This document shows, one piece after another, positions 1-64,000 of a stretch of DNA of 64,000 bases. Made by a program: the position numbers and the translations under genes. Position 1 is the first letter of the stretch. The number at the start of each line of letters is the position of its first letter. The notes under the pieces were generated by a model that was not told where the DNA came from, did not search any database, and saw only the letters and a list, made by a program, of their open reading frames with translations. The stretch is from Gammaproteobacteria bacterium (GTDB lineage Bacteria > Pseudomonadota > Gammaproteobacteria > Eutrophobiales > Eutrophobiaceae): contig JBHIXH010000006.1 in NCBI GenBank assembly GCA_041984885.1, positions 4,968 through 68,967 on the forward strand. The letters are read 5' to 3'.

Positions 1-1147
1 TGTCATCCGGATTCAGGCCGGATGCCTGTAGCGCAGCACGTACCCTGGCAATGTAACCGTGGTGATCCGCGCCCCAGATATCAATAATCCGGTCGTAACC
101 GCGTGAAAATTTTTCAACATGGTAGGCAATGTCTGCAGCGAAGTAGGTCAGGTTACCATTTTCACGCACGACGACGCGGTCTTTCTCGTCACCAAGTGAA
201 GAAGATCGAAACCACTTTGCACCATCTTTTTCATAGATATGACCGTTGTTTTCCAGTTGTTCAATCGCAGCGCTGATACGATCTTCATCGTGCAGGGTTC
301 GTTCGGAATACCAGCGGTCGAAGCTGACGCCAAAGTCATCAAGATCGGATTTGATTTCATCCAGGATCGTATTCAGCCCAATCGCATGCACAACCGGATA
401 ACGGTCAGCAAGTTGAGCCTTGATTTGATCGATGAGCATATCCAGTTTTTCATCATCATTTTCAGCATCGACAGGTTCTTCCAGCTGAACGACAAGTTGC
501 TTACCCTGTTGCTCGAATAACTCTGCGGCAATTGTTTTTATGTAGTCACCCTGATAACAGGCATCAGGCAACCCGATCTCGATATCACAACATTGCAGAT
601 AGCGCAGGTACACGCTGAGCGCGAGTATGTCCATTTGTCGGCCGGCATCATTGACATAGTATTCACGATCGACCCGGTACCCGATATTTTCCAGCAGGTT
701 GGCGACAGTGGCGCCATACGCCGCCCCGCGGCCATGACCGACATGCAGTGGTCCGGTCGGGTTTGCCGAAACAAATTCGATCAAGATGCGTGAGCCTCGG
801 CCGAACTCACTGCTGCCAAACGTCTCCGCTTGCTGCAATATTTCGCTGATCACAGCATGCTGTGCATCCTGTTGCAGAAAAAAATTGATAAAACCGGGGC
901 CGGCGATCTCGGTCTGTCTGATCAGGCCGGAGTCAGGCAGATGCCTGACAATGAGTTCAGCCAGTTGTCGAGGTGCGGTTTGCAGTGGTTTCGCCAGGAC
1001 CATCGCGATGTTGGATGAAAAGTCACCATGTGCCTTGTCACGCGTTCGCTCGATTTTGATCTCTGGCAAACCGGTCTCTGCTAGATCACCCTGGTGTTGT
1101 AAAGATTGCAGGCTGGATGCGATAAGTTTTTGCAGGTCTTCTTTCAA
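1..1147 (-). CDS. argS: Arginyl-tRNA synthetase, N-terminal part (C-terminus lies beyond the window edge)
   Basis: Minus-strand translation gives FVSANPTGPLHVGHGRGAAYGA (HIGH motif) and DRIIDIWGADHHGYIARV. The N-terminus aligns to E. coli ArgS. The start is probably TTG near 1147 or GTG near 1171. Confidence 0.9.
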   Translation of the reverse strand, partial: MKEDLQKLIASSLQSLQHQGDLAETGLPEIKIERTRDKAHGDFSSNIAMVLAKPLQTAPRQLAELIVRHLPDSGLIRQTEIAGPGFINFFLQQDAQHAVISEILQQAETFGSSEFGRGSRILIEFVSANPTGPLHVGHGRGAAYGATVANLLENIGYRVDREYYVNDAGRQMDILALSVYLRYLQCCDIEIGLPDACYQGDYIKTIAAELFEQQGKQLVVQLEEPVDAENDDEKLDMLIDQIKAQLADRYPVVHAIGLNTILDEIKSDLDDFGVSFDRWYSERTLHDEDRISAAIEQLENNGHIYEKDGAKWFRSSSLGDEKDRVVVRENGNLTYFAADIAYHVEKFSRGYDRIIDIWGADHHGYIARVRAALQASGLNPDD

Positions 1148-1242
1148 TTGGACAGTTACGTATGGATAACAAAGAATAAAATCGCGCACATTCTAGCGGC
1201 TAGTGCGTCTTGTCGAAACCGGAAAAGCGGGAAAGGAAGGAA

Positions 1243-1890
1243 TTATTTGACAACAGTGAGGCCGAGACTCTCCCAGGCCTGCATACCGCCACGATACCAT
1301 TTCAGTTTTTCGGCCGGATAGCCAAAACGTAACAGGGTTTTGATATTAGCAGGCGATTGACCACACCACATGCCGTTGCAAAACAGCACAAGTGTTTTTG
1401 CATCGGAGAAATCCCATAGTCCTTCGGTAGGACTGGCACCGAAGCGGTTCTCGAGAATATCAGCAATCGTAAACGGATCGGCACCGGCTTCAGGTTTAAG
1501 CAGGGTCCAGGGGATATTAACGGTTCCCGGTATTGTGCCTTTTGCGACCCAGTCCGGGGTTCTGGAGTCAATCACCAGGATGGAGCCATCACCATCGGAT
1601 CGGCGTTTCAGGTAGTCGATGAGTTCAAGTTCGGCAATTGTCTCAACACCCTCGGCCAGCTTGTAGGGTTGAATGCAAAACGGAGGACAGGGGCGTGACG
1701 TTTTCGCGTAGTTCGGGTTAACGGTATTGCTTTTATCCTGGTTGCGTTGAATACGTACGGAATTATCGTCATGCATGACATCAACTGAAAATATTTCGTC
1801 CGAGATAGCGACATCATTCGCCAGCACGGGCTGGATTGATGCTGACAACGTAACCAGAACACAACAGAGGTAATATCGAATACTATTCAT
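1243..1890 (-). CDS. Periplasmic rhodanese-domain sulfurtransferase-like protein with signal peptide
   Basis: N-terminal hydrophobic signal sequence. Rhodanese-like core with a Cys-containing loop (FCNGMWCGQS). Confidence 0.65.
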   Translation of the reverse strand: MNSIRYYLCCVLVTLSASIQPVLANDVAISDEIFSVDVMHDDNSVRIQRNQDKSNTVNPNYAKTSRPCPPFCIQPYKLAEGVETIAELELIDYLKRRSDGDGSILVIDSRTPDWVAKGTIPGTVNIPWTLLKPEAGADPFTIADILENRFGASPTEGLWDFSDAKTLVLFCNGMWCGQSPANIKTLLRFGYPAEKLKWYRGGMQAWESLGLTVVK

Positions 1891-1938
1891 TATCCGTTTT
1901 GACGATGTTTTTACCCGGGTGTTTCATTTAATTTCAGT

Positions 1939-4137
1939 TTACATCATATCCTGTGGATCAACATCGATAGACCAGCGCACCGAGCGTGTCTGTTTTAATT
2001 GTTCGACCTCTGCCAGCCACGGTCGAAGAAATTGATGCATGGACTGCCTGCTGGCGCTCTGAATGATCAATTGCATTCGGTATCGGCCCGCCTTGCGCGC
2101 CAGCGGCGCTGTTATAGGCCCTATAAGCTGTATGTTGGATTTTTCTGCGTTATCCAGATTTCTGACCGTGCGTAAAAATGACTCCACCTGTTCCGGTTGA
2201 TTGGCCTCGGCACGTAAAACCGACATGAAAATACCTGGTGGTAACCCGGCCTGTTCTCTCTCCTGCAACAAACGCTCGGCAAACGATCGATAACCCTGTT
2301 CGAACAAACATTGCAGCAGGGGATGTTCAGGGAAATTCGTCTGAATGATGACATGGCCTTTTTTGTCGCTGCGTCCGGCGCGACCGCTGACCTGCGTAAC
2401 CAACTGGCCGAGTCGTTCGGTCGCGCGAAAGTCCGTGCTGTACAGGCTGCTGTCGATGTCAACAACTGCGACCAGGGTCACGTTCGGGAAGTGATGACCC
2501 TTGGCCAGCATCTGCGTGCCTACCAGTATATCGGCCTGACCGGACAAGATATTTGCATAGTGTTTTTCCATACTGCCTTTTTGGCGTGTTGTATCGCGAT
2601 CAATGCGTATTATATTTTTACCAGGAAAGTGATCGGCCAGTGTTTCCTCAATGCGCTCAGTCCCATGACCAACCTGGATCAGTTCACCGGAATCACAGCC
2701 CGGACATTTTTCAGGTATTGGGATCTGTTTATCACAATGATGACACCATAAACGTTGCCGACGTTTATGCATGGTCATTAATTTATTGCAACGTTCGCAT
2801 TCAGCCAGCCATTCGCACTCACGACATACCAACGCCGGGGAGTACCCGCGCCGGTTCTGAAATACCAGGACCTGTTCCTGACGGTCCAGCGTTTTACTGA
2901 TCAGGTTTTTCAGTCTGTCCGAGATCGCCTGACTGCCCGCCACTGTCTTCATGTCGTAGATCTCGATGTCGGGTAATGTCGCGTTAGCGGTACGTTCTGT
3001 CAGACGAATTTCACAGTATTGTTTTCGCTTGAGGTTGTGTAACGATTCGAGCGAAGGCGTCGCAGTGCCAAGCACGACAGGACAAGCCGATCGTTTTGCC
3101 CTGACCAGCGCGATATCACGCGCGTTATAGCGAAACCCTTCCTGTTGTTTGTAAGACATGTCATGTTCTTCATCGACAATAAACAAACCGGCAGATGACA
3201 GAGGTATCCAGATCGCTGATCGGGTCCCGAGAATCACATTGACCTTGCCGTCTCTCGCCTCTATCCAGTGGTTCAGCCGTTCACGATCGCTCAAACCGGA
3301 ATGATAAACGGCGACCGCCTGTTCGATACCCGACTGCATACGCTGGATCAGTTGTGGAGTTAATGCGATTTCGGGGACGAGTACGATCACCTGTTTACCG
3401 GCCTGTAGTGTCGCCTTGATCAACCGGATGTAGACCTCGGTCTTGCCGCTACCGGTCACACCATCCAGCAGAAAACCCTGAAACCGGTTTAATGATTGAA
3501 TTATGGTTTGCGTCGCCTGCTGCTGTTCGCTATTGAGCAGAATTTCGTTGTTTGTTTGTATGTCAACCCGAGGTGGAGTCAAGGTTGCGGTTATCAGTTT
3601 TTTTTCCGTTAATGCCTTTAACGCCGACGCAGAATACCTGGTTTCCTGTTTTAACTGTTCATCAGGCAAGCCTTCAGGATATCGCTTCAGATGTTCAAGT
3701 ATGGCAAGTTGTCGCGGACTACGACTCAGGCTGTCAACGTTGTCTGTCCAGCCGTGTTGCGTTACTTTCCATACCGGAGGCCGGTCTATTTCGTCAACGC
3801 GGCCTTTGCGCAACAACGTTGGCAGACTGTTGAATATAACTTCACCGACCGGGTGCTGGTAATAATCGCTGGCCCATTGCAACAGCGCCAACTGCTTTTG
3901 ATTTAATACCGGCCTCGTATCAATATACTTTTCAATATATTTTAATTTTGCCCGCGGAACGTCGGTATGGTCGCTGCCTGAAACTATGATGCCAACGACC
4001 GACCTGCGACCAAATGGCACCTGAACACGTTGGCCGGGTTCAGGCGCTATCTCCGGACCGCTTGCAACGGGCAGGTAATCAAAGACCCGCCGCAGTGGCG
4101 TCGGGATTGCGACCTGGATATAACGGGGTTTTGGCAA
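1939..4137 (-). CDS. priA: Primosomal protein N' (PriA helicase)
   Basis: 732 aa. Walker A motif GVTGSGKTEVY, DEEH box, and CxxC...CxxC zinc-finger pairs typical of PriA. Confidence 0.9.
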   Translation of the reverse strand: MPKPRYIQVAIPTPLRRVFDYLPVASGPEIAPEPGQRVQVPFGRRSVVGIIVSGSDHTDVPRAKLKYIEKYIDTRPVLNQKQLALLQWASDYYQHPVGEVIFNSLPTLLRKGRVDEIDRPPVWKVTQHGWTDNVDSLSRSPRQLAILEHLKRYPEGLPDEQLKQETRYSASALKALTEKKLITATLTPPRVDIQTNNEILLNSEQQQATQTIIQSLNRFQGFLLDGVTGSGKTEVYIRLIKATLQAGKQVIVLVPEIALTPQLIQRMQSGIEQAVAVYHSGLSDRERLNHWIEARDGKVNVILGTRSAIWIPLSSAGLFIVDEEHDMSYKQQEGFRYNARDIALVRAKRSACPVVLGTATPSLESLHNLKRKQYCEIRLTERTANATLPDIEIYDMKTVAGSQAISDRLKNLISKTLDRQEQVLVFQNRRGYSPALVCRECEWLAECERCNKLMTMHKRRQRLWCHHCDKQIPIPEKCPGCDSGELIQVGHGTERIEETLADHFPGKNIIRIDRDTTRQKGSMEKHYANILSGQADILVGTQMLAKGHHFPNVTLVAVVDIDSSLYSTDFRATERLGQLVTQVSGRAGRSDKKGHVIIQTNFPEHPLLQCLFEQGYRSFAERLLQEREQAGLPPGIFMSVLRAEANQPEQVESFLRTVRNLDNAEKSNIQLIGPITAPLARKAGRYRMQLIIQSASRQSMHQFLRPWLAEVEQLKQTRSVRWSIDVDPQDMM

Positions 4138-4149
4138 TCTGGTTCTGGT

Positions 4150-4764
4150 TTATTCAGAAATTTCTGTTTCGATCATTGACTGCAAGCGGTTCGCTTTTAC
4201 CCGTGGCATGGTTTTGCCATCAGTCGGGCTGAGCGGGCTTTGATTCATTTTTTTCAATGGAAACACGGTTAAAGCGACGGCCTGTTCATTGACGAGAAAC
4301 TGGTAGCAAGGGTATATCTGCTCAATACCTGTCTTGAATTTCGCCGGTCTGTCGATCAATTCATACGGGATACCACGGTCATCAAGGAAATAATCCACTT
4401 GTTCGGCATTATCCGTATAGGCAATTAACTGTATGGTTGAATATTCCGTTGCCGTGCCTTTTAACACGGCACCGACAAGAAACGGGTTAAACCCGGCAAA
4501 GAATTGCATTGCCTGCAATGCCAGCCGACGTTTTTTCTGTACCATGCCCGGTTGACTGTCAGACTGAAACAGCTGCTGATAATGGATCAATGCGGTCTCG
4601 ATTTCCCTGTTGCTGGGCAGATGTTTTTGTTCAGTGACGCCGAGGCGCGAGGCCGCTTTCTTCTTCGCGCTGAGATAATCTGACACCCCGTCTACCGCCA
4701 TTAACCTGGCAGCAGTTTGTGCCAGTTCTACACGCACGGTGGAGTCGGTTTTGGTTCGCGACAT
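4150..4764 (-). CDS. Hypothetical protein (conserved ORF between priA and mrcA)
   Basis: 204-aa ORF with good coding compaction and no recognisable motif. Confidence 0.45.
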   Translation of the reverse strand: MSRTKTDSTVRVELAQTAARLMAVDGVSDYLSAKKKAASRLGVTEQKHLPSNREIETALIHYQQLFQSDSQPGMVQKKRRLALQAMQFFAGFNPFLVGAVLKGTATEYSTIQLIAYTDNAEQVDYFLDDRGIPYELIDRPAKFKTGIEQIYPCYQFLVNEQAVALTVFPLKKMNQSPLSPTDGKTMPRVKANRLQSMIETEISE

Positions 4765-4778
4765 TTTTTCTTTGCTGA

Positions 4779-7298
4779 CTAAAACAAATCCGGAACGGTG
4801 TTCGTGGAATTTTCGACATAAGGATCAACAGCCCCCCCGGATGGCAACGTTGATGGTGCGTATTCACTACGAAACACTTCAAACAACGCATCCGTGTCAT
4901 TGGCCGAGGCCGGTTTGCCGGTGCTTTTATTGATACGAACGTTCACCAGTCCATCCGGTCTGGCGAGAATATTTTCCGGTTTTCCCTCCAGCGCGGTCTT
5001 CATGTAATCGATCCACATCGGCAACGCAGCCTGTGCGCCTGTCTCCCGGCTGCCGAGAGGCAGGAATTTATCGAAACCGACCCATGTGATCGCAACCACA
5101 TCGCCGTTAAAACCTGAAAACCAGGCATCGCGTTGATCGTTCGTGGTACCGGTCTTGCCGGACAGATCCCTGCGGCCGAGCGACATTGCCCGACGACCGG
5201 TTCCGGCCGTAATCACATCGCGAGTGATTGAATTCATGATCCAGATGTTACGCGCATCCACGACCCGTTCGGCATAACGTATCGGAGCAGTCTCCGTAGC
5301 AATGTCGGGATCGGGTTCAGCTGTTTCTGTTACCGGTTCTGTATTCTCAATAACGTCAGCAGACATAGGCTCCTCTTCTGTCTCTTCCGCTGCCATCGTT
5401 TCGATACAATGTTCGCAAATGACTTTCGGTTCATAGGTATACACGGTTTCACCGTTCGTATCGACGATCGACTTGATGTAGTGCGGCTCGATCATGAAGC
5501 CGCCGTTGGCAAACACGGAGTAGGCGCGTGCCTGTTCCCACATCGAGATCTCGCCGCTGCCAAGCGACAGAGACAGGTTTTTCGGTAGCCGTTCCGGGTC
5601 AAAGCCGAAGCGTTGTACGTGCTCCAGTGTGAATGGCACACCGATTTTATTCAGCAGGCGTATCGAGACCAGGTTACGTGACTGGGTTAATGCCTCACGC
5701 ATGCGCATCGGGCCCTTGTAATCGTGCCCGTAGTTTTCCGGACGCCATTCATCCTCGATGCCGGGATCGGAAAATACGACCGGTGCGTCATTAAAAATGC
5801 TTGCTGCGGTCTCGCCGGCAGCAAGGGCAGCCGAGTAGATAAATGGTTTGAATCCGGAACCCGGTTGTCGAAACGCTTGCGTGACCCGATTGAATTTACT
5901 GTGGTAAAAATCGAAGCCGCCGACCAGCGCCAGCGTTGCGCCGGTTTTCGGATCAAGTGAAACGAGTCCGCCTTCAACCGCCGGTATTTGCGATAACCGC
6001 CAGTTGCCCTCTGCATCTTCAAGCACACGGACGATATCACCTGTTTGCACGATCTCATCTGCCCGTTTCGGCGCGCCGCCGCGACGGTTTTCAGTGATGT
6101 ATTTACGTGCCCAGGAAAGCCCGCTCCAGTCGATGTCAATTATACCGATGCCGCCCATGTAGACGCCGATCGCCTGTTCAGCAACATGGATAACAAGTCC
6201 CGGGTATAAACCATTCACGACCGAATACTCTTTCAGCAACTGACTCCAGTCGGCCTCGGTCAGATCAGAGCGTAACTCGATATGGTTTTCAGCACCGCGA
6301 TAGCCATGCCGAACGTCATAGTCGAGTAGGGCTTTTTTAACCGCATGGTTCGCTGCAGTCTGGTTGCGGTTGATCAGTGTGGTATAGACATTAAAGCCAC
6401 TGGTGTAGACATCTTCACCATATAACTCGATCAGATCCTTGCGCACCATCTCTGCCACGTAGGGCGCATTCAGTTCTATATCCGTCGAATGCAGGCTTGC
6501 ACTTAATGGCTCAGCACTTGCCTGTTTGAACTCATCTTCATTGATAAATCCGACCTTCAACATACGATCGAGCACGTATTGTCGACGTTGTTTGGCAGCG
6601 TCGGGGTTGGTAATCGGGTTTGTAGACGAGGGAGCTTTCGGCAAGCCGGCCAGCATGGCGGACTGAGCCAACGATAACTCAAACAATTCAGAACCGTAAT
6701 AAACCTGTGCGGCGGCTTGTATGCCATAGGCGCGTTGCCCCAGATAAATTTTATTCAGGTACAGTTCAAGAATTTCGTCCTTGGTTAACTCGCGTTCGAT
6801 CTTGAACGCAAGAAATATTTCGTTCAGTTTGCGCATGTAGGTTTTTTCCCGACTAAGAAAAAAGTTGCGCGCAACCTGCATCGTGATCGTGCTACCACCC
6901 TGTTTTTTCTCCCCGGTTTTCAGCAGTGCAACGACAGCGCGTGTCAGTCCCTGCCAGTCCACGCCGGGATGTGCATAAAAGCGATCATCTTCAGCGGCGA
7001 GGAACGCAAGGATGATCGGTTCGGGTACCTCGTCGATTGCGATCGGGTTGCGCCGTTTCTCACCAAATTCAGCGATCAGTGACTGATCGCTGGAATAGAT
7101 ACGCAGCGGGATTTGTAGCTGAACATCGCGCAAGGTATCGATTTCCGGCAGTTTCGGCACGACAAACCAGGTCAATCCGGCACCAAAAGTGACGATCAGG
7201 GCGAAAAAAAACAACAGACTATAGAAGGTAAAGCGCAACATATTGCGTAGTCTACACGTCAAAAACGCCAGATGTACCGCTTTTGAAGATAATTGCAA
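4779..7298 (-). CDS. mrcA: Penicillin-binding protein 1A (bifunctional transglycosylase/transpeptidase)
   Basis: N-terminal membrane anchor. GT51 motifs (QGGSTITMQVARNFFL). Transpeptidase motifs SGFKP, SxN and KTGT. Confidence 0.9.
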   Translation of the reverse strand: MQLSSKAVHLAFLTCRLRNMLRFTFYSLLFFFALIVTFGAGLTWFVVPKLPEIDTLRDVQLQIPLRIYSSDQSLIAEFGEKRRNPIAIDEVPEPIILAFLAAEDDRFYAHPGVDWQGLTRAVVALLKTGEKKQGGSTITMQVARNFFLSREKTYMRKLNEIFLAFKIERELTKDEILELYLNKIYLGQRAYGIQAAAQVYYGSELFELSLAQSAMLAGLPKAPSSTNPITNPDAAKQRRQYVLDRMLKVGFINEDEFKQASAEPLSASLHSTDIELNAPYVAEMVRKDLIELYGEDVYTSGFNVYTTLINRNQTAANHAVKKALLDYDVRHGYRGAENHIELRSDLTEADWSQLLKEYSVVNGLYPGLVIHVAEQAIGVYMGGIGIIDIDWSGLSWARKYITENRRGGAPKRADEIVQTGDIVRVLEDAEGNWRLSQIPAVEGGLVSLDPKTGATLALVGGFDFYHSKFNRVTQAFRQPGSGFKPFIYSAALAAGETAASIFNDAPVVFSDPGIEDEWRPENYGHDYKGPMRMREALTQSRNLVSIRLLNKIGVPFTLEHVQRFGFDPERLPKNLSLSLGSGEISMWEQARAYSVFANGGFMIEPHYIKSIVDTNGETVYTYEPKVICEHCIETMAAEETEEEPMSADVIENTEPVTETAEPDPDIATETAPIRYAERVVDARNIWIMNSITRDVITAGTGRRAMSLGRRDLSGKTGTTNDQRDAWFSGFNGDVVAITWVGFDKFLPLGSRETGAQAALPMWIDYMKTALEGKPENILARPDGLVNVRINKSTGKPASANDTDALFEVFRSEYAPSTLPSGGAVDPYVENSTNTVPDLF

Positions 7299-7419
7299 TA
7301 ATTAAAGTAATTCATAAAAAAGTCATAAAAAGCAATTGTTTTTTAAATTTCACTTGGCTATAGTTGCCAAAGCTAGTTAATGTTATTGTACATATATGGC
7401 TCATAACTAATGACATTAA

Positions 7420-8492
<1,073 letters not shown>

Positions 8493-8493
<1 letters not shown>

Positions 8494-9065
8494 TGGCAAA
8501 AATTAACCTGTTACCGTGGCGCGAGGCGCTACGCAAGGAAAAACAAAACGAATACATCGCGACGATGATCGTATTTGCGTTGATAGCGGCAGGCATCTGG
8601 GGCGCAGTGCATTTCTATCACGGCGAAGTCATCAAGTACCGCAAATCAAGATTAAGTTACATCGATAATCAAATCGAACTGCTCGACAAAAAGATTGAAG
8701 AAATCAAACGACTCGAAAGAGAAAAGGAACGTCTGCTCTCCAGGATGCGCGCGATCGAGCGGCTGCAGGGCAATCGTCCACTGGTTGTACGCTTGTTTGA
8801 CGAGGTAGTGACCAGTCTTCCTGAGGGCGTCAGTCTGGAGAAACTGTCGCAGAAAAATAACACAGTCACCATTAACGGCGTGGCGCAATCTAATGCACGC
8901 GTGTCTTCCTTTATGCGAAAACTCGATACTTCGCAGTGGTTACAGAATCCTGAACTGGACATCATTCAGGCGACCAACCAGGACGGTACCAATGTCAGTA
9001 ATTTTACCCTGAAGTTCAAACAGGTCATACCGAAGCAGGGCGAAGACGAAGGGGATGAGGCATGA
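8493..9065 (+). CDS. pilN: Type IV pilus assembly protein PilN
   Basis: Start overlaps the pilM stop. Single N-terminal transmembrane helix followed by a coiled coil. Confidence 0.85.
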
Positions 9066-9685
9066 GTCTGATTGACGACATTAATAATCTTGACCCCCAG
9101 AATATGGGTGGCTGGCCGCTGCCTATCAAGATTGGTCTGATTGTAATTATCTTTGGCGTCATCCTGTTTCTCGGCTGGCAATACGACGTCAAGGGATTGC
9201 GAGAAGAGATTGCCAAGCTTGAGAAGAAAGAAGTTGAACAAATTGGTGTTCTCGAAGTAAAGCAGAAAAAAGCCTCCAACCTGAAAGCACTGAAAGTGCA
9301 GATGGAAGAAATGAAGCAGTCTTTCGGCGATATGCTGCGCCAGTTGCCGGATGAAACCGAGGTGGCCGGGTTACTCGTTGATATTTCGCAGACAGGTCTG
9401 GCAGCAGGCCTGGAGTTTGAGCTGTTCAAACCAAAGAAAGAGAATCCGCAGGAGTTCTATGTCGAGTTACCGATCGAGATCAAGGTGGCGGGCCAGTATC
9501 ATGAGTTTGGCGAATTTGTCAGTGGCGTCGCCGCGTTGCCGAGAATTGTCACCACGCACGACATCTCTATATCCGGTGGTAAGGAAGCAGGGCTGACAAT
9601 GACGGCAACGGCAAAAACCTATCGTGCACTGGAAGAAGAAGAATACGCAGAGGAGCAGTCCTCGAAGAAGAAGGGGAAACGTTAA
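9062..9685 (+). CDS. pilO: Type IV pilus assembly protein PilO
   Basis: Position in the pilMNOPQ operon, with an N-terminal transmembrane helix. Confidence 0.8.
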   Translation: MSLIDDINNLDPQNMGGWPLPIKIGLIVIIFGVILFLGWQYDVKGLREEIAKLEKKEVEQIGVLEVKQKKASNLKALKVQMEEMKQSFGDMLRQLPDETEVAGLLVDISQTGLAAGLEFELFKPKKENPQEFYVELPIEIKVAGQYHEFGEFVSGVAALPRIVTTHDISISGGKEAGLTMTATAKTYRALEEEEYAEEQSSKKKGKR

Positions 9686-10236
9686 TGGTTAATTCATTCA
9701 TCAGACGCCTTCTTGTACTTCTGTCTCTGCTTGCACTGACTGCCTGTGTGTCAAATGACATAAGTGACCTGGAGGCACAGGTCTCACAAATCCTGGCGCG
9801 ACCCGGTGGTGAGATCGAACCATTACCCGAGATCAAACCGTACGAAGCCTATGCCTACCAATCGAAAGAGCAGGGAGCAATCGATCCGTTCGAGCCATTT
9901 TATGACGAGAAACAGGTCGTGGCTGAACAGGATCCGGATGCCGGGCTGACTGAAGAGATGGAGCGTGAAATTAAAAACCGTAACAGGGAAGAACTTGAAG
10001 GCTACGAGCTGGACAGTCTCAAGATGGTGGGCACGCTGGATGGCGTAGAAGATCAATGGGGCATCATCAAGTCTCCGGATGGCACGGTACACCGTGTCAA
10101 GGTTGGCAATTACATGGGACGCAACATTGGCAAGATTACCAACATCTTCGAAGACAAGATTGAACTCAGAGAAATCATCAAAAACAGTCAGGGTCGATGG
10201 GAGGAACGCGTCGCGGCAATAGCACTTGCCGAATAA
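9685..10236 (+). CDS. pilP: Type IV pilus assembly lipoprotein PilP
   Basis: Lipoprotein signal (LALTAC) and operon position. Confidence 0.75.
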   Translation: MVNSFIRRLLVLLSLLALTACVSNDISDLEAQVSQILARPGGEIEPLPEIKPYEAYAYQSKEQGAIDPFEPFYDEKQVVAEQDPDAGLTEEMEREIKNRNREELEGYELDSLKMVGTLDGVEDQWGIIKSPDGTVHRVKVGNYMGRNIGKITNIFEDKIELREIIKNSQGRWEERVAAIALAE

Positions 10237-10293
10237 CGTAAAAGAGTTATGACCAAAGCGAACAAATCAAAATATTTAACCGGGGAAAGACGG

Positions 10294-12372
10294 ATGAGCA
10301 AGCAACTGATATCCAGAAGTCTGCTATTTATACTGGCCATTTTCAGCCTCAACGTGCATGCCCAGTCATCACTGGAAGGAATCAGTTATTCAGCATTACC
10401 GGGTGACAAGGTTCAGGTAAGGATCGACCTCAGCACACCACAGGCAAGTGAACCGTTGAATTTTACGATTGATAATCCGGCCCGAATTGCGCTCGATTTT
10501 CCGAACACGGTACTGGCCACGAGTAACAGAAATGTCAGCATCGGTCTGGGTGTGGCACATAGCGTCTCAGCGGTTGAAGCCGCCGGGCGTACCCGGGTTG
10601 TCCTGAACCTGGTTGAATCCGTGCCTTATGACATCTCGACAGACGGCAATGCCGTTCTGGTGACGCTCGGTGCGAAGTCAGTGGCGTCTGCCGACAGTGG
10701 CAGCACGTTTGCCGCAGGTCCCCGGTATCACTCGTCCAGTTCGGTCGACAACATCGATTTCCGTCGCGGCTCCCAAGGTGAAGGCAGGATCCTGGTTACG
10801 CTGTCTGATCCTTCTATCGGTGTCGACATAGGTCAGGAAGGAGGCAAGATCCTGATTGATTTTCTCGATACCAATTTACCGGATCAACTGGACAGGAAAC
10901 TGGACGTAATAGATTTCGCAACACCGGTTAAGGAAATTGATACAGCACCGCGTGGTAACGGTGCACGCATGGTGATCTCGACCATCAATGATGAATACGA
11001 TCATCTTGTCTATCAGTCGGATAACCTGCTGACAGTGGAAGTAAAGCCGCTGACGAAGGCCGAACAGGAAGAACTGAAGAAGCAGAAGTTTGGCTATACC
11101 GGCGAGCGACTGTCACTTAACTTTCAGAACATTCAGGTCAGGGCAGTACTGCAATTAATCGCTGACTTCACCGGCTTCAACATGGTGGCAAGTGATTCTG
11201 TGTCAGGTAATGTCACCTTGCGTTTGAAAAATGTCCCCTGGGACCAGGCGCTCGATATTATTCTGAAAGCACGCGGTCTCGGTATGCGTAAAGACGGCAA
11301 TGTCGTTCTGGTCGCACCGCAGGAAGAACTGGCGGCACGTGAGAAGCTGGAACTGGAAGCAGAGAAACAACTGGAAGAACTCGCGCCGTTACGTACAGAG
11401 TTTATGCAGATCAACTACGCCAAGGCCGCGGACCTGGCCGGGTTGATTCGCGCCGATGAAAACAACCTGTTATCCGAGCGTGGTAACGTCTCAATCGATG
11501 AGCGAACCAATACGCTGATCGTTCAGGATGTGAGCAGCAGCCTGGATAGCATCCGTTCGCTGATTACCAAACTGGACATACCGGTAAAACAGGTATTAAT
11601 CGAATCAAGAATCGTCAATGCTGACGAGAGTTTTACCAAGGATCTGGGCGTCAGATTCGGTTACAGCAAGGATACGGACAGAAACAACAATATTGCCAAT
11701 GACAGTACGTTTGCCGCCGTCGGCGGTGGCTTACCGGGCAATGTCAATGCCGGTGGTGGTACATTTATAACCCAGGGCGATAATGAAAACCTGATTGTGG
11801 ATCTGCCGGTCGCCGGTGCAGCAGGTAGCCTGGGACTGCTGGTGGGTAAAATTGGCACCTGGTTGCTGCAGCTTGAATTATCCGCTGCCGTTGCTGAAGG
11901 TCGCACGGAAGATATTGCCAATCCTAAAGTGATTACCGCCAACCAGCGCGAAGCGATTATCGAAAATGGTGTGGAAATTCCATTCCAGCAGGCAACATCC
12001 AGTGGCGCTACCTCGGTATCGTTCAAGAAAGCGGTGCTGTCGTTGCGAGTCACCCCGCAGATTACACCGGACGATCGTGTACTGCTTGACTTGTCGGTGA
12101 ACCAGGATAGCCGTGGTAGCCCGGATGTGCTCGGGGTACCGCCAATCAACACGCGTAATGTCAGCACGCAGGTCCTGGTCGATGATGGAGAGACCGTTGT
12201 ACTGGGTGGTGTTTATTCGCAAACCGATTCAAATAGTATAGATCGGGTACCCTTTTTCGGTGACCTGCCATACGTCGGTTTCCTGTTTAAACGTACCAGT
12301 AACGAAAAAACCAAATCTGAACTGTTAATATTCGTCACGCCGAAGATTCTGAAAGAAAACTTTCAGATCTGA
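10294..12372 (+). CDS. pilQ: Type IV pilus secretin PilQ (ORF extends to 10249; ATG at 10294 with GGGGAAAG RBS preferred)
   Basis: AMIN domains followed by a secretin domain (VLVDDGETVVLGG...LLIFVTPKIL). Confidence 0.9.
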   Translation: MSKQLISRSLLFILAIFSLNVHAQSSLEGISYSALPGDKVQVRIDLSTPQASEPLNFTIDNPARIALDFPNTVLATSNRNVSIGLGVAHSVSAVEAAGRTRVVLNLVESVPYDISTDGNAVLVTLGAKSVASADSGSTFAAGPRYHSSSSVDNIDFRRGSQGEGRILVTLSDPSIGVDIGQEGGKILIDFLDTNLPDQLDRKLDVIDFATPVKEIDTAPRGNGARMVISTINDEYDHLVYQSDNLLTVEVKPLTKAEQEELKKQKFGYTGERLSLNFQNIQVRAVLQLIADFTGFNMVASDSVSGNVTLRLKNVPWDQALDIILKARGLGMRKDGNVVLVAPQEELAAREKLELEAEKQLEELAPLRTEFMQINYAKAADLAGLIRADENNLLSERGNVSIDERTNTLIVQDVSSSLDSIRSLITKLDIPVKQVLIESRIVNADESFTKDLGVRFGYSKDTDRNNNIANDSTFAAVGGGLPGNVNAGGGTFITQGDNENLIVDLPVAGAAGSLGLLVGKIGTWLLQLELSAAVAEGRTEDIANPKVITANQREAIIENGVEIPFQQATSSGATSVSFKKAVLSLRVTPQITPDDRVLLDLSVNQDSRGSPDVLGVPPINTRNVSTQVLVDDGETVVLGGVYSQTDSNSIDRVPFFGDLPYVGFLFKRTSNEKTKSELLIFVTPKILKENFQI

Positions 12373-12396
12373 TCCTGACGACATTTACCAGACCCG

Positions 12397-12436
12397 AAGA
12401 TGTGGCCATGTTCAAAATGGTCACATCTTTTTTTTA
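12397..12436 (+). terminator. Rho-independent terminator after pilQ
   Basis: Hairpin aagatgtggcca / tggtcacatctt followed by a run of 8 T. Confidence 0.65.
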
Positions 12437-12487
12437 TCTGCTATTCTGTGCCTGGATCTGAAAGATGAATTTGGGTGTGAATATCCG

Positions 12488-13012
12488 GTGCCTGCGACTA
12501 AACTCACAAACCTGTATCTGGTTGGCCCAATGGGCGTTGGTAAAACGACAATTGGCAAGCATCTGGCCAAGGTTCTGCGACTCGAATTTATTGATTCCGA
12601 TCATGAAATAGAAAATCGAACCGGGGTTGCTATCCCGACAATTTTTGATATTGAAGGTGAAGACGGATTTCGTAAAAGGGAGGCTGAGGTCCTGGCGCAA
12701 CTGGTTCAACAGGACGGAATTATACTCGCTACAGGCGGCGGTATAGTCCTGCTGGAAGAGAACCGCGAGATGCTGAAAGAAAACGGTTTCGTTGTTTATC
12801 TTAAATCCAGCCCTGATCTGGTGTATTCACGCATAGCCAGGGACTCGCGCCGGCCACTTTTGCAAAACGACGACCCGAAAGCCACATTGACGAAAATTAT
12901 GCATGACAGGGATCCGTTATACAGCAGCATCGCAGACTTGACGATCGATACATCAAGACTGAACATCAAGCAGGTTATTGAAAGAATATATAATCATAAA
13001 GTATCCGTATGA
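12488..13012 (+). CDS. aroK: Shikimate kinase
   Basis: [17 protein letters not shown] Walker A motif. Conserved aroK-aroB order. Confidence 0.9.
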
Positions 13013-14081
13013 AAACGCTGAATGTCGAACTCGGAAAACGAAGTTATCCGATATATATCGGTGCCGGGTTATTAAACGAGCCCGCCAACATCCGAAAACA
13101 TATTCGTGGCAAACAGGTTTTTATCGTCACCAATGACAAGGTTGGCCCTCTGTACCTGGACAGGCTTCTCGGATTGTTGGCCGACTATGATTGCAAAACC
13201 ATTCAGCTTAAAGACGGTGAGCAGTACAAAAACCTGGATAGCCTTTCAGAAATTATCACTGCGTTGCTGGAGAACAGGCTGAATCGCGACGTTACGTTAA
13301 TCGCTCTCGGCGGTGGTGTAGTTGGAGATATAACCGGTTTTGTTGCTGCCTGTTATCAACGCGGTGTGAACTTTATTCAGGTACCGACAACATTACTGGC
13401 GCAGGTTGACTCATCTGTGGGCGGGAAAACTGCTGTTAATCACCGTCTGGGCAAGAACATGATTGGCGCGTTTCATCAACCGGTTGCTGTCATTGCCGAT
13501 ATCGAAGTATTGAATACGCTGGAATCTCGTGAGCTAGGTGCTGGCCTGGCTGAGGTGATCAAGTATGGATTAATCCGGGATTCAGCGTTTTCTGGTTACA
13601 GGAAAACATTCAGGCGCTGCTAAACCTTGAGACTGACGCACTTGTCAGGGCAATCCAGACTTCCTGCCAAAACAAGGCTGACATTGTCGCTGCCGATGAA
13701 CGTGAAGGCGGCATTCGCGCGATACTGAATCTGGGACATACATTCGGCCATGCAATCGAGACAGCGCAGAATTACACGGGATTGTTACATGGAGAGGCAG
13801 TCGCGTTGGGAATGTTGATGGCTGCCAGACTTTCAAGCCAGATCTATACTGTTTCGAAGGACGACTGTGAAAGCTTACGCTCGCTACTCGAGACAGCCGG
13901 TTTGCCCGTGCAGTTACCGGCAGGTGTTTCTGCAGAAACAATGTTGCAACATATGGCCGTAGACAAAAAGAATCGAGAAGGAAAGATAACCCTGATACTG
14001 CTGGAAGAAGTCGGCAAGGCAGTCATACGTAATGATATTGATCGCGATCAGATCATCGAAACGATCAACGCCTTCGCCTAG
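13009..14081 (+). pseudogene. aroB: 3-dehydroquinate synthase (AroB) split by an apparent -1 frameshift in a T4 run at about 13588-13591 (possible sequencing error or true pseudogene)
   Basis: The 13009 frame reads ...[14 protein letters not shown] and then hits a stop. Shifting one base restores [15 protein letters not shown]...ILNLGHTFGHAIE...LHGEAVALGM, which matches AroB through its C-terminus (ORF 13782..14081). Confidence 0.8.
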
Positions 14082-14095
14082 GGGATAACCTGACC

Positions 14096-15250
14096 ATGCA
14101 CGCACTTGCCGATTACGCTGCGAATCCGGAGCAGTCGAAAGGGCGGCAATACAAGGAAAACAAGCCGGCCCATCGCGATGAATATCAGCGTGACCGGGAT
14201 CGGATTATTCACTCGGCCGCATTTCGTCGGCTCGAGTATAAAACCCAGGTATTCGTCAATCATGAAGGCGATATGTTTCGCACACGTCTTACGCACTCAA
14301 TCGAAGTGGCGCAAATCGGACGCTCCATCGCCAGGGCATTACACGTCAATGAGGACCTGACCGAGGCAATCTGCCTGGCACACGATCTCGGTCATACCCC
14401 TTTTGGCCATGCCGGTCAGGATGAGTTGAATGATTGTATGCGTACCTATGGCGGGTTTGAGCATAACCTGCAGTCACTCAGGGTCGTCGATCTACTCGAG
14501 GAAAAATACGCGGAATTTCCCGGTCTGAACCTGACTTTCGAGACACGCGAGGGAATTTTAAAACATTGCTCGCAAAAGAATGCGCGTGAGCTGGGTGAGA
14601 TAGGCCTGCGTTTTTTAAACAAGCAGCAGCAAAGCCTGGAAGGCCAGATAGCGAATGTGGCCGACGAGATTGCCTACAATAATCACGACGTGGATGATGG
14701 CTTGCGAGCCGGATTAATTGTCGTCAACCAGTTGCTTGAGTGTGAACTGTTTCGTACAGCGCATGAGCAGGTTATGCAGGAATATACCGGACTGGATCAA
14801 AAGAAGGTGATCCATGAGGTCATCCGTCGCATGATTAATCGACTCGTCTGTGACCTGATTGATACAAGCCAGTCATTGATTAACCAGGTGGCACCGCATT
14901 CAACCGATGAAGTTCGAACAGCCGGAGAGAGCCTGGTTCAGCTCGGAACCGACACCGTTGATATCAATCGGGAGCTGAAAACCTTTCTGCGCAAGAACCT
15001 GTATCAGCACTACCACGTACATCGAATGACACATAAGGCGCGCCTGATAATACGTTCGCTGTTTGATGCATTCATAGCCGATGTGAGGCTGTTACCGCAC
15101 GATGTTCAGGCAAAAATGGATCAATCAGAAGGCGAACAATACTATCGATATATTTCAGACTATATTGCCGGCATGACTGATCGTTATGCTATCTCCGAAT
15201 ATGAGCGGGTATTCGGATCTGTTGTTTATCCGCAAGGGTTAAACAGTTAA
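14096..15250 (+). CDS. dGTPase-family HD-domain triphosphohydrolase-like protein
   Basis: HD motif region (HSIEVAQIGR...AHDLGHTPFGHAG). The length and family match Dgt-like proteins. Confidence 0.8.
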   Translation: MHALADYAANPEQSKGRQYKENKPAHRDEYQRDRDRIIHSAAFRRLEYKTQVFVNHEGDMFRTRLTHSIEVAQIGRSIARALHVNEDLTEAICLAHDLGHTPFGHAGQDELNDCMRTYGGFEHNLQSLRVVDLLEEKYAEFPGLNLTFETREGILKHCSQKNARELGEIGLRFLNKQQQSLEGQIANVADEIAYNNHDVDDGLRAGLIVVNQLLECELFRTAHEQVMQEYTGLDQKKVIHEVIRRMINRLVCDLIDTSQSLINQVAPHSTDEVRTAGESLVQLGTDTVDINRELKTFLRKNLYQHYHVHRMTHKARLIIRSLFDAFIADVRLLPHDVQAKMDQSEGEQYYRYISDYIAGMTDRYAISEYERVFGSVVYPQGLNS

Positions 15251-15259
15251 CCCGATTCA

Positions 15260-16855
15260 ATGTCGAAAAAAGCTGACAACCTGGACAGATACTTTTCTGC
15301 CTATGATCTGGAACAGGATCCATTCCCGGTTGAAACTGTCGATGACACCTACTATGCCATCAGTGAGCTCGAACATCGTCTTGAACTGACTCAACACCTG
15401 ATCAATTTCAGCGATCGCATCCTGTTATTTACCGGCGATTCGGGGTTGGGGAAAACGGCGTTCCTGAATCGACTTTCCAGTGAAGCGGAACAACACTGGG
15501 TGTTGAGCCGACTGGATATTACCGGTGGAGAGACACAACTACAGATCCTTGAATCCTTGTTTCAACAAAACCAGCTGGATTTCCATGCCGGGTTGCTAAC
15601 AGAGTCGGCACTGCAACAGTTATCTGCCCGGTTTGAAAATAATATTCAAAACGGTTTCAAAAACGTGCTGTTGGTTGATGATGCACAGCTGTTGACGGCC
15701 AGCGCGCTGAACCTTTTATTGTTGTTAAACAGGCCGACAACAAATGATCAGGTGGTACACCTGGTTATCATGAGCAGTGAAGATATTTCCTCATTGTTGG
15801 TGCAACAGGAAAACGATTACCTGCATAAACTGGAGTTGCCGTTGTTATCCGAAGAGCAAACGTTCGGTTATATTCGCCATCGAATGCGGAATGCTGAACC
15901 GGGTTTTGATCAACTGTTCAAACCGGATCAACTAAAAAATATTTATAAGACTTCAGGTGGCAATCCCGGCCTGATCAATCAACTGGCAGCCAGATCCCTG
16001 CAGGATCCCTCCATCGCCGGCCAGCAGAAGCAGACCCGGTCAGCGTTATCGTTTGCCACAGCGTTACTGGATGGCAGGGTAACGATCATTATCAGCCTGC
16101 TTCTTGTTACCGCGTTTGTTGTCGTCGTGTTGAACCAGGAAACAGAAGAGACGAAAGAAAAAATTGATATTGCCCTGCCGCAAACGCAGTCGACGCCGCC
16201 ACAACCACCGAAGGCAGAAGTGATTCGGCCTGAAGCGGATGAAATTGTAACGATAGAGGAGCCCGGCAAGCGGCCAAACGAGTATCTGGATGAAACCGCG
16301 GAACCGGCAGAAGATTTGCCGGCGCCGATGATCGCGGAACAAAACCGGCAGCCTATTGAACACGCTGCCAGTGCAACGGCAGAACCGGTTGAGGTGCCGG
16401 TCGTAGCTGAGCCATCAGCCACGGTCGAACCCGAACCGGAATCACCGGTCGATACGGTCGAGACGATAGCCGCAACCTCACCGGAACCCGAATTGATCGC
16501 AACTGAGTCCGGCCCGGAACCGGCCAGCTCAGAGCCAAAGCCGGCAGCGCAAAACACATCCGGTTTTAAAGGAGCTGACTGGCTCAAACAACAGGCCGCG
16601 AGTAAATATGTGCTGCAATTGATTGGGGCTCATGACCCGGATGTCATCAACAAACTGCTGGCGGCAAATCCTTCCATCTACGACAAGGTCGCCAGGTTCA
16701 CAACAGTGAATGACGACAAGCGCTGGTATGTACTCGTCTACGGCTTATTTGACGGTCGGGATCAGGCCGCCGCACACGTGCCCAAGTTGCCGAAAGGATT
16801 GCAGGCACTGGGCCCCTGGCCACGCTCGATCGCAAGTATTCAGCAGGATCTGTAA
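15260..16855 (+). CDS. AAA ATPase (ExeA-like) with Pro/Glu-rich linker and C-terminal SPOR domain (DamX-like)
   Basis: GDSGLGKTAFLNRL Walker A, a transmembrane segment, a low-complexity EP-rich linker, and a C-terminal SPOR-like fold (KYVLQLIGAHD...WYVLVYGLF). Sits at the conserved position after aroB. Confidence 0.75.
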   Translation: MSKKADNLDRYFSAYDLEQDPFPVETVDDTYYAISELEHRLELTQHLINFSDRILLFTGDSGLGKTAFLNRLSSEAEQHWVLSRLDITGGETQLQILESLFQQNQLDFHAGLLTESALQQLSARFENNIQNGFKNVLLVDDAQLLTASALNLLLLLNRPTTNDQVVHLVIMSSEDISSLLVQQENDYLHKLELPLLSEEQTFGYIRHRMRNAEPGFDQLFKPDQLKNIYKTSGGNPGLINQLAARSLQDPSIAGQQKQTRSALSFATALLDGRVTIIISLLLVTAFVVVVLNQETEETKEKIDIALPQTQSTPPQPPKAEVIRPEADEIVTIEEPGKRPNEYLDETAEPAEDLPAPMIAEQNRQPIEHAASATAEPVEVPVVAEPSATVEPEPESPVDTVETIAATSPEPELIATESGPEPASSEPKPAAQNTSGFKGADWLKQQAASKYVLQLIGAHDPDVINKLLAANPSIYDKVARFTTVNDDKRWYVLVYGLFDGRDQAAAHVPKLPKGLQALGPWPRSIASIQQDL

Positions 16856-17164
16856 TAGAAACCCGCGAAAATGTTGCAGCACAAAATCAGTTATTTTGCG
16901 ATAAAAAGCAGATAAAATACGTCAAATGACTCTAAATGCTTCAAAATTCAATAATTTAAACTGTAATATAATTGTCCGATTTCGGTGACATCAATGCCTC
17001 TCTTGATTATAATTTCGCGTCCCGCTTGGGGGTGGGGTGCACTGCAATATTTATAATAATCACAAGGTGTTAGCCGGGCAGGATGTCGGCCACCATAACA
17101 ACCATTGCGCAGTAAACATTAATTTCTCAAAACAGGTCCTGCGGCTTGCGGTGCCTGTTAGCAC

Positions 17165-20100
17165 GTGGATGTACTAGATATGAAGTTTTCACAAAATAAT
17201 TATTCACAATCCGGCCAGCAGACCGGTCTTTATGAGCCGAGCACGGAACACGATGCCTGTGGTGTCGGTTTTATCGTGCACATGAAGGGACAGAAGTCAC
17301 ACTCGATCATCGACGATGCCCTGACGCTGCTGAAAAACCTGTTGCATCGTGGCGCCTGTGGCTGCGAGGAAAACACCGGTGACGGTGTCGGCATCCTACT
17401 CCAGAAACCGGATAAATTTTTCCAGCGCGTCTGTCGCGAGATCAATATTGAATTACCTGAATCGGAAAACTACGGCGCGGGCATGGTCTTTCTCCCCGTG
17501 GATCCGGAACAATCAAAAGAATGTCAGCAAATATTTGAAAACATCATAAAGGAAGAAGGACAAACACTGCTCGGCTGGCGCGATGTCCCCACCGATGACA
17601 GCCTGCTGGGCCCTTCTGCAAAAAAAGACGAACCAACGTTTAAACAGATTTTTATTGGCAAGGCCGATGGCATGGATTCAGCCGCGTTTGATCGCAAGTT
17701 GTATGTCATTCGCAAGCGCGTCGAACACCAGGTGTGGGGCTCCAGCCTGTCACAACAAAACCTGTTTTATATTCCTTCACTGTCCTATCGCACCTTTGTT
17801 TACAAGGGTATGTTAACCGGTGAACAGATCGAACCGATGTTTCCGGAGATAGGCGATCCGGACGTGGAATCCGCGATGGCATTGGTGCATCAACGTTTCT
17901 CCACGAATACGTTCCCGGAATGGCGACTTGCGCATCCGTTCCGCTATGTGGCACACAATGGTGAGATCAATACCGCGCGCGGTAACGCCAACTGGATGCG
18001 TGCACGTGAGTCGTTGTGTGAATCGGATTTGTTTGGCGATGATCTGCAAAAGTTATTTCCGATTGTGATCGAGGGCGGTTCAGACTCGGCTACGTTTGAT
18101 AACGTCATGGAATTTTTACACATGGCCGGCCGACCATTACCACATGCCGTGTTAATGATGATCCCGGAAGCCTGGGCCGGCCATGAAACGATGGATGCAA
18201 AGCGCAAGGCGTTTTATGAATATCACGCCTGCCTGATGGAACCCTGGGATGGACCGGCCTCGATTGCCTTCACCGACGGTGAAGTGATCGGAGCCGTACT
18301 GGATAGAAATGGTCTGCGACCGTCACGTTATTATGTGACAAAGGACGACAAGGTGATCATGGCTTCCGAAGTCGGTGTGCTGGATGTTGCACCGGAAAAT
18401 GTACTGATCAAGGAACGCCTGCATCCCGGTCGTATCTTTATGGTCGATACCGGCGAAGGTCGCATCATTGACGATGAAGAAATCAAGAGCGAATTTATAA
18501 ATGAAAACCCGTATGGCGAATGGTTGAAAGACAACATGATGCCAATCGGTAGCCTGCCGGAACCGAAACACATTACCGGTACCGACCTGGACACCTTGTT
18601 GCAGCGTCAACAGGCGTTTGGCTATACACATGAAGACCTGCGTATCCTAATGGCACCGATGGCTGCCAAGGGAATGGAACCGACCGGTTCGATGGGCACC
18701 GACGCCGCGCTGGCGGTGTTATCGAATCGATCACGCCTGCTGTACGATTATTTCAAACAGCTGTTTGCCCAGGTGACGAATCCTCCACTGGATGGCATCC
18801 GGGAAGAACTGGTGACGCAGGTCGGTTCAGTCGTCGGCCCGGAAAAGAACCCGTTAAAACCCGCGCCGGAACATTGCCGCCAGATTAAACTGAATTCACC
18901 GGTCATTACGAACGAGGAACTGGCCCGCATCCGCGATATGGATCTGCCGGGATTTAAATCGATCGTGCTGCCCATCACCTATCCGGTCGCCGATGGCAGC
19001 CAGGGTATGGAAACAGCCATTGATCGCTTATGCAAGCAAGCCGACAAGGCAATCGAAGACGGTTATACCTATTTTATTCTTTCTGACCGCGACATCGACA
19101 AGGACAACGCGCCGATCCCGGCGTTGCTGGCCGTCTCCGCTGTGCACAATTACCTGGTAAGAAACAGCACGCGTTCACAGATCAGCATGGTGCTCGAATC
19201 CGGCGAGCCGAGAGAGGTGCATCACTTTGCCGTGCTGCTCGGCTACGGTGTCGGTTGTATCAACCCGTACCTGGCGTTTGAATCGCTCGCGGATTTGATC
19301 GGCAAGGGGCATATCCCGCAGATGGATCACAACAAGGCGGTGAAGAATTTTATCAAGGCAGTGAACAAGGGATTGATCAAGATCATGGGCAAGATGGGGA
19401 TCTCGACGATACAGTCGTATCGTGGTGCGCAGATCTTCGAGGCAATTGGTTTAAACAAGGAATTTGTCGACAAGTATTTTACCTGGACAGCATCCCGTGT
19501 CGGCGGTGTGGGCATTGATGTCATTGCGCGTGAGGCCAGTCATCGACATCACAACGCGTTTCCGGATCGCCCGGTGAAACGACCGGACCTGGAATGGGGC
19601 GGCGAATATCAATGGCGTCGTGACGGTGAATATCATTTATTCAATCCGAACACCGTGTTCAAGCTGCAGCACGCGACCCGTTCCGGCCAATACAAGATAT
19701 TCAAGGAATACACCTCGCTCGTGGATACGCAGAATGAAAACATCGCGACCTTGCGCGGTCTGTTTGAATTCAAGTCAGGCGAATCGATTCCCATCGAGGA
19801 AGTCGAGCCGATTGAAAACATCATGAAACGTTTTTCCACCGGTGCGATGTCATACGGCTCGATCAGCAAGCAGGCGCATGAAACCCTGGCGATTGCGATG
19901 AACCGCATTGGCGGTAAATCGAATACGGGCGAAGGGGGTGAAGACCCGGATCGGTTTATCCCGGACGAGAACGGTGATCTTAGAAGAAGTTCGATTAAAC
20001 AGGTAGCCTCCGGTCGCTTCGGTGTCACCAGTCATTACCTGGTGAACGCGGACGATATCCAGATCAAGATGGCACAAGGCGCCAAGCCGGGTGAGGGCGG

Positions 20101-21754
20101 CCAGTTACCGGGCACGAAGGTTTATCCCTGGATTGCCAAGGTGCGCGGGTCGACGGCCGGAGTTGGATTGATCTCGCCACCGCCACACCATGACATCTAT
20201 TCTATTGAAGACCTGGCGCAACTGATCCATGACCTGAAGAATGCGAACCCCGAGGCACGCATCCATGTGAAGCTGGTCGCTGAAGTCGGTGTCGGCACGG
20301 TCGCGGCCGGTGTCGCCAAGGCGCACTCCGATGTTGTGCTGATTTCCGGATACGACGGCGGTACCGGTGCCTCACCGGTGACCTCGCTAAAACATGCTGG
20401 TCTGCCGTGGGAACTCGGCCTAGCCGAGACGCAACAGGTACTCATCCAGAATGGCTTGCGCGACCGCATCGTCGTGCAAACCGATGGCCAGTTAAAGACC
20501 GGCCGTGATGTCATCATTGCCGCGTTGTTAGGCGCAGAGGAGTTCGGTTTCTCTACCGCGCCGCTCGTGGTCATGGGTTGCATCATGATGCGTGTCTGTC
20601 ATTTGAATACGTGCCCGGTCGGCGTTGCCACGCAAAACCCGGAACTGACCAGGAAGTTTGCCGGTCAGCCCGAGTTCGTCGAAAACTTTTTCAAATACAT
20701 CGCCGAGGAAGTGCGTGAATACATGGCGGAACTGGGTTTCCGAACCGTTAATGAGATGATTGGCCAGGTCGACAAGCTGAACGTGAAAAAAGCGGTCGAA
20801 CACTGGAAGGCAAAAGGTCTGGATTTCTCGAAGATCCTGTACAAGCCGGAGCCAAGACCCGGTGATGAAATCTATTGCGTTAACGAGCAGGATCACGGCC
20901 TGGATAAATCCCTTGATGTGACCAAACTGGTACCGTTGTGCAAGGAAGCGTTAGACAACAAGAAAAAGGTCGACATCATCCTGCCGATTAAAAACACGAA
21001 CCGTACCGTCGGTACAATCCTCGGTTATCACATCACGAAGAAATACGGTGCGGAAGGCTTACCGGAAGACACGGTCAATGTGCATTTCAATGGCTCGGCC
21101 GGTATGAGCTTCGGTGCCTTTGTACCAAGAGGCGTGACGATGACGCTGGAAGGCGATGCGAACGACTACATTGGCAAAGGCTTGTCCGGTGGCAAGATCA
21201 TTGTCTATCCGCCACGGCATTCGACGTTCGTCCCGGAAGAAAACATACTGGTCGGCAACGTTGTCTTGTACGGCGCTACCAGCGGTGAAGCCTATTTCCG
21301 TGGCATCGCCGGCGAGCGTTTCTGCGTACGCAACAGTGGTGTGCATACCGTTGTCGAAGGCGTTGGCGACCACGGTTGCGAATACATGACCGGTGGTCGT
21401 GTCGTCATCATCGGCAAGACCGGGCGTAACTTTGCGGCCGGCATGTCTGGTGGTGTTGCCTATGTGCTGGATCAAGAGGGTGATTTTGCCATTCGTTGTA
21501 ACAAGGACATGGTCGATCTGGACCCGTTAAACGAGGACGAAGACCTGGAACTGGTGAAAACGCTGTTAACAAAACACCTGGACTACACGCAAAGCACGGT
21601 CGCGAAAAACATTCTCGATCACTGGAGCCGTTATCAATCAAAATTTGTCAAGGTTATGCCAAAAGATTACAAACGCGTGCTCGCCGCGATCAAGCGGGCC
21701 AAAGAAGCCGGTACATCGATCGACGAAGCCGTCATGGAGGCCGCTCATGGGTAA
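17165..21754 (+). CDS. gltB: Glutamate synthase large subunit
   Basis: 1529 aa. N-terminal amidotransferase Cys (CGVGF), FMN and 3Fe-4S regions, and a GXGXG C-terminal domain. Confidence 0.95.
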
Positions 21755-23192
21755 GGCCACCGGTTTTATGGAAAAGGGGCGCGTTAAACAACCGTATCGC
21801 CCGGTCGAAGAACGGGTAAAAGATTACCGCCAGGTCATGCAGCCATGGCCGGTCGAACCGTTAAAGGAACAGGCCGCACGTTGCATGGATTGCGGTATCC
21901 CGTTTTGTCATCAGGGCTGCCCGCTCGGAAACCTGATCCCGGACTGGAACGATCTCGTCTACCGCGATCAATGGAACGACGCGATCAAACGTTTGCATGC
22001 AACGAATAACTTTCCGGAATTCACCGGCACCCTGTGTCCGGCACCGTGCGAAGGTTCATGTGTACTCGGCATCAACGATGATCCGGTCACGATCAAGGCG
22101 GTCGAACTGTCGATCATCGACAAGGCCTGGGAAAACGGCTGGGTCAAACCGCTGCCACCGGAAAAGAAAACCGGTAAAAAGGTTGCTGTTGTCGGTTCCG
22201 GCCCCGCCGGTCTGGCCGCGGCGCAACAGCTTGCCCGGGCCGGGCACGATGTGACGTTGTTTGAACGCGACGATCGTATCGGTGGTTTACTCCGCTATGG
22301 CATACCGGAATTCAAAATGGAAAAACGTGTGCTAGACCGTCGCCTGGAACAGATGGAAGCCGAGGGTGTCACGTTCAGGACCAATGCGCATGTCGGTGAC
22401 AATGTGTCGGTGGAAGAATTAAGGAACGAGTTTGATGCCTTGTTATTAACCGGCGGTGCCTGTGATCGGCGCGACCTGCCGGTCGAAGGCCGTGAACTAA
22501 AAGGCATCTACCAGGCGATGGATTACCTGCCGATGCAAAACCGTGTCTGTGAGGGTGATGAACCGCAAGCCGATTTTATCAGTGCCAAGGATAAGCACGT
22601 CATCATCATCGGTGGTGGTGATACCGGTGCCGACTGTCTCGGTACCGCCAACCGCCAGGGCTGTGCGTCTGTGCACCAACTCGAGATCATGCCGGAACCG
22701 CCGAAGGCACGCGCGGCCGATAACCCGTGGCCGGAGTGGCCACGCATCTTCCGTACCGCATCAGCGCATGAAGAAGGTGTCGAACGTGTTTATTCTGTTT
22801 CAACAAAGAAATTTATCGATGACGGCAACGGCAATGTCAAGGCATTGCAACTGGTTAACGTGGAATTAAAAGTTGTCGATGGTCGATTAAACTTTGAAGA
22901 AGTCGCCGGCAGTGAACATGAACTGCCGTGTGACCTGGCACTGCTGGCAATGGGTTTTGTTGGCCCGGAAAAACCCGGCATGCTGGAACAACTCGGTTGT
23001 GAACTCGACGGTCGTGGCAATGTCATCGCCGATCCCAAAACCTGGATGACCAGTGTCGATGGTGTCTTTGCCGCCGGGGACATGCGTCGTGGTCAGAGTT
23101 TGATCGTCTGGGCGATTGCCGAGGGACGGAGCGCGGCTGCGGGGATTGATTCTTATCTGATGGGTGAGACGGATCTCCCAGCCCCGGTTTAG
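21747..23192 (+). CDS. gltD: Glutamate synthase small subunit (ATG at 21747 overlaps gltB stop by 8 nt)
   Basis: 4Fe-4S Cys motifs ([18 protein letters not shown]) and FAD/NAD Rossmann motifs ([14 protein letters not shown]). Confidence 0.9.
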
Positions 23193-23288
23193 CATACATG
23201 CTGACAGAATTATCAATAAATCATACTGAGAGAAATATATTGTAGAGCTTTATATCTTTTTACGGAGAAAATTGAGGAGATACTTGGG

Positions 23289-24413
23289 ATGAGTTTTAAA
23301 TCAATATTTTTACATGGAATTATTTTCACGGCTATATGTTTCACTGGTTGCCAGGGCCCAACAACTAAAACTATTAAACCCAATGATGCTTCAGTCGAAT
23401 TAGAAGCGGCTAAACAGCGAGAAATAGCTCTACAAGAAGCACTTCATAGTCATATTAGACTTAATCGGGTCGGTTTCCCAATTCTTAAAGCCGGACTGCC
23501 TCTTTGTAAAGATCGAGTAACTACTTCAAACATCGGTATTGCAATCTCTAATAAATATGAGTTTGATGATGAATATAGAGATACCGCTATGTTGATGTTT
23601 GATCTAGGGGAACCTTTAAAACTTATTCATGTATATAAAAATTCTCCGGCGGAGGCCGCAGGTCTAAAAAAAGGTGATGTAATTATATCTCTCAATGGAG
23701 AAGATTCGCCCACTGGAAATAATGCAAGGAAAAAATTTATAAAATCTATAAGAGATGAATCTAAAGAAAATTCGAATTTATCTTTTAAAGTTAGAAGAGG
23801 TCAGGAGGATCGAATTATCAGTGTGGCAACCATAGAAACGTGTGACTATCCATTAAGTGTTTCAGGAGACACTTCAGTAAATGCGTATGCAGATGGCAAT
23901 CAAATAGTCTTCCATCAAGGCATGATGGATTTTGCCAAAGATGATAATGAGCTTGCCTTGGTCATCGGACATGAACTGGCACATAACTCAATGAGACATA
24001 TAGATGCCAAACGGATTAATGCTCTTGGCGGGTTTTTAGTTGATTTATTGTTTGCTGCATTAGGAGCTAATACGCAAGGTGCATTTACTAAAATGGCAGC
24101 ACAGGCATATAGCCAAGAATTTGAGGCGGAAGCAGATTATGTCGGTCTTTATATAAATGAGCTGGCAGGATACGATATTTCGGATGCGCAATATTTTTGG
24201 CGGAGAATGGGTGTCAAACATCCTGGTGCTATAGATAAAAATCACGCTGCCTCACACCCATCCACTCCCGAGAGATTTGTTGCAATTGAAGAGTCTGTTA
24301 AGGAGATTGAAGCGAAAAAGATAGCTGGCGAAGTTTTAATGCCAAATATAGATGATGAAGTGGTAGCTCAAAGAGATCCACCTCCCGAGGCTGTCGAGTT
24401 AGGGTTTAAGTAA
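23289..24413 (+). CDS. M48-family zinc metallopeptidase lipoprotein with PDZ-like domain (AT-rich gene)
   Basis: Lipobox FTGC, PDZ-like GLKKGDVIISLNG, and HELAHNSMRH (HExxH). Markedly lower GC than its neighbours. Confidence 0.7.
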   Translation: MSFKSIFLHGIIFTAICFTGCQGPTTKTIKPNDASVELEAAKQREIALQEALHSHIRLNRVGFPILKAGLPLCKDRVTTSNIGIAISNKYEFDDEYRDTAMLMFDLGEPLKLIHVYKNSPAEAAGLKKGDVIISLNGEDSPTGNNARKKFIKSIRDESKENSNLSFKVRRGQEDRIISVATIETCDYPLSVSGDTSVNAYADGNQIVFHQGMMDFAKDDNELALVIGHELAHNSMRHIDAKRINALGGFLVDLLFAALGANTQGAFTKMAAQAYSQEFEAEADYVGLYINELAGYDISDAQYFWRRMGVKHPGAIDKNHAASHPSTPERFVAIEESVKEIEAKKIAGEVLMPNIDDEVVAQRDPPPEAVELGFK

Positions 24414-24473
24414 ACTAAAAGATATCCAGACCACAGCTTTTCTGCTGAATCAGATAGGTCAGCGTGGATTTAC

Positions 24474-25181
24474 TCAGGCAATCAACACCTCTTTCACTTT
24501 ATTCTGTTTCATCTTGATGATTTGGAACGGTTCGGCGAGTTGGCTGTAACGTTCGTGTTGCGACAGTTTTTCGATGTATTTACAGATGTACGTGATCGCG
24601 CCGATCGTGAGCGTGGTGACGTTGTCGAGGTTCGTGACCACCTTGTTACAACTGTCGTTGATCTGCATCATGATCGTCATCGCATTTTCGCTCATCTCGG
24701 CTTTATGCATTTCGGTAATCGTTTCTTCACCGTGCAGCTTGCCCATGATGCCGGACAGCACCGGGACTTTTTCTTTAATTACGCCGTTCAGCATATCGAG
24801 ATTCGATTGAATCTCGCTGATGCAGTTTTCCAGGCGGGTTTCGAGCAAAGCGACGTTATTGCGGACTTTTTCCAGCGAGATATTACCGACGGACTCCGGT
24901 AGTGCGTATTTCTTGCCGTCCGTGATCTCCTTGATCTTCGGGATGTCACTCTCGAACAGGCGGATGACGGTATAGACCTTTTCCAGTTCTTCTTGCTGGT
25001 TCAGCGCCGAGCCGAGTTCCTCGAACTTGACCATCAGGTTGGCGATGCTTGTCTTCAGCTCCTTGATCTTGTCGGCGCGACTGGCCATCACAGTGATGTC
25101 GTCCGAGCTTTCCTGCATCAGGTCGATCAGCTTGAGGATGACGCCACAGCGATCGAGGATGTCGGTCTGAATATTGAACAC
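24474..25181 (-). CDS. Hypothetical alpha-helical / coiled-coil protein
   Basis: 235-aa ORF with normal GC and no diagnostic motif. Confidence 0.45.
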   Translation of the reverse strand: MFNIQTDILDRCGVILKLIDLMQESSDDITVMASRADKIKELKTSIANLMVKFEELGSALNQQEELEKVYTVIRLFESDIPKIKEITDGKKYALPESVGNISLEKVRNNVALLETRLENCISEIQSNLDMLNGVIKEKVPVLSGIMGKLHGEETITEMHKAEMSENAMTIMMQINDSCNKVVTNLDNVTTLTIGAITYICKYIEKLSQHERYSQLAEPFQIIKMKQNKVKEVLIA

Positions 25182-25347
25182 GTGTTTTCGGCTCTGAATT
25201 CGCTCAGATGTGCCGCCTCCCGTTGCTTTTCTTATGCTGACACAGTTTGTTCATTATCCTTTGATATTGTTTTAACTAGAGAAATCAGAACTTTGACGCC
25301 GTTTCGATGTCTCTATAACTAGCTAATATTACTCAATTTTTCCTGTT

Positions 25348-25911
25348 TTGCACATAAAAAACACAGAAAACAGCTTCGGTCTGGTCACGATATTACTGCA
25401 CTGGTCGATGGCAATATTGATCATCGCCTTGTACGTGCTCGGTGAGGTGATGGCAGACCTGGATTATTACAGCAAGTGGTATAACACGTTGCCGTACTGG
25501 CACAAGGCGCTCGGGATGATCACGTTCGCGCTGTTACTGCTGCGTATCGGCTGGGTCGTTGCCAACCCAAAACCACTGGCATTACCGAACTACCTGCGCT
25601 GGGAAATCATCTCGGCAAAGCTGGCGCATGTTACGTTTTATATTGCACTCGTTGTAATATCCGTCAGCGGCTATTTTATTACGACGGCCAAGGGCGCACC
25701 GATTGATCTGTTTGGCTGGTTTGAGATCCCTGCGCTGACGACGCTGGATACCGACACTGCAAAACTGGCTGGAGACGCACATGAAATATCGGCGACCGTG
25801 ATCCTGGTATTGTTTGTGTTACATGTGAGTGCCACATTGAAACATCACTTTGTCGATAAAGACGTGACGTTTAAACGAATGTTAATTCCGAATGAAGTAA
25901 AGGAGAGGTAA
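25348..25911 (+). CDS. Cytochrome b561 family protein
   Basis: Four transmembrane helices with conserved His residues. The N-terminus ([21 protein letters not shown]) is typical of CybB/YceJ. Confidence 0.8.
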
Positions 25912-25913
25912 CA

Positions 25914-26483
25914 ATGATCAAGCGTTTTACATTTTTGATAATCCTGGGGTTGATGTCGTTACCGTTAAGTGCAGCGGAATACCTGATCGACAAGAAAGGC
26001 ATGCATGCGTTTATCCAGTTCAAGGTGTCGCATCTTGGTTACAGCTGGTTATACGGTCGTTTCAACGACTTCGATGGATCGTTTACCTATGACAGTGAGA
26101 ATCCGGCTGCGGCACAGATAACCGTCAACATAAATACGGCCAGTGTTGATTCCAATCATGCCGAACGGGACAAGCATTTGCGTAGTGACGAGTTTCTGCA
26201 TGTTGATAAATTTCCAAAGTCCCGGTTTGTCAGTACGTCAATCGTCTTGTACGATGACGGTACCGGTGTGTTAACCGGCGACTTTACGTTACGTGGTGTG
26301 ACGAAGCCGCTCACAATCGACATCAAGTTTATCGGTGAGGGTGATGACCCCTGGGGTGGCTATCGCGCCGGTTTTGAAGGCAGCACGAAGCTGGCGTTGG
26401 CCGATTATGGTATTGTCAGGGACCTTGGTCCGACCGCGAAAGAAGTCGAGTTGTTTTTCTCAATTGAAGGCATTCGCCAATAA
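25914..26483 (+). CDS. YceI-family periplasmic protein
   Basis: Signal peptide. The conserved cytochrome b561 / YceI pairing with a 3-nt gap. Confidence 0.8.
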
Positions 26484-26504
26484 CCGTTTAGGAGTAAATG
26501 AACC

Positions 26505-26930
26505 ATGATTCGATCATTGAATATTATAATGCTACTCAGTGTGTTTATGTTGTCAACAGCGCAGGCAGCGACGTATACGTGCACGATTAAAAACACACTG
26601 AAGTTAAATCAAAACGGCAGTTTCGTTACGCACGGTTGGGCGGCAAACTATCAAAACCGGGAATTTACCGTTGATGCAGTGACCGGTCAGGTGTTACGCA
26701 CGACCGCTTTAAAACAACGTTTGACGAACTTCAATAAAGACACCGAGCCGAAGTTGCTGGACCTCGGTCAGGACGACAAACCGTTGCGAGCATTGACGCA
26801 TTACGCAGAACGCGGTGAGTATGCGCTGCTCGAGATCGATGACTCGGGTAAATATGCAAACGCGGACAAGAAACCGTTTTTTTATCATACCGATGTCGGT
26901 CTGATCCTGACCGGCACCTGCATGGAATAG
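26505..26930 (+). CDS. Hypothetical secreted protein (third gene of the cytochrome b561 / yceI operon)
   Basis: Signal peptide ending AQA. No known motif. Confidence 0.5.
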   Translation: MIRSLNIIMLLSVFMLSTAQAATYTCTIKNTLKLNQNGSFVTHGWAANYQNREFTVDAVTGQVLRTTALKQRLTNFNKDTEPKLLDLGQDDKPLRALTHYAERGEYALLEIDDSGKYANADKKPFFYHTDVGLILTGTCME

Positions 26931-26938
26931 ACGCCGGA

Positions 26939-27199
26939 CTATTTGTGCTCGTTATCCGGTGGTTCGTTGATCACTTCCCCTTCGATCGTGTGACCGTCCT
27001 CGACTTTTTCGGCTTTTTCCTTTTTCCAGTTCGCCAGCAGTACGGTTAACAGGCCGAGCAGGATTTCATCCACGAACGGAATAAAGTCGGGAATAATCAG
27101 GTCGAGCAGGAACAGTCCGCCAATCAGGAAAAACAATTGCTTGTGCTTCAGGTTATCGGCAAATACGAGTAAGGCAGAAATAATCGTGACGTTTTTCAT
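26939..27199 (-). CDS. Small membrane protein, DUF1232/YkvA-like
   Basis: 86 aa with two transmembrane segments and an acidic C-terminus. Confidence 0.5.
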   Translation of the reverse strand: MKNVTIISALLVFADNLKHKQLFFLIGGLFLLDLIIPDFIPFVDEILLGLLTVLLANWKKEKAEKVEDGHTIEGEVINEPPDNEHK

Positions 27200-27202
27200 T
27201 GG

Positions 27203-27589
27203 CTAGCGTTGGCCGGTCATGACCAGGAAGATGTCGCGCACATCAAAGACCAGGCTGATCGCAATCGTAGCTACCAGCAACACCAGGTAGACACCATAGG
27301 GGGTGTTCGGCCGTGTCTGCTTTTTTATAAATTCAAACGTAATTAAATAGATGAGTAGCGGCGCCCAGACGATCAAATGCGAGATGCCGAGCAGGTGTAC
27401 CTGTTGTGTTTGTTGAAAGATAAAAACGGCGATTGGCAGCGTCAGTACGAAGGCGGCGAGAATAAAACGCGCCGAGACATGCTGCCAGGTAAATAATACG
27501 CTGGTGACAAAGATGACAAACATCCAGTTTGTCCAGAGTTTAACAGTCGGTGAAATCGCCGCGTTCACGGCTGCGCTCATTTCTTCCAT
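27203..27589 (-). CDS. Small integral membrane protein (3-4 TM)
   Basis: Hydrophobic 128-aa ORF, 20 nt downstream of the Rieske gene on the same strand. Confidence 0.5.
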   Translation of the reverse strand: MEEMSAAVNAAISPTVKLWTNWMFVIFVTSVLFTWQHVSARFILAAFVLTLPIAVFIFQQTQQVHLLGISHLIVWAPLLIYLITFEFIKKQTRPNTPYGVYLVLLVATIAISLVFDVRDIFLVMTGQR

Positions 27590-27610
27590 TCTGTTTTCCC
27601 TTTTTATGAC

Positions 27611-28690
27611 TTACACATTGTCAGGTTGCATGGGAATGCCCTTGCGAATCAATAGATCGCGTACGCGTTGAATCACTTTAAAGATTTCCTGGTTCCAGTC
27701 TTCGCCCTGCGCATCAAATGCGGCCTGCTCCATCTCGACCACCCAGCGGTCTTCATTAAAAATGCCGTTGGTGAAATAGATCAGGAACGGCCAGAGCAGG
27801 TTTAACAATCCGGGAATACCCGGCTTGCGTACGTTGATCAGGCCAAACGTGTGGTTTTGGCGTTGTTGCCTGTCGATCGGAACATACGTGATCCACAGGT
27901 CGAGCGCCGGATGTTCACTTCCAGCGGTCCAGAATTTCAGGATCTGATACGGGTACTCGGTACGCACCGTCATCAGGTCCTTTGATTCTTTTTTCTTGTC
28001 TTTCATACGACTCAACATGACTTTCTCGCCGATTGGTTGTCGACCTTCGCGTTCAAACGAGTAATCGACCTCGACATAGTTATCGCCCTCGCGCAGGTCG
28101 AGAAATTTTGCCGTGATGTTGGCCATGATGCGCCGGTGTAAAAACTGATGATTCATGTCCATCAGGTTTTCATGCAGGAACGAGTAATGGCAATCGACCG
28201 TATGATCCAGGTAACGGGTTTTGTATTCGCCGGTTTTCCATGAGGGTATGTCCGGGAAGTCGACGAAAGCCGCCTTGTCCGCATCGCCGGGAAACACAAA
28301 GATCATTCCATAATCTTCGCGGCACGGATAACTGCGTACACCGCGCGGCATCTGTTTACTCTCGCCGACATACGGGATATTGATGCATTTGCCGCTGCAG
28401 TTATAGATCCAGCCGTGATAACAGCATTGAATGTTGTCACCGTTGACGACGCCCTGGCTGAGTGGAACCTGTCGATGTGCACAGCGGTCTTCGAGTGCGA
28501 ACAGCTTGCCGCTTTTCGTACGTACGATGACAATTGGTTCGCCGGCGAATGTTACGCGCGTCGCCTTGCCGGCCTTTAATTTTTTTGCGGCAAGCAGCGG
28601 ATACCAGTGATCTGGATGCGCTGCCGTTTTGCGTAAATCACGCACCGGTTTGCTGGTTGTAATTGAAGGTGCAGCCTCAGCTAAAGTCAT
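27611..28690 (-). CDS. Rieske [2Fe-2S] non-heme iron oxygenase, PAO/Tic55/CMO/KshA family
   Basis: Rieske CxH...CxxH (CAHRQVPLS...CCYHGW) and a mononuclear iron motif ENLMDMNHQFLH (E-x3-D-x2-H-x3-H). Confidence 0.8.
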   Translation of the reverse strand: MTLAEAAPSITTSKPVRDLRKTAAHPDHWYPLLAAKKLKAGKATRVTFAGEPIVIVRTKSGKLFALEDRCAHRQVPLSQGVVNGDNIQCCYHGWIYNCSGKCINIPYVGESKQMPRGVRSYPCREDYGMIFVFPGDADKAAFVDFPDIPSWKTGEYKTRYLDHTVDCHYSFLHENLMDMNHQFLHRRIMANITAKFLDLREGDNYVEVDYSFEREGRQPIGEKVMLSRMKDKKKESKDLMTVRTEYPYQILKFWTAGSEHPALDLWITYVPIDRQQRQNHTFGLINVRKPGIPGLLNLLWPFLIYFTNGIFNEDRWVVEMEQAAFDAQGEDWNQEIFKVIQRVRDLLIRKGIPMQPDNV

Positions 28691-28860
28691 GCCGGATTTC
28701 CTGTTATGGGTTTTGAATTCGGAACAAATGTATTGTTATTAGCTATTTGGAGTCGATTACAGTCTGCCGGTTCCGGCTGGACAAGACCCGATCAAAATAG
28801 GATTCTAACGCGAATCACGTTATCATTAATGTTAATAATTTCTCATAAAAACAATCAATT

Positions 28861-29931
28861 ATGTCTCACCCCCCGTTACAGAATGATCGCCTGATACGCG
28901 CTTTGTTGCGTCAACCGGTCGATCGTACACCGGTCTGGATCATGCGGCAGGCCGGCCGTTATTTACCCGAATATCGCGCCACGCGGGCGAAGGCGGGCAA
29001 CTTCATGACACTGTGTACGACACCGGAACTGGCCTGTGAGGTGACGTTACAGCCACTGGAACGCTTCCCGCTGGATGCGGCGATTTTATTTTCCGACATC
29101 CTGACGATTCCGGATGCAATGGGGCTGGGACTATCCGTGATCGAGCAACAGGGCCCCGTGTTTGAGAAAACCATTCGCACGGCAGACGACCTAGACAGGA
29201 TCGGCGTGCCGGACCCGGAAGACGATCTCGACTATGTCATGAACGCGGTGCGTTTGATCCGCAAGGAGCTGGATGGGCGTGTGCCGTTGATCGGTTTTTC
29301 CGGTAGTCCCTGGACACTGGCAACCTACATGGTCGAGGGCAAATCCAGCAAGAACCACGCAATCGTGAAAGCCATGTTGTATGACGATGCCGCCTTGCTG
29401 CATCGCCTGCTTGATCTGTTGGCGGAATCGGTAACGGCGTATCTGAACGCCCAGATCCAGGCTGGCGCACAGGCCGTCATGCTGTTTGATACCTGGGGAG
29501 GATTATTGACGACGGCGGCCTACAAGGAGTTCTCATTAAATTACATGCAGAAGATCGTGCAAGGGTTACAACGGGAACACGAGGGCAACCCGGTTCCAGT
29601 GACACTGTTTACCAAGGGGGGCGCACACTGGGCGAAAGAGATAGCGGCAACCGGTTGTGACGCGATCGGTGTTGACTGGACCACCGAGCTCGCCGATGTG
29701 CGTGCATTAACCGAGGATAGCGTGGCGCTGCAGGGCAACCTCGATCCTGCCGTGTTGTATTCAGCCGCGGCCAATATCGAACAGGAAGTCACCCGCGTGC
29801 TTGACAGTTATGGTATAGGCCACGGTCATGTGTTTAACCTGGGTCATGGTATCCACCCGCAGATAAACCCGGACCATGTCGCAGTCATGGTTGAAGCCGT
29901 GCAACGGTTAAGCGAACCGTATCACCGCTAA
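28861..29931 (+). CDS. hemE: Uroporphyrinogen decarboxylase
   Basis: [17 protein letters not shown]-terminal signature. 356 aa. Confidence 0.9.
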
Positions 29932-29959
29932 TGGTTTTGCCGGGCTTTTACACGCTTAC

Positions 29960-30865
29960 ATGAAAGACAGGCTGCTGCTCGTCATCAAGGGCTTTTGCAT
30001 GGGTGCAGCCGACGTGGTGCCCGGCGTCAGTGGCGGCACAATGGCGTTGATCCTGGGCATTTATCAACGCCTCATTGATGCAATCAAGTCGTTTGACCTG
30101 GTCTGGCTGCAATCATTTTTTCGTCTCGATCTCGGGCAAGTGCTACAACGTCCGCACCTGGCATTTATTATCCCGTTGTTTCTCGGCATAGGCAGCGCAT
30201 TGATCTTTTTTACGCGCATCGTGCCGTTACCGGTATATATCAGGACACACCCGGAGTATGTGTACGGACTGTTTTTTGGTTTGATACTCGGTTCAATCCT
30301 GGTACTGATTATTGACTTAAAAAAACCGGCACTGCAGGATTTGGTCGCAATTTTTTTCGGCACGATTTCCGGACTGTATGTGTTCAACCTGGTACCGGCG
30401 ACTACGCCGGACGATGCCTGGTTTATCTTTATTAGCGGTGCCGTCGCCATCAGCGCGATGATCCTGCCGGGGATCTCCGGCTCATTCATCCTGTTAATGA
30501 TGAAAAAATACGCCTACATCATGGATGGTATCGGCCATTTAAACCTGATGATCATATTGCCGTTTGGTCTGGGCGTCGTCGTCGGTTTGATATTATTCAG
30601 TCGGGTGCTGTCCTGGTTGCTGGCAAGGTATTACAAACCAACACTGTTATTTATTATCGGCCTGTTAGTTGCCTCATTATCTGTCATCTGGCCGTTTCAA
30701 CAGCGCAGTTACACGTCGGTCAGGGGCAAGGAATACCTGATTGACAGTACCGCCTACCTGCCGGATTCGTTCTCGTCGGTAGTGCTTGTGTCGACGCTGC
30801 TGATCGGCGTCGGTTTTCTCATCGTGGTGTTTGTGCACTGGCTGGCGCACCGTAAAAGGGCGTAA
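29960..30865 (+). CDS. DUF368 family integral membrane protein
   Basis: GxxxGVSGGTMALILG signature and multiple transmembrane helices. Confidence 0.75.
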   Translation: MKDRLLLVIKGFCMGAADVVPGVSGGTMALILGIYQRLIDAIKSFDLVWLQSFFRLDLGQVLQRPHLAFIIPLFLGIGSALIFFTRIVPLPVYIRTHPEYVYGLFFGLILGSILVLIIDLKKPALQDLVAIFFGTISGLYVFNLVPATTPDDAWFIFISGAVAISAMILPGISGSFILLMMKKYAYIMDGIGHLNLMIILPFGLGVVVGLILFSRVLSWLLARYYKPTLLFIIGLLVASLSVIWPFQQRSYTSVRGKEYLIDSTAYLPDSFSSVVLVSTLLIGVGFLIVVFVHWLAHRKRA

Positions 30866-30915
30866 AATACCAGCATTCAGCTGTGATCGCGTATAACGAC
30901 TAAAAGGTAACGCAA

Positions 30916-33357
30916 TTGCCAATATCAGAAATCGTCTTGATCGTTATGGGGCTGCTGACCGTAGCGATGATTGTTGCGGGCATTTGTCGCAACATCCCGA
31001 TCCCGTATACGGTCATTCTCGTCATCCTCGGCATTGGTTTCGGTCACCTCGGACGTCAGTACGAAGTATTCCATGATCTGCTGACTTTTCAGTTAACGCC
31101 GGAGCTGGTTCTGTTTCTGTTTTTACCGGCGCTGATCTTTGAGTCCGCGTTTAACCTTGATGCGCGCAAGTTATTAAAAGACATCGCCCCGATAATGATC
31201 CTGGCGATCCCGGCATTGCTGATATCAACGTTTGTTATCGGTGTCGGTCTCTGGCTGGTGCTGCCCATCAGTTTTATCCTGGCACTGTTATTCGGCGCAT
31301 TGATTTCTGCTACTGATCCGGTTGCAGTTGTTGCCCTGTTTAAAGAGGTCGGTGCACCACAGCGTTTGACCGTGCTGGTCGAAGGCGAGTCTTTATTAAA
31401 CGACGCCACCGCCATCGTGATATTCAATATTATCCTGGTAATGGCAATCGGTGGTGCGGCCTTCACCGCGGCCGATGTCGGTCTTGCCGTCATTGAATTC
31501 TTCCGCGTGTTTATCGGCGGTATTCTTGTCGGTTTTCTCATCGCAGTTGTATTGAGCGAGTTACTGTTTCGTATGCAGGTGGGCGTGAGTGCCTACCTGA
31601 TCATGTCAATTGTGCTCGCCTATGCCAGTTTTGCCATTGCCGAGCATGAGCTGCATGTCTCCGGTGTCATGGCCGTGGTTGCCTCGGCGATCACAATGGG
31701 CGTATTCGGCGTCAGCCGCATACCACAGACAGCGACGCATCTGGTCAAGGAGACCTGGGATGTGATCGCACTGGTGTTTAACTCGTTGCTATTTCTGCTG
31801 GTTGGTCTATCGGTGGATGTCGCTTCCCTGTTCGGCCATGTCGATGCAATTCTGTTCGGTGTGTTGTTTGTATTGCTGGCACGTGCCGCTTCGGTTTATA
31901 CGATGGTGCCGGCAACAATTAAGGTGTTTGGCCTGCCACACGTGACGATGGGTGAGCGGCATATCATGTGGTGGGGAGGATTAAAAGGCGGGCTGGCAAT
32001 CGCCATCGTGCTCTCGATCCCGCTCGATATGCCGGGACGTGAGATGTTATTGAATATGACGCTGGGCGTGGTCATGTTTTCACTGCTGGTGAATGCACCG
32101 ACGATTCGACCCTTGATGCACAAACTTGGCATCGACAGGCTGACCGACGATGAACGTTCCGAATTAAGACATGCGCTGGTCAATGCACAGCATCATGCAG
32201 AGGACATTCTGCAACGGTTGCATAATATCGGTTTAATCAGCACCAGCACACGCCAGCTGATCCAGAAGAAAAACAAGCAGATTTTCTCGACTGTCGATGT
32301 GGGCGGAGGGGATTACACGCAGGATGTTCGGCATATCTACATCACTGCGTTAAGGGTTGAACTGGAAGAAAACAAGTTTCTGTATGACATCGGGTTGATC
32401 CAGCATTACACCTACCTTGATATAAAGAATACGTTACAAAGGGACCGCGATACCTGGTTGTCTGATCCTAACAAGCACATGCTTGAAAAAGAGGTATCAA
32501 GAAAAAGCCTGTTTTTACAAATTGAGACGATACTGATCAAACGCATGCGAGAGATGGACCTGGTTGCCGGTTTATTATCCCGCTATCAATACCTGCGTCT
32601 TTCACAACGTCTGCAACGTGATCTGGCCGGCGTACTGATCGCCAGTGCTGTGCTGGAGATGTTGAAAAATGACGATCATTTTCTTGAAGAACATAAACAG
32701 AAAGTCATGCAGATTTATGCAAAACGTCTGCAACGCCGCAAGGAAAGGCTGGAAGAAATATCCGGCGAATACCCGGATTTTTACCTGCGTTTTGAAACCC
32801 GCCTGTTCACCAAGGTCGGACTGATAGCAGCCGGACATTACGCCGAGCAGGCATTCCAGCATGGCGAGATAGGTGCGAAAGCATTTTCCCGGATTGAACG
32901 CACGGTACGAGAGGCAACAAACCAGTTGCCGAAGATTTCAAACCCGGTTCCGAAAATGAAACCAAGCGATTTGATTGGTACGGTGCCACTATTAAACGGC
33001 CTGTCCGATACCGTGCTCGAGCGCTTGTCGAAACATGCCCAACCGGTCACTTTCCTGGCCGGTGATGAGGTTATCGGTGAAGGTGAACGCGGTGATGCGC
33101 TCTACATTATCAGTAGCGGTGTAGTCACGGTCAGTCGTGCTGGCGATGAGAAACCGATCGCAGAATTACGCGCCGGCGATTTTTTTGGCGAAATGGCCTT
33201 ACTCGGTGATCAAAAGCGAACGGCGACAGTCTGTGCGAAAGCACCGTCGACATTATTACGGCTACGCCGCAAGGACGTGCTGGACCTCGCCAACGATGAT
33301 CCGGAATTGAAGCTGCGCCTGGAGCAGGCACAGCGTAGCCGCAACGAGCGAGACTAG
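30916..33357 (+). CDS. CPA1 (NhaP-type) Na+/H+ antiporter fused to C-terminal cyclic-nucleotide-binding domain
   Basis: About 12 transmembrane helices with a Na_H_Exchanger core. Long cytoplasmic tail ending in a cNMP-binding fold (GDEVIGEGERGDALYIISSG...FFGEMALL...RTATV). Confidence 0.8.
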   Translation: MPISEIVLIVMGLLTVAMIVAGICRNIPIPYTVILVILGIGFGHLGRQYEVFHDLLTFQLTPELVLFLFLPALIFESAFNLDARKLLKDIAPIMILAIPALLISTFVIGVGLWLVLPISFILALLFGALISATDPVAVVALFKEVGAPQRLTVLVEGESLLNDATAIVIFNIILVMAIGGAAFTAADVGLAVIEFFRVFIGGILVGFLIAVVLSELLFRMQVGVSAYLIMSIVLAYASFAIAEHELHVSGVMAVVASAITMGVFGVSRIPQTATHLVKETWDVIALVFNSLLFLLVGLSVDVASLFGHVDAILFGVLFVLLARAASVYTMVPATIKVFGLPHVTMGERHIMWWGGLKGGLAIAIVLSIPLDMPGREMLLNMTLGVVMFSLLVNAPTIRPLMHKLGIDRLTDDERSELRHALVNAQHHAEDILQRLHNIGLISTSTRQLIQKKNKQIFSTVDVGGGDYTQDVRHIYITALRVELEENKFLYDIGLIQHYTYLDIKNTLQRDRDTWLSDPNKHMLEKEVSRKSLFLQIETILIKRMREMDLVAGLLSRYQYLRLSQRLQRDLAGVLIASAVLEMLKNDDHFLEEHKQKVMQIYAKRLQRRKERLEEISGEYPDFYLRFETRLFTKVGLIAAGHYAEQAFQHGEIGAKAFSRIERTVREATNQLPKISNPVPKMKPSDLIGTVPLLNGLSDTVLERLSKHAQPVTFLAGDEVIGEGERGDALYIISSGVVTVSRAGDEKPIAELRAGDFFGEMALLGDQKRTATVCAKAPSTLLRLRRKDVLDLANDDPELKLRLEQAQRSRNERD

Positions 33358-34874
33358 GCCGGTTTTTTCTTTTTCTTGTCCGGGTGTTGGCGTGACATCG
33401 ACAGGCCGAGCAGTGCAAACATAAGACCTACTATGAATACATTGCCGGATTTACTGTAGGGTGTCATGCCTTCGTACGGGATGACCTGGCCGGCCAGTAC
33501 GTCCGTACGATGTTGCGGAGACCGGGAAATAATTTTTCCTTTCTCATCTATTAACGCGCTGATGCCGGTATTCGTTGCCCGCAACATGTAGCGCCCGGTT
33601 TCAATTGATCGCATCCTGGCCATTTGTAAATGTTGGTGGGCGGCAATTGAATCGCCAAACCAGGCATCATTGCTGACATTGATCAACAAGCTCGCCTGCG
33701 GCAAGGCTTTTATGGTGAGTTCACCGAATACATCTTCGTAACAGATGGATACGCCGAGCACCTCACCGGCGGCTATCAGGATTGGTTGTTCCTGCTCGCC
33801 GGCAGAGAAGCTCGACATCGGTATGTGTAAAAACGAAAGTATGGGCCTGAGTACCGAATCAAACGGCAGGTATTCACCGAACGGTACCAGGTGTTGCTTG
33901 TGATAAAACTGATCTGTCTCACCAAAGCGGATCAGGCTGTTGAAATAATGCGGTGTCTCCGGATCCTTCCAGGCAAGCCCGCTGATTAATGCAGAACCTG
34001 ACCTGGCACTTCTTTGTCGAATCGTCTTCAGTATCGGTGTTGCCTCGTGATAAAACAGGGGTAACGCGGTCTCCGGCCAGAGTATCAGGTCGTGACCCCA
34101 GTACGGTTCAGTCAGGTCCAGATAGAGATCGATCGTTTTTTGCCGCTGTTCCGGTAGCCATTTCAGTTCCTGTGGAATACCACCCTGGATCAACGCAACC
34201 TGTAACGTTTTATCTTTCGGTCGGGTCCAGTCAGCTTCCAGGCTTTGCAGGCTGAACGCCCAGATACAAACCAGGCTGACCGCGGCCAGTAGTTTGTCGC
34301 GTTTTCTACCGACGATGATCAGCGTGAACATACCGGCGGTCATTGCCGTCAGCCAGCTGGTGCCATAGACGCCAAATATCGGAGCAATCCCGGCAAGCGG
34401 GCTGTCCGTCTGGCTGTAACCGAGATTCAGCCAGGGAAAACCGGTAAAGATCCATGAGCGGAACCACTCGGCCAGTGTCCATACGGCTGGCAGGATAACG
34501 ATCAGTCGGACATAGGTTCGACATCGACGATAACGAAATGTAACCCAGGCAACGAGTGCGGGATATAAAGACAAAAACAGGATGAGCAACAACGTGAAGG
34601 CAATGGCCATGATGAAAGACACACCGCCAAACAGGTTGATGCTGATATGTAACCAGCTGACACCGAAACCGAACAGACCAAGTCCAAAAAAATAACCGAG
34701 CAATAACGATTGCTTCACCGATGAGGTTTTAACGAGTAAATAAAATACGATCGCGAGCGTGAGTAAAGGAATAAAAAATAATTGATACGGGGCAAACCCC
34801 GATACGGTGACCGCACCACAGGTAAACGCTATAACCAGCTTGAGCAGAAACGCCTGTTTATCAGACAAGATCAT
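33354..34874 (-). CDS. lnt: Apolipoprotein N-acyltransferase
   Basis: N-terminal multi-transmembrane region plus a CN-hydrolase domain with catalytic Cys (VSICYEDVF). Confidence 0.85.
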   Translation of the reverse strand: MILSDKQAFLLKLVIAFTCGAVTVSGFAPYQLFFIPLLTLAIVFYLLVKTSSVKQSLLLGYFFGLGLFGFGVSWLHISINLFGGVSFIMAIAFTLLLILFLSLYPALVAWVTFRYRRCRTYVRLIVILPAVWTLAEWFRSWIFTGFPWLNLGYSQTDSPLAGIAPIFGVYGTSWLTAMTAGMFTLIIVGRKRDKLLAAVSLVCIWAFSLQSLEADWTRPKDKTLQVALIQGGIPQELKWLPEQRQKTIDLYLDLTEPYWGHDLILWPETALPLFYHEATPILKTIRQRSARSGSALISGLAWKDPETPHYFNSLIRFGETDQFYHKQHLVPFGEYLPFDSVLRPILSFLHIPMSSFSAGEQEQPILIAAGEVLGVSICYEDVFGELTIKALPQASLLINVSNDAWFGDSIAAHQHLQMARMRSIETGRYMLRATNTGISALIDEKGKIISRSPQHRTDVLAGQVIPYEGMTPYSKSGNVFIVGLMFALLGLSMSRQHPDKKKKKPA

Positions 34875-34911
34875 CTGAAGATATTAAAAAGATGTGAGCC
34901 TGACGTTAAAA

Positions 34912-35772
34912 TCAGGTGGTGTCTTCGTTGACTGTTGACGGCGGTTCAAGCTTGATAAAACGCATTAAGTGGATACGCCGTTGATCCGAACGCAGGATTT
35001 TTATATTGACACCATCTGTTTCCAGTGTTTCGCCCCGTTTCGGCAAATGACCGAACCGGTTCAATACAAAACCGCCAATCGTATCGAATTCTTCTGTCGG
35101 TAACTCAAGCCGGAAATAGTCGTTGATCTCCTGTAATGGTGTGATTGCCCTGATCGTGTAGCGGTTACGCCCATGCTGGTGAATCATGTTTTCATCTTCA
35201 AAATCATGTTCGTCTTCTATCTCACCAACGATTTCCTCGATCACATCCTCAATCGTAACAATACCGGCAACGTTGACATATTCATCGACAATGATCGCCA
35301 TATGGTTACGATTTGCCCTGAATTCCCGTAGTAATACATTCAGGCGCTTGCTTTCAGGCACGAATACCGCCGGACGCATCAGGTCCTTTATTTCGAACTC
35401 TTCTTCTTCATCCGAATTAAACGTGGCCAGCAGATCCTTGGCCAGCAGGATCCCTGTGACTTCATCTTTATGACCACTGATCACGGGAAAGCGTGAATGT
35501 CCGGATTCGATTACAGTCTCGAGTATTTCTTCGGGTGCAGCATTGTCCTCAATGACGACCATTTGTACGCGTGGCACCATGATATCGCGTACGCGTTGCT
35601 CACAGACTTGCAGTACACCCTCGATCATGGCGACTTCATCAGGCTGCAACAGGTTGTCATCCCCGGATTGATGAATGAAGTCGATAAACGACTCCCTATC
35701 GGAGGGCATGCCGGAGATGCGATTGATCAGTCGTTGAATAAAACCGATCGTCTGGGTTTGTTCGTCAGCCAT
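34912..35772 (-). CDS. corC: CBS-pair / CorC_HlyC domain Mg/Co efflux-associated protein
   Basis: Two CBS domains plus a transporter-associated C-terminal domain. Conserved position before lnt. Confidence 0.85.
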   Translation of the reverse strand: MADEQTQTIGFIQRLINRISGMPSDRESFIDFIHQSGDDNLLQPDEVAMIEGVLQVCEQRVRDIMVPRVQMVVIEDNAAPEEILETVIESGHSRFPVISGHKDEVTGILLAKDLLATFNSDEEEEFEIKDLMRPAVFVPESKRLNVLLREFRANRNHMAIIVDEYVNVAGIVTIEDVIEEIVGEIEDEHDFEDENMIHQHGRNRYTIRAITPLQEINDYFRLELPTEEFDTIGGFVLNRFGHLPKRGETLETDGVNIKILRSDQRRIHLMRFIKLEPPSTVNEDTT

Positions 35773-36230
35773 CAGTGATCAGCGATCACATAAGGATCGG
35801 CGTAGCCAAGTTGTTGCATGAGTTTACATTCCAGTAGTTCCATTTTTTTTGCGTCTTCGTTTTCTACATGATCATAACCGAGCAGGTGCAGGGTGCCATG
35901 CATGACAAGGTGTGCCCAGTGGGCTTCTAGCGTCTTTCCCTGTGCTTTTGCCTCACGATTCACAACCGGGACACTGATGACGATGTCGCCGATGACCCGA
36001 TCTGACTGCAGGTTGTCATCGTTATACAGGAAAGATAAAACATTCGTTGTATGATCCTTGTTTCGATAGCGTTGATTCAGTTCAGTGATCTCGGCCTCAT
36101 CCACCAGGCGCACGGTGATTTCGGCATGACATTGCTGGTTATCGAGCACAAGTGAAATCCAGTCATAAAACCGGCTCTCCGCCGGGCAGTCGCTATCGGT
36201 ACTGATAGTTTGCAGTGTCAGCTCAAGCAT
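35772..36230 (-). CDS. ybeY: rRNA maturation endoribonuclease YbeY
   Basis: HGTLHLLGYDH zinc-binding motif. Confidence 0.9.
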   Translation of the reverse strand: MLELTLQTISTDSDCPAESRFYDWISLVLDNQQCHAEITVRLVDEAEITELNQRYRNKDHTTNVLSFLYNDDNLQSDRVIGDIVISVPVVNREAKAQGKTLEAHWAHLVMHGTLHLLGYDHVENEDAKKMELLECKLMQQLGYADPYVIADH

Positions 36231-37216
36231 CAGTCTTTGTCCGTTTGACCGGATTCGTGTTTTTCATACGCGTTCAGAATGCGGGCAACAAGCGGATGAC
36301 GCACGACATCAACAGATTTAAACCAGGTAAAACTGATGCCCTCCTGTTCATCAAGTATATCGATGACGTGTTTCAGACCGGAGTTTTTGCCATTCGGTAA
36401 ATCAATCTGGGTAATATCCCCGGTGATGACCGCGGTTGAGCCGAAACCAATTCGGGTCAAAAACATTTTCATCTGTTCATTCGTCGTATTTTGTGCCTCG
36501 TCGAGAATCACGAACGATTCATTCAGCGTGCGGCCACGCATAAATGCGAGCGGTGCGATCTCGATCACGTTGCGCTCGATAAACTTCGCGACTTTTTCAA
36601 AGCCAAGCATCTCGTATAACGCGTCATACAACGGGCGTAAGTATGGATCGACTTTCTGTACCAGGTCGCCGGGCAAAAAGCCGAGACGTTCGCCTGCCTC
36701 GACGGCAGGGCGTACCAGAACCAGTCGACGTGCCCGTTCCTGTTCCAGCGCGGCCACTGCCGAGGCGACGGCAAGATAGGTCTTGCCGGTACCGGCCGGA
36801 CCAATGCCAAAGTTGATATCGTTTTCCTGGATGCTCTTTATATAACGTCGCTGATTCGGACTTCTGCCCTTGATAACCTGCCGCCTGATCTTGATTAACA
36901 CTTCCTTGTCACGTTGTTTGTCCAGTGGCATCGCGTGGGTGGCCTCCTGCAAAAACAGGTGTACACGTTCCGGTGACAATGTTTCTTCACCGGTGCTGTC
37001 ATACAGTTCACGGATCAGTTGTTCGGCCAGCGTGGTGGATTCCGCTGACCCGCTCAGGCTGAAACTGTTACCACGGTTACTGATGCTGACACCAATGCGT
37101 TTTTCCACCTGGCGCAGGTGTTCGTCCAGCGGTCCGCACAGATTCGCAAGTCGTTCGTTATCGACCGGTGATAACACCAGATCGATCCGGCTTTGTTCGA
37201 CTGTGGATTGGCTCAA
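36230..37216 (-). CDS. ybeZ: PhoH-like ATPase
   Basis: [13 protein letters not shown] Walker A. miaB-ybeZ-ybeY-corC-lnt synteny. Confidence 0.9.
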
Positions 37217-38586
37217 GGAGAGATCAGTACCGGTTCGTTGGCAGTAACAGTGGTGGCGGTGGTCGTGACGGGTTCGCCACGGAGTGAATTCGGTAATGCC
37301 TCTGTGATCTTCAGCGTGACAAAATTTCCAATCAACGAGCTGTCACCGTAGAAATTCACGATACGGTTGTTTTCCGTACGGCCACAGATTTGCTGCGGGT
37401 TCTTTCTGGCCGGGCCTTCGACCAGGATCGTCTGCTCGGTGCCAACCATGCTTTCACTGATCGCTGTGGCCATCTGGTTGATGCGGTTTTGCAATAGCTG
37501 CAGGCGTTCTTTTTTTACCGGCATCGGTGTGTCATCCGGCAGGTTCGCCGCCGGCGTTCCCGGGCGGGCGCTGTAGATAAAGCTGAACGACTGATCGTAA
37601 CCAATGTCTGCGATCAGGTTCATCGTTGCCTCGAAGTCGGCTGCGGTCTCGCCGGGAAAACCCACGATAAAATCCGATGACAGGCTGATGTCCGGTCGTA
37701 TCTGTCGCAGTTTACGTATGCGTGACTTGTATTCGAGAATGGTGTGGTTGCGTTTCATCAGGGCAAGCACACGATCGGAACCGCTTTGTACCGGTAGATG
37801 CAAATGATTAACGAGTTGTGGTACCCGTGCATAGACATCGATCAGGGCATCGGTAAATTCCATTGGATGTGACGTGGTATAACGAATGCGGTCGATACCA
37901 TCAATGACGGCAACGTATTCAATCAATCGGGCAAAGTCGCAAATCTCGCCGGTATGCATCTCACCGCGATACGCGTTGACATTCTGACCCAGCAGTGTGA
38001 CTTCGCGCACGCCCTGTTCGGCCAGTTGCACAACCTCGGTCAACACATCATCCAGCGGCCGGCTGATCTCCTCACCGCGGGTGTATGGCACGACACAAAA
38101 CGTACAATACTTGCTGCAACCTTCCATGATGGAAACAAATGCAGTCGGGCCTTCGGCGCGTGGTTCGGGTAAACGATCAAACTTTTCGATCTCCGGAAAG
38201 CTGATATCAACGACCGGTTTTTTCCGGGTTAATACGTCTTCGTACATCTCCGGCAGGCGGTGCAGTGTCTGTGGCCCGAAGATCATGTCGACGTACGGTG
38301 CCCGTTGCCAGATTTGATCGCCTTCCTGGCTGGCGACACAACCGCCGACACCAATGACCAGGCCCGGATTCTTTTCTTTCAACAGGCGCCAGCGGCCGAG
38401 TTCGGAAAACAGTTTTTCCTGCGCCTTTTCCCGTATCGAACAGGTGTTAAACAGGATGACATCGGCATCGGCGGCTTCGGTCGTCGGTTCGAGCGCGTGC
38501 GACTGCCGCAGCACATCGTGCATCTTGTCAGAATCGTATTCGTTCATCTGGCAACCGAACGTCTTGACGAAAAGTTTTCCTGCCAT
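37213..38586 (-). CDS. miaB: tRNA-i6A37 methylthiotransferase MiaB (ATG at 38586; longer ORF to 38637 rejected)
   Basis: N-terminal Cys triad (FGCQMN...C...C), radical SAM CxxxCxxC (CSKYCTFC), and a TRAM domain. Confidence 0.9.
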
Positions 38587-38745
38587 GCGTAACCTGAAAT
38601 TTATAACTAATTGATAATTATAGTAAAAAGTTCGCAATAGACTCGATATGAAGAAGCAATTGCGAAACGGCCGGTTACGTTACACGTTCTGCGACGAGTT
38701 TTCCAGACATTCAGACCTGCGTAAGCTAATAATTTTGCAGGGATT

Positions 38746-39168
38746 TTACGATTTTAGTTCAGACTCGAGTTGCTTGATCCGGGCCAGCGCCTGATCGCGG
38801 GATTTCGCGGCATCGGTCAGCTCGGCCAGCGCCTCAAATGCGGATGACTCGGCATGCTCGGCTCGCTCGATCAAGGCCTCCCGTTGTTTACTCAAATTCA
38901 ACTCCTGCCGACTTGGCCCGAACAGCTTTCTCAGCCAGTCACGCAGCGCCGGCTGGTGGGAATGTATGATCGACTCCAGTTCTTTCTCGTATTCGTTGTC
39001 GGCTTCACCGGAGCGGGCAAGAAATGCGACCAGTTCACTGCGCAACTGACTGATCTGCTCGGAATCAAAATGGTCCTGTAACTGGTACAGCTCGACCAGC
39101 GACAACAGGCTTTTGATCAAGCGTGCTTTTTTGTATCCGTCAGCAGTGTCCGGAATGGTCAGGGACAT
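38746..39168 (-). CDS. Hypothetical acidic coiled-coil protein
   Basis: 140-aa ORF lying between miaB and the ModE-like regulator. Confidence 0.45.
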   Translation of the reverse strand: MSLTIPDTADGYKKARLIKSLLSLVELYQLQDHFDSEQISQLRSELVAFLARSGEADNEYEKELESIIHSHQPALRDWLRKLFGPSRQELNLSKQREALIERAEHAESSAFEALAELTDAAKSRDQALARIKQLESELKS

Positions 39169-39201
39169 GGGTTAGTCAATTATTTCTCGTTGTCTACGAT
39201 T

Positions 39202-40272
39202 TTAAGCGAAAAGTCGCTGCAACGGCACCGTTTTACCGGACTGACTGCAATCATAACCGGCTATCCTTGCCGAATATTTCTGAAATTCAACCGAGTTCAA
39301 TTGCTCGATCAGTTGTTTGCGGAATGGTTTATTCAGTTGCGGCGCCAGTGCCAGGCAGTATTGTTCCCGCACCAGCGGGATAAATCCAAGTTTAAACCTG
39401 TCCGCTGCGGCTTTCAGTCCGATACCGACATCGGCCGCGCCACTGGCCACCATCGCGGCCACTGCCAGGTGGGTATATTCCTCATTCACATAACCATTGA
39501 TGTCCTGACTCCTGATACTTTCCTGTTGCAAAAGCGAATCCAGGAGTATGCGCGTGCCGGATTCCTGTTGTCGGTTGATAAAACGCACCGAGCGCCGCGT
39601 TAAATTGGCAAGCCGGTGAATCTTTTTCGGATTGCCTTTCTGCACGATCAACCCCTGTTCGCGGATTGCCAGCTTGATACAACTGGCGTGGGCAAGGCGC
39701 AGATAGTGATGAAACTGCTCCAGTTCTGCACCGGCGTATTTCTCCACAGGAAAATGAAAACCGGCGACATCACACTCGTGGTTGGCCAGCGCGCGCAGAT
39801 TATTCAGGCTGCCTCGAACCTGCACGCTAAATGCTGTTTTACTAATCTCGCGTACTCGCTTGAGCAGCTGTTCCAGCAGCAGGTCATGACTGATGAAGAC
39901 ACGCAGTGTGGCATTCGCGGCATGCTGTTGCAGGTGCTGCAGGCTGGAATTGATGCGCGAGGAATGCTCTTCCAGCAGGGACGCCAGTTGCGTGCGAACC
40001 TCTGTATCTTCAATTATCAGGGTCTGACTGAATTCACTCAGGCTCGCTCCCTGTTTTCGTCCCCGGTCAGCCTGTACCAGGGGTTGCTGAAAGTGGTGTT
40101 CCCATTCGCGTAGCAAGCCCCAGGCAAAGCGATACGACACGCCAATGGATTTTGCGGCCTGGCGTATCGAACCGGTTGAATGAATTTCACTTAATAATGC
40201 AAGCAAACGGGCGTCAATCGCCAACTTGTCGTTGCCCTCGAAACGCCAATGCAGATCCAGCCTAATATGCAT
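39202..40272 (-). CDS. ModE-like winged-HTH regulator fused to periplasmic-binding-protein-like (oxyanion-binding) domain
   Basis: N-terminal domain resembles the ModE HTH (SIRQAAKSIGVSYRFAWGLL). The C-terminal roughly 230 aa are PBP-like. Divergent from the porin and tupABC. Confidence 0.6.
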   Translation of the reverse strand: MHIRLDLHWRFEGNDKLAIDARLLALLSEIHSTGSIRQAAKSIGVSYRFAWGLLREWEHHFQQPLVQADRGRKQGASLSEFSQTLIIEDTEVRTQLASLLEEHSSRINSSLQHLQQHAANATLRVFISHDLLLEQLLKRVREISKTAFSVQVRGSLNNLRALANHECDVAGFHFPVEKYAGAELEQFHHYLRLAHASCIKLAIREQGLIVQKGNPKKIHRLANLTRRSVRFINRQQESGTRILLDSLLQQESIRSQDINGYVNEEYTHLAVAAMVASGAADVGIGLKAAADRFKLGFIPLVREQYCLALAPQLNKPFRKQLIEQLNSVEFQKYSARIAGYDCSQSGKTVPLQRLFA

Positions 40273-40361
40273 AGATAAACATATTACAGTTTATAAATAG
40301 ATGTATAAAATAATAAAAATAATAATAACAGGCAAAACTTTGCATATTAAGGGGTGAAAAA

Positions 40362-41699
40362 ATGAAATATATATATCGTATTCTTTTCTGTCTGTGTCTG
40401 GCTCCGGTGGCGACTGCGGCCGAGAATCAGGCCTTGATGCAGTTACTGAAGGCGCTACATGAAAACGGCACGATTGATGAGCAAACCTATGAACTGGTGA
40501 CGCGCGTCGCCGACCAGGAATCGCTGGCACAACAGCAGCAGGTGAAGCAGGTAGCGAAAACCGAGTCAGAGCGTACGGCCAGGGAAACCGTCAAACAGGA
40601 AATCAGCCAGAACGTCAGTTTGAATAAAAATACCGGGCCGTCGGTACGACTCGGTGGTCGTATCCAGGTTGATGCGGCTGCGTATGACGGTGATGTCAGC
40701 AGTCATAATGATGGTACCGAGATACGCCGGGCACGATTGTTTGCCAGTGGCAGCCTGACCGATAACTGGAAGTACAAATTACAATACGATTTTACCAGTA
40801 CCGGCAACAGCGGCATTCAGGATGCCTATCTCGATTACGCCGGCCTTGACTGGTTTGACATCCGCCTCGGCCATTTTAAAGAGCCGTTCAGTTTGCAGAA
40901 CATGACCAGCTCCAAGTACATCACGTTCATGGAACGTGGCATGCCGCATGTTTTTGCCGAGGGACGCAACCTTGGTCTGCAGTTACACACGGGCGGAGAT
41001 AACTGGAATCTTTACGGCGGGGTATTTGGTGATGGCCGGGATGGCGCGGCCAGCGATAACGATGAAGGAATGGGCGTGTCCGGTCGTGCTACCTGGGCCC
41101 CATTAAAGTCAGAGCAGCAGTTGGTACACCTGGGGTTATCTGCGTCCTGGCGTGAAACCGGATCTGTCGACACCTTACGTTTTCGTGAACGACCGGAGTC
41201 CCATGTCACCGATACCCGGCTGGTGGACACCGGTACGTTTGATGCGGATTCATTCACACGTTATGTCGCCGAAGCAGCCTGGGTCTATGGACCGTTCAAC
41301 CTGCAGGGGGAGTATTACCACACTGTTGTTGATCGTGAAATCACGGGTAATTCAGATCTGGATTTTAACGGTTTTTATCTGGAAGGCGGCTGGTTTATTA
41401 CCGGCGAATCGATGAACTACAAACAGTCGGGAAGTTTCGGTCGTGTTAAACCGAATGCCTATGTCGGACAGGGTGGCATCGGTGCCTGGCAGTTGGCAAC
41501 GCGTTTCAGCAATCTGGATCTGACCGACGAGGATATCACCGGTGGCGAGATTGACAGCTTCACCGTTGGCCTTAACTGGTATGCGACACCGGATATCCGT
41601 TTCACTGCCAACTATATCAACGTGCTGGAAGTCGATGGCGGCGGGGCGGATGGTGATGAACCGAATGTGTTCCAGGTGCGAGCCCAGGTGGAATTCTGA
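40362..41699 (+). CDS. Anion-selective porin, OprO/OprP (porin_O_P) family
   Basis: Signal peptide and beta-barrel signature similar to Pseudomonas OprP (RLGGRIQVDAAAYDGD..., C-terminal VRAQVEF). Confidence 0.75.
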   Translation: MKYIYRILFCLCLAPVATAAENQALMQLLKALHENGTIDEQTYELVTRVADQESLAQQQQVKQVAKTESERTARETVKQEISQNVSLNKNTGPSVRLGGRIQVDAAAYDGDVSSHNDGTEIRRARLFASGSLTDNWKYKLQYDFTSTGNSGIQDAYLDYAGLDWFDIRLGHFKEPFSLQNMTSSKYITFMERGMPHVFAEGRNLGLQLHTGGDNWNLYGGVFGDGRDGAASDNDEGMGVSGRATWAPLKSEQQLVHLGLSASWRETGSVDTLRFRERPESHVTDTRLVDTGTFDADSFTRYVAEAAWVYGPFNLQGEYYHTVVDREITGNSDLDFNGFYLEGGWFITGESMNYKQSGSFGRVKPNAYVGQGGIGAWQLATRFSNLDLTDEDITGGEIDSFTVGLNWYATPDIRFTANYINVLEVDGGGADGDEPNVFQVRAQVEF

Positions 41700-41732
41700 T
41701 AAGTCATTTTAAAACGAACAGGAGCGGTAAAC

Positions 41733-42536
41733 ATGCGGTATAGAAATTTTGTAATTTTATTTTCACTACTGTTTTTGACAGTGAACGTACAGGCAGGTGA
41801 TCGTTTGCGTATGGCAACAACGACGAGTACGGATAATTCCGGTTTGTTGTCCGTCTTGCACCCACCGTTTGAACAGCAACAGGACATCAGGATCGATGTG
41901 ATCGCGGTCGGTACCGGCAAGGCATTACGACTGGGGCAGCAGGGCGATGTGGATATTGTGTTTGTGCATGCACCTGCAGCCGAACAGAAATTTGTTGATT
42001 CCGGTTATGGTGTCGAACGGTTGCCGGTCATGCATAATGATTTCGTCATCATCGGACCAGAAGATGATCCGGCAGGTATGTCCGGCGTGAATGACGCAGG
42101 CCAGGCATTAAAGAAAATGGCCGAGTCGCAGCAAGTCTTTATTTCACGTGGTGATGATTCCGGTACGCATAAAAAGGAAATGGCACTCTGGCAGTCAGCC
42201 GGCATGCAGCCGGGTGGTGACTGGTACCTGGCGGTGGGTCAGGGTATGGGGGCGGTGTTGAAAATAGCAGACGACAAACAGGCATACACGCTGACCGATC
42301 GCGGTACTTTTCTCGCTTACAAGGACAAGATAAGTCTGAAAGTCCTGATCGAGGGTGATGCAGCGTTATTCAATCCATACCACATAATTATGGTTAACCC
42401 GGATAAACATTCACATGTTAATTCTGCAGCCGCACAGGCTTATATCGAGTTTATCCGTAGCGAACAGGGCCAGGCGATCATTCGCGATTACAGGGTCAAC
42501 GGTGAGCAATTGTTTCATCCGGACGTGATTGAATGA
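41733..42536 (+). CDS. tupA: Tungstate ABC transporter substrate-binding protein TupA
   Basis: Signal peptide and the TupA-diagnostic TTTST motif (RMATTTSTDNSGLL). Confidence 0.8.
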   Translation: MRYRNFVILFSLLFLTVNVQAGDRLRMATTTSTDNSGLLSVLHPPFEQQQDIRIDVIAVGTGKALRLGQQGDVDIVFVHAPAAEQKFVDSGYGVERLPVMHNDFVIIGPEDDPAGMSGVNDAGQALKKMAESQQVFISRGDDSGTHKKEMALWQSAGMQPGGDWYLAVGQGMGAVLKIADDKQAYTLTDRGTFLAYKDKISLKVLIEGDAALFNPYHIIMVNPDKHSHVNSAAAQAYIEFIRSEQGQAIIRDYRVNGEQLFHPDVIE

Positions 42537-42570
42537 GTTTGTCTAAATCAATCAATGCTAATATTGGCGC

Positions 42571-43263
42571 GTGGATTATTTTCTCTACGCGCTGACCAGC
42601 GCGTTTCAACTTATCTTCGGTCTTGATAGTGAAGTCTTTGTTATCGCATCGACTTCACTATTGATATCGACTATCGCAACCTTGCTGGCTGCGGGAGTCT
42701 CGATCCCGGCCGGTATTTTCCTGTCTTTGAACGAGTTTCGTGGCAAGCGATTACTGCTGAACATACTGAATACTTTAATGGCGTTACCCACTGTTGTCGT
42801 CGGTTTGTTCCTGTATGGCCTGTTGACGCGACAGGGCCCGGCAGGCGATCTGGGGCTGTTATACACACCGGCGGCCATGGTGCTCGGCCAGTTCATCCTG
42901 ATTACGCCCATCATTACGAATCTGACGCAATCAACGGTTTCTTCTGCTGATCCGCGTTTACTGCAGACATGCCTGTCACTGGGTGCGAATCGATGGCAAC
43001 AGCTGACGGTGTTCACAGTTGAACTTCGACTCGGACTGATGGCAGCGGTCGTTGCCGGTTTCGGGCGGGCGATTGGCGAGGTTGGTGTGGCGATGATGCT
43101 CGGTGGCAACATTGAAGGTTATACACGAACGATGACAACAGCGATCGCTCTGGAAACCAGCAAAGGTGAATTTGAACTGGCGTTGGCACTGGGGATATTA
43201 CTGCTGGTTGTTGCGTTTATCGTCAATGGTCTGCTATTTCGATTGCAGAGGCGACCGACGTGA
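42571..43263 (+). CDS. tupB: Tungstate ABC transporter permease TupB
   Basis: Five to six transmembrane helices and the ABC permease EAA-like region. Confidence 0.8.
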   Translation: MDYFLYALTSAFQLIFGLDSEVFVIASTSLLISTIATLLAAGVSIPAGIFLSLNEFRGKRLLLNILNTLMALPTVVVGLFLYGLLTRQGPAGDLGLLYTPAAMVLGQFILITPIITNLTQSTVSSADPRLLQTCLSLGANRWQQLTVFTVELRLGLMAAVVAGFGRAIGEVGVAMMLGGNIEGYTRTMTTAIALETSKGEFELALALGILLLVVAFIVNGLLFRLQRRPT

Positions 43264-44255
43264 CACAACTTTATTCAGTCAAACAACTGTCGTTTGCGTA
43301 TGAGAGAGAAAATATTCTTGACGTTAACGAATTTGAAATCAGCAGCAACAGCGTCACGGCGATTACCGGGGCGAATGGATCCGGCAAGACAACCCTGTTA
43401 AATCTGTTTGCCTTACTCCGGCTGCCCACCAGTGGCAGCCTGTCATTCCGGTCACAAGTGGTCACGAAACAGAACCTGACAGCATTACGCCAGGATATCG
43501 GTTATGTGCAGCAGAAGCCCTACCTGCTGAACCGTAGCGTCTATGAAAATGTAGAACTTGGTCTGAAGTTCAGGGGTATACCTGCCAGCGAGCGAGCACA
43601 AACCGTACGGGCTATTCTGCAAAAGACGGACATAATGCAGCTGGCCGATCGTCATGCCCACACACTGTCCGGCGGCGAATCGCAGAAGGTGGCAATTGCC
43701 CGTGCCCTGGTCCTGCAGCCTTCAGTATTGATCCTTGACGAACCGTTTTCTCATCTTGATCGCAGGGCAGTGCAGTTTTTTGAAAAATTCATTCACTCGT
43801 TACGACATAGTATTGGTGTAACGATAATATTCTCCAGTCACGATCCGATCGCGGCACAGCTGTTGTCGGATAATGTTTATAGCGTTGTTCACGGACGACT
43901 CATAGCCAGTACGATGACAAATCTGTTTTTCGGTCATGTCGATGCCAATAATCGATTATTCAAAACAGAAAAAATACAGATTCACATTCCGGAGAATGCA
44001 GGGGTCGGATCACATTTAACGATTGACCCGAATCACCTCGTCCTCTCCCGCAACAAGCTGGATTCGAGTATGCGCAATCAATTTCAGGGCAGCGTAATCG
44101 CGGTAAACCAGCAGCGTTCACAAATTCGATTAACCATCAATGCCGGTGAGAAGTTTGATGTCCTGATCACCGCTGATGCAATGCAGGATATGGATATCCG
44201 CTTCGGGGATCCCGTCTGGATCAGCTTCAAATCTTCCGCTGTCCGGGTTTTCTAG
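43260..44255 (+). CDS. tupC: Tungstate ABC transporter ATPase TupC with C-terminal TOBE/Mop domain
   Basis: Walker A GANGSGKTT, signature LSGGESQK, and a C-terminal TOBE-like beta domain. Confidence 0.8.
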   Translation: MTQLYSVKQLSFAYERENILDVNEFEISSNSVTAITGANGSGKTTLLNLFALLRLPTSGSLSFRSQVVTKQNLTALRQDIGYVQQKPYLLNRSVYENVELGLKFRGIPASERAQTVRAILQKTDIMQLADRHAHTLSGGESQKVAIARALVLQPSVLILDEPFSHLDRRAVQFFEKFIHSLRHSIGVTIIFSSHDPIAAQLLSDNVYSVVHGRLIASTMTNLFFGHVDANNRLFKTEKIQIHIPENAGVGSHLTIDPNHLVLSRNKLDSSMRNQFQGSVIAVNQQRSQIRLTINAGEKFDVLITADAMQDMDIRFGDPVWISFKSSAVRVF

Positions 44256-44340
44256 CCAAACGTGATGTTGTTCATTGCTCTCGGCCGGTCACATTTTTAT
44301 AATCCGGTTACCAGAACGCACAACAGACCGAAAAATATTA

Positions 44341-44979
44341 ATGAATATCGACAAGGCGTTACTCGACGAAGCAGAGAGTCTGTACGATCCTCGACTGGCA
44401 TACCATAAATTTGACCATATCAGGATGGTATTCGGCGAGGCGGACAGGATCCTCCAGCGCTGCAAGAAACATAATATCGAGGTGGATGAAAACGTCGTAT
44501 ACCTGGCCCTTTTATTTCACGATGCCGGTTTTATCGAAAACCATGCGCTGAAAGGGTTTGAGTCAAAAGAAGCCTATTCTGCCGATCTGGCCGGTCAGAT
44601 CCTGCCGAAACATAATTACCCCGATGAGACAGTGCGGCAGGTGCAACAGGCAATTATGTGTACCCACTGCGACCATCGATGCCAGTCGAATGAAGACAAG
44701 GTGGTCAAGGCAGCCGATCTTGCCGGATTGGCGGCGGACTTTGACTTTTTTCTGAAGAATACAGTCCGGCTCAGGGCCGAGTACGAGATGTTCAATCAGT
44801 CTGAAATCGAGTGGGAACACTGGAAGCAACTGGCGATAGATCGATTACGGATTTTTATCGAGGACGAAATGGAATTGACCGACGAGGAATTTGATGAAAA
44901 CGGCAATTCGTTATTTAAACTTGCGGTTGCTGAAAACATACAGCGATTACAAGAAGAGCCGGAACCCGACAGGACATAA
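44341..44979 (+). CDS. HD-domain phosphohydrolase (ATG 44341 preferred; ORF extends to TTG/ATG 44275)
   Basis: H...HD motif (HKFDHIRMV...LLFHDAGF). Confidence 0.7.
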   Translation: MNIDKALLDEAESLYDPRLAYHKFDHIRMVFGEADRILQRCKKHNIEVDENVVYLALLFHDAGFIENHALKGFESKEAYSADLAGQILPKHNYPDETVRQVQQAIMCTHCDHRCQSNEDKVVKAADLAGLAADFDFFLKNTVRLRAEYEMFNQSEIEWEHWKQLAIDRLRIFIEDEMELTDEEFDENGNSLFKLAVAENIQRLQEEPEPDRT

Positions 44980-44982
44980 TTA

Positions 44983-45810
44983 ATGATGGATCAGGAGCTG
45001 GAATCCGCACAACGGGCTGTCGATATTGCCAGCGAACTGGCAGTGAAATACGGATTTCAGTTCATCGCTGCGATCATCATATTGCTAGTCGGCTGGCAGA
45101 TAGCCAAATGGGTGGCGAAATTTGTCCTCAGACTGTGTGACAAGGCGAAGCTTGATATTACCCTGTCAAAATTCTTTGCCGGCGTTGCCAAGATCCTTGT
45201 GCTTGTCTTTGTCGTCATCATCGCACTGGGAAAATTCGGCATTACCATTGCACCATTTATCGCCGCACTCGGTGCGGTTGCCTTTGGTGGAACGCTGGCC
45301 CTGCAGGGCCTGTTATCGAATTATGCGGCCGGGCTCACGATTATCCTGACACGGCCGTTTGTTGTTAACGACACGATTAAGATACAGGGTGTGATTGGTG
45401 TCGTTGACGAGATTCGACTTGGTTACACCATGTTAAGCACGGAAGACGGTGAGCACGTGCTGGTTCCAAACAAGCAGATCGTCGGTGAGATCCTGCACAA
45501 TTCACATGAAAACATGATCGTTGAGTCGGTCGTTGGTATTGATTACAACGATGAGCCGGAGCCGGCTATACAGATCATCCGCGAGGTGCTGCAGGCGAAT
45601 GATAAGGTCAGTCATGATCCCGCACCGCAAGTCGGGGTACAGGCGTTCGGCGATTCATCAATTGATATCGGTTACCGTTACTGGGTACCGACAAAAGCCT
45701 ATTTTCAGACGCAATATCAGGTAAACGGCGAGGTGTATGCCCGGCTGATGGCAGCGAATATCACGATTCCCTATCCAAAGCGCGATGTGCAAATGACCCG
45801 GGCGGAATAA
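44983..45810 (+). CDS. mscS: Small-conductance mechanosensitive channel
   Basis: Three transmembrane helices plus the MscS beta-domain. Confidence 0.85.
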   Translation: MMDQELESAQRAVDIASELAVKYGFQFIAAIIILLVGWQIAKWVAKFVLRLCDKAKLDITLSKFFAGVAKILVLVFVVIIALGKFGITIAPFIAALGAVAFGGTLALQGLLSNYAAGLTIILTRPFVVNDTIKIQGVIGVVDEIRLGYTMLSTEDGEHVLVPNKQIVGEILHNSHENMIVESVVGIDYNDEPEPAIQIIREVLQANDKVSHDPAPQVGVQAFGDSSIDIGYRYWVPTKAYFQTQYQVNGEVYARLMAANITIPYPKRDVQMTRAE

Positions 45811-45922
45811 CTTTCGATAATTGGTTCAGGCGTTGTCACCGCAAGCACATAAACATTTAACATATTTGTAACATATTTACTCTAGTCTTCTGATCAATAT
45901 AAAAAAGTCAGAAGGTGAGAAT

Positions 45923-47380
45923 ATGAAAAACTGGATGCGCGCGCTTGCGGATCACTATGAAAAGATTCGCGAAAAATACCCGAACGATAACCTGGTTATT
46001 TTGTTCGACATTGACGGGACCATTCTGGATACCCGCTATACCGTCCTGAAGTTACTCCGCTCCTACGACAGGCAACACAATACGCAGTATTTTGATCAAC
46101 TGCATATTACCGATATTAATTTTAACGAAGAGGATCTGCGCCAAGAACTGGCAATGCTTGATTTAAGTGGCGATGAACTGGACGATGTTTGTCGCTGGTA
46201 CCAGGAAAACCGTTGGGCCAGTTGGGCCGTGTTCGAGGGCAACAAGCCATTTCCCGGCGTACTTGAAGTCATTCGCTGGTTTCAGCTGCAACCGAACACG
46301 GATGTCGGCCTGAATACCAACCGCGGCGAACAACTGCGCGAACACACCCTGGAAACCCTGAATAAACTCGGTATGGAATTCCGTATAGACATCAGGGATG
46401 AGCTGTTGTTAATGAACCAGGACCCGGCCACTATCAGTAGTGGTGAGGCAAAGATCAATGGAATTCGCCAGGTCCATGCCAATGGTCAGCGGGTCTTTGC
46501 AATGGTGGATAATGAACCACGCAACCTGGAGGTCATCTCGGCCGAAAATGATCTCGACGAGGTGTTGCTGTTACATGCGAACAGTTTTTACACTTTTGAT
46601 CGCAGTCGTATCAACGACAAACTGGTCAACGGCAAGATATACGATCTGACCGAGTTGATACCGAAACGGGCAATTCCACAACATATCCAGTTCGTCTGGC
46701 AAAGTGTCAATAATGAAGCCAGCCTGAATAAATTCCTTGGCTCCAATGTGAGCTGGGCAGATTTATCCGATTTGATTCAACCGGTGATTCAACAACGGCA
46801 GATATTACTGGATAAAGCCGGCCGGGATGTGCGCTCTACAAATCTTGAATCAATGTTTGAGCAATACATTAATCTCATGAAGCATAAACAGAGAGGCATC
46901 CGTTTATGTTTTGCAAACGACTTTGAAGAAATCGAGTTTATTATCGACATGCTGGTACACGCCGGGGTTGATGATAAACAATTGTGGTTCAGCGCCAGTC
47001 TCGATCAACTAACTGAAAACGGTTTTCGTTTCCTGTCGGACAGCTTCCCGAATGCCGTCATCGAATGTCCAATTGATTTTCTCGGCCAGGTGATTACGAC
47101 CACGCCAACCACCGCAGAACATTTACTCGATATGTACTCGGACTGGGGTATCAATCGATTCGCCATGAGTTGGCGTACCAGCAATATCAAGTCGTTATCT
47201 GCGATTATCGAGGGTTGGGGTTTTGAGCTGACGATAAACGACATTCGTAACCTGGAAACCTTCCTGCAGGCGGCGTTGCTGACACCGAAAGCGATCGTAT
47301 CGAATTTTAATTTTCCTGCCTGGAAGTCAATCAATGAACCGGCTTACGAACGCACGAGCGAGCGAAAACTTGTAAATTAA
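45923..47380 (+). CDS. HAD-superfamily hydrolase-like N-domain fused to ~250-aa domain of unknown function
   Basis: HAD motif I (ILFDIDGTILDTRY), motif II (GLNTNRGE) and a motif III/IV region (MVDNEPRN). No match recognised for the C-terminal half. Confidence 0.6.
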   Translation: MKNWMRALADHYEKIREKYPNDNLVILFDIDGTILDTRYTVLKLLRSYDRQHNTQYFDQLHITDINFNEEDLRQELAMLDLSGDELDDVCRWYQENRWASWAVFEGNKPFPGVLEVIRWFQLQPNTDVGLNTNRGEQLREHTLETLNKLGMEFRIDIRDELLLMNQDPATISSGEAKINGIRQVHANGQRVFAMVDNEPRNLEVISAENDLDEVLLLHANSFYTFDRSRINDKLVNGKIYDLTELIPKRAIPQHIQFVWQSVNNEASLNKFLGSNVSWADLSDLIQPVIQQRQILLDKAGRDVRSTNLESMFEQYINLMKHKQRGIRLCFANDFEEIEFIIDMLVHAGVDDKQLWFSASLDQLTENGFRFLSDSFPNAVIECPIDFLGQVITTTPTTAEHLLDMYSDWGINRFAMSWRTSNIKSLSAIIEGWGFELTINDIRNLETFLQAALLTPKAIVSNFNFPAWKSINEPAYERTSERKLVN

Positions 47381-47396
47381 TCAGCCTCCCCCTCTG

Positions 47397-47430
47397 GAAA
47401 AAGCCCGGTTTTTATACCGGGCTTTTTTGT
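47397..47430 (+). terminator. Rho-independent terminator
   Basis: aaaagcccggt / accgggctttttt hairpin followed by a T-run. Confidence 0.75.
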
Positions 47431-47479
47431 TTTATAGTGCTTAAAACCATGAACCAGACAAATCTTGAAGGAGGGCATC

Positions 47480-47845
47480 ATGCCATTAGTCAATATCTAT
47501 TTACTCAAAGGCAAGTCAAAAGAATATATAAAAGCGGTCAGTGATGGCATTAATTCTGCGGTTATCGAGACGATGGATTTTCCTGATGATGATCGTTACC
47601 AGATTGTGCATGAAGTCGAACCGCACTGTTTGCAATACCAGGATCGGGATGCGGATCGTGTCATGATGCACCTGACGATGCGTGCCGGGCGAGCGAACAA
47701 GGCGAAACAGGCGTTTTATGCGAAGGCCGTTGAAAACCTGCAAAAAGACCCCGGCATTGACCCCGGCAACGTGTTAATCACGATAGTGGAAAACCACGAT
47801 ATAGACTGGTCGTTCAAGGATGGTGTCGCCTCGTTTGTAGTCTAG
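47480..47845 (+). CDS. Tautomerase-superfamily protein (Pro1 after initiator Met)
   Basis: AGGAGG RBS 6 nt upstream of the ATG. MPLVNIYLLKG N-terminus typical of 4-OT/tautomerase enzymes. Confidence 0.7.
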   Translation: MPLVNIYLLKGKSKEYIKAVSDGINSAVIETMDFPDDDRYQIVHEVEPHCLQYQDRDADRVMMHLTMRAGRANKAKQAFYAKAVENLQKDPGIDPGNVLITIVENHDIDWSFKDGVASFVV

Positions 47846-47862
47846 TTGTTAATAACAAATAG

Positions 47863-49473
47863 CTATAAATCAGGCGAGACCGGCGCGGTAAATTGGTTAT
47901 CGGATTCATCGCTGTTTAATGCCTTTTGCAGATTAACGATGATGAAAATTATCAGCAGCGCAAACGGTAAACCGACGGATATGGCGGCGGTCTGTAATGC
48001 AGTCAGGCCGCCGGCGATTAACAGGATGGCAGCTACCAGTCCTTCTGTTATTGACCAGAAGACGCGTTGAACGACAGGCGGGTTGGCATGGCCGCCGGCC
48101 GTGATCATATCGATAACGAGTGAACCGGAATCTGACGACGTGACAAAAAAACTGATGATGACAACGGTCGCAAACGCACCGGCAGTCTTGAGCAGGATAT
48201 CGGGGAAGTTTTCATAACCGACCACGACCGGCAGCTTTTCAAAGAAAACGAACAGGGAACTCGCGACATTTTTTTGCACCGCGCCGACAAGTTCACCAGC
48301 CTGGTTGATCTCAACAAATAATGCGGCGTTACCGAACACGGATAACCAGATAAAGGTCATCAATGTGGCCACGACCAGAACTGCAAAAATAAATTCACGT
48401 ATCGTCCGGCCATAGGAAATACGTGCGACAAACATGCCGACGAACGGTGACCAGGCTATCCACCAGCCCCAGTAAAATACGGTCCAGCCGTTTTGCCAGT
48501 CACCACCGGTGTAGGTTTCATTCCAGAACGCGAGGTAAAAGAATCGATCCAGGTACAGGCCAAGGTTCTCGACAAAGCCATTCAGGATGAACAGCGACGG
48601 CCCGATAATAAATACAAACAGCAACAATAAAATGGCAACGAAAATATTGAACCTGGATAAATTCTGAATGCCACGATCAAGGCCGAGCACTACGGAAAGA
48701 GTCGCAACCGCGGTAATGCCGGTTATCAATAATATTTGTGTCAATGAACTGACCGGTATGCCAAACAGGTGGTCGAGACCGGCATTGATTTGACTGACGC
48801 CAAGACCGAGGGAGGTAGCGACGCCAAACAAGGTTGCCACTGTTGCGATCACATCGATTGCATGACCGTAGAAACCATAAATACGATCACCGAGAACGGG
48901 CTGAAAAATACTACGAATACTGAATGCCTGTTTTCGATTATAGGCAAAGTAGGCGATGGCCAGGCCGGTCAGGGCATAGATCCCCCATGCATGCAGCCCC
49001 CAGTGTAAAAACGTCGTGCTTATTGCATCTTCATACGCTCTCACACTGTAGGGGTTCGCCCCGTGTGGTGGTGTGATCAGGTGGAACACCGGTTCGGCCA
49101 CGGAATAAAACATGAGACCGATGCCCATACCGGCAGAGAACAACATGGCAAACCAGCCAAACCGGGAAAATTGCGGGTTTGCCTGCTTGCCGCCCAGGCG
49201 TATGTTTCCCGCAGGAGAAAATACAAGATAGATCAGGTAGGCCAGAATCAGATTTACGCACAAGACGAAAAACCAGCCGGTCTGGTTCGCTATCCAGGCC
49301 TGGATGGCGTTGATAGATTCAGCCACTGCTGTCAACGATATCAGGCAAACGACCACCAGCAAGGTGATCAGGACGACAGAAGAGAAAAATACAGGCGGAT
49401 TATAACTTAACCAGACGCGATCATGACGATCGCGGTATTCCTGGATTTTCAGTTTTTGATCCGCATCATTCAC
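47863..49473 (-). CDS. BCCT-family betaine/choline/carnitine transporter
   Basis: 536 aa with 12 transmembrane helices and a BCCT Trp-rich signature region (WTVFYWGWWIAWSPFVGMFVARIS). Confidence 0.85.
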   Translation of the reverse strand: MNDADQKLKIQEYRDRHDRVWLSYNPPVFFSSVVLITLLVVVCLISLTAVAESINAIQAWIANQTGWFFVLCVNLILAYLIYLVFSPAGNIRLGGKQANPQFSRFGWFAMLFSAGMGIGLMFYSVAEPVFHLITPPHGANPYSVRAYEDAISTTFLHWGLHAWGIYALTGLAIAYFAYNRKQAFSIRSIFQPVLGDRIYGFYGHAIDVIATVATLFGVATSLGLGVSQINAGLDHLFGIPVSSLTQILLITGITAVATLSVVLGLDRGIQNLSRFNIFVAILLLLFVFIIGPSLFILNGFVENLGLYLDRFFYLAFWNETYTGGDWQNGWTVFYWGWWIAWSPFVGMFVARISYGRTIREFIFAVLVVATLMTFIWLSVFGNAALFVEINQAGELVGAVQKNVASSLFVFFEKLPVVVGYENFPDILLKTAGAFATVVIISFFVTSSDSGSLVIDMITAGGHANPPVVQRVFWSITEGLVAAILLIAGGLTALQTAAISVGLPFALLIIFIIVNLQKALNSDESDNQFTAPVSPDL

Positions 49474-49490
49474 GGAAAAGCCCGGTTTTA

Positions 49491-50330
49491 TCAGTCAGGT
49501 TTTTGATAGTGCATGATACCCCATGCAAGGTAAGAGTTTTTTCCGGCTTCTATCCAGTGCTCAAGACCCTGGATCATGCGCGTGATGTAATCCGGCGAGA
49601 CAAACTGTTCCAGTTCTTCACGACGTGACAGTAACTCCTGCCGTACCCTGCCATAATGCGCGATCAACTGGTGTGTCATCTCGACCTGGCGCAGTTTTTT
49701 CCAGTTCAGTTTTTCTGCTATCGCCAGATAAAACTCAAAAGAACCGAGCGTATCGAGATGAATGCGATCAAGCACTGGTTGTAACACACCGTCCGGACAC
49801 GTATCCGATTGCATCGGGTCAGTAAAGATAAATTCACCACCCGGTTTTAAAACCCGATCAACCTCGTTTAATACCTTTTCGCGCTGACCGGAATGTAATA
49901 TTGCATCCTGTGACCAGGCAACATCAAAAGTGGAATCAGCAATGGACAGATCCTCAAAGCTGCCATCGATCACTTCGATCCTGTTACTGATGCCGAGTTT
50001 TTCATTGATGTCACGGTTGCGTGCATTCTGTGCCTCGCTCAGGTTGACACAGGTGACATTGCAGCCAAACTTATGATGTAGCCAGCGTGCTGCACCACCA
50101 TAACCGGCACCCAGATCAATGACGTTCGAGCCTGGCTGTATGCTTGTCAGCATCCCCGCCATTTTCGCCACGGTACGTTCGGATGCCGCGGCAATGGTGT
50201 CCGTTTCGTCTTCATACAGGCCGATATGTATATCTTCGCCGCCCCAGATGTGGAAGTAGAAATTGTCCGCATCATCGCTGTTGTAATACTCTTGCGCGGT
50301 TTTAACGACTTCTGAATAGTTTGCGTTCAT
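49491..50330 (-). CDS. Sarcosine/dimethylglycine N-methyltransferase (SDMT)
   Basis: Collinear with Halorhodospira halochloris SDMT (YYNSDDADNFYFHIWGGEDIHIGLY...DLGAGYGGAAR...GGEFIFTDPMQ). Confidence 0.85.
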   Translation of the reverse strand: MNANYSEVVKTAQEYYNSDDADNFYFHIWGGEDIHIGLYEDETDTIAAASERTVAKMAGMLTSIQPGSNVIDLGAGYGGAARWLHHKFGCNVTCVNLSEAQNARNRDINEKLGISNRIEVIDGSFEDLSIADSTFDVAWSQDAILHSGQREKVLNEVDRVLKPGGEFIFTDPMQSDTCPDGVLQPVLDRIHLDTLGSFEFYLAIAEKLNWKKLRQVEMTHQLIAHYGRVRQELLSRREELEQFVSPDYITRMIQGLEHWIEAGKNSYLAWGIMHYQKPD

Positions 50331-51139
50331 TAGTCTGTTTGAACATAACTTTTGGATGCCACGTGAATAAAGAAATCAGGCTCCTGGTTTTTAAACGTCT
50401 CCTGAAAATCGCCGTATGTTGTCACCTCCTGAAAGCCGACCTCTTTCATCAGCTTTTGCGTGTATTGCTTGCGCAGAGGAAACATGTTCAGGTGAAACGT
50501 TGCGCCGTCCTTGAATACGTATCGGAACCGCGCCAGGGTTGTATCCATGTGTTCCGGTGTTGCCGTGATCTCTTCGCCACAATAATAATAATTGTGGCCG
50601 GCCTCAATTTTGCCATCCATCAATGCATCGTAGTTTCGTTGATCGAGGATGAGGATACCGTCATGCCGCAGAGTGGCATAATACTCTGCCAGCGTTTTAC
50701 GGCGATCATTTTCATCATGTAAATGTGTAAACGAATTACCGAGGCAGATCACTGCATCGTAAAGATCATGCACGCTTTTGTTTAACCAGCGCCAGTCCGC
50801 ATGTACGGTTCTGAGTATATGTCCACGTTTACGCGCGTTTTCGAATGCCTTTGCCAACATGGCCGGGCTGCCATCGGCACTGGTAACTTCAAAACCGGCT
50901 TCCATCAGTTGTACCGAGTGGTAGCCGGTACCGGTTGCCACGTCGAGGACTTTTTTTGCCCCGTGCTCCTTTAGTATGTCGATAAAAAAGCTGCCTTCGC
51001 TATCGGCACGCCCGTCCCAGTCGATCAGTTCGTCCCATTTATTTACAAACGGGCTGATGTACTCATCGACGTACTTGTCCGAGCTTCGAACCCTGGTCGG
51101 GTTCTTGCCGTAATTCTGTTTCTTCGCTGTCTCAATCAT
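50330..51139 (-). CDS. Glycine/sarcosine N-methyltransferase (GSMT)
   Basis: Collinear with H. halochloris GSMT (DKWDELIDW...KKVLDVATGTGYHSV...SADGSPAML...TVHADWRWLNK). Confidence 0.85.
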   Translation of the reverse strand: MIETAKKQNYGKNPTRVRSSDKYVDEYISPFVNKWDELIDWDGRADSEGSFFIDILKEHGAKKVLDVATGTGYHSVQLMEAGFEVTSADGSPAMLAKAFENARKRGHILRTVHADWRWLNKSVHDLYDAVICLGNSFTHLHDENDRRKTLAEYYATLRHDGILILDQRNYDALMDGKIEAGHNYYYCGEEITATPEHMDTTLARFRYVFKDGATFHLNMFPLRKQYTQKLMKEVGFQEVTTYGDFQETFKNQEPDFFIHVASKSYVQTD

Positions 51140-51342
51140 AATATGCTCATTGCACCGGAATGCATGATGTCTGGTTAGTCAACGCTTCTCCATCCGGAAA
51201 AACGTACATTCAATTCAGTTTATTGTTTTTTTAGTCGTCCCTGCCTGAACAGGAACCTGGATAGATACTGAGCCTCAGGAGTCAGAACCTCAGCCATTGA
51301 AACGTGTTGTTACACGCAACGATGTAATCAGCATTGAAGCAA

Positions 51343-51368
51343 AGCCCACTTTGCAGGGGCTTTTTCTT
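51343..51368 (+). terminator. Orphan terminator-like hairpin in 620-bp non-coding region
   Basis: aaagccc-actttgca-gggcttt followed by ttttc. There is no + strand CDS upstream. Confidence 0.3.
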
Positions 51369-51760
51369 GTGTCTGATAATTGATGTAGTGCAGGCTGCGC
51401 TGCCTACAGATTCCTAACTATATGATAATTTTGAAATATTTTCAATGTCTAATCTCGTCACGGGCTTTAGCATTGCAGATAAGTAAATTCTCAATAATCG
51501 TGTATTTAACAGCCAGTTAGCGTATTTATGCCCTGTTTCGGGCGATCATCGTTTACACATTACCGATGTTAAACAGGCACTGCCATACCTTGCTGAACCA
51601 GGGCTTTCGGCCTTTCCGAATGCGGGGATAAACGCGCGAATGCGTCACAGGTAACTTGCTGTTGTTGCTTCATGCTTTTTTAACAGTTCAGTCAGGCGGG
51701 GCTGTATACAGGACAAGACGACCACTTTTTCTTTTCGCTTACCTGTAGCATGATCAGTCC

Positions 51761-52165
51761 ATGTGCGTTGCTATCAGATTTAAAAATTCCGAGGTGCGCT
51801 GGAACGTAACCGGTGCCGCGTTGCCGGTCATGGATAAGGAATCCGGTGAGATCGTCAGTTATCCGTGGGGGCGACGCGAATGGAACGAGCCCGGCAAGTT
51901 GTATCCGACCGGTTGGGCCCGACGCGAATCCATCGAGCAGGGCAAGTGGCAACGCTTTCATCCGCTGTCTGTTTTTATTGTTGCCGAATCGTTTATGGAG
52001 CGCGATCTCGACAAGCAACCGCACTGGGTCGATTTGCATGCGAGACAATACATCTCCGGTTTGCTTGTTGCATCCGGTGAAGAGAAGCGTGTCTATGTCA
52101 TTACCGTGCCGCCACCGGAGCCTCGTTTCAAACGTTGGCCGGAGATCGTGAATGAAGCTGGATGA
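51761..52165 (+). CDS. Short protein resembling an SOS response-associated peptidase (SRAP, YedK/HMCES family; Cys2 N-terminus); overlaps umuD start
   Basis: Starts MC... with a stop codon 15 nt upstream in frame. Contains RWNVTGAALPV (cf. the SRAP RYNVAPG..PV motif) and WGRREW / WARRESIEQ (cf. WG..P.W, NARxET). Only 134 aa, so truncated or divergent. Confidence 0.4.
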   Translation: MCVAIRFKNSEVRWNVTGAALPVMDKESGEIVSYPWGRREWNEPGKLYPTGWARRESIEQGKWQRFHPLSVFIVAESFMERDLDKQPHWVDLHARQYISGLLVASGEEKRVYVITVPPPEPRFKRWPEIVNEAG

Positions 52166-52577
52166 GTTTATTCTGCCAAAAGCGGAGTTATCCAGGCAGG
52201 AGATTCCGCTACTGGCAACGAAACTGGTCGCCGGGTTTCCCTCAGCCGCCGATGACTTTATTGATCAAAAACTCGATCTGAATGAATTCCTGATCAAGCA
52301 TCCGGCAGCGACCGTGTTTGCCTGGGCCAAGGGCGACTCGCTGATCGGTAAGGGCATATTCAATAATGATTTATTGATCATTGATCGCAGTATCGAACCA
52401 CAACATCACCAGGTCGTCGTCGCTGCGATCAATGGCGAGTTTACCTGCAAGATTCTCGACAAGAAGCAGGGCATGTTACTGGCTGCAAATGCCGAGTTCC
52501 CGCCGATCGATATCAATGGTCACGAGGATGCGTTGATCGAGGGTGTCATTATTCACTCGGTGCGAAGTCATATCTGA
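52152..52577 (+). CDS. umuD: Translesion polymerase V accessory subunit UmuD (S24 LexA-like peptidase)
   Basis: Aligns along its full length with E. coli UmuD (GFPSAADDFIDQKLDLN...GDSLIGKGIFNNDLLIID...INGEFTCK). Confidence 0.85.
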   Translation: MKLDEFILPKAELSRQEIPLLATKLVAGFPSAADDFIDQKLDLNEFLIKHPAATVFAWAKGDSLIGKGIFNNDLLIIDRSIEPQHHQVVVAAINGEFTCKILDKKQGMLLAANAEFPPIDINGHEDALIEGVIIHSVRSHI

Positions 52578-53836
52578 TGTACGCGCTCGTCGACTGCAAC
52601 AGCTTTTACGCATCGTGCGAGCAAATCTTTCGGCCTGATCTGCGTAACCAGCCTGTTGTTGTGTTGAGTAATAACGATGGTTGCATCATTGCGCGGTCAA
52701 AAGAAGCAAAGGCACTCGGTATCCCGGATCTGCATGCGTATTTCAAGGTCAAACCGTTTTTAAAAAAACATAACGTCACCGTGTTCTCGGCCAACTTCTG
52801 TTTGTACGGCGATATCAGCTGGCGGGTGATGGAGACGCTACGACAGTTCAGCCCGGCGACCGAGGTATACAGCATTGATGAGATGTTTGTTGATCTGCAT
52901 GGCAATATTGAACCGCTGGACACGCTGGGCAGAAACATCAAACAGCGTATCTGGCAACATGTACGCATGCCGGTCGGTGTCGGCATTGCACCGACGAAGA
53001 CACTGGCAAAACTGGCGAATCGTGGTGCAAAACATATCGCAAGAACGCAGGGCGTATGCGTACTGGATACAGCGGAGAAATGGCAATGGCTACAACGTCG
53101 TTTACCGGTGGAAAAGGTCTGGGGCGTAGGACAACGCTTTGCCAAACGTTTAAATCGTCTCGGTATATACACGATATTTGACCTGGCGCAGGCTTCAGCA
53201 AAGCGCGTGCGCGAACACAGCAATGTAAACCTGGAACGTACAGTAGAAGAACTGAATGGCGTGCCCTGTTATGCACTGGAAGACGCACATGCGAACAAGA
53301 AACAGATCTACGTCACGCGCTCGTTCGGAAAAAAAGCGACGACATCAGAGGAACTGAGAAACCATATCAGCCGTTATGCCAGTGCAGCCGCCGAGAAATT
53401 GCGTGCGCAAAATTGCAAGGCCAGTGTTGTTACTGTCTTTGTGCAAACCAGCCCGTTTGAAGATAACTATTATGGTAATGCGGTAACGTTACCTTTGCCG
53501 CATCCGACCGATGACAGTCGCGACCTGATCTACCAGGCAAGAAAAATGATTGCCTCGCTGTATCGACCGGGACACCGTTTCCAACGCTGCGGTTTCGGTA
53601 TTGTCGAGATGTTCGATAACACATATCGACAGTTCGATCTGTTTCATTCGGGGCAAACGCAGCAGTCAGAAATAATGATGACGACGCTGGACAGGATCAA
53701 TCGACGCTATGGGCGTGATACCGCTGTGTTTGGTGCGGAAGGACTGCGCGGCAAATGGACGATGCGACAAAACTATCTTTCGCCACGCTACACGACGAGC
53801 TGGAAAGACCTGCCGACAGTGAAGTGTATAAACTGA
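52577..53836 (+). CDS. umuC: Error-prone Y-family DNA polymerase UmuC
   Basis: MYALVDCNSFYASCE N-terminus and SNNDGCIIARS. The start overlaps the umuD stop. Confidence 0.9.
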   Translation: MYALVDCNSFYASCEQIFRPDLRNQPVVVLSNNDGCIIARSKEAKALGIPDLHAYFKVKPFLKKHNVTVFSANFCLYGDISWRVMETLRQFSPATEVYSIDEMFVDLHGNIEPLDTLGRNIKQRIWQHVRMPVGVGIAPTKTLAKLANRGAKHIARTQGVCVLDTAEKWQWLQRRLPVEKVWGVGQRFAKRLNRLGIYTIFDLAQASAKRVREHSNVNLERTVEELNGVPCYALEDAHANKKQIYVTRSFGKKATTSEELRNHISRYASAAAEKLRAQNCKASVVTVFVQTSPFEDNYYGNAVTLPLPHPTDDSRDLIYQARKMIASLYRPGHRFQRCGFGIVEMFDNTYRQFDLFHSGQTQQSEIMMTTLDRINRRYGRDTAVFGAEGLRGKWTMRQNYLSPRYTTSWKDLPTVKCIN

Positions 53837-53852
53837 TATTGCAGTAAACAGT

Positions 53853-54503
53853 ATGCAACAAATACTCGTTTATGCGGACAGTCTGTCATGGGGCATCATC
53901 CCGAAAACGAGGCAGAGATTTCCGTTTGAAAAACGCTGGCCCGGTGTAATGGAAATGCAATTACAGAAAAGCGGTCATGCCGTGCGTGTCATTGAAAACT
54001 GTCTGAATGGACGCAGAACCGTGTGGGACGATCCGTTCAAACCGGGCAGAGATGGTTCGCAGGGGCTGGCCCAGGTCATTGAAATGCATAGCCCGTTGAG
54101 TCTTGTTGTGCTGATGCTGGGCACGAATGATTTTCAATTTGTACACCATAATAATGCCTGGTCATCGGCACAGGGTATGGCAAAGCTCATCTCGATAATA
54201 AAATCAGCACCGATAGAGCCAGGTATGTCGGTGCCGGAGATGTTGATTATTGCGCCGCCAGTCGTGCAGCCAAAAGGTAATATGGTGGAAAAGTTCAGGA
54301 ATGCAGAACAAACAGCTAAAGGTCTGAACGAGGAACTGGAGAAGATAGCGAAAGAACAGGCAGTAGCGTTTTTTGATGCTGGCTCGGTAACAGCGTCAAG
54401 TCATGTCGATGGAGTTCATCTGGACGAGAACCAGCATCAATTACTCGGTGAGTCAGTATGTAGCCAGGTATTAAAATTAAATTGTCTACAGGATGCTAAA
54501 TAA
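53853..54503 (+). CDS. SGNH/GDSL-family hydrolase
   Basis: Block I YADSLSWG (GDSL-type), GTNDF block, and D-x-x-H near the C-terminus (DGVHLD). Confidence 0.7.
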   Translation: MQQILVYADSLSWGIIPKTRQRFPFEKRWPGVMEMQLQKSGHAVRVIENCLNGRRTVWDDPFKPGRDGSQGLAQVIEMHSPLSLVVLMLGTNDFQFVHHNNAWSSAQGMAKLISIIKSAPIEPGMSVPEMLIIAPPVVQPKGNMVEKFRNAEQTAKGLNEELEKIAKEQAVAFFDAGSVTASSHVDGVHLDENQHQLLGESVCSQVLKLNCLQDAK

Positions 54504-54545
54504 ATAATCTGACTCACCCGGGACTGAAACAGGGCGATGCCAATG

Positions 54546-55061
54546 CTATTTACCCAGATGCTGATAACTGAATAAAAATTCATTGCTTTGTAGCGGTGTA
54601 TGACAGGACACACAGTCAAGATCATTCTCTTTAATACCGCCCCTGGCATCATATATCGCATAACCCCAGTCGCCTGTTCTGTTATCCGCGGAGAACTGTG
54701 CATCCCAGTTGTTGCGTTTTTCCATCACTGCGATAGCCGCCAGTTTTGATTTTATAAATAACCCGTCAGCGCCAGTGACAGGATTGCCTGCCTCATCTAC
54801 CTCGGGTTTATAGACTTCCATGACCACAATGGAACCATCAGACAGCTTGCCGTTTTTAATACTTTCAATGGCGGCTTTATTCGCATAGAAATCAGCGACT
54901 TGTTTATTATTTGCACGATTTTGCGTGTGGTACTGAATAAACTGGTTTTTGTAATCTGCAGGAAATGGTACGAATTCCGGGTTGCCACCCGCGTAAGCAA
55001 ACATTGAAACTAATGCAATACAAGTAAAACCGGTTACATACTTCATCAACATGTCCTCCAC
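54546..55061 (-). CDS. Cytochrome P460 / c'-beta family protein (periplasmic, single CxxCH near C-terminus)
   Basis: Signal peptide. About 170 aa with a DCVSCH heme-binding motif 20 residues from the C-terminus. Confidence 0.6.
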   Translation of the reverse strand: MEDMLMKYVTGFTCIALVSMFAYAGGNPEFVPFPADYKNQFIQYHTQNRANNKQVADFYANKAAIESIKNGKLSDGSIVVMEVYKPEVDEAGNPVTGADGLFIKSKLAAIAVMEKRNNWDAQFSADNRTGDWGYAIYDARGGIKENDLDCVSCHTPLQSNEFLFSYQHLGK

Positions 55062-55079
55062 AGGGTGGCACTTTTAATA

Positions 55080-55102
55080 AACATGTATATAATATACATG
55101 TT
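55080..55102. promoter_or_regulatory. Perfect 11-1-11 palindrome matching NsrR (Rrf2) operator architecture
   Basis: AACATGTATAT-a-ATATACATGTT. Compare the E. coli NsrR box AAGATGCATTT-n-AAATGCATCTT. Lies between the divergent P460 and nsrR starts. Confidence 0.6.
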
Positions 55103-55171
55103 AATGGAGTGTAGTGGATGAAAGTAAAGTTGTCCAGATGTAATACGGTTGAATTCGGCAGGTAATGACGT

Positions 55172-55591
55172 ATGCAATTAACGAGGCAGTCTGATTATTC
55201 TTTAAGGGTGCTGATCTACCTGGCCCTGAATCCGGATCGACTTGCGAATATTGCTGAAATCGCCGATGCCTTTAACGTTTCACGAAACCACCTGGTTAAA
55301 GTCGTCCACCAGTTGTCTAAAACGGGATACATACGCACGGTTCGTGGACATGGCGGAGGTATCGAGTTGGCGTATTCTGCAGAAAAGATATCTGTCGGCT
55401 CAATAGTCAGAATGACAGAGAACACGCTTGAAGTGATTAACTGTAAACAACCCGTTTGCCCTATCTTGCCGGCCTGTCGATTAAAAAGAGTGTTGAATGA
55501 AGCAACGGAAGCATTTATGCGAACACTTGACGCTTATACGATCTCTGACTTGATACGAAATAAAAATAAATTAAATCGCTTAATTGCCTGA
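55172..55591 (+). CDS. nsrR: Rrf2-family NO-sensing repressor NsrR
   Basis: Rrf2 HTH (SDYSLRVLIYLA...) and a C-x4-C-x5-C cluster (CKQPVCPILPAC) with NsrR spacing. Confidence 0.8.
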   Translation: MQLTRQSDYSLRVLIYLALNPDRLANIAEIADAFNVSRNHLVKVVHQLSKTGYIRTVRGHGGGIELAYSAEKISVGSIVRMTENTLEVINCKQPVCPILPACRLKRVLNEATEAFMRTLDAYTISDLIRNKNKLNRLIA

Positions 55592-56010
55592 GCTACAAAC
55601 ATCAGGTAAATGAGTGGCAGACGACAGCTGATTTACTATTAAGCTATTTCCCGCTCCTTGCTGAATGCAGTCGGTAATAAAATGGAAAGAGAGAAACAAG
55701 ACAGGGTTGCTAGCGATGGGGATCTGGATCACCAATAGCAGCATCAAGAATGTGATCTGAATAGTTAATATAGCAATTAAAACAGCGGCTTAAGGTATTC
55801 GACCTGTGTTAAAACCCGTATCAATTTAGCTTCATTTCAGATTTCATTAAGTCTCTATTTGACACATTTAAGACCAAATCAGCACTTCAGATTAAATCTA
55901 TATGGTACTTTTCGCTTTCATTATTTAGAAATAGTCATTGTATTATTAATTTTAATAACACTAAGCCATAGGATGTTTATCTTCTTCACTAAAAATATCG
56001 ATCTTAAGCT

Positions 56011-57165
56011 ATGAACCCATTAAAAGTTTTATTAATTGAAGATCAGGGAGATGATGCGAAATTAATCAGAAGGATACTGACCAATAATTTTAACCTGGTT
56101 GAAATTGATCATATCGATGATCTTGACGTCTTTAAACAAAAGATACAGTCAGATAATTACGACATAATCCTGACTGATTACAATTGTGGCAATTTCTCAG
56201 GCATAGACGTAATTACTGAACTGGAAACACTTAATCGGGATATTCCTGTAGTTGTGATTACTGGAGAACATCGCATGGATATAGCAGTAGAAGCAATGAA
56301 ATACCATGTTGATGATTATATCCTTAAGGATTTTAGATGCTTCAAACAATTACCGGAAATAATAAAAAGAGTAATTGATAATCATAATGTTATAAGTGCC
56401 ATAAAAAATTCCGAAAAAAATATCAGTGAATCACTGGGTAATTATATAAACCTTTGTGTGAAATCACCGGAGCTTATAGTAAGCATATGGAATGACGGCT
56501 CTTTTATATCAATTAACACGAATCTTCAGAACATGCTCGGCTATTCAAGAAAAAAAATTAACAGTATGAATTTCAGAGATATTCTTGCTGAAGAATTTCA
56601 TATTGAATTTGATTATGTAATAAAGAATCTCGATCAAAACAAACCAAAAAAAGATGTGGAATTCGCTTTTGTAAATAACGAGGGCGACAAAATTTATGTT
56701 AAAGGCAAAGCCAGCACCCGGATTGAAAATGGAAAGATTATAGGTAGTCACTGGGTACTACATAATATCAGTGAATTTAAAAACCTGGATAATCGGTTAA
56801 TTCAGTCAAACCAGCAATATAAAGTTGTGTTTGAAAATGCATCAGTACCAATGGTTATGGGTGACCATCGTGGAATTGTCCTGCAGATAAACCAGGCGGC
56901 TTGTGCACTCATTGGATATTCCCGGGAAGAAATGCTGGGAAGACATATAAGGTCAATTACACATCCATTGGACATAATTATGAGCCTGATCAATCACAGG
57001 AAACTAACAAGGGGTTTGATAGATAACTATACACTTGTAAAACGATACAAGCATAAAGACGGTCATTATATCAAGGTAGAAGTTACAGCAGTTTTAATCA
57101 GAAACAAGGCAGGTCAACCGTGGTTCGCAATTGCAGAATTCAAAAAGCTTGAACCGGAATCATGA
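56011..57165 (+). CDS. Response-regulator receiver fused to two PAS domains, no output domain (very AT-rich gene)
   Basis: Receiver-domain Asp pocket (ILTDYN..., KD). Two PAS-like repeats. GC well below the window average. Confidence 0.7.
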   Translation: MNPLKVLLIEDQGDDAKLIRRILTNNFNLVEIDHIDDLDVFKQKIQSDNYDIILTDYNCGNFSGIDVITELETLNRDIPVVVITGEHRMDIAVEAMKYHVDDYILKDFRCFKQLPEIIKRVIDNHNVISAIKNSEKNISESLGNYINLCVKSPELIVSIWNDGSFISINTNLQNMLGYSRKKINSMNFRDILAEEFHIEFDYVIKNLDQNKPKKDVEFAFVNNEGDKIYVKGKASTRIENGKIIGSHWVLHNISEFKNLDNRLIQSNQQYKVVFENASVPMVMGDHRGIVLQINQAACALIGYSREEMLGRHIRSITHPLDIIMSLINHRKLTRGLIDNYTLVKRYKHKDGHYIKVEVTAVLIRNKAGQPWFAIAEFKKLEPES

Positions 57166-57216
57166 AAATCCACTAATGAAAATCTTTCCAGGTTATGTAA
57201 AGGAGTCGATTAAAAT

Positions 57217-57330
57217 TGGTGGCTATGGGTGGATTTGACAATTTTGTCGGGAACAAAATTGGGCAAACGTAGTTTGCCCTAAGGGTGAAATACAAGGACG
57301 TATTTCATCAGCTACCGACATCAGCATTAT
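57217..57330. repeat. Interrupted direct repeat of the 3'-terminal 42 nt of tRNA-Met (att-like), split by a 73-bp insertion
   Basis: 57217-57238 matches 58114-58135 (22 nt, 1 mismatch). 57312-57330 matches 58137-58155 (19 nt, 1 mismatch). The insertion at 57239-57311 carries the hairpin gggcaaac-gtag-tttgccc. Confidence 0.6.
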
Positions 57331-57477
57331 CAAATAGCATTTCAACGTCCATAGAGTTTTGATGAGAAAAAAGTCAATTAGTATCTGGCCTGTTAATATA
57401 CGCAGTATTAGATTCAGGCAGGATTGCAGGCTTCTTGTATTAAATTCTGTCTCGTACAGAAGAAAGAATTTTATTAC

Positions 57478-57984
57478 TTAAGGAGTAATAAATTCTTTAG
57501 CTGATTTTTCTGCATGATGCATTTGATTTGGGAATAATTTGTGTTCCTCGGATAGTGCTTTCATATGTTTGCGTGCATTTTTGTTGCCTTGTTTATGGGC
57601 CGCAAAAAACCACATGTAAGCAGTTGTAAAATCTCTTTCAGTATTCTCGCCATTTTCATACATTTTCCCCAGGTTATATTGGGCATCGGCATGCCCGCTT
57701 TTCGCAGCTAGTTCAAACCAGTGCATGGCTTTCCTGAAATTTCTTTTTACCCCGAGCCCAAGATAGTAATGTATACCAATATAATTTTGAGCTTCTGAGT
57801 TTCCAGAGTTCGCTAACGGAAACCAAAGTTCATAAGACCTCTCATAATTGCCCTTTCTGAATTCAGTTAATGGATCTGTACCTTCGTAACAGGACAATAT
57901 CGTGACAGCCAGGAGTAAAATAACAAACAATTGATGCACAATTATAAAACCCAATTGATATTGGCTCGATGAAGTTGACGCCAC
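57478..57984 (-). CDS. Sel1-repeat (TPR-like) protein with N-terminal TM helix
   Basis: Repeated Sel1-like units (AQNYIGIHYYLGLGVKRNFRKAMHWFELAAKSGHADAQYNLGKMYENG). AT-rich. Confidence 0.65.
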   Translation of the reverse strand: MASTSSSQYQLGFIIVHQLFVILLLAVTILSCYEGTDPLTEFRKGNYERSYELWFPLANSGNSEAQNYIGIHYYLGLGVKRNFRKAMHWFELAAKSGHADAQYNLGKMYENGENTERDFTTAYMWFFAAHKQGNKNARKHMKALSEEHKLFPNQMHHAEKSAKEFITP

Positions 57985-58113
57985 TAATGAATTATAGCGC
58001 GATGTATTTTTTCGTTATTAGATTAATTCATTTTCAGATTTAGCTAATTTCAATATACAGGTAAAGATTACATTAAAAGATTAAAGAGAAATTGAGACAT
58101 TGGAAAAGAAATT

Positions 58114-58190
58114 TGGTGGCTATGGGTGGACTTGAACCACCGACATCAGCATTATGAATGCTGCGCTCTAACCGACTGAGCTACATAGCC
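58114..58190 (-). tRNA. tRNA-Met (anticodon CAT, elongator type)
   Basis: The reverse complement folds as a canonical cloverleaf (GGCTATG acceptor, GCTC/GAGC D-stem, CAGCA/TGCTG anticodon stem, loop TTCATAA, GGTGG/CCACC T-stem, CCA end). Closest to E. coli elongator tRNA-Met. Confidence 0.9.
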
Positions 58191-58316
58191 ATGAGATCAG
58201 CTAATAGCTAGCAGGTAGTAGCCATTAGTGCAGGGAACGGGATTTTCTGTACTCGGTGTGGGCTTGTCAAGTTTGGATTACCGGAGTTCTTCCAACACCT
58301 CCTTCAGGAGGCTCAG

Positions 58317-58952
58317 TCAACGCGTCCCGAAAACGACGATGGTTTTGCCTGCGACGGAGATCAGGTGATCCTCCTCCAGGCTTTTTAACACCCGGCCGAC
58401 CATTTCCCTTGAGCAACCGACAATCCGCCCCAGTTCCTGGCGGGTGATTTTTATTTGCATGCCATCCGGATGCGTCATCGCGTCCGGCTCCTTGCACAGG
58501 TCTAGCAGCGTACGGGCGACGCGGCCTTTGACATCGGTAAAGGCCAGGTCACTGACCTTGCGGCTGGTCTTGCGCAGGCGCGTTGCCAGTTGCGTGGCGA
58601 TGGCAAATAACAGGTCAGGAAACAGCGAATTTAGCGATTTCAGCCGGTCATAACTGATTTGGGCAATTTCACATTTGGACTTCGCCCGCACAAAGGCACT
58701 GCGCTTGTGGTCTTCGTCAAACAGGCCTATCTCGCCAAAGAAATCGCCGGGGTTCAGGTAGGTCAGGACAATCTCGCGGCCTTTATGGTCTTCGATTAAC
58801 ACGGTGACCGAGCCACTCAGGATGTAATACAAGTGGCTACTCGGATCGCCTTCTTTAATGATGACGTTTTTGGCGTTGTAGCTCCTGGTATGACAATGCT
58901 CCAGAAATTGTGAAATTGTCTGGTCGCGATTATGAAAACTGTCATTTTGCAT
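58317..58952 (-). CDS. crp: cAMP receptor protein (CRP)
   Basis: Near-collinear with E. coli CRP (PDAMTHPDGMQIKITRQELGRIVGCSREMVGRVLK...GKTIVVFGTR). Confidence 0.9.
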   Translation of the reverse strand: MQNDSFHNRDQTISQFLEHCHTRSYNAKNVIIKEGDPSSHLYYILSGSVTVLIEDHKGREIVLTYLNPGDFFGEIGLFDEDHKRSAFVRAKSKCEIAQISYDRLKSLNSLFPDLLFAIATQLATRLRKTSRKVSDLAFTDVKGRVARTLLDLCKEPDAMTHPDGMQIKITRQELGRIVGCSREMVGRVLKSLEEDHLISVAGKTIVVFGTR

Positions 58953-59058
58953 ACTCTTTCCCCATTTCGACCCGTGCCCGGCGAAGATGCACGAGTTCCG
59001 AATAAGCTCCGAACTATGTTACTCTTTTTGCCGAAAATCAACAATTTGGAGTGCTTTA

Positions 59059-59478
59059 ATGAATGTCGTGGTCAGGTGGGAGCAGGGTGTTGCATTCACA
59101 GGCGAGACGGCCTCGGGCCACACCGTGTTGATGGATGGGCCGCCGGATGCCGGTGGCGAGAACCGGGGGCCACGGCCGATGGAGATGTTGCTGCTGGGTA
59201 TGGGGGCGTGCAGTTCTGTTGATGTGATCTCGATTTTGGAAAAATCTCGCCAGTCGGTGGCCGATTGTTATGTCGAGATCCAGGCAGCGCGAGCAGAACA
59301 ACCGCCGAAAATTTTCACGGCAATCCACCTGCACTTTGTCATTACCGGCAGCGCATTAAAGGAAAAACAGGTCAGCCGCGCGATTCAGCTTTCCGCAGAA
59401 AAATACTGTTCGGCTTCAATCATGCTGGGTGCCCGGGCCGACATCACGCACGATTTCGAGATCCGGGAATCGGCGTAG
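59059..59478 (+). CDS. OsmC/Ohr-family protein (YhfA-like), divergent from crp
   Basis: GGAG RBS before the ATG at 59059. OsmC fold motifs (PMEMLLLGMGACSSVDV). crp-yhfA synteny as in E. coli. Confidence 0.8.
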   Translation: MNVVVRWEQGVAFTGETASGHTVLMDGPPDAGGENRGPRPMEMLLLGMGACSSVDVISILEKSRQSVADCYVEIQAARAEQPPKIFTAIHLHFVITGSALKEKQVSRAIQLSAEKYCSASIMLGARADITHDFEIRESA

Positions 59479-59479
59479 C

Positions 59480-59857
59480 TTACTCCGCAAGCAGGTCCAA
59501 CTGGATCGTGTCTCCGTCTGATACCGTTGCCAAAACGCTGACGGACGTGAGTGCGGTGGCCCAGATATTAGTTCTTGCCGCCAGGCGAATTTCGTCGGCT
59601 TGAGAAATCGGCGTCGGCCCAAAACCAATGGCGATACAACTGCCCTCAACCCAGAAGGCAATTTCACCGGCTTCAATAATCTGTCTGGCATCCGCCTCTA
59701 GCGGTACATCCACTCCGGTAGAAAAATAGATTTCATCGCCCCAGGTACGGGCAGTCGAGTCTATCGGCAGGGCCTTGACGATGGCGGCAGCGGTGGGCGT
59801 GTCCAGTGTTTGCAGAGTCAGTGACTGCTGACCGCAGTCGAGCCTGAGCCGCGGCAT
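59480..59857 (-). CDS. Hypothetical small protein co-transcribed downstream of the receiver-LuxR regulator
   Basis: 125-aa ORF whose start abuts the stop of the upstream regulator. Confidence 0.5.
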   Translation of the reverse strand: MPRLRLDCGQQSLTLQTLDTPTAAAIVKALPIDSTARTWGDEIYFSTGVDVPLEADARQIIEAGEIAFWVEGSCIAIGFGPTPISQADEIRLAARTNIWATALTSVSVLATVSDGDTIQLDLLAE

Positions 59858-61168
59858 CTAGTCGGATGCGACGCTGCCGGATTTAATCAGCACACCGGCC
59901 GGACCACTGACGATATGATGCACGAGAGAGGACTGGCGGTCGGTGCCGGTTTTGGAGAACAGTTTTTTCAGATGGGTTCGCGCCGTATTCACGGTAATCC
60001 CGATTGAGCTGGCGGCCTGCTCCAGACGCGGGTCACGCATCAGTGCCGCCGCCAGTCTGGATTCCGCCTTCGTCATTCCATATAAATATTCAAGCACGGT
60101 CTCCAACTGGGCCTGGTCCTTACGACCGGAGAATAAAAATATAATTGAAATCGGGGCAGAATTTGAACGTGAATTCAGTGAATTTTGCAAAGGGGAGATT
60201 AACAGGTAAATCGTGGTGTCCACCGAACCGTCGGTGAGTGTGATTTTCCCGTCTTTTGATTCCTGTACCAGCAGGATAAGCTGGTTTTGTAAATCCACAT
60301 CCGTCAACGTCAGTTGTTTATTGCTCAGGTTAATCAGGTTCGTGGCGTTGACCAGCGTTTTCGCCGTATCGTTGATAAAGGTCGGCTCCATCTGCTCATT
60401 GATCAGAATAACACCGGTAGAAAGGTAGTTTAGTGTCTGTTTAAACGCGTCTTCCATCGTATGTCTGGCAGATAAACGATCCTTGTTACTGATATTTTCG
60501 CATATGATCTTTATCTGATCGTTATGCTTGTCCGGTATATATTCCCAGGTAAAGATGTGATCAAAGATACGACCCGCGATCAGGTTGGAACTGTCAAGTC
60601 GCTGACAGTAACTGCTAACCTGTATGTGATTTAACGGTAGCAGTTGTTCCGGCTCGTCCAGTTCCAGCGTTTTCAGTGTTTCAAACATCGGTACCGGATC
60701 AAAATCAATGATTCGGCCTTTTGCGTCGCAGATGAACTCAACTTTTAACTCCGTTGCCTGTTCGACCTGTTCATGCTGTTGATTTTTCGCATTATGCCGA
60801 ACCTGTTCCATCGCGATTTCAACGGTAGAACGGATGTCCTTGTCACGCAGTGGCTTGTTGATATACCCAAGCGGATGGATATTTTTTGCGCGTGCCAGCG
60901 TGGCATCATCGTTATACCGGGTGACAAAGACGATCGGGGTTTTGAAACGCGTTTTGATTATGCTTGCGGCTTCGATGCCGTCAGCACCTTTACCCAGGTT
61001 GATGTCCATCAACACGAGCGAAGGATGGGATTTTTCCACTTGCTGGATGGCTTCGTCCGCGTTTTTGGCGAGAAAGGGCACCTTGTAGCCCAGACTCTGC
61101 AACTTTAGCTGCATGATTGAGGCGGTGGTTTTGTTGTCCTCAACGACTAGGATTTGCTCTCCCGGCAT
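59858..61168 (-). CDS. Response regulator: receiver domain, ~250-aa unknown sensory/PAS-like middle, C-terminal LuxR/GerE HTH
   Basis: Receiver domain (ILVVEDN...LVLMDINLG...K). C-terminal LuxR HTH (LTKAESRLAAALMRDPRLEQAASSIGITVNTARTHLKKLFSKTG). Confidence 0.75.
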   Translation of the reverse strand: MPGEQILVVEDNKTTASIMQLKLQSLGYKVPFLAKNADEAIQQVEKSHPSLVLMDINLGKGADGIEAASIIKTRFKTPIVFVTRYNDDATLARAKNIHPLGYINKPLRDKDIRSTVEIAMEQVRHNAKNQQHEQVEQATELKVEFICDAKGRIIDFDPVPMFETLKTLELDEPEQLLPLNHIQVSSYCQRLDSSNLIAGRIFDHIFTWEYIPDKHNDQIKIICENISNKDRLSARHTMEDAFKQTLNYLSTGVILINEQMEPTFINDTAKTLVNATNLINLSNKQLTLTDVDLQNQLILLVQESKDGKITLTDGSVDTTIYLLISPLQNSLNSRSNSAPISIIFLFSGRKDQAQLETVLEYLYGMTKAESRLAAALMRDPRLEQAASSIGITVNTARTHLKKLFSKTGTDRQSSLVHHIVSGPAGVLIKSGSVASD

Positions 61169-61296
61169 AAATTTTCACAAAGATTTTTGCATATGAAGTG
61201 AGCTTTATCATAAGCTGATTTTGAATCTCTGCCTACGACTTTATTTTTTTTGATAGTGGTTTTCAGTCTGAAAACCCGCGTGAAAATAACGGTTTA

Positions 61297-61557
61297 TTAT
61301 ATGGCCTTCGGTTCTGCCGCACGCTCGATACAAAAGGTAAACACGCCATCGTCCTCGCTGATGTTGATCAATTCGTGACCGGTGCGGGCACAATAGGCCT
61401 CGAAATCGACACGTGAGTGCGGGTCTGTTGACTCCACCAGGATGCGTTCGCCGGCCTGCATCCGGTTCAACTCGACTTTGGTTTTCAGGATGGGCAGGGG
61501 ACAATTCAGCCCTTTTGCATCAAGGCGAATGGCAATGTCTTCATCAGCAAATGGCAT
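61297..61557 (-). CDS. tusA: TusA-like sulfur-carrier protein
   Basis: CPxP motif (LDAKGLNCPLPILKTK) in an 86-aa protein. Confidence 0.75.
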   Translation of the reverse strand: MPFADEDIAIRLDAKGLNCPLPILKTKVELNRMQAGERILVESTDPHSRVDFEAYCARTGHELINISEDDGVFTFCIERAAEPKAI

Positions 61558-61629
61558 AGAGAAAAAGCTGGACTGGATGTGATATCCAGTCTAACCCAAG
61601 CCTCAAAGACAGTTAATGTTTATGTCAGG

Positions 61630-63609
61630 TTAATAACTCAAGCGGACCCCGAGCATGGCAGCACGTCCGGGCAAGGGTGCGCGTTCCTTGATAAACGAGG
61701 TGTGCCTGCGAGCATCCCTGTCCAGCAAGTTGGTTCCACGCACAAAAAATCTGGCATCGGCATCGCCTACCGGCAGCGTATAGGCGAGACCGGTGTTTAA
61801 CATGACATAACCGCCGGTTCCTTCCTCAAGCTCTGCCGTGTCATCCTGTTCAAAGACGTTGATGAGATCGAGATCGGCACTCCAGGCATTGCGGCTGTAG
61901 TCAATACCAAGGCCCAGTCGGGCAGGTGAGATGCGCGGGACGTCATCACCGCCTTCGAATTCAGCACGAACGATGTCGGTAAACAGGCGGATATCAAAAT
62001 GATTTGCCCCCAATTCCATATGCCAGGTGGTTTCGAATTCAGCGCCATAGAACAGTGCGTCATCCTGGGCAAAACGGATCAGCAGAAATTCACCGCCGAG
62101 GTTACCGTCCTCGTCAACTTCATCGGCTTCGCCATCGCCATTCGTATCCTGGGATTGCCCGAAGATATAATCCTCGATGTAATTGGCAAACAGGTTGGCC
62201 TTCCATGACCAGGCATCGCCGTTTCGCTGCACGCTGACATCGATATTGTTGGCAGTCTCCTCATCAAGAAAAGGATTGCCGATCTCGAACGTTTCGGTCG
62301 CGTGATGCGGCCCGGTAGCGATCAGTTCCTCGATTGCCGGGGCGCGTTGGGCGCGACTGATCGTCAGACCGGCAGTATAACGATCCGAGAAACGGTAGAC
62401 GCTGCCAAAACTGAGCGAGTAGGTATCGTGGTCAATGTCATTGATTCCGGTCGTTGACGTGGGCTCGACATTCTGGAATTCATAACGTCCGCCAATTTCA
62501 ATATGAAGATCATTCCAGTCCGTGTCTTCATAGATGAAAAGACCAACGGATTTCAATTTTGTCGGCTGAACAAACGCTTCTTCACCGATGGCGGCAAAGC
62601 TGCGCGTACGTGCCTGCACACCGACCACACCGGACCAGGGGCCGAACGCCTTGTGATTGGCCTCCAGCCGGCCTTCCCATTCATCATTGAAAAATTCAGT
62701 GCCGGGTTCTCCCGGTCCTTCAAATTCGGTGTGCGCATAATCATTGTGTGCACCACGTATGCGGATATTGTTCAACCAGGGGAGAGGGTCATTCAGTTGA
62801 CCGGCAAAATCCACACGGGTCTGGTCCATGTCAATGAACACCAGTTCATCGGGTTCCTCCGGATTAAACGGGACCCCGTAGGTAGTGTCGTAACGGCCGA
62901 CCGAAAATCCGAGGAATCCCCAGTCATCGATCAATGACGCACCGAAATTCACATCGGTGGTATCCGTATCACTGTTCAGAATCTCCCCGACTTCGGCCTC
63001 GTAATTTTCGGTTTCCAGTGACATAAAGTCGACATGAAACGCAAGCTTGTCGTGGCTGCCGTTTGCACGACCGGCATAGGTGTCGCCATCAAAAGCCGTG
63101 TTATAGCTGTAACCCAGTTCCGCCTCGAATTCGCCGAGATATTCCGGGATGCGGTCATTGACGATATTAATGACACCGGCAGAGGCACCATTGCCATACA
63201 GCAGCGCGGCTGGTCCCCGGAGTATTTCAATCTGACTGGCATTGAACGGCGACAGGGATACATTGTGATCCACGCTGATGGTTGAGATATCCATTGAGCT
63301 GATTCCGCCCTGCATCACCTGCAGCCGTTGCCCGCCCAGTCCACGAATGATCGGTCGTGAGGATCCCTGGCCAAAGTCCGAGGCCGTGACACCCAGCTCC
63401 TCCGACAGGGTTTCACCGATCGTGTTCGACATTTTGTCTTTCAATTGCTCGCCTGAAAGGATCGAGAAAGGGGTGGCGATGTGTTCCACCGATTGCATGC
63501 CATAGGGGCGGGCATACACATTGAGTTGATCGAGTTCATGCACAGCATCGGCATGACTGTTGATTGAGGTGGCCAAAAGCACCACGCCCGTAATCATTCT
63601 GAGTTCCAT
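61630..63609 (-). CDS. TonB-dependent outer-membrane receptor
   Basis: Signal peptide, plug-domain motifs (IEILRGPAALLYGNGASAGVINIV), and a long beta-barrel. Confidence 0.85.
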   Translation of the reverse strand: MELRMITGVVLLATSINSHADAVHELDQLNVYARPYGMQSVEHIATPFSILSGEQLKDKMSNTIGETLSEELGVTASDFGQGSSRPIIRGLGGQRLQVMQGGISSMDISTISVDHNVSLSPFNASQIEILRGPAALLYGNGASAGVINIVNDRIPEYLGEFEAELGYSYNTAFDGDTYAGRANGSHDKLAFHVDFMSLETENYEAEVGEILNSDTDTTDVNFGASLIDDWGFLGFSVGRYDTTYGVPFNPEEPDELVFIDMDQTRVDFAGQLNDPLPWLNNIRIRGAHNDYAHTEFEGPGEPGTEFFNDEWEGRLEANHKAFGPWSGVVGVQARTRSFAAIGEEAFVQPTKLKSVGLFIYEDTDWNDLHIEIGGRYEFQNVEPTSTTGINDIDHDTYSLSFGSVYRFSDRYTAGLTISRAQRAPAIEELIATGPHHATETFEIGNPFLDEETANNIDVSVQRNGDAWSWKANLFANYIEDYIFGQSQDTNGDGEADEVDEDGNLGGEFLLIRFAQDDALFYGAEFETTWHMELGANHFDIRLFTDIVRAEFEGGDDVPRISPARLGLGIDYSRNAWSADLDLINVFEQDDTAELEEGTGGYVMLNTGLAYTLPVGDADARFFVRGTNLLDRDARRHTSFIKERAPLPGRAAMLGVRLSY

Positions 63610-63682
63610 GTTGTGTTCTCCACAATAGATAACGGATCCGGACGACGCACGGTTGTCCGGAGTGAATTAAGGGGTCAGTTAT

Positions 63683-63952
63683 CTAGCGTGCAGGCGGGGC
63701 GCGAATGGGGTGATCGTGTTCGGAGGCGGTTGCCGTGGCCGGCGTCGAGATTAATAGTGGCGGTTCATGACGAGAGACAATATCGGGGCAGGGAGTGTCG
63801 GCCGTCAGTGAATACTGGAAATGTTTCAGGGCCGGACAGTCAATACACTCGGTTGTGGTCGGCTCATCCAGGTGCTCAAACGCATGCACGACCGACTGCA
63901 TCTGCATGATCAGCATCAGCGAGACAGCAAGCACAGTCAGGTAGCGGCGCAT
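63683..63952 (-). CDS. Small secreted Cys/His-containing protein upstream of the TonB-dependent receptor
   Basis: 89 aa with a signal peptide and a CIDCP motif. Confidence 0.4.
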   Translation of the reverse strand: MRRYLTVLAVSLMLIMQMQSVVHAFEHLDEPTTTECIDCPALKHFQYSLTADTPCPDIVSRHEPPLLISTPATATASEHDHPIRAPPAR

Positions 63953-64000
63953 CGTTCGAGTCAGGATTAATCTGTTAATTATTACTGTTATGTTATAACA

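What the first reader, a model, noticed from the sequence alone, without database searches (positions are those of the whole stretch)
55592..58190. Integrase-less island remnant at tRNA-Met with an att-like 42-nt tRNA 3'-end duplicate
The 3'-terminal 42 nt of tRNA-Met (anticodon loop through CCA) recur about 780 bp away, at 57217-57238 plus 57312-57330. That span is exactly what tyrosine-integrase att sites usually cover. The DNA between the repeats and to their left is strongly AT-rich against a roughly 50% GC background. It encodes only a Sel1-repeat protein and an output-less receiver-PAS-PAS regulator. No integrase, excisionase or transposase is left, so this looks like a decayed, fixed island carrying orphan signalling cargo.
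Basis: seen in the sequence. Interest (0 to 1): 0.6.

Follow-up and report, generated by a model that had tools for sequence, protein, structure and literature searches.

The report
RtT-like structured RNA beside tRNA-Met
The repeated tRNA-Met tail is not the scar of a dead island: it forms the two ends of a conserved three-hairpin RNA element of the kind that follows the tyrosine tRNA genes of E. coli, here split from its tRNA by a small AT-rich gene insertion.

Summary
tRNA-Met (58114-58190, minus strand) has its last 42 nt repeated as two blocks (57217-57238 and 57314-57333), and 55.6-58.2 kb is AT-rich (30-39% GC against about 50%). No integrase or transposase is present.

The 75 nt between the two blocks are three hairpins. 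The whole ~110-nt unit recurs 58-70 nt downstream of tRNA-Met in four related genomes that lack the Sel1 gene. Diverged or inverted copies occur elsewhere. Covariation is strong: 14 of 24 base pairs carry compensatory changes, and no shuffle out of 500 matched this.

The layout is tRNA, spacer, hairpin RNA, then the last ~20 nt of the same tRNA. That is the layout of the E. coli rtT repeats (Rfam RtT). Intermediate forms at tRNA-Gln link the two by sequence, but the Rfam model itself does not hit the window.

So the "att repeat" is an RtT-like trailer RNA. Sel1 is a 0.7-kb insertion between the tRNA and this element. The receiver-PAS-PAS gene lies outside the repeat, in a hypervariable zone.

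Hairpin loops are invariant N-U-C-C-N-U. On the opposite strand this reads as the CsrA-binding motif CANGGANG. The functional strand is unresolved.

The parts
58114..58190 (-). tRNA-Met (anticodon CAT), elongator type
   Evidence: ARAGORN. Rfam tRNA model 74.7 bits.
58242..58270 (-). Promoter-like site upstream of the tRNA (TTGACA, 17 nt, GAAAAT)
   Evidence: Consensus scan. The same hexamers and spacing precede the tRNA in L093 at 2667-2695.
57478..57984 (-). Sel1-repeat protein gene (my reading of the N-terminus suggests a lipoprotein). It is the content of the ~0.72-kb AT-rich insertion between the tRNA and the RtT-like element.
   Evidence: Pfam Sel1, E = 4e-21. This stretch is absent in L093, L001, L100 and L110, where the tRNA-to-element spacer is 58-70 nt. 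Best homologues are 52-59% identical small Sel1 proteins, some on long contigs.
57212..57333 (-). RtT-like trailer element: a tRNA-derived 5' flank, three hairpins, and a tRNA-derived 3' flank ending in CCA
   Evidence: Covariance model hits: window 144 bits, L093 139, L110 116, L100 68, L001 42. Model R2 also hits L029. Window-to-L093 similarity stops exactly at CCACCAA.
57314..57333 (-). 5' flank of the element: copy of tRNA-Met from anticodon loop to variable loop. Only TGA(T/G)GTC(G/A)G is shared with relatives.
57286..57307 (-). Hairpin H1 (8 bp). The hexaloop is GUCCUU on the minus strand and AAGGAC on the plus strand.
   Evidence: 4 of 8 pairs show compensatory changes. The loop is N-U-C-C-N-U in all 7 aligned copies (one carries an extra base). 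The plus strand reads ACAAGGACGU.
57261..57279 (-). Hairpin H2 (8 bp, G+C-rich, 3-nt loop), followed by AAUUUUGUU. It scores as terminator-like on the tRNA strand.
   Evidence: 5 of 8 pairs show compensatory changes.
57239..57261 (-). Hairpin H3 (8-9 bp). The loop is UCCCG on the minus strand and CGGGA on the plus strand.
   Evidence: 5 of 8 pairs show compensatory changes, 98% of cells paired.
57217..57238 (-). 3' flank of the element: copy of tRNA-Met from T loop to CCA (21 of 22 identical)
   Evidence: The same flank is 22 of 22 identical to the tRNA in L093 and L110.
56011..57165 (+). Receiver-PAS-PAS protein gene with no output domain. It lies outside the repeat and converges on the element.
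   Evidence: Pfam. Five full-length homologues at 44-54% identity. One sits between radA-MarR and PilZ-corC.
55592..58113 (.). AT-rich tract (GC 0.30-0.39)
45811..58113 (.). Hypervariable interval between tRNA-Met and the conserved MscS-like gene. It holds a HAD-type hydrolase, a BCCT transporter, two methyltransferases, a 141-aa ORF (52152-52577, read as umuD from its position only, not scanned) and UmuC, an SGNH hydrolase, cytochrome P460, Rrf2, receiver-PAS-PAS, the element and Sel1.
   Evidence: tblastn synteny: the same interval is about 0.4 kb in L002 and 1.9 kb in L005. Pfam.

Best explanation
The two tRNA-like blocks are the ends of one conserved unit of about 110-120 nt (57212-57333, on the tRNA strand). 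It consists of three independently folding hairpins nested in a copy of the 3' part of tRNA-Met, and it ends in ...CAUAGCCACCA. This is a tRNA-operon trailer element of the RtT type. In E. coli, each tyrT/tyrV gene is followed by about 60 nt of spacer, a multi-hairpin RNA, and the last 19 nt of tRNA-Tyr.

Shown: the unit exists, it is conserved in position (58-70 nt after tRNA-Met) and in secondary structure in related genomes, and it shares sequence blocks with RtT units through intermediates at tRNA-Gln.

Inferred: it is transcribed with the tRNA (in this window, with or after the Sel1 gene, which is on the same strand). Its 3' end is then made at the tRNA-like CCA end by the tRNA 3'-maturation enzymes. 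This releases a stable structured RNA whose invariant C-closed N-U-C-C-N-U hexaloops are the functional surface.

In this genome a 0.72-kb AT-rich piece carrying a Sel1 gene was later inserted between the tRNA and the element. The DNA beyond the element, including the receiver-PAS-PAS gene, belongs to a hypervariable zone that has no recombinase left.
For: - Position and conservation. The window unit matches L093 (Crp protein 93% identical) at 90% over 111 nt, while the neighbouring coding DNA is 77% identical.
- Substitution pattern. Between window and L093 there are 10 differences in 99 columns. Eight are unpaired, two form one compensatory pair, and none disrupts the 62 paired columns.
- More copies. 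Further copies sit downstream of tRNA-Met in L001, L100 and L110.
- Covariation. On 7 copies, 94% of cells are paired, 14 of 24 pairs have changes on both sides, the covariation score is 0.587 against 0.212 in shuffles (0 of 500 reach it), and slid controls give at most 0.149.
- Boundaries. The unit's 3' boundary is exactly the CCA end.
- Link to RtT. The E. coli tyrT locus has the same layout, and rttR is annotated on the tRNA strand. L021 at tRNA-Gln scores as Rfam RtT at 30 bits, E = 2e-4. L029 at tRNA-Gln is hit by the window-family model at 34 bits, E = 1e-5, and ends in GAGUAAUCC plus a tRNA-Gln 3' fragment. All share the blocks G-GAUGA(G/A)AACC and CCC-NNN-GGG.
- Transcription. The promoter-like site before the tRNA is conserved.
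Against: - The Rfam RtT model does not hit the window or L100, and the window-family model does not hit E. coli. Homology to RtT therefore rests on intermediates and short blocks.
- No transcript data exist, so strand and processing are inferred.
- Wobble pairs do not settle the strand. Counted on the 7 aligned copies they are 5 valid on the tRNA strand and 1 on the other. Two more on the other strand come from my reading of L029 and of the second upstream copy in L111.
- Inverted copies lie upstream of the tRNA in L110 and L111. Transcription from the tRNA promoter would read those as the opposite strand.
- In the window the element is 780 nt from the tRNA, not about 60 nt.
- The function of RtT itself is unknown.
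Confidence: 0.6

Rival explanations
1. The functional strand is the window's plus strand (57217 to about 57330), antisense to the tRNA. It encodes a small CsrA/RsmA-binding decoy RNA of the CsrB/RsmY/RsmZ kind. Hairpins H3' and H1' present GGA in their loops, and a CsrA dimer bridges the two.
For: - On that strand the H1 loop is A-N-G-G-A-N closed by C-G in almost every copy. The window reads ACAAGGACGU, L093 reads ACAGGGAAGU, and the second upstream copy in L111 reads ACAUGGAUGU.
- CANGGANG occurs 12 times on this strand and never on the other. GGA against TCC is 60 to 16 over nine copies.
- These match the published CsrA/RsmE consensus RUACARGGAUGU (GGA in a hairpin loop) and (A/U)CANGGANG(U/A) (PMC4347634, PMC4353343).
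- The long forms carry 3 such hairpins (L100). The upstream copies in L110 and L111 lie in this orientation behind tRNA-type promoters.
- There is a weak RsmY hit, 19 bits, E = 0.38, in L111.
Against: - No GacA/UvrY box with 3 or fewer mismatches lies upstream of any copy.
- No conserved promoter lies beyond the CCA boundary, where window-to-L093 similarity ends. No terminator is found on that strand.
- Rfam Csr/Rsm models are all below threshold.
- The window copy has only 3 GGA.
- The same conservation reads as N-U-C-C-N-U on the tRNA strand, so conservation alone cannot choose between strands.
- No csrA gene is present in the DNA held.
Confidence: 0.25
2. The repeat is the far att site of a decayed integrase-less island that entered tRNA-Met by tyrosine-integrase recombination, and the 75 nt are later junk.
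For: - The tract is AT-rich.
- The tRNA-Met locus is a hot spot. L005 carries 1.5 kb between the tRNA and a 3' fragment that L002 lacks. L009, L099 and L091 carry contiguous 3' fragments.
- Sel1 is absent from that place in the relatives.
- The window's 5' flank matches the tRNA over 17-20 nt, against 9 nt in relatives. That would fit a real att fragment fused to the older element.
Against: - The split repeat with its hairpins sits next to the tRNA, without cargo, in four relatives and is under structural selection.
- No integrase is present.
- The distal flank is not conserved.
- The receiver-PAS-PAS gene lies outside the repeat.
- No match to the tRNA tail or to the hairpins was found in viral contigs.
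Confidence: 0.1
3. The hairpins act at the DNA level, or only as a terminator and stability cluster. They could be a folded single-strand recombination site, or an intrinsic terminator of the tRNA operon (H2 plus AAUUUUGUU) with accessory stems.
For: - H2 is called terminator-like in both window and L093.
- Copies occur in both orientations around the tRNA. This fits a strand-neutral DNA role.
- The unit always abuts tRNA gene fragments.
Against: - A terminator does not need H1, H3 or invariant loop bases.
- H3 covaries although its 5' arm would be the U tract.
- The element is single-copy in 64 kb and is seen only at tRNA loci, unlike REP or MITE elements.
- No recombinase lies nearby.
Confidence: 0.05

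Closest known systems
RtT RNA (rttR, Rfam RF00391), the repeat units of the E. coli tyrT-tyrV operon
   Same: The layout is the same: a tRNA gene, about 60 nt of spacer, a multi-hairpin RNA of about 100 nt, then a direct copy of the last 19-22 nt of that tRNA (from the T loop to CCA) on the tRNA strand. Short sequence blocks are shared, namely G-GAUGA(G/A)AACC, CCC-NNN-GGG, and the remainder of the T loop. Intermediate forms exist at tRNA-Gln.
   Different: It is attached to tRNA-Met in an uncultured gammaproteobacterial lineage. It has three 8-9 bp hairpins, two of them with invariant N-U-C-C-N-U loops that E. coli RtT lacks. It is a single unit rather than a tandem array, and inverted copies lie upstream of the tRNA in some genomes. 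It is not detected by the Rfam model.
CsrB/CsrC/RsmX/RsmY/RsmZ decoy RNAs for CsrA/RsmA
   Same: Read on the opposite strand, the element has several short hairpins with GGA in the loop. At least one per copy fits (A/U)CANGGANG(U/A).
   Different: No GacA/UvrY upstream box was found. No promoter or terminator of its own was found. It has fewer GGA sites, is fused to tRNA gene fragments, and falls below threshold for every Rfam Csr/Rsm model.
tRNA-borne genomic islands and their integrase-less derivatives (cis-mobilisable elements bounded by att repeats)
   Same: It is a direct repeat of a tRNA 3' part downstream of the intact tRNA, with AT-rich cargo and variable content between strains and species.
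   Different: The repeat is interrupted. It is conserved without cargo in relatives. The flank beyond it is the variable part. No integrase is present in any of the loci inspected.

Membership tests
tRNA-integrated genomic island (tyrosine-integrase att sites) | Integrase or excisionase gene inside the element, usually next to the tRNA | tested here: not met
   Pfam scans of the long ORFs (150 aa or more) between 45.9 and 58.1 kb found no recombinase.
tRNA-integrated genomic island (tyrosine-integrase att sites) | Contiguous direct repeat of the tRNA 3' segment at the far end of the element | tested here: not met
   The repeat is two blocks split by 75 nt. The split form is conserved in L093, L110, L100 and L001.
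tRNA-integrated genomic island (tyrosine-integrase att sites) | Relatives with an empty site: a single tRNA copy followed directly by the flank that lies beyond the repeat | tested here: not met
   Relatives keep tRNA plus repeat element without Sel1. The DNA beyond the element is not shared. An empty-site pair was seen only for a different insertion (L002 against L005).
tRNA-integrated genomic island (tyrosine-integrase att sites) | Composition deviating from the host genome | tested here: met
   GC 0.30-0.39 against about 0.50.
RtT RNA (RF00391) | Lies downstream of a tRNA gene on the same strand | tested here: met
   It is on the same strand in all cases. The distance is 58-70 nt in L093, L001, L100 and L110, and 780 nt in the window because of the Sel1 insertion.
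RtT RNA (RF00391) | Ends in a copy of the last ~19 nt of the upstream tRNA, including CCA | tested here: met
   The window copy is 22 nt with 21 identical. For comparison, E. coli units end in AATCCTTCCCCCACCACCA.
RtT RNA (RF00391) | Reaches the Rfam gathering score (45 bits) | tested here: not met
   There is no RtT hit in the window at E up to 10, nor in L100. L021 reaches 30 bits.
RtT RNA (RF00391) | Shared core sequence and structure with E. coli RtT | tested here: inconclusive
   Short blocks align through L021 and L029. Model R2 gives at most 8.6 bits on E. coli.
RtT RNA (RF00391) | Released as a stable RNA by processing of the tRNA operon transcript | not testable with these tools
   No expression data are available.
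Csr/Rsm decoy sRNA | Several GGA motifs in hairpin loops, with at least one (A/U)CANGGANG(U/A) site | tested here: met
   On the plus strand the window has 3 GGA and ACAAGGACGU. Across the copies CANGGANG is 12 to 0 between the strands.
Csr/Rsm decoy sRNA | GacA/UvrY upstream activating sequence TGTAAG-N6-CTTACA | tested here: not met
   No site with 3 or fewer mismatches lies within 73-311 nt upstream (the stretch available) of any copy.
Csr/Rsm decoy sRNA | Own promoter and intrinsic terminator | tested here: inconclusive
   No conserved promoter lies beyond the CCA boundary. No terminator was called on that strand. The upstream copies in L110 and L111 do follow promoter-like sites.
Csr/Rsm decoy sRNA | Match to Rfam CsrB, CsrC, RsmX, RsmY or RsmZ | tested here: not met
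   The only signal is a 19-bit RsmY hit in L111 (gathering score 57).
Csr/Rsm decoy sRNA | Binds CsrA, and csrA is present in the genome | not testable with these tools
   No csrA was found in the window or in the fetched loci. The rest of the genome is not available.
REP / MITE-type dispersed repeat | Many copies scattered over the genome | tested here: not met
   Each hairpin is unique in the 64 kb. Model hits in 1.39 Mb of loci (window included) lie only at tRNA-Met or tRNA-Gln.

The most novel reading that the evidence does not exclude
RtT-type units are a cradle of CsrA-titrating RNAs. On this reading, the window's plus strand (57217-57330) and the tRNA-promoter-driven upstream units of L110 and L111 encode a new family of Csr/Rsm-like decoy RNAs built inside tRNA gene fragments. 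The long-unexplained E. coli rtT RNA, with its conserved GGAUGAGAA block, would belong to the same functional class.
Probability: 0.2. Interest if true: 0.75.

Novelty: new variant of a known kind. Interest (0 to 1): 0.5.

Why it matters
The function of rtT RNA has been unclear since its description in 1991. The family is known mainly from the enterobacterial tyrT locus. A divergent relative at tRNA-Met, with forms at tRNA-Gln, shows three things: the layout "tRNA, hairpin RNA, tRNA tail" is wider than thought; it is under clear structural selection; and it has a small invariant loop motif that can be mutated and tested. If the motif works as GGA, it would connect tRNA operons to the Csr/Rsm network.

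There is also a practical lesson. A tRNA 3' repeat next to AT-rich DNA is not by itself an att site. Island-calling tools that rely on such repeats would mis-call loci of this kind.

Tried and rejected
- **Phage or satellite origin.** Exact scans of viral contigs with the 42-nt tRNA tail, with hairpin H2 and with a degenerate H3 pattern all found nothing.
- **Known RNA family in the window.** Rfam at E up to 10 over 55.0-58.4 kb gave only the tRNA and chance hits.
- **Dispersed repeat (REP or MITE).** The window holds no second copy of any hairpin.
- **A third att fragment at the left edge of the AT-rich tract.** The 10-nt match CTGAGCTACA at 55588-55597 to the tRNA 5' part is at chance level by my estimate (about 0.6 expected). 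No further copy of either 3' block exists in the window.
- **Strand assignment from G-U wobbles.** The result was inconclusive (plus my reading of L029 and the second upstream L111 copy).
- **GacA box upstream of the copies.** None was found.
- **csrA or a gacA orthologue near the locus.** None was found.
- **Closer strains of the source genome.** Apart from the 77-kb NCBI contig recorded for the Crp protein (presumably the window's source), only two short contigs from one sequencing run (SRR32696350) turned up, both identical to the window.
- **Donor or mobile context for the cargo.** The receiver-PAS-PAS homologue looked up sits in a core neighbourhood. Sel1 homologues reach at most 59% identity, and some lie on long contigs.
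- **Bösl and Kersten 1991.** The paper could not be read. What I say about rtT processing rests on the RefSeq annotation, on citing papers and on my own knowledge.
Full report
**1. Observation.** One tRNA gene is present in the window: tRNA-Met(CAT) at 58114-58190 on the minus strand. Its 3' part recurs upstream in window coordinates as two blocks.
- 57212-57238 matches 58109-58135 (27 nt, 93%). Of this, 22 nt lie inside the tRNA, from the T loop to CCA.
- 57314-57333 matches 58139-58158 (20 nt, 95%), from the anticodon loop to the variable loop.
- Each block is otherwise unique in the 64 kb. None of 100 shuffles gave a second match.
- The copy is not contiguous. Seventy-five nt (57239-57313) replace three nt of the tRNA.
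- GC is 0.30-0.39 from 55.6 to 58.2 kb, against about 0.5 around it.
The tract is flanked by Rrf2 on the left and by Crp, OsmC, a cyclophilin-like protein and a receiver-LuxR regulator on the right.

**2. What the 75 nt are.** They consist of three perfect hairpins of 8-9 bp: 57239-57261, 57261-57279 and 57286-57307. Folding is far better than for shuffled sequence (z = -5.4 on the tRNA strand and -3.9 on the other). None of the hairpins recurs in the window.

**3. Relatives.**
- A scan of species-representative genomes with the Crp protein shows that the order receiver-LuxR, (cyclophilin-like), OsmC, Crp, tRNA-Met is conserved. Everything after the tRNA differs from genome to genome.
- Farther out the order resumes: MscS-like gene, ABC transporter, miaB, phoH, ybeY, corC, lnt. 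The variable interval is 12.3 kb in the window (45811-58113) and about 0.4 kb in L002.
- This interval holds no recombinase among its long ORFs.
- A metagenome scan with the exact 42-nt tRNA tail found L093, whose Crp is 93% identical. In L093, 58 nt after the tRNA, lies the same split repeat with the same three hairpins. It is 90% identical over 111 nt, while the adjacent coding DNA is 77% identical.
- Similarity between window and L093 begins at TGATGTCGG and stops exactly at CCACCAA.
- There are ten differences in 99 columns. Eight are in unpaired positions, two form one compensatory pair, and none disrupts the 62 paired positions.

**4. A family.**
- A covariance model built from these two copies found further copies 65-70 nt after tRNA-Met in L001, L100 and L110.
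- It also found inverted copies between Crp and the tRNA in L110 and in the L111 group, each placed behind a promoter-like site and a 5' fragment of tRNA-Met.
- On seven copies, 94% of cells are paired and 14 of 24 pairs have changes on both sides. The covariation score is 0.587, against 0.212 in shuffles (0 of 500 reach it) and at most 0.149 when the partners are slid.
- The element is therefore real, conserved and selected for its fold. It is not junk inside an att scar.

**5. What it resembles.**
- A second model (R2) also hit L029. There the unit follows tRNA-Gln and its terminator, and ends in GAGUAAUCC plus a tRNA-Gln 3' fragment.
- A related unit after tRNA-Gln in L021 is scored by Rfam as RtT (RF00391): 30 bits, E = 2e-4, below the gathering score of 45.
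- I fetched the E. coli K-12 tyrT locus. tyrT and tyrV are each followed by about 60 nt of spacer, a multi-hairpin stretch, and AATCCTTCCCCCACCACCA, which is the last 19 nt of tRNA-Tyr. This unit occurs once between the two genes and three times after tyrV. rttR is annotated on the tRNA strand.
- The window unit has exactly this layout. An alignment of E. coli, L021, L029 and the tRNA-Met family shows shared blocks: G-GAUGA(G/A)AACC, CCC-NNN-GGG, and the T-loop remainder followed by the tRNA end.
- Direct model-to-sequence tests fail in both directions. I therefore call it RtT-like, a divergent variant, and not a member of RF00391.

**6. The loops and the strand question.**
- In all copies the H1 loop is N-U-C-C-N-U closed by C-G, and the H3 loop holds UCC.
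- On the complementary strand this reads C-A-N-G-G-A-N-G. The window has ACAAGGACGU and L093 has ACAGGGAAGU.
- CANGGANG occurs 12 times on that strand and never on the other. GGA against TCC is 60 to 16.
- This is the published CsrA/RsmE site: RUACARGGAUGU with GGA in a hairpin loop, or (A/U)CANGGANG(U/A) (PMC4347634, PMC4353343).
- Against a decoy RNA: there is no GacA box; no conserved promoter lies beyond the CCA boundary; no terminator is called on that strand; and only a 19-bit RsmY hit appears, in L111.
- Wobble pairs do not decide the strand.
- The RtT layout, the position after the tRNA and the CCA boundary favour the tRNA strand. The motif favours the other strand. I rate them 0.6 and 0.25.

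**7. The island idea.**
- Relative to four carriers of the element, the window has about 0.72 kb of extra AT-rich DNA with the Sel1 gene between the tRNA and the element. That is a real insertion.
- The window's 5' flank matches the tRNA over 17-20 nt instead of 9. This would fit a true att fragment later fused to the older element through the shared TGATGTCGG. This step is inference.
- The receiver-PAS-PAS gene is outside the repeat. Its five homologues are 44-54% identical. One lies between radA-MarR and PilZ-corC and is AT-rich there as well (29-32% GC against 40%).
- Sel1 homologues are at most 59% identical, and some lie on long contigs.
- Other relatives (L005, L009, L099, L091) do carry contiguous tRNA-Met 3' fragments with short cargo and no integrase. 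L002 is an empty site for L005. The locus is therefore a recombination hot spot.
- Those fragments are preceded by a conserved AAGTGACTGTTT motif. In L110 and L111 the same motif overlaps a -35-like hexamer before the tRNA. Even they may be remnants of duplicated tRNA genes rather than att sites.

**8. Verdict.** The repeat is the pair of ends of an RtT-like structured RNA element. This is a new variant of a known but poorly understood kind, and its conserved loop motif makes the function testable.

Noticed in passing
L111 3640-4362; L110 3640-4116: Between Crp and tRNA-Met there are one (L110) or two (L111) units. Each consists of a promoter-like site (GTGACT, 17 nt, TATAAA), the first ~27 nt of tRNA-Met (GGCTATGTAGCTCAGCTGGGCGAG) and about 230 nt of hairpins rich in GGA loops (7-9 GGA per unit). 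They look like small RNA genes built on duplicated tRNA promoters and 5' ends.
   Followed up: partly
L021 430-576 (minus); L029 1600-1790 (minus): RtT-like units follow tRNA-Gln and its terminator, and each ends in a copy of the tRNA-Gln 3' end. In L021 the terminator is copied as well. L021 has ANGGAN loops on the tRNA strand, whereas L029 has UCC loops on that strand.
   Followed up: partly
L093 2866-2880; L001 10852-10862; L100 7357-7366; L110 4246-4255: A conserved box TGAACCAC(C/T)G lies 17-20 nt before the element. It is the reverse complement of the tRNA's own T-stem and T-loop sequence CGGTGGTTCA, so it could pair with the tRNA in a joint precursor. The window keeps only TTGAA at that position.
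   Followed up: no
L005 12180-12331; L009 11900-12058; L099 13400-13538; L091 540-640: Contiguous tRNA-Met 3' fragments are preceded by a shared AAGTGACTGTTT motif at fixed spacing in L005, L009 and L091, and by a related motif (TAAGCGGCTGT) at shorter spacing in L099. The same motif overlaps the -35-like hexamer of the tRNA-Met promoter in L110 and L111. These 'att fragments' may be internally deleted tRNA gene copies that keep their own promoter.
   Followed up: partly
L100 7468-7582; L001 10965-11032: In these two genomes the element has a long form. Extra hairpins, again with N-U-C-C-N-U loops, lie between H3 and the terminal CATA(G/A)CCACCA. The window, L093 and L110 have the short form, whose tRNA tail is identical to the tRNA in L093 and L110 and 21 of 22 in the window.
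   Followed up: partly
window 47863-51139: A BCCT betaine/choline transporter sits next to two SAM-dependent methyltransferases inside the variable interval. I read this as a likely glycine-betaine synthesis and uptake module.
   Followed up: no
window 52152-53836: A 141-aa ORF (read as umuD from its position only, not scanned) and a umuC gene (error-prone polymerase V type) lie inside the variable interval. In many bacteria this pair travels with mobile DNA.
   Followed up: no
window 54546-55591: Cytochrome P460 is divergently paired with an Rrf2-family regulator. The pairing suggests a nitrogen-oxide or hydroxylamine response module. The AT-rich tract begins exactly at the Rrf2 stop codon.
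   Followed up: no
window 59858-61168 and its counterparts in L001-L008, L096, L099, L100, L103, L110: A receiver-LuxR-type regulator (220-436 aa) keeps its place two to three genes from tRNA-Met in all relatives that have the Crp-tRNA-Met arrangement. It is a candidate regulator of the locus, but this was not tested.
   Followed up: no
L096, L095, L007, L011 (contig ends): Several metagenome contigs end exactly at or inside tRNA-Met. This is what a repeated tRNA tail does to short-read assembly, so such units are probably under-sampled in metagenome assemblies.
   Followed up: no
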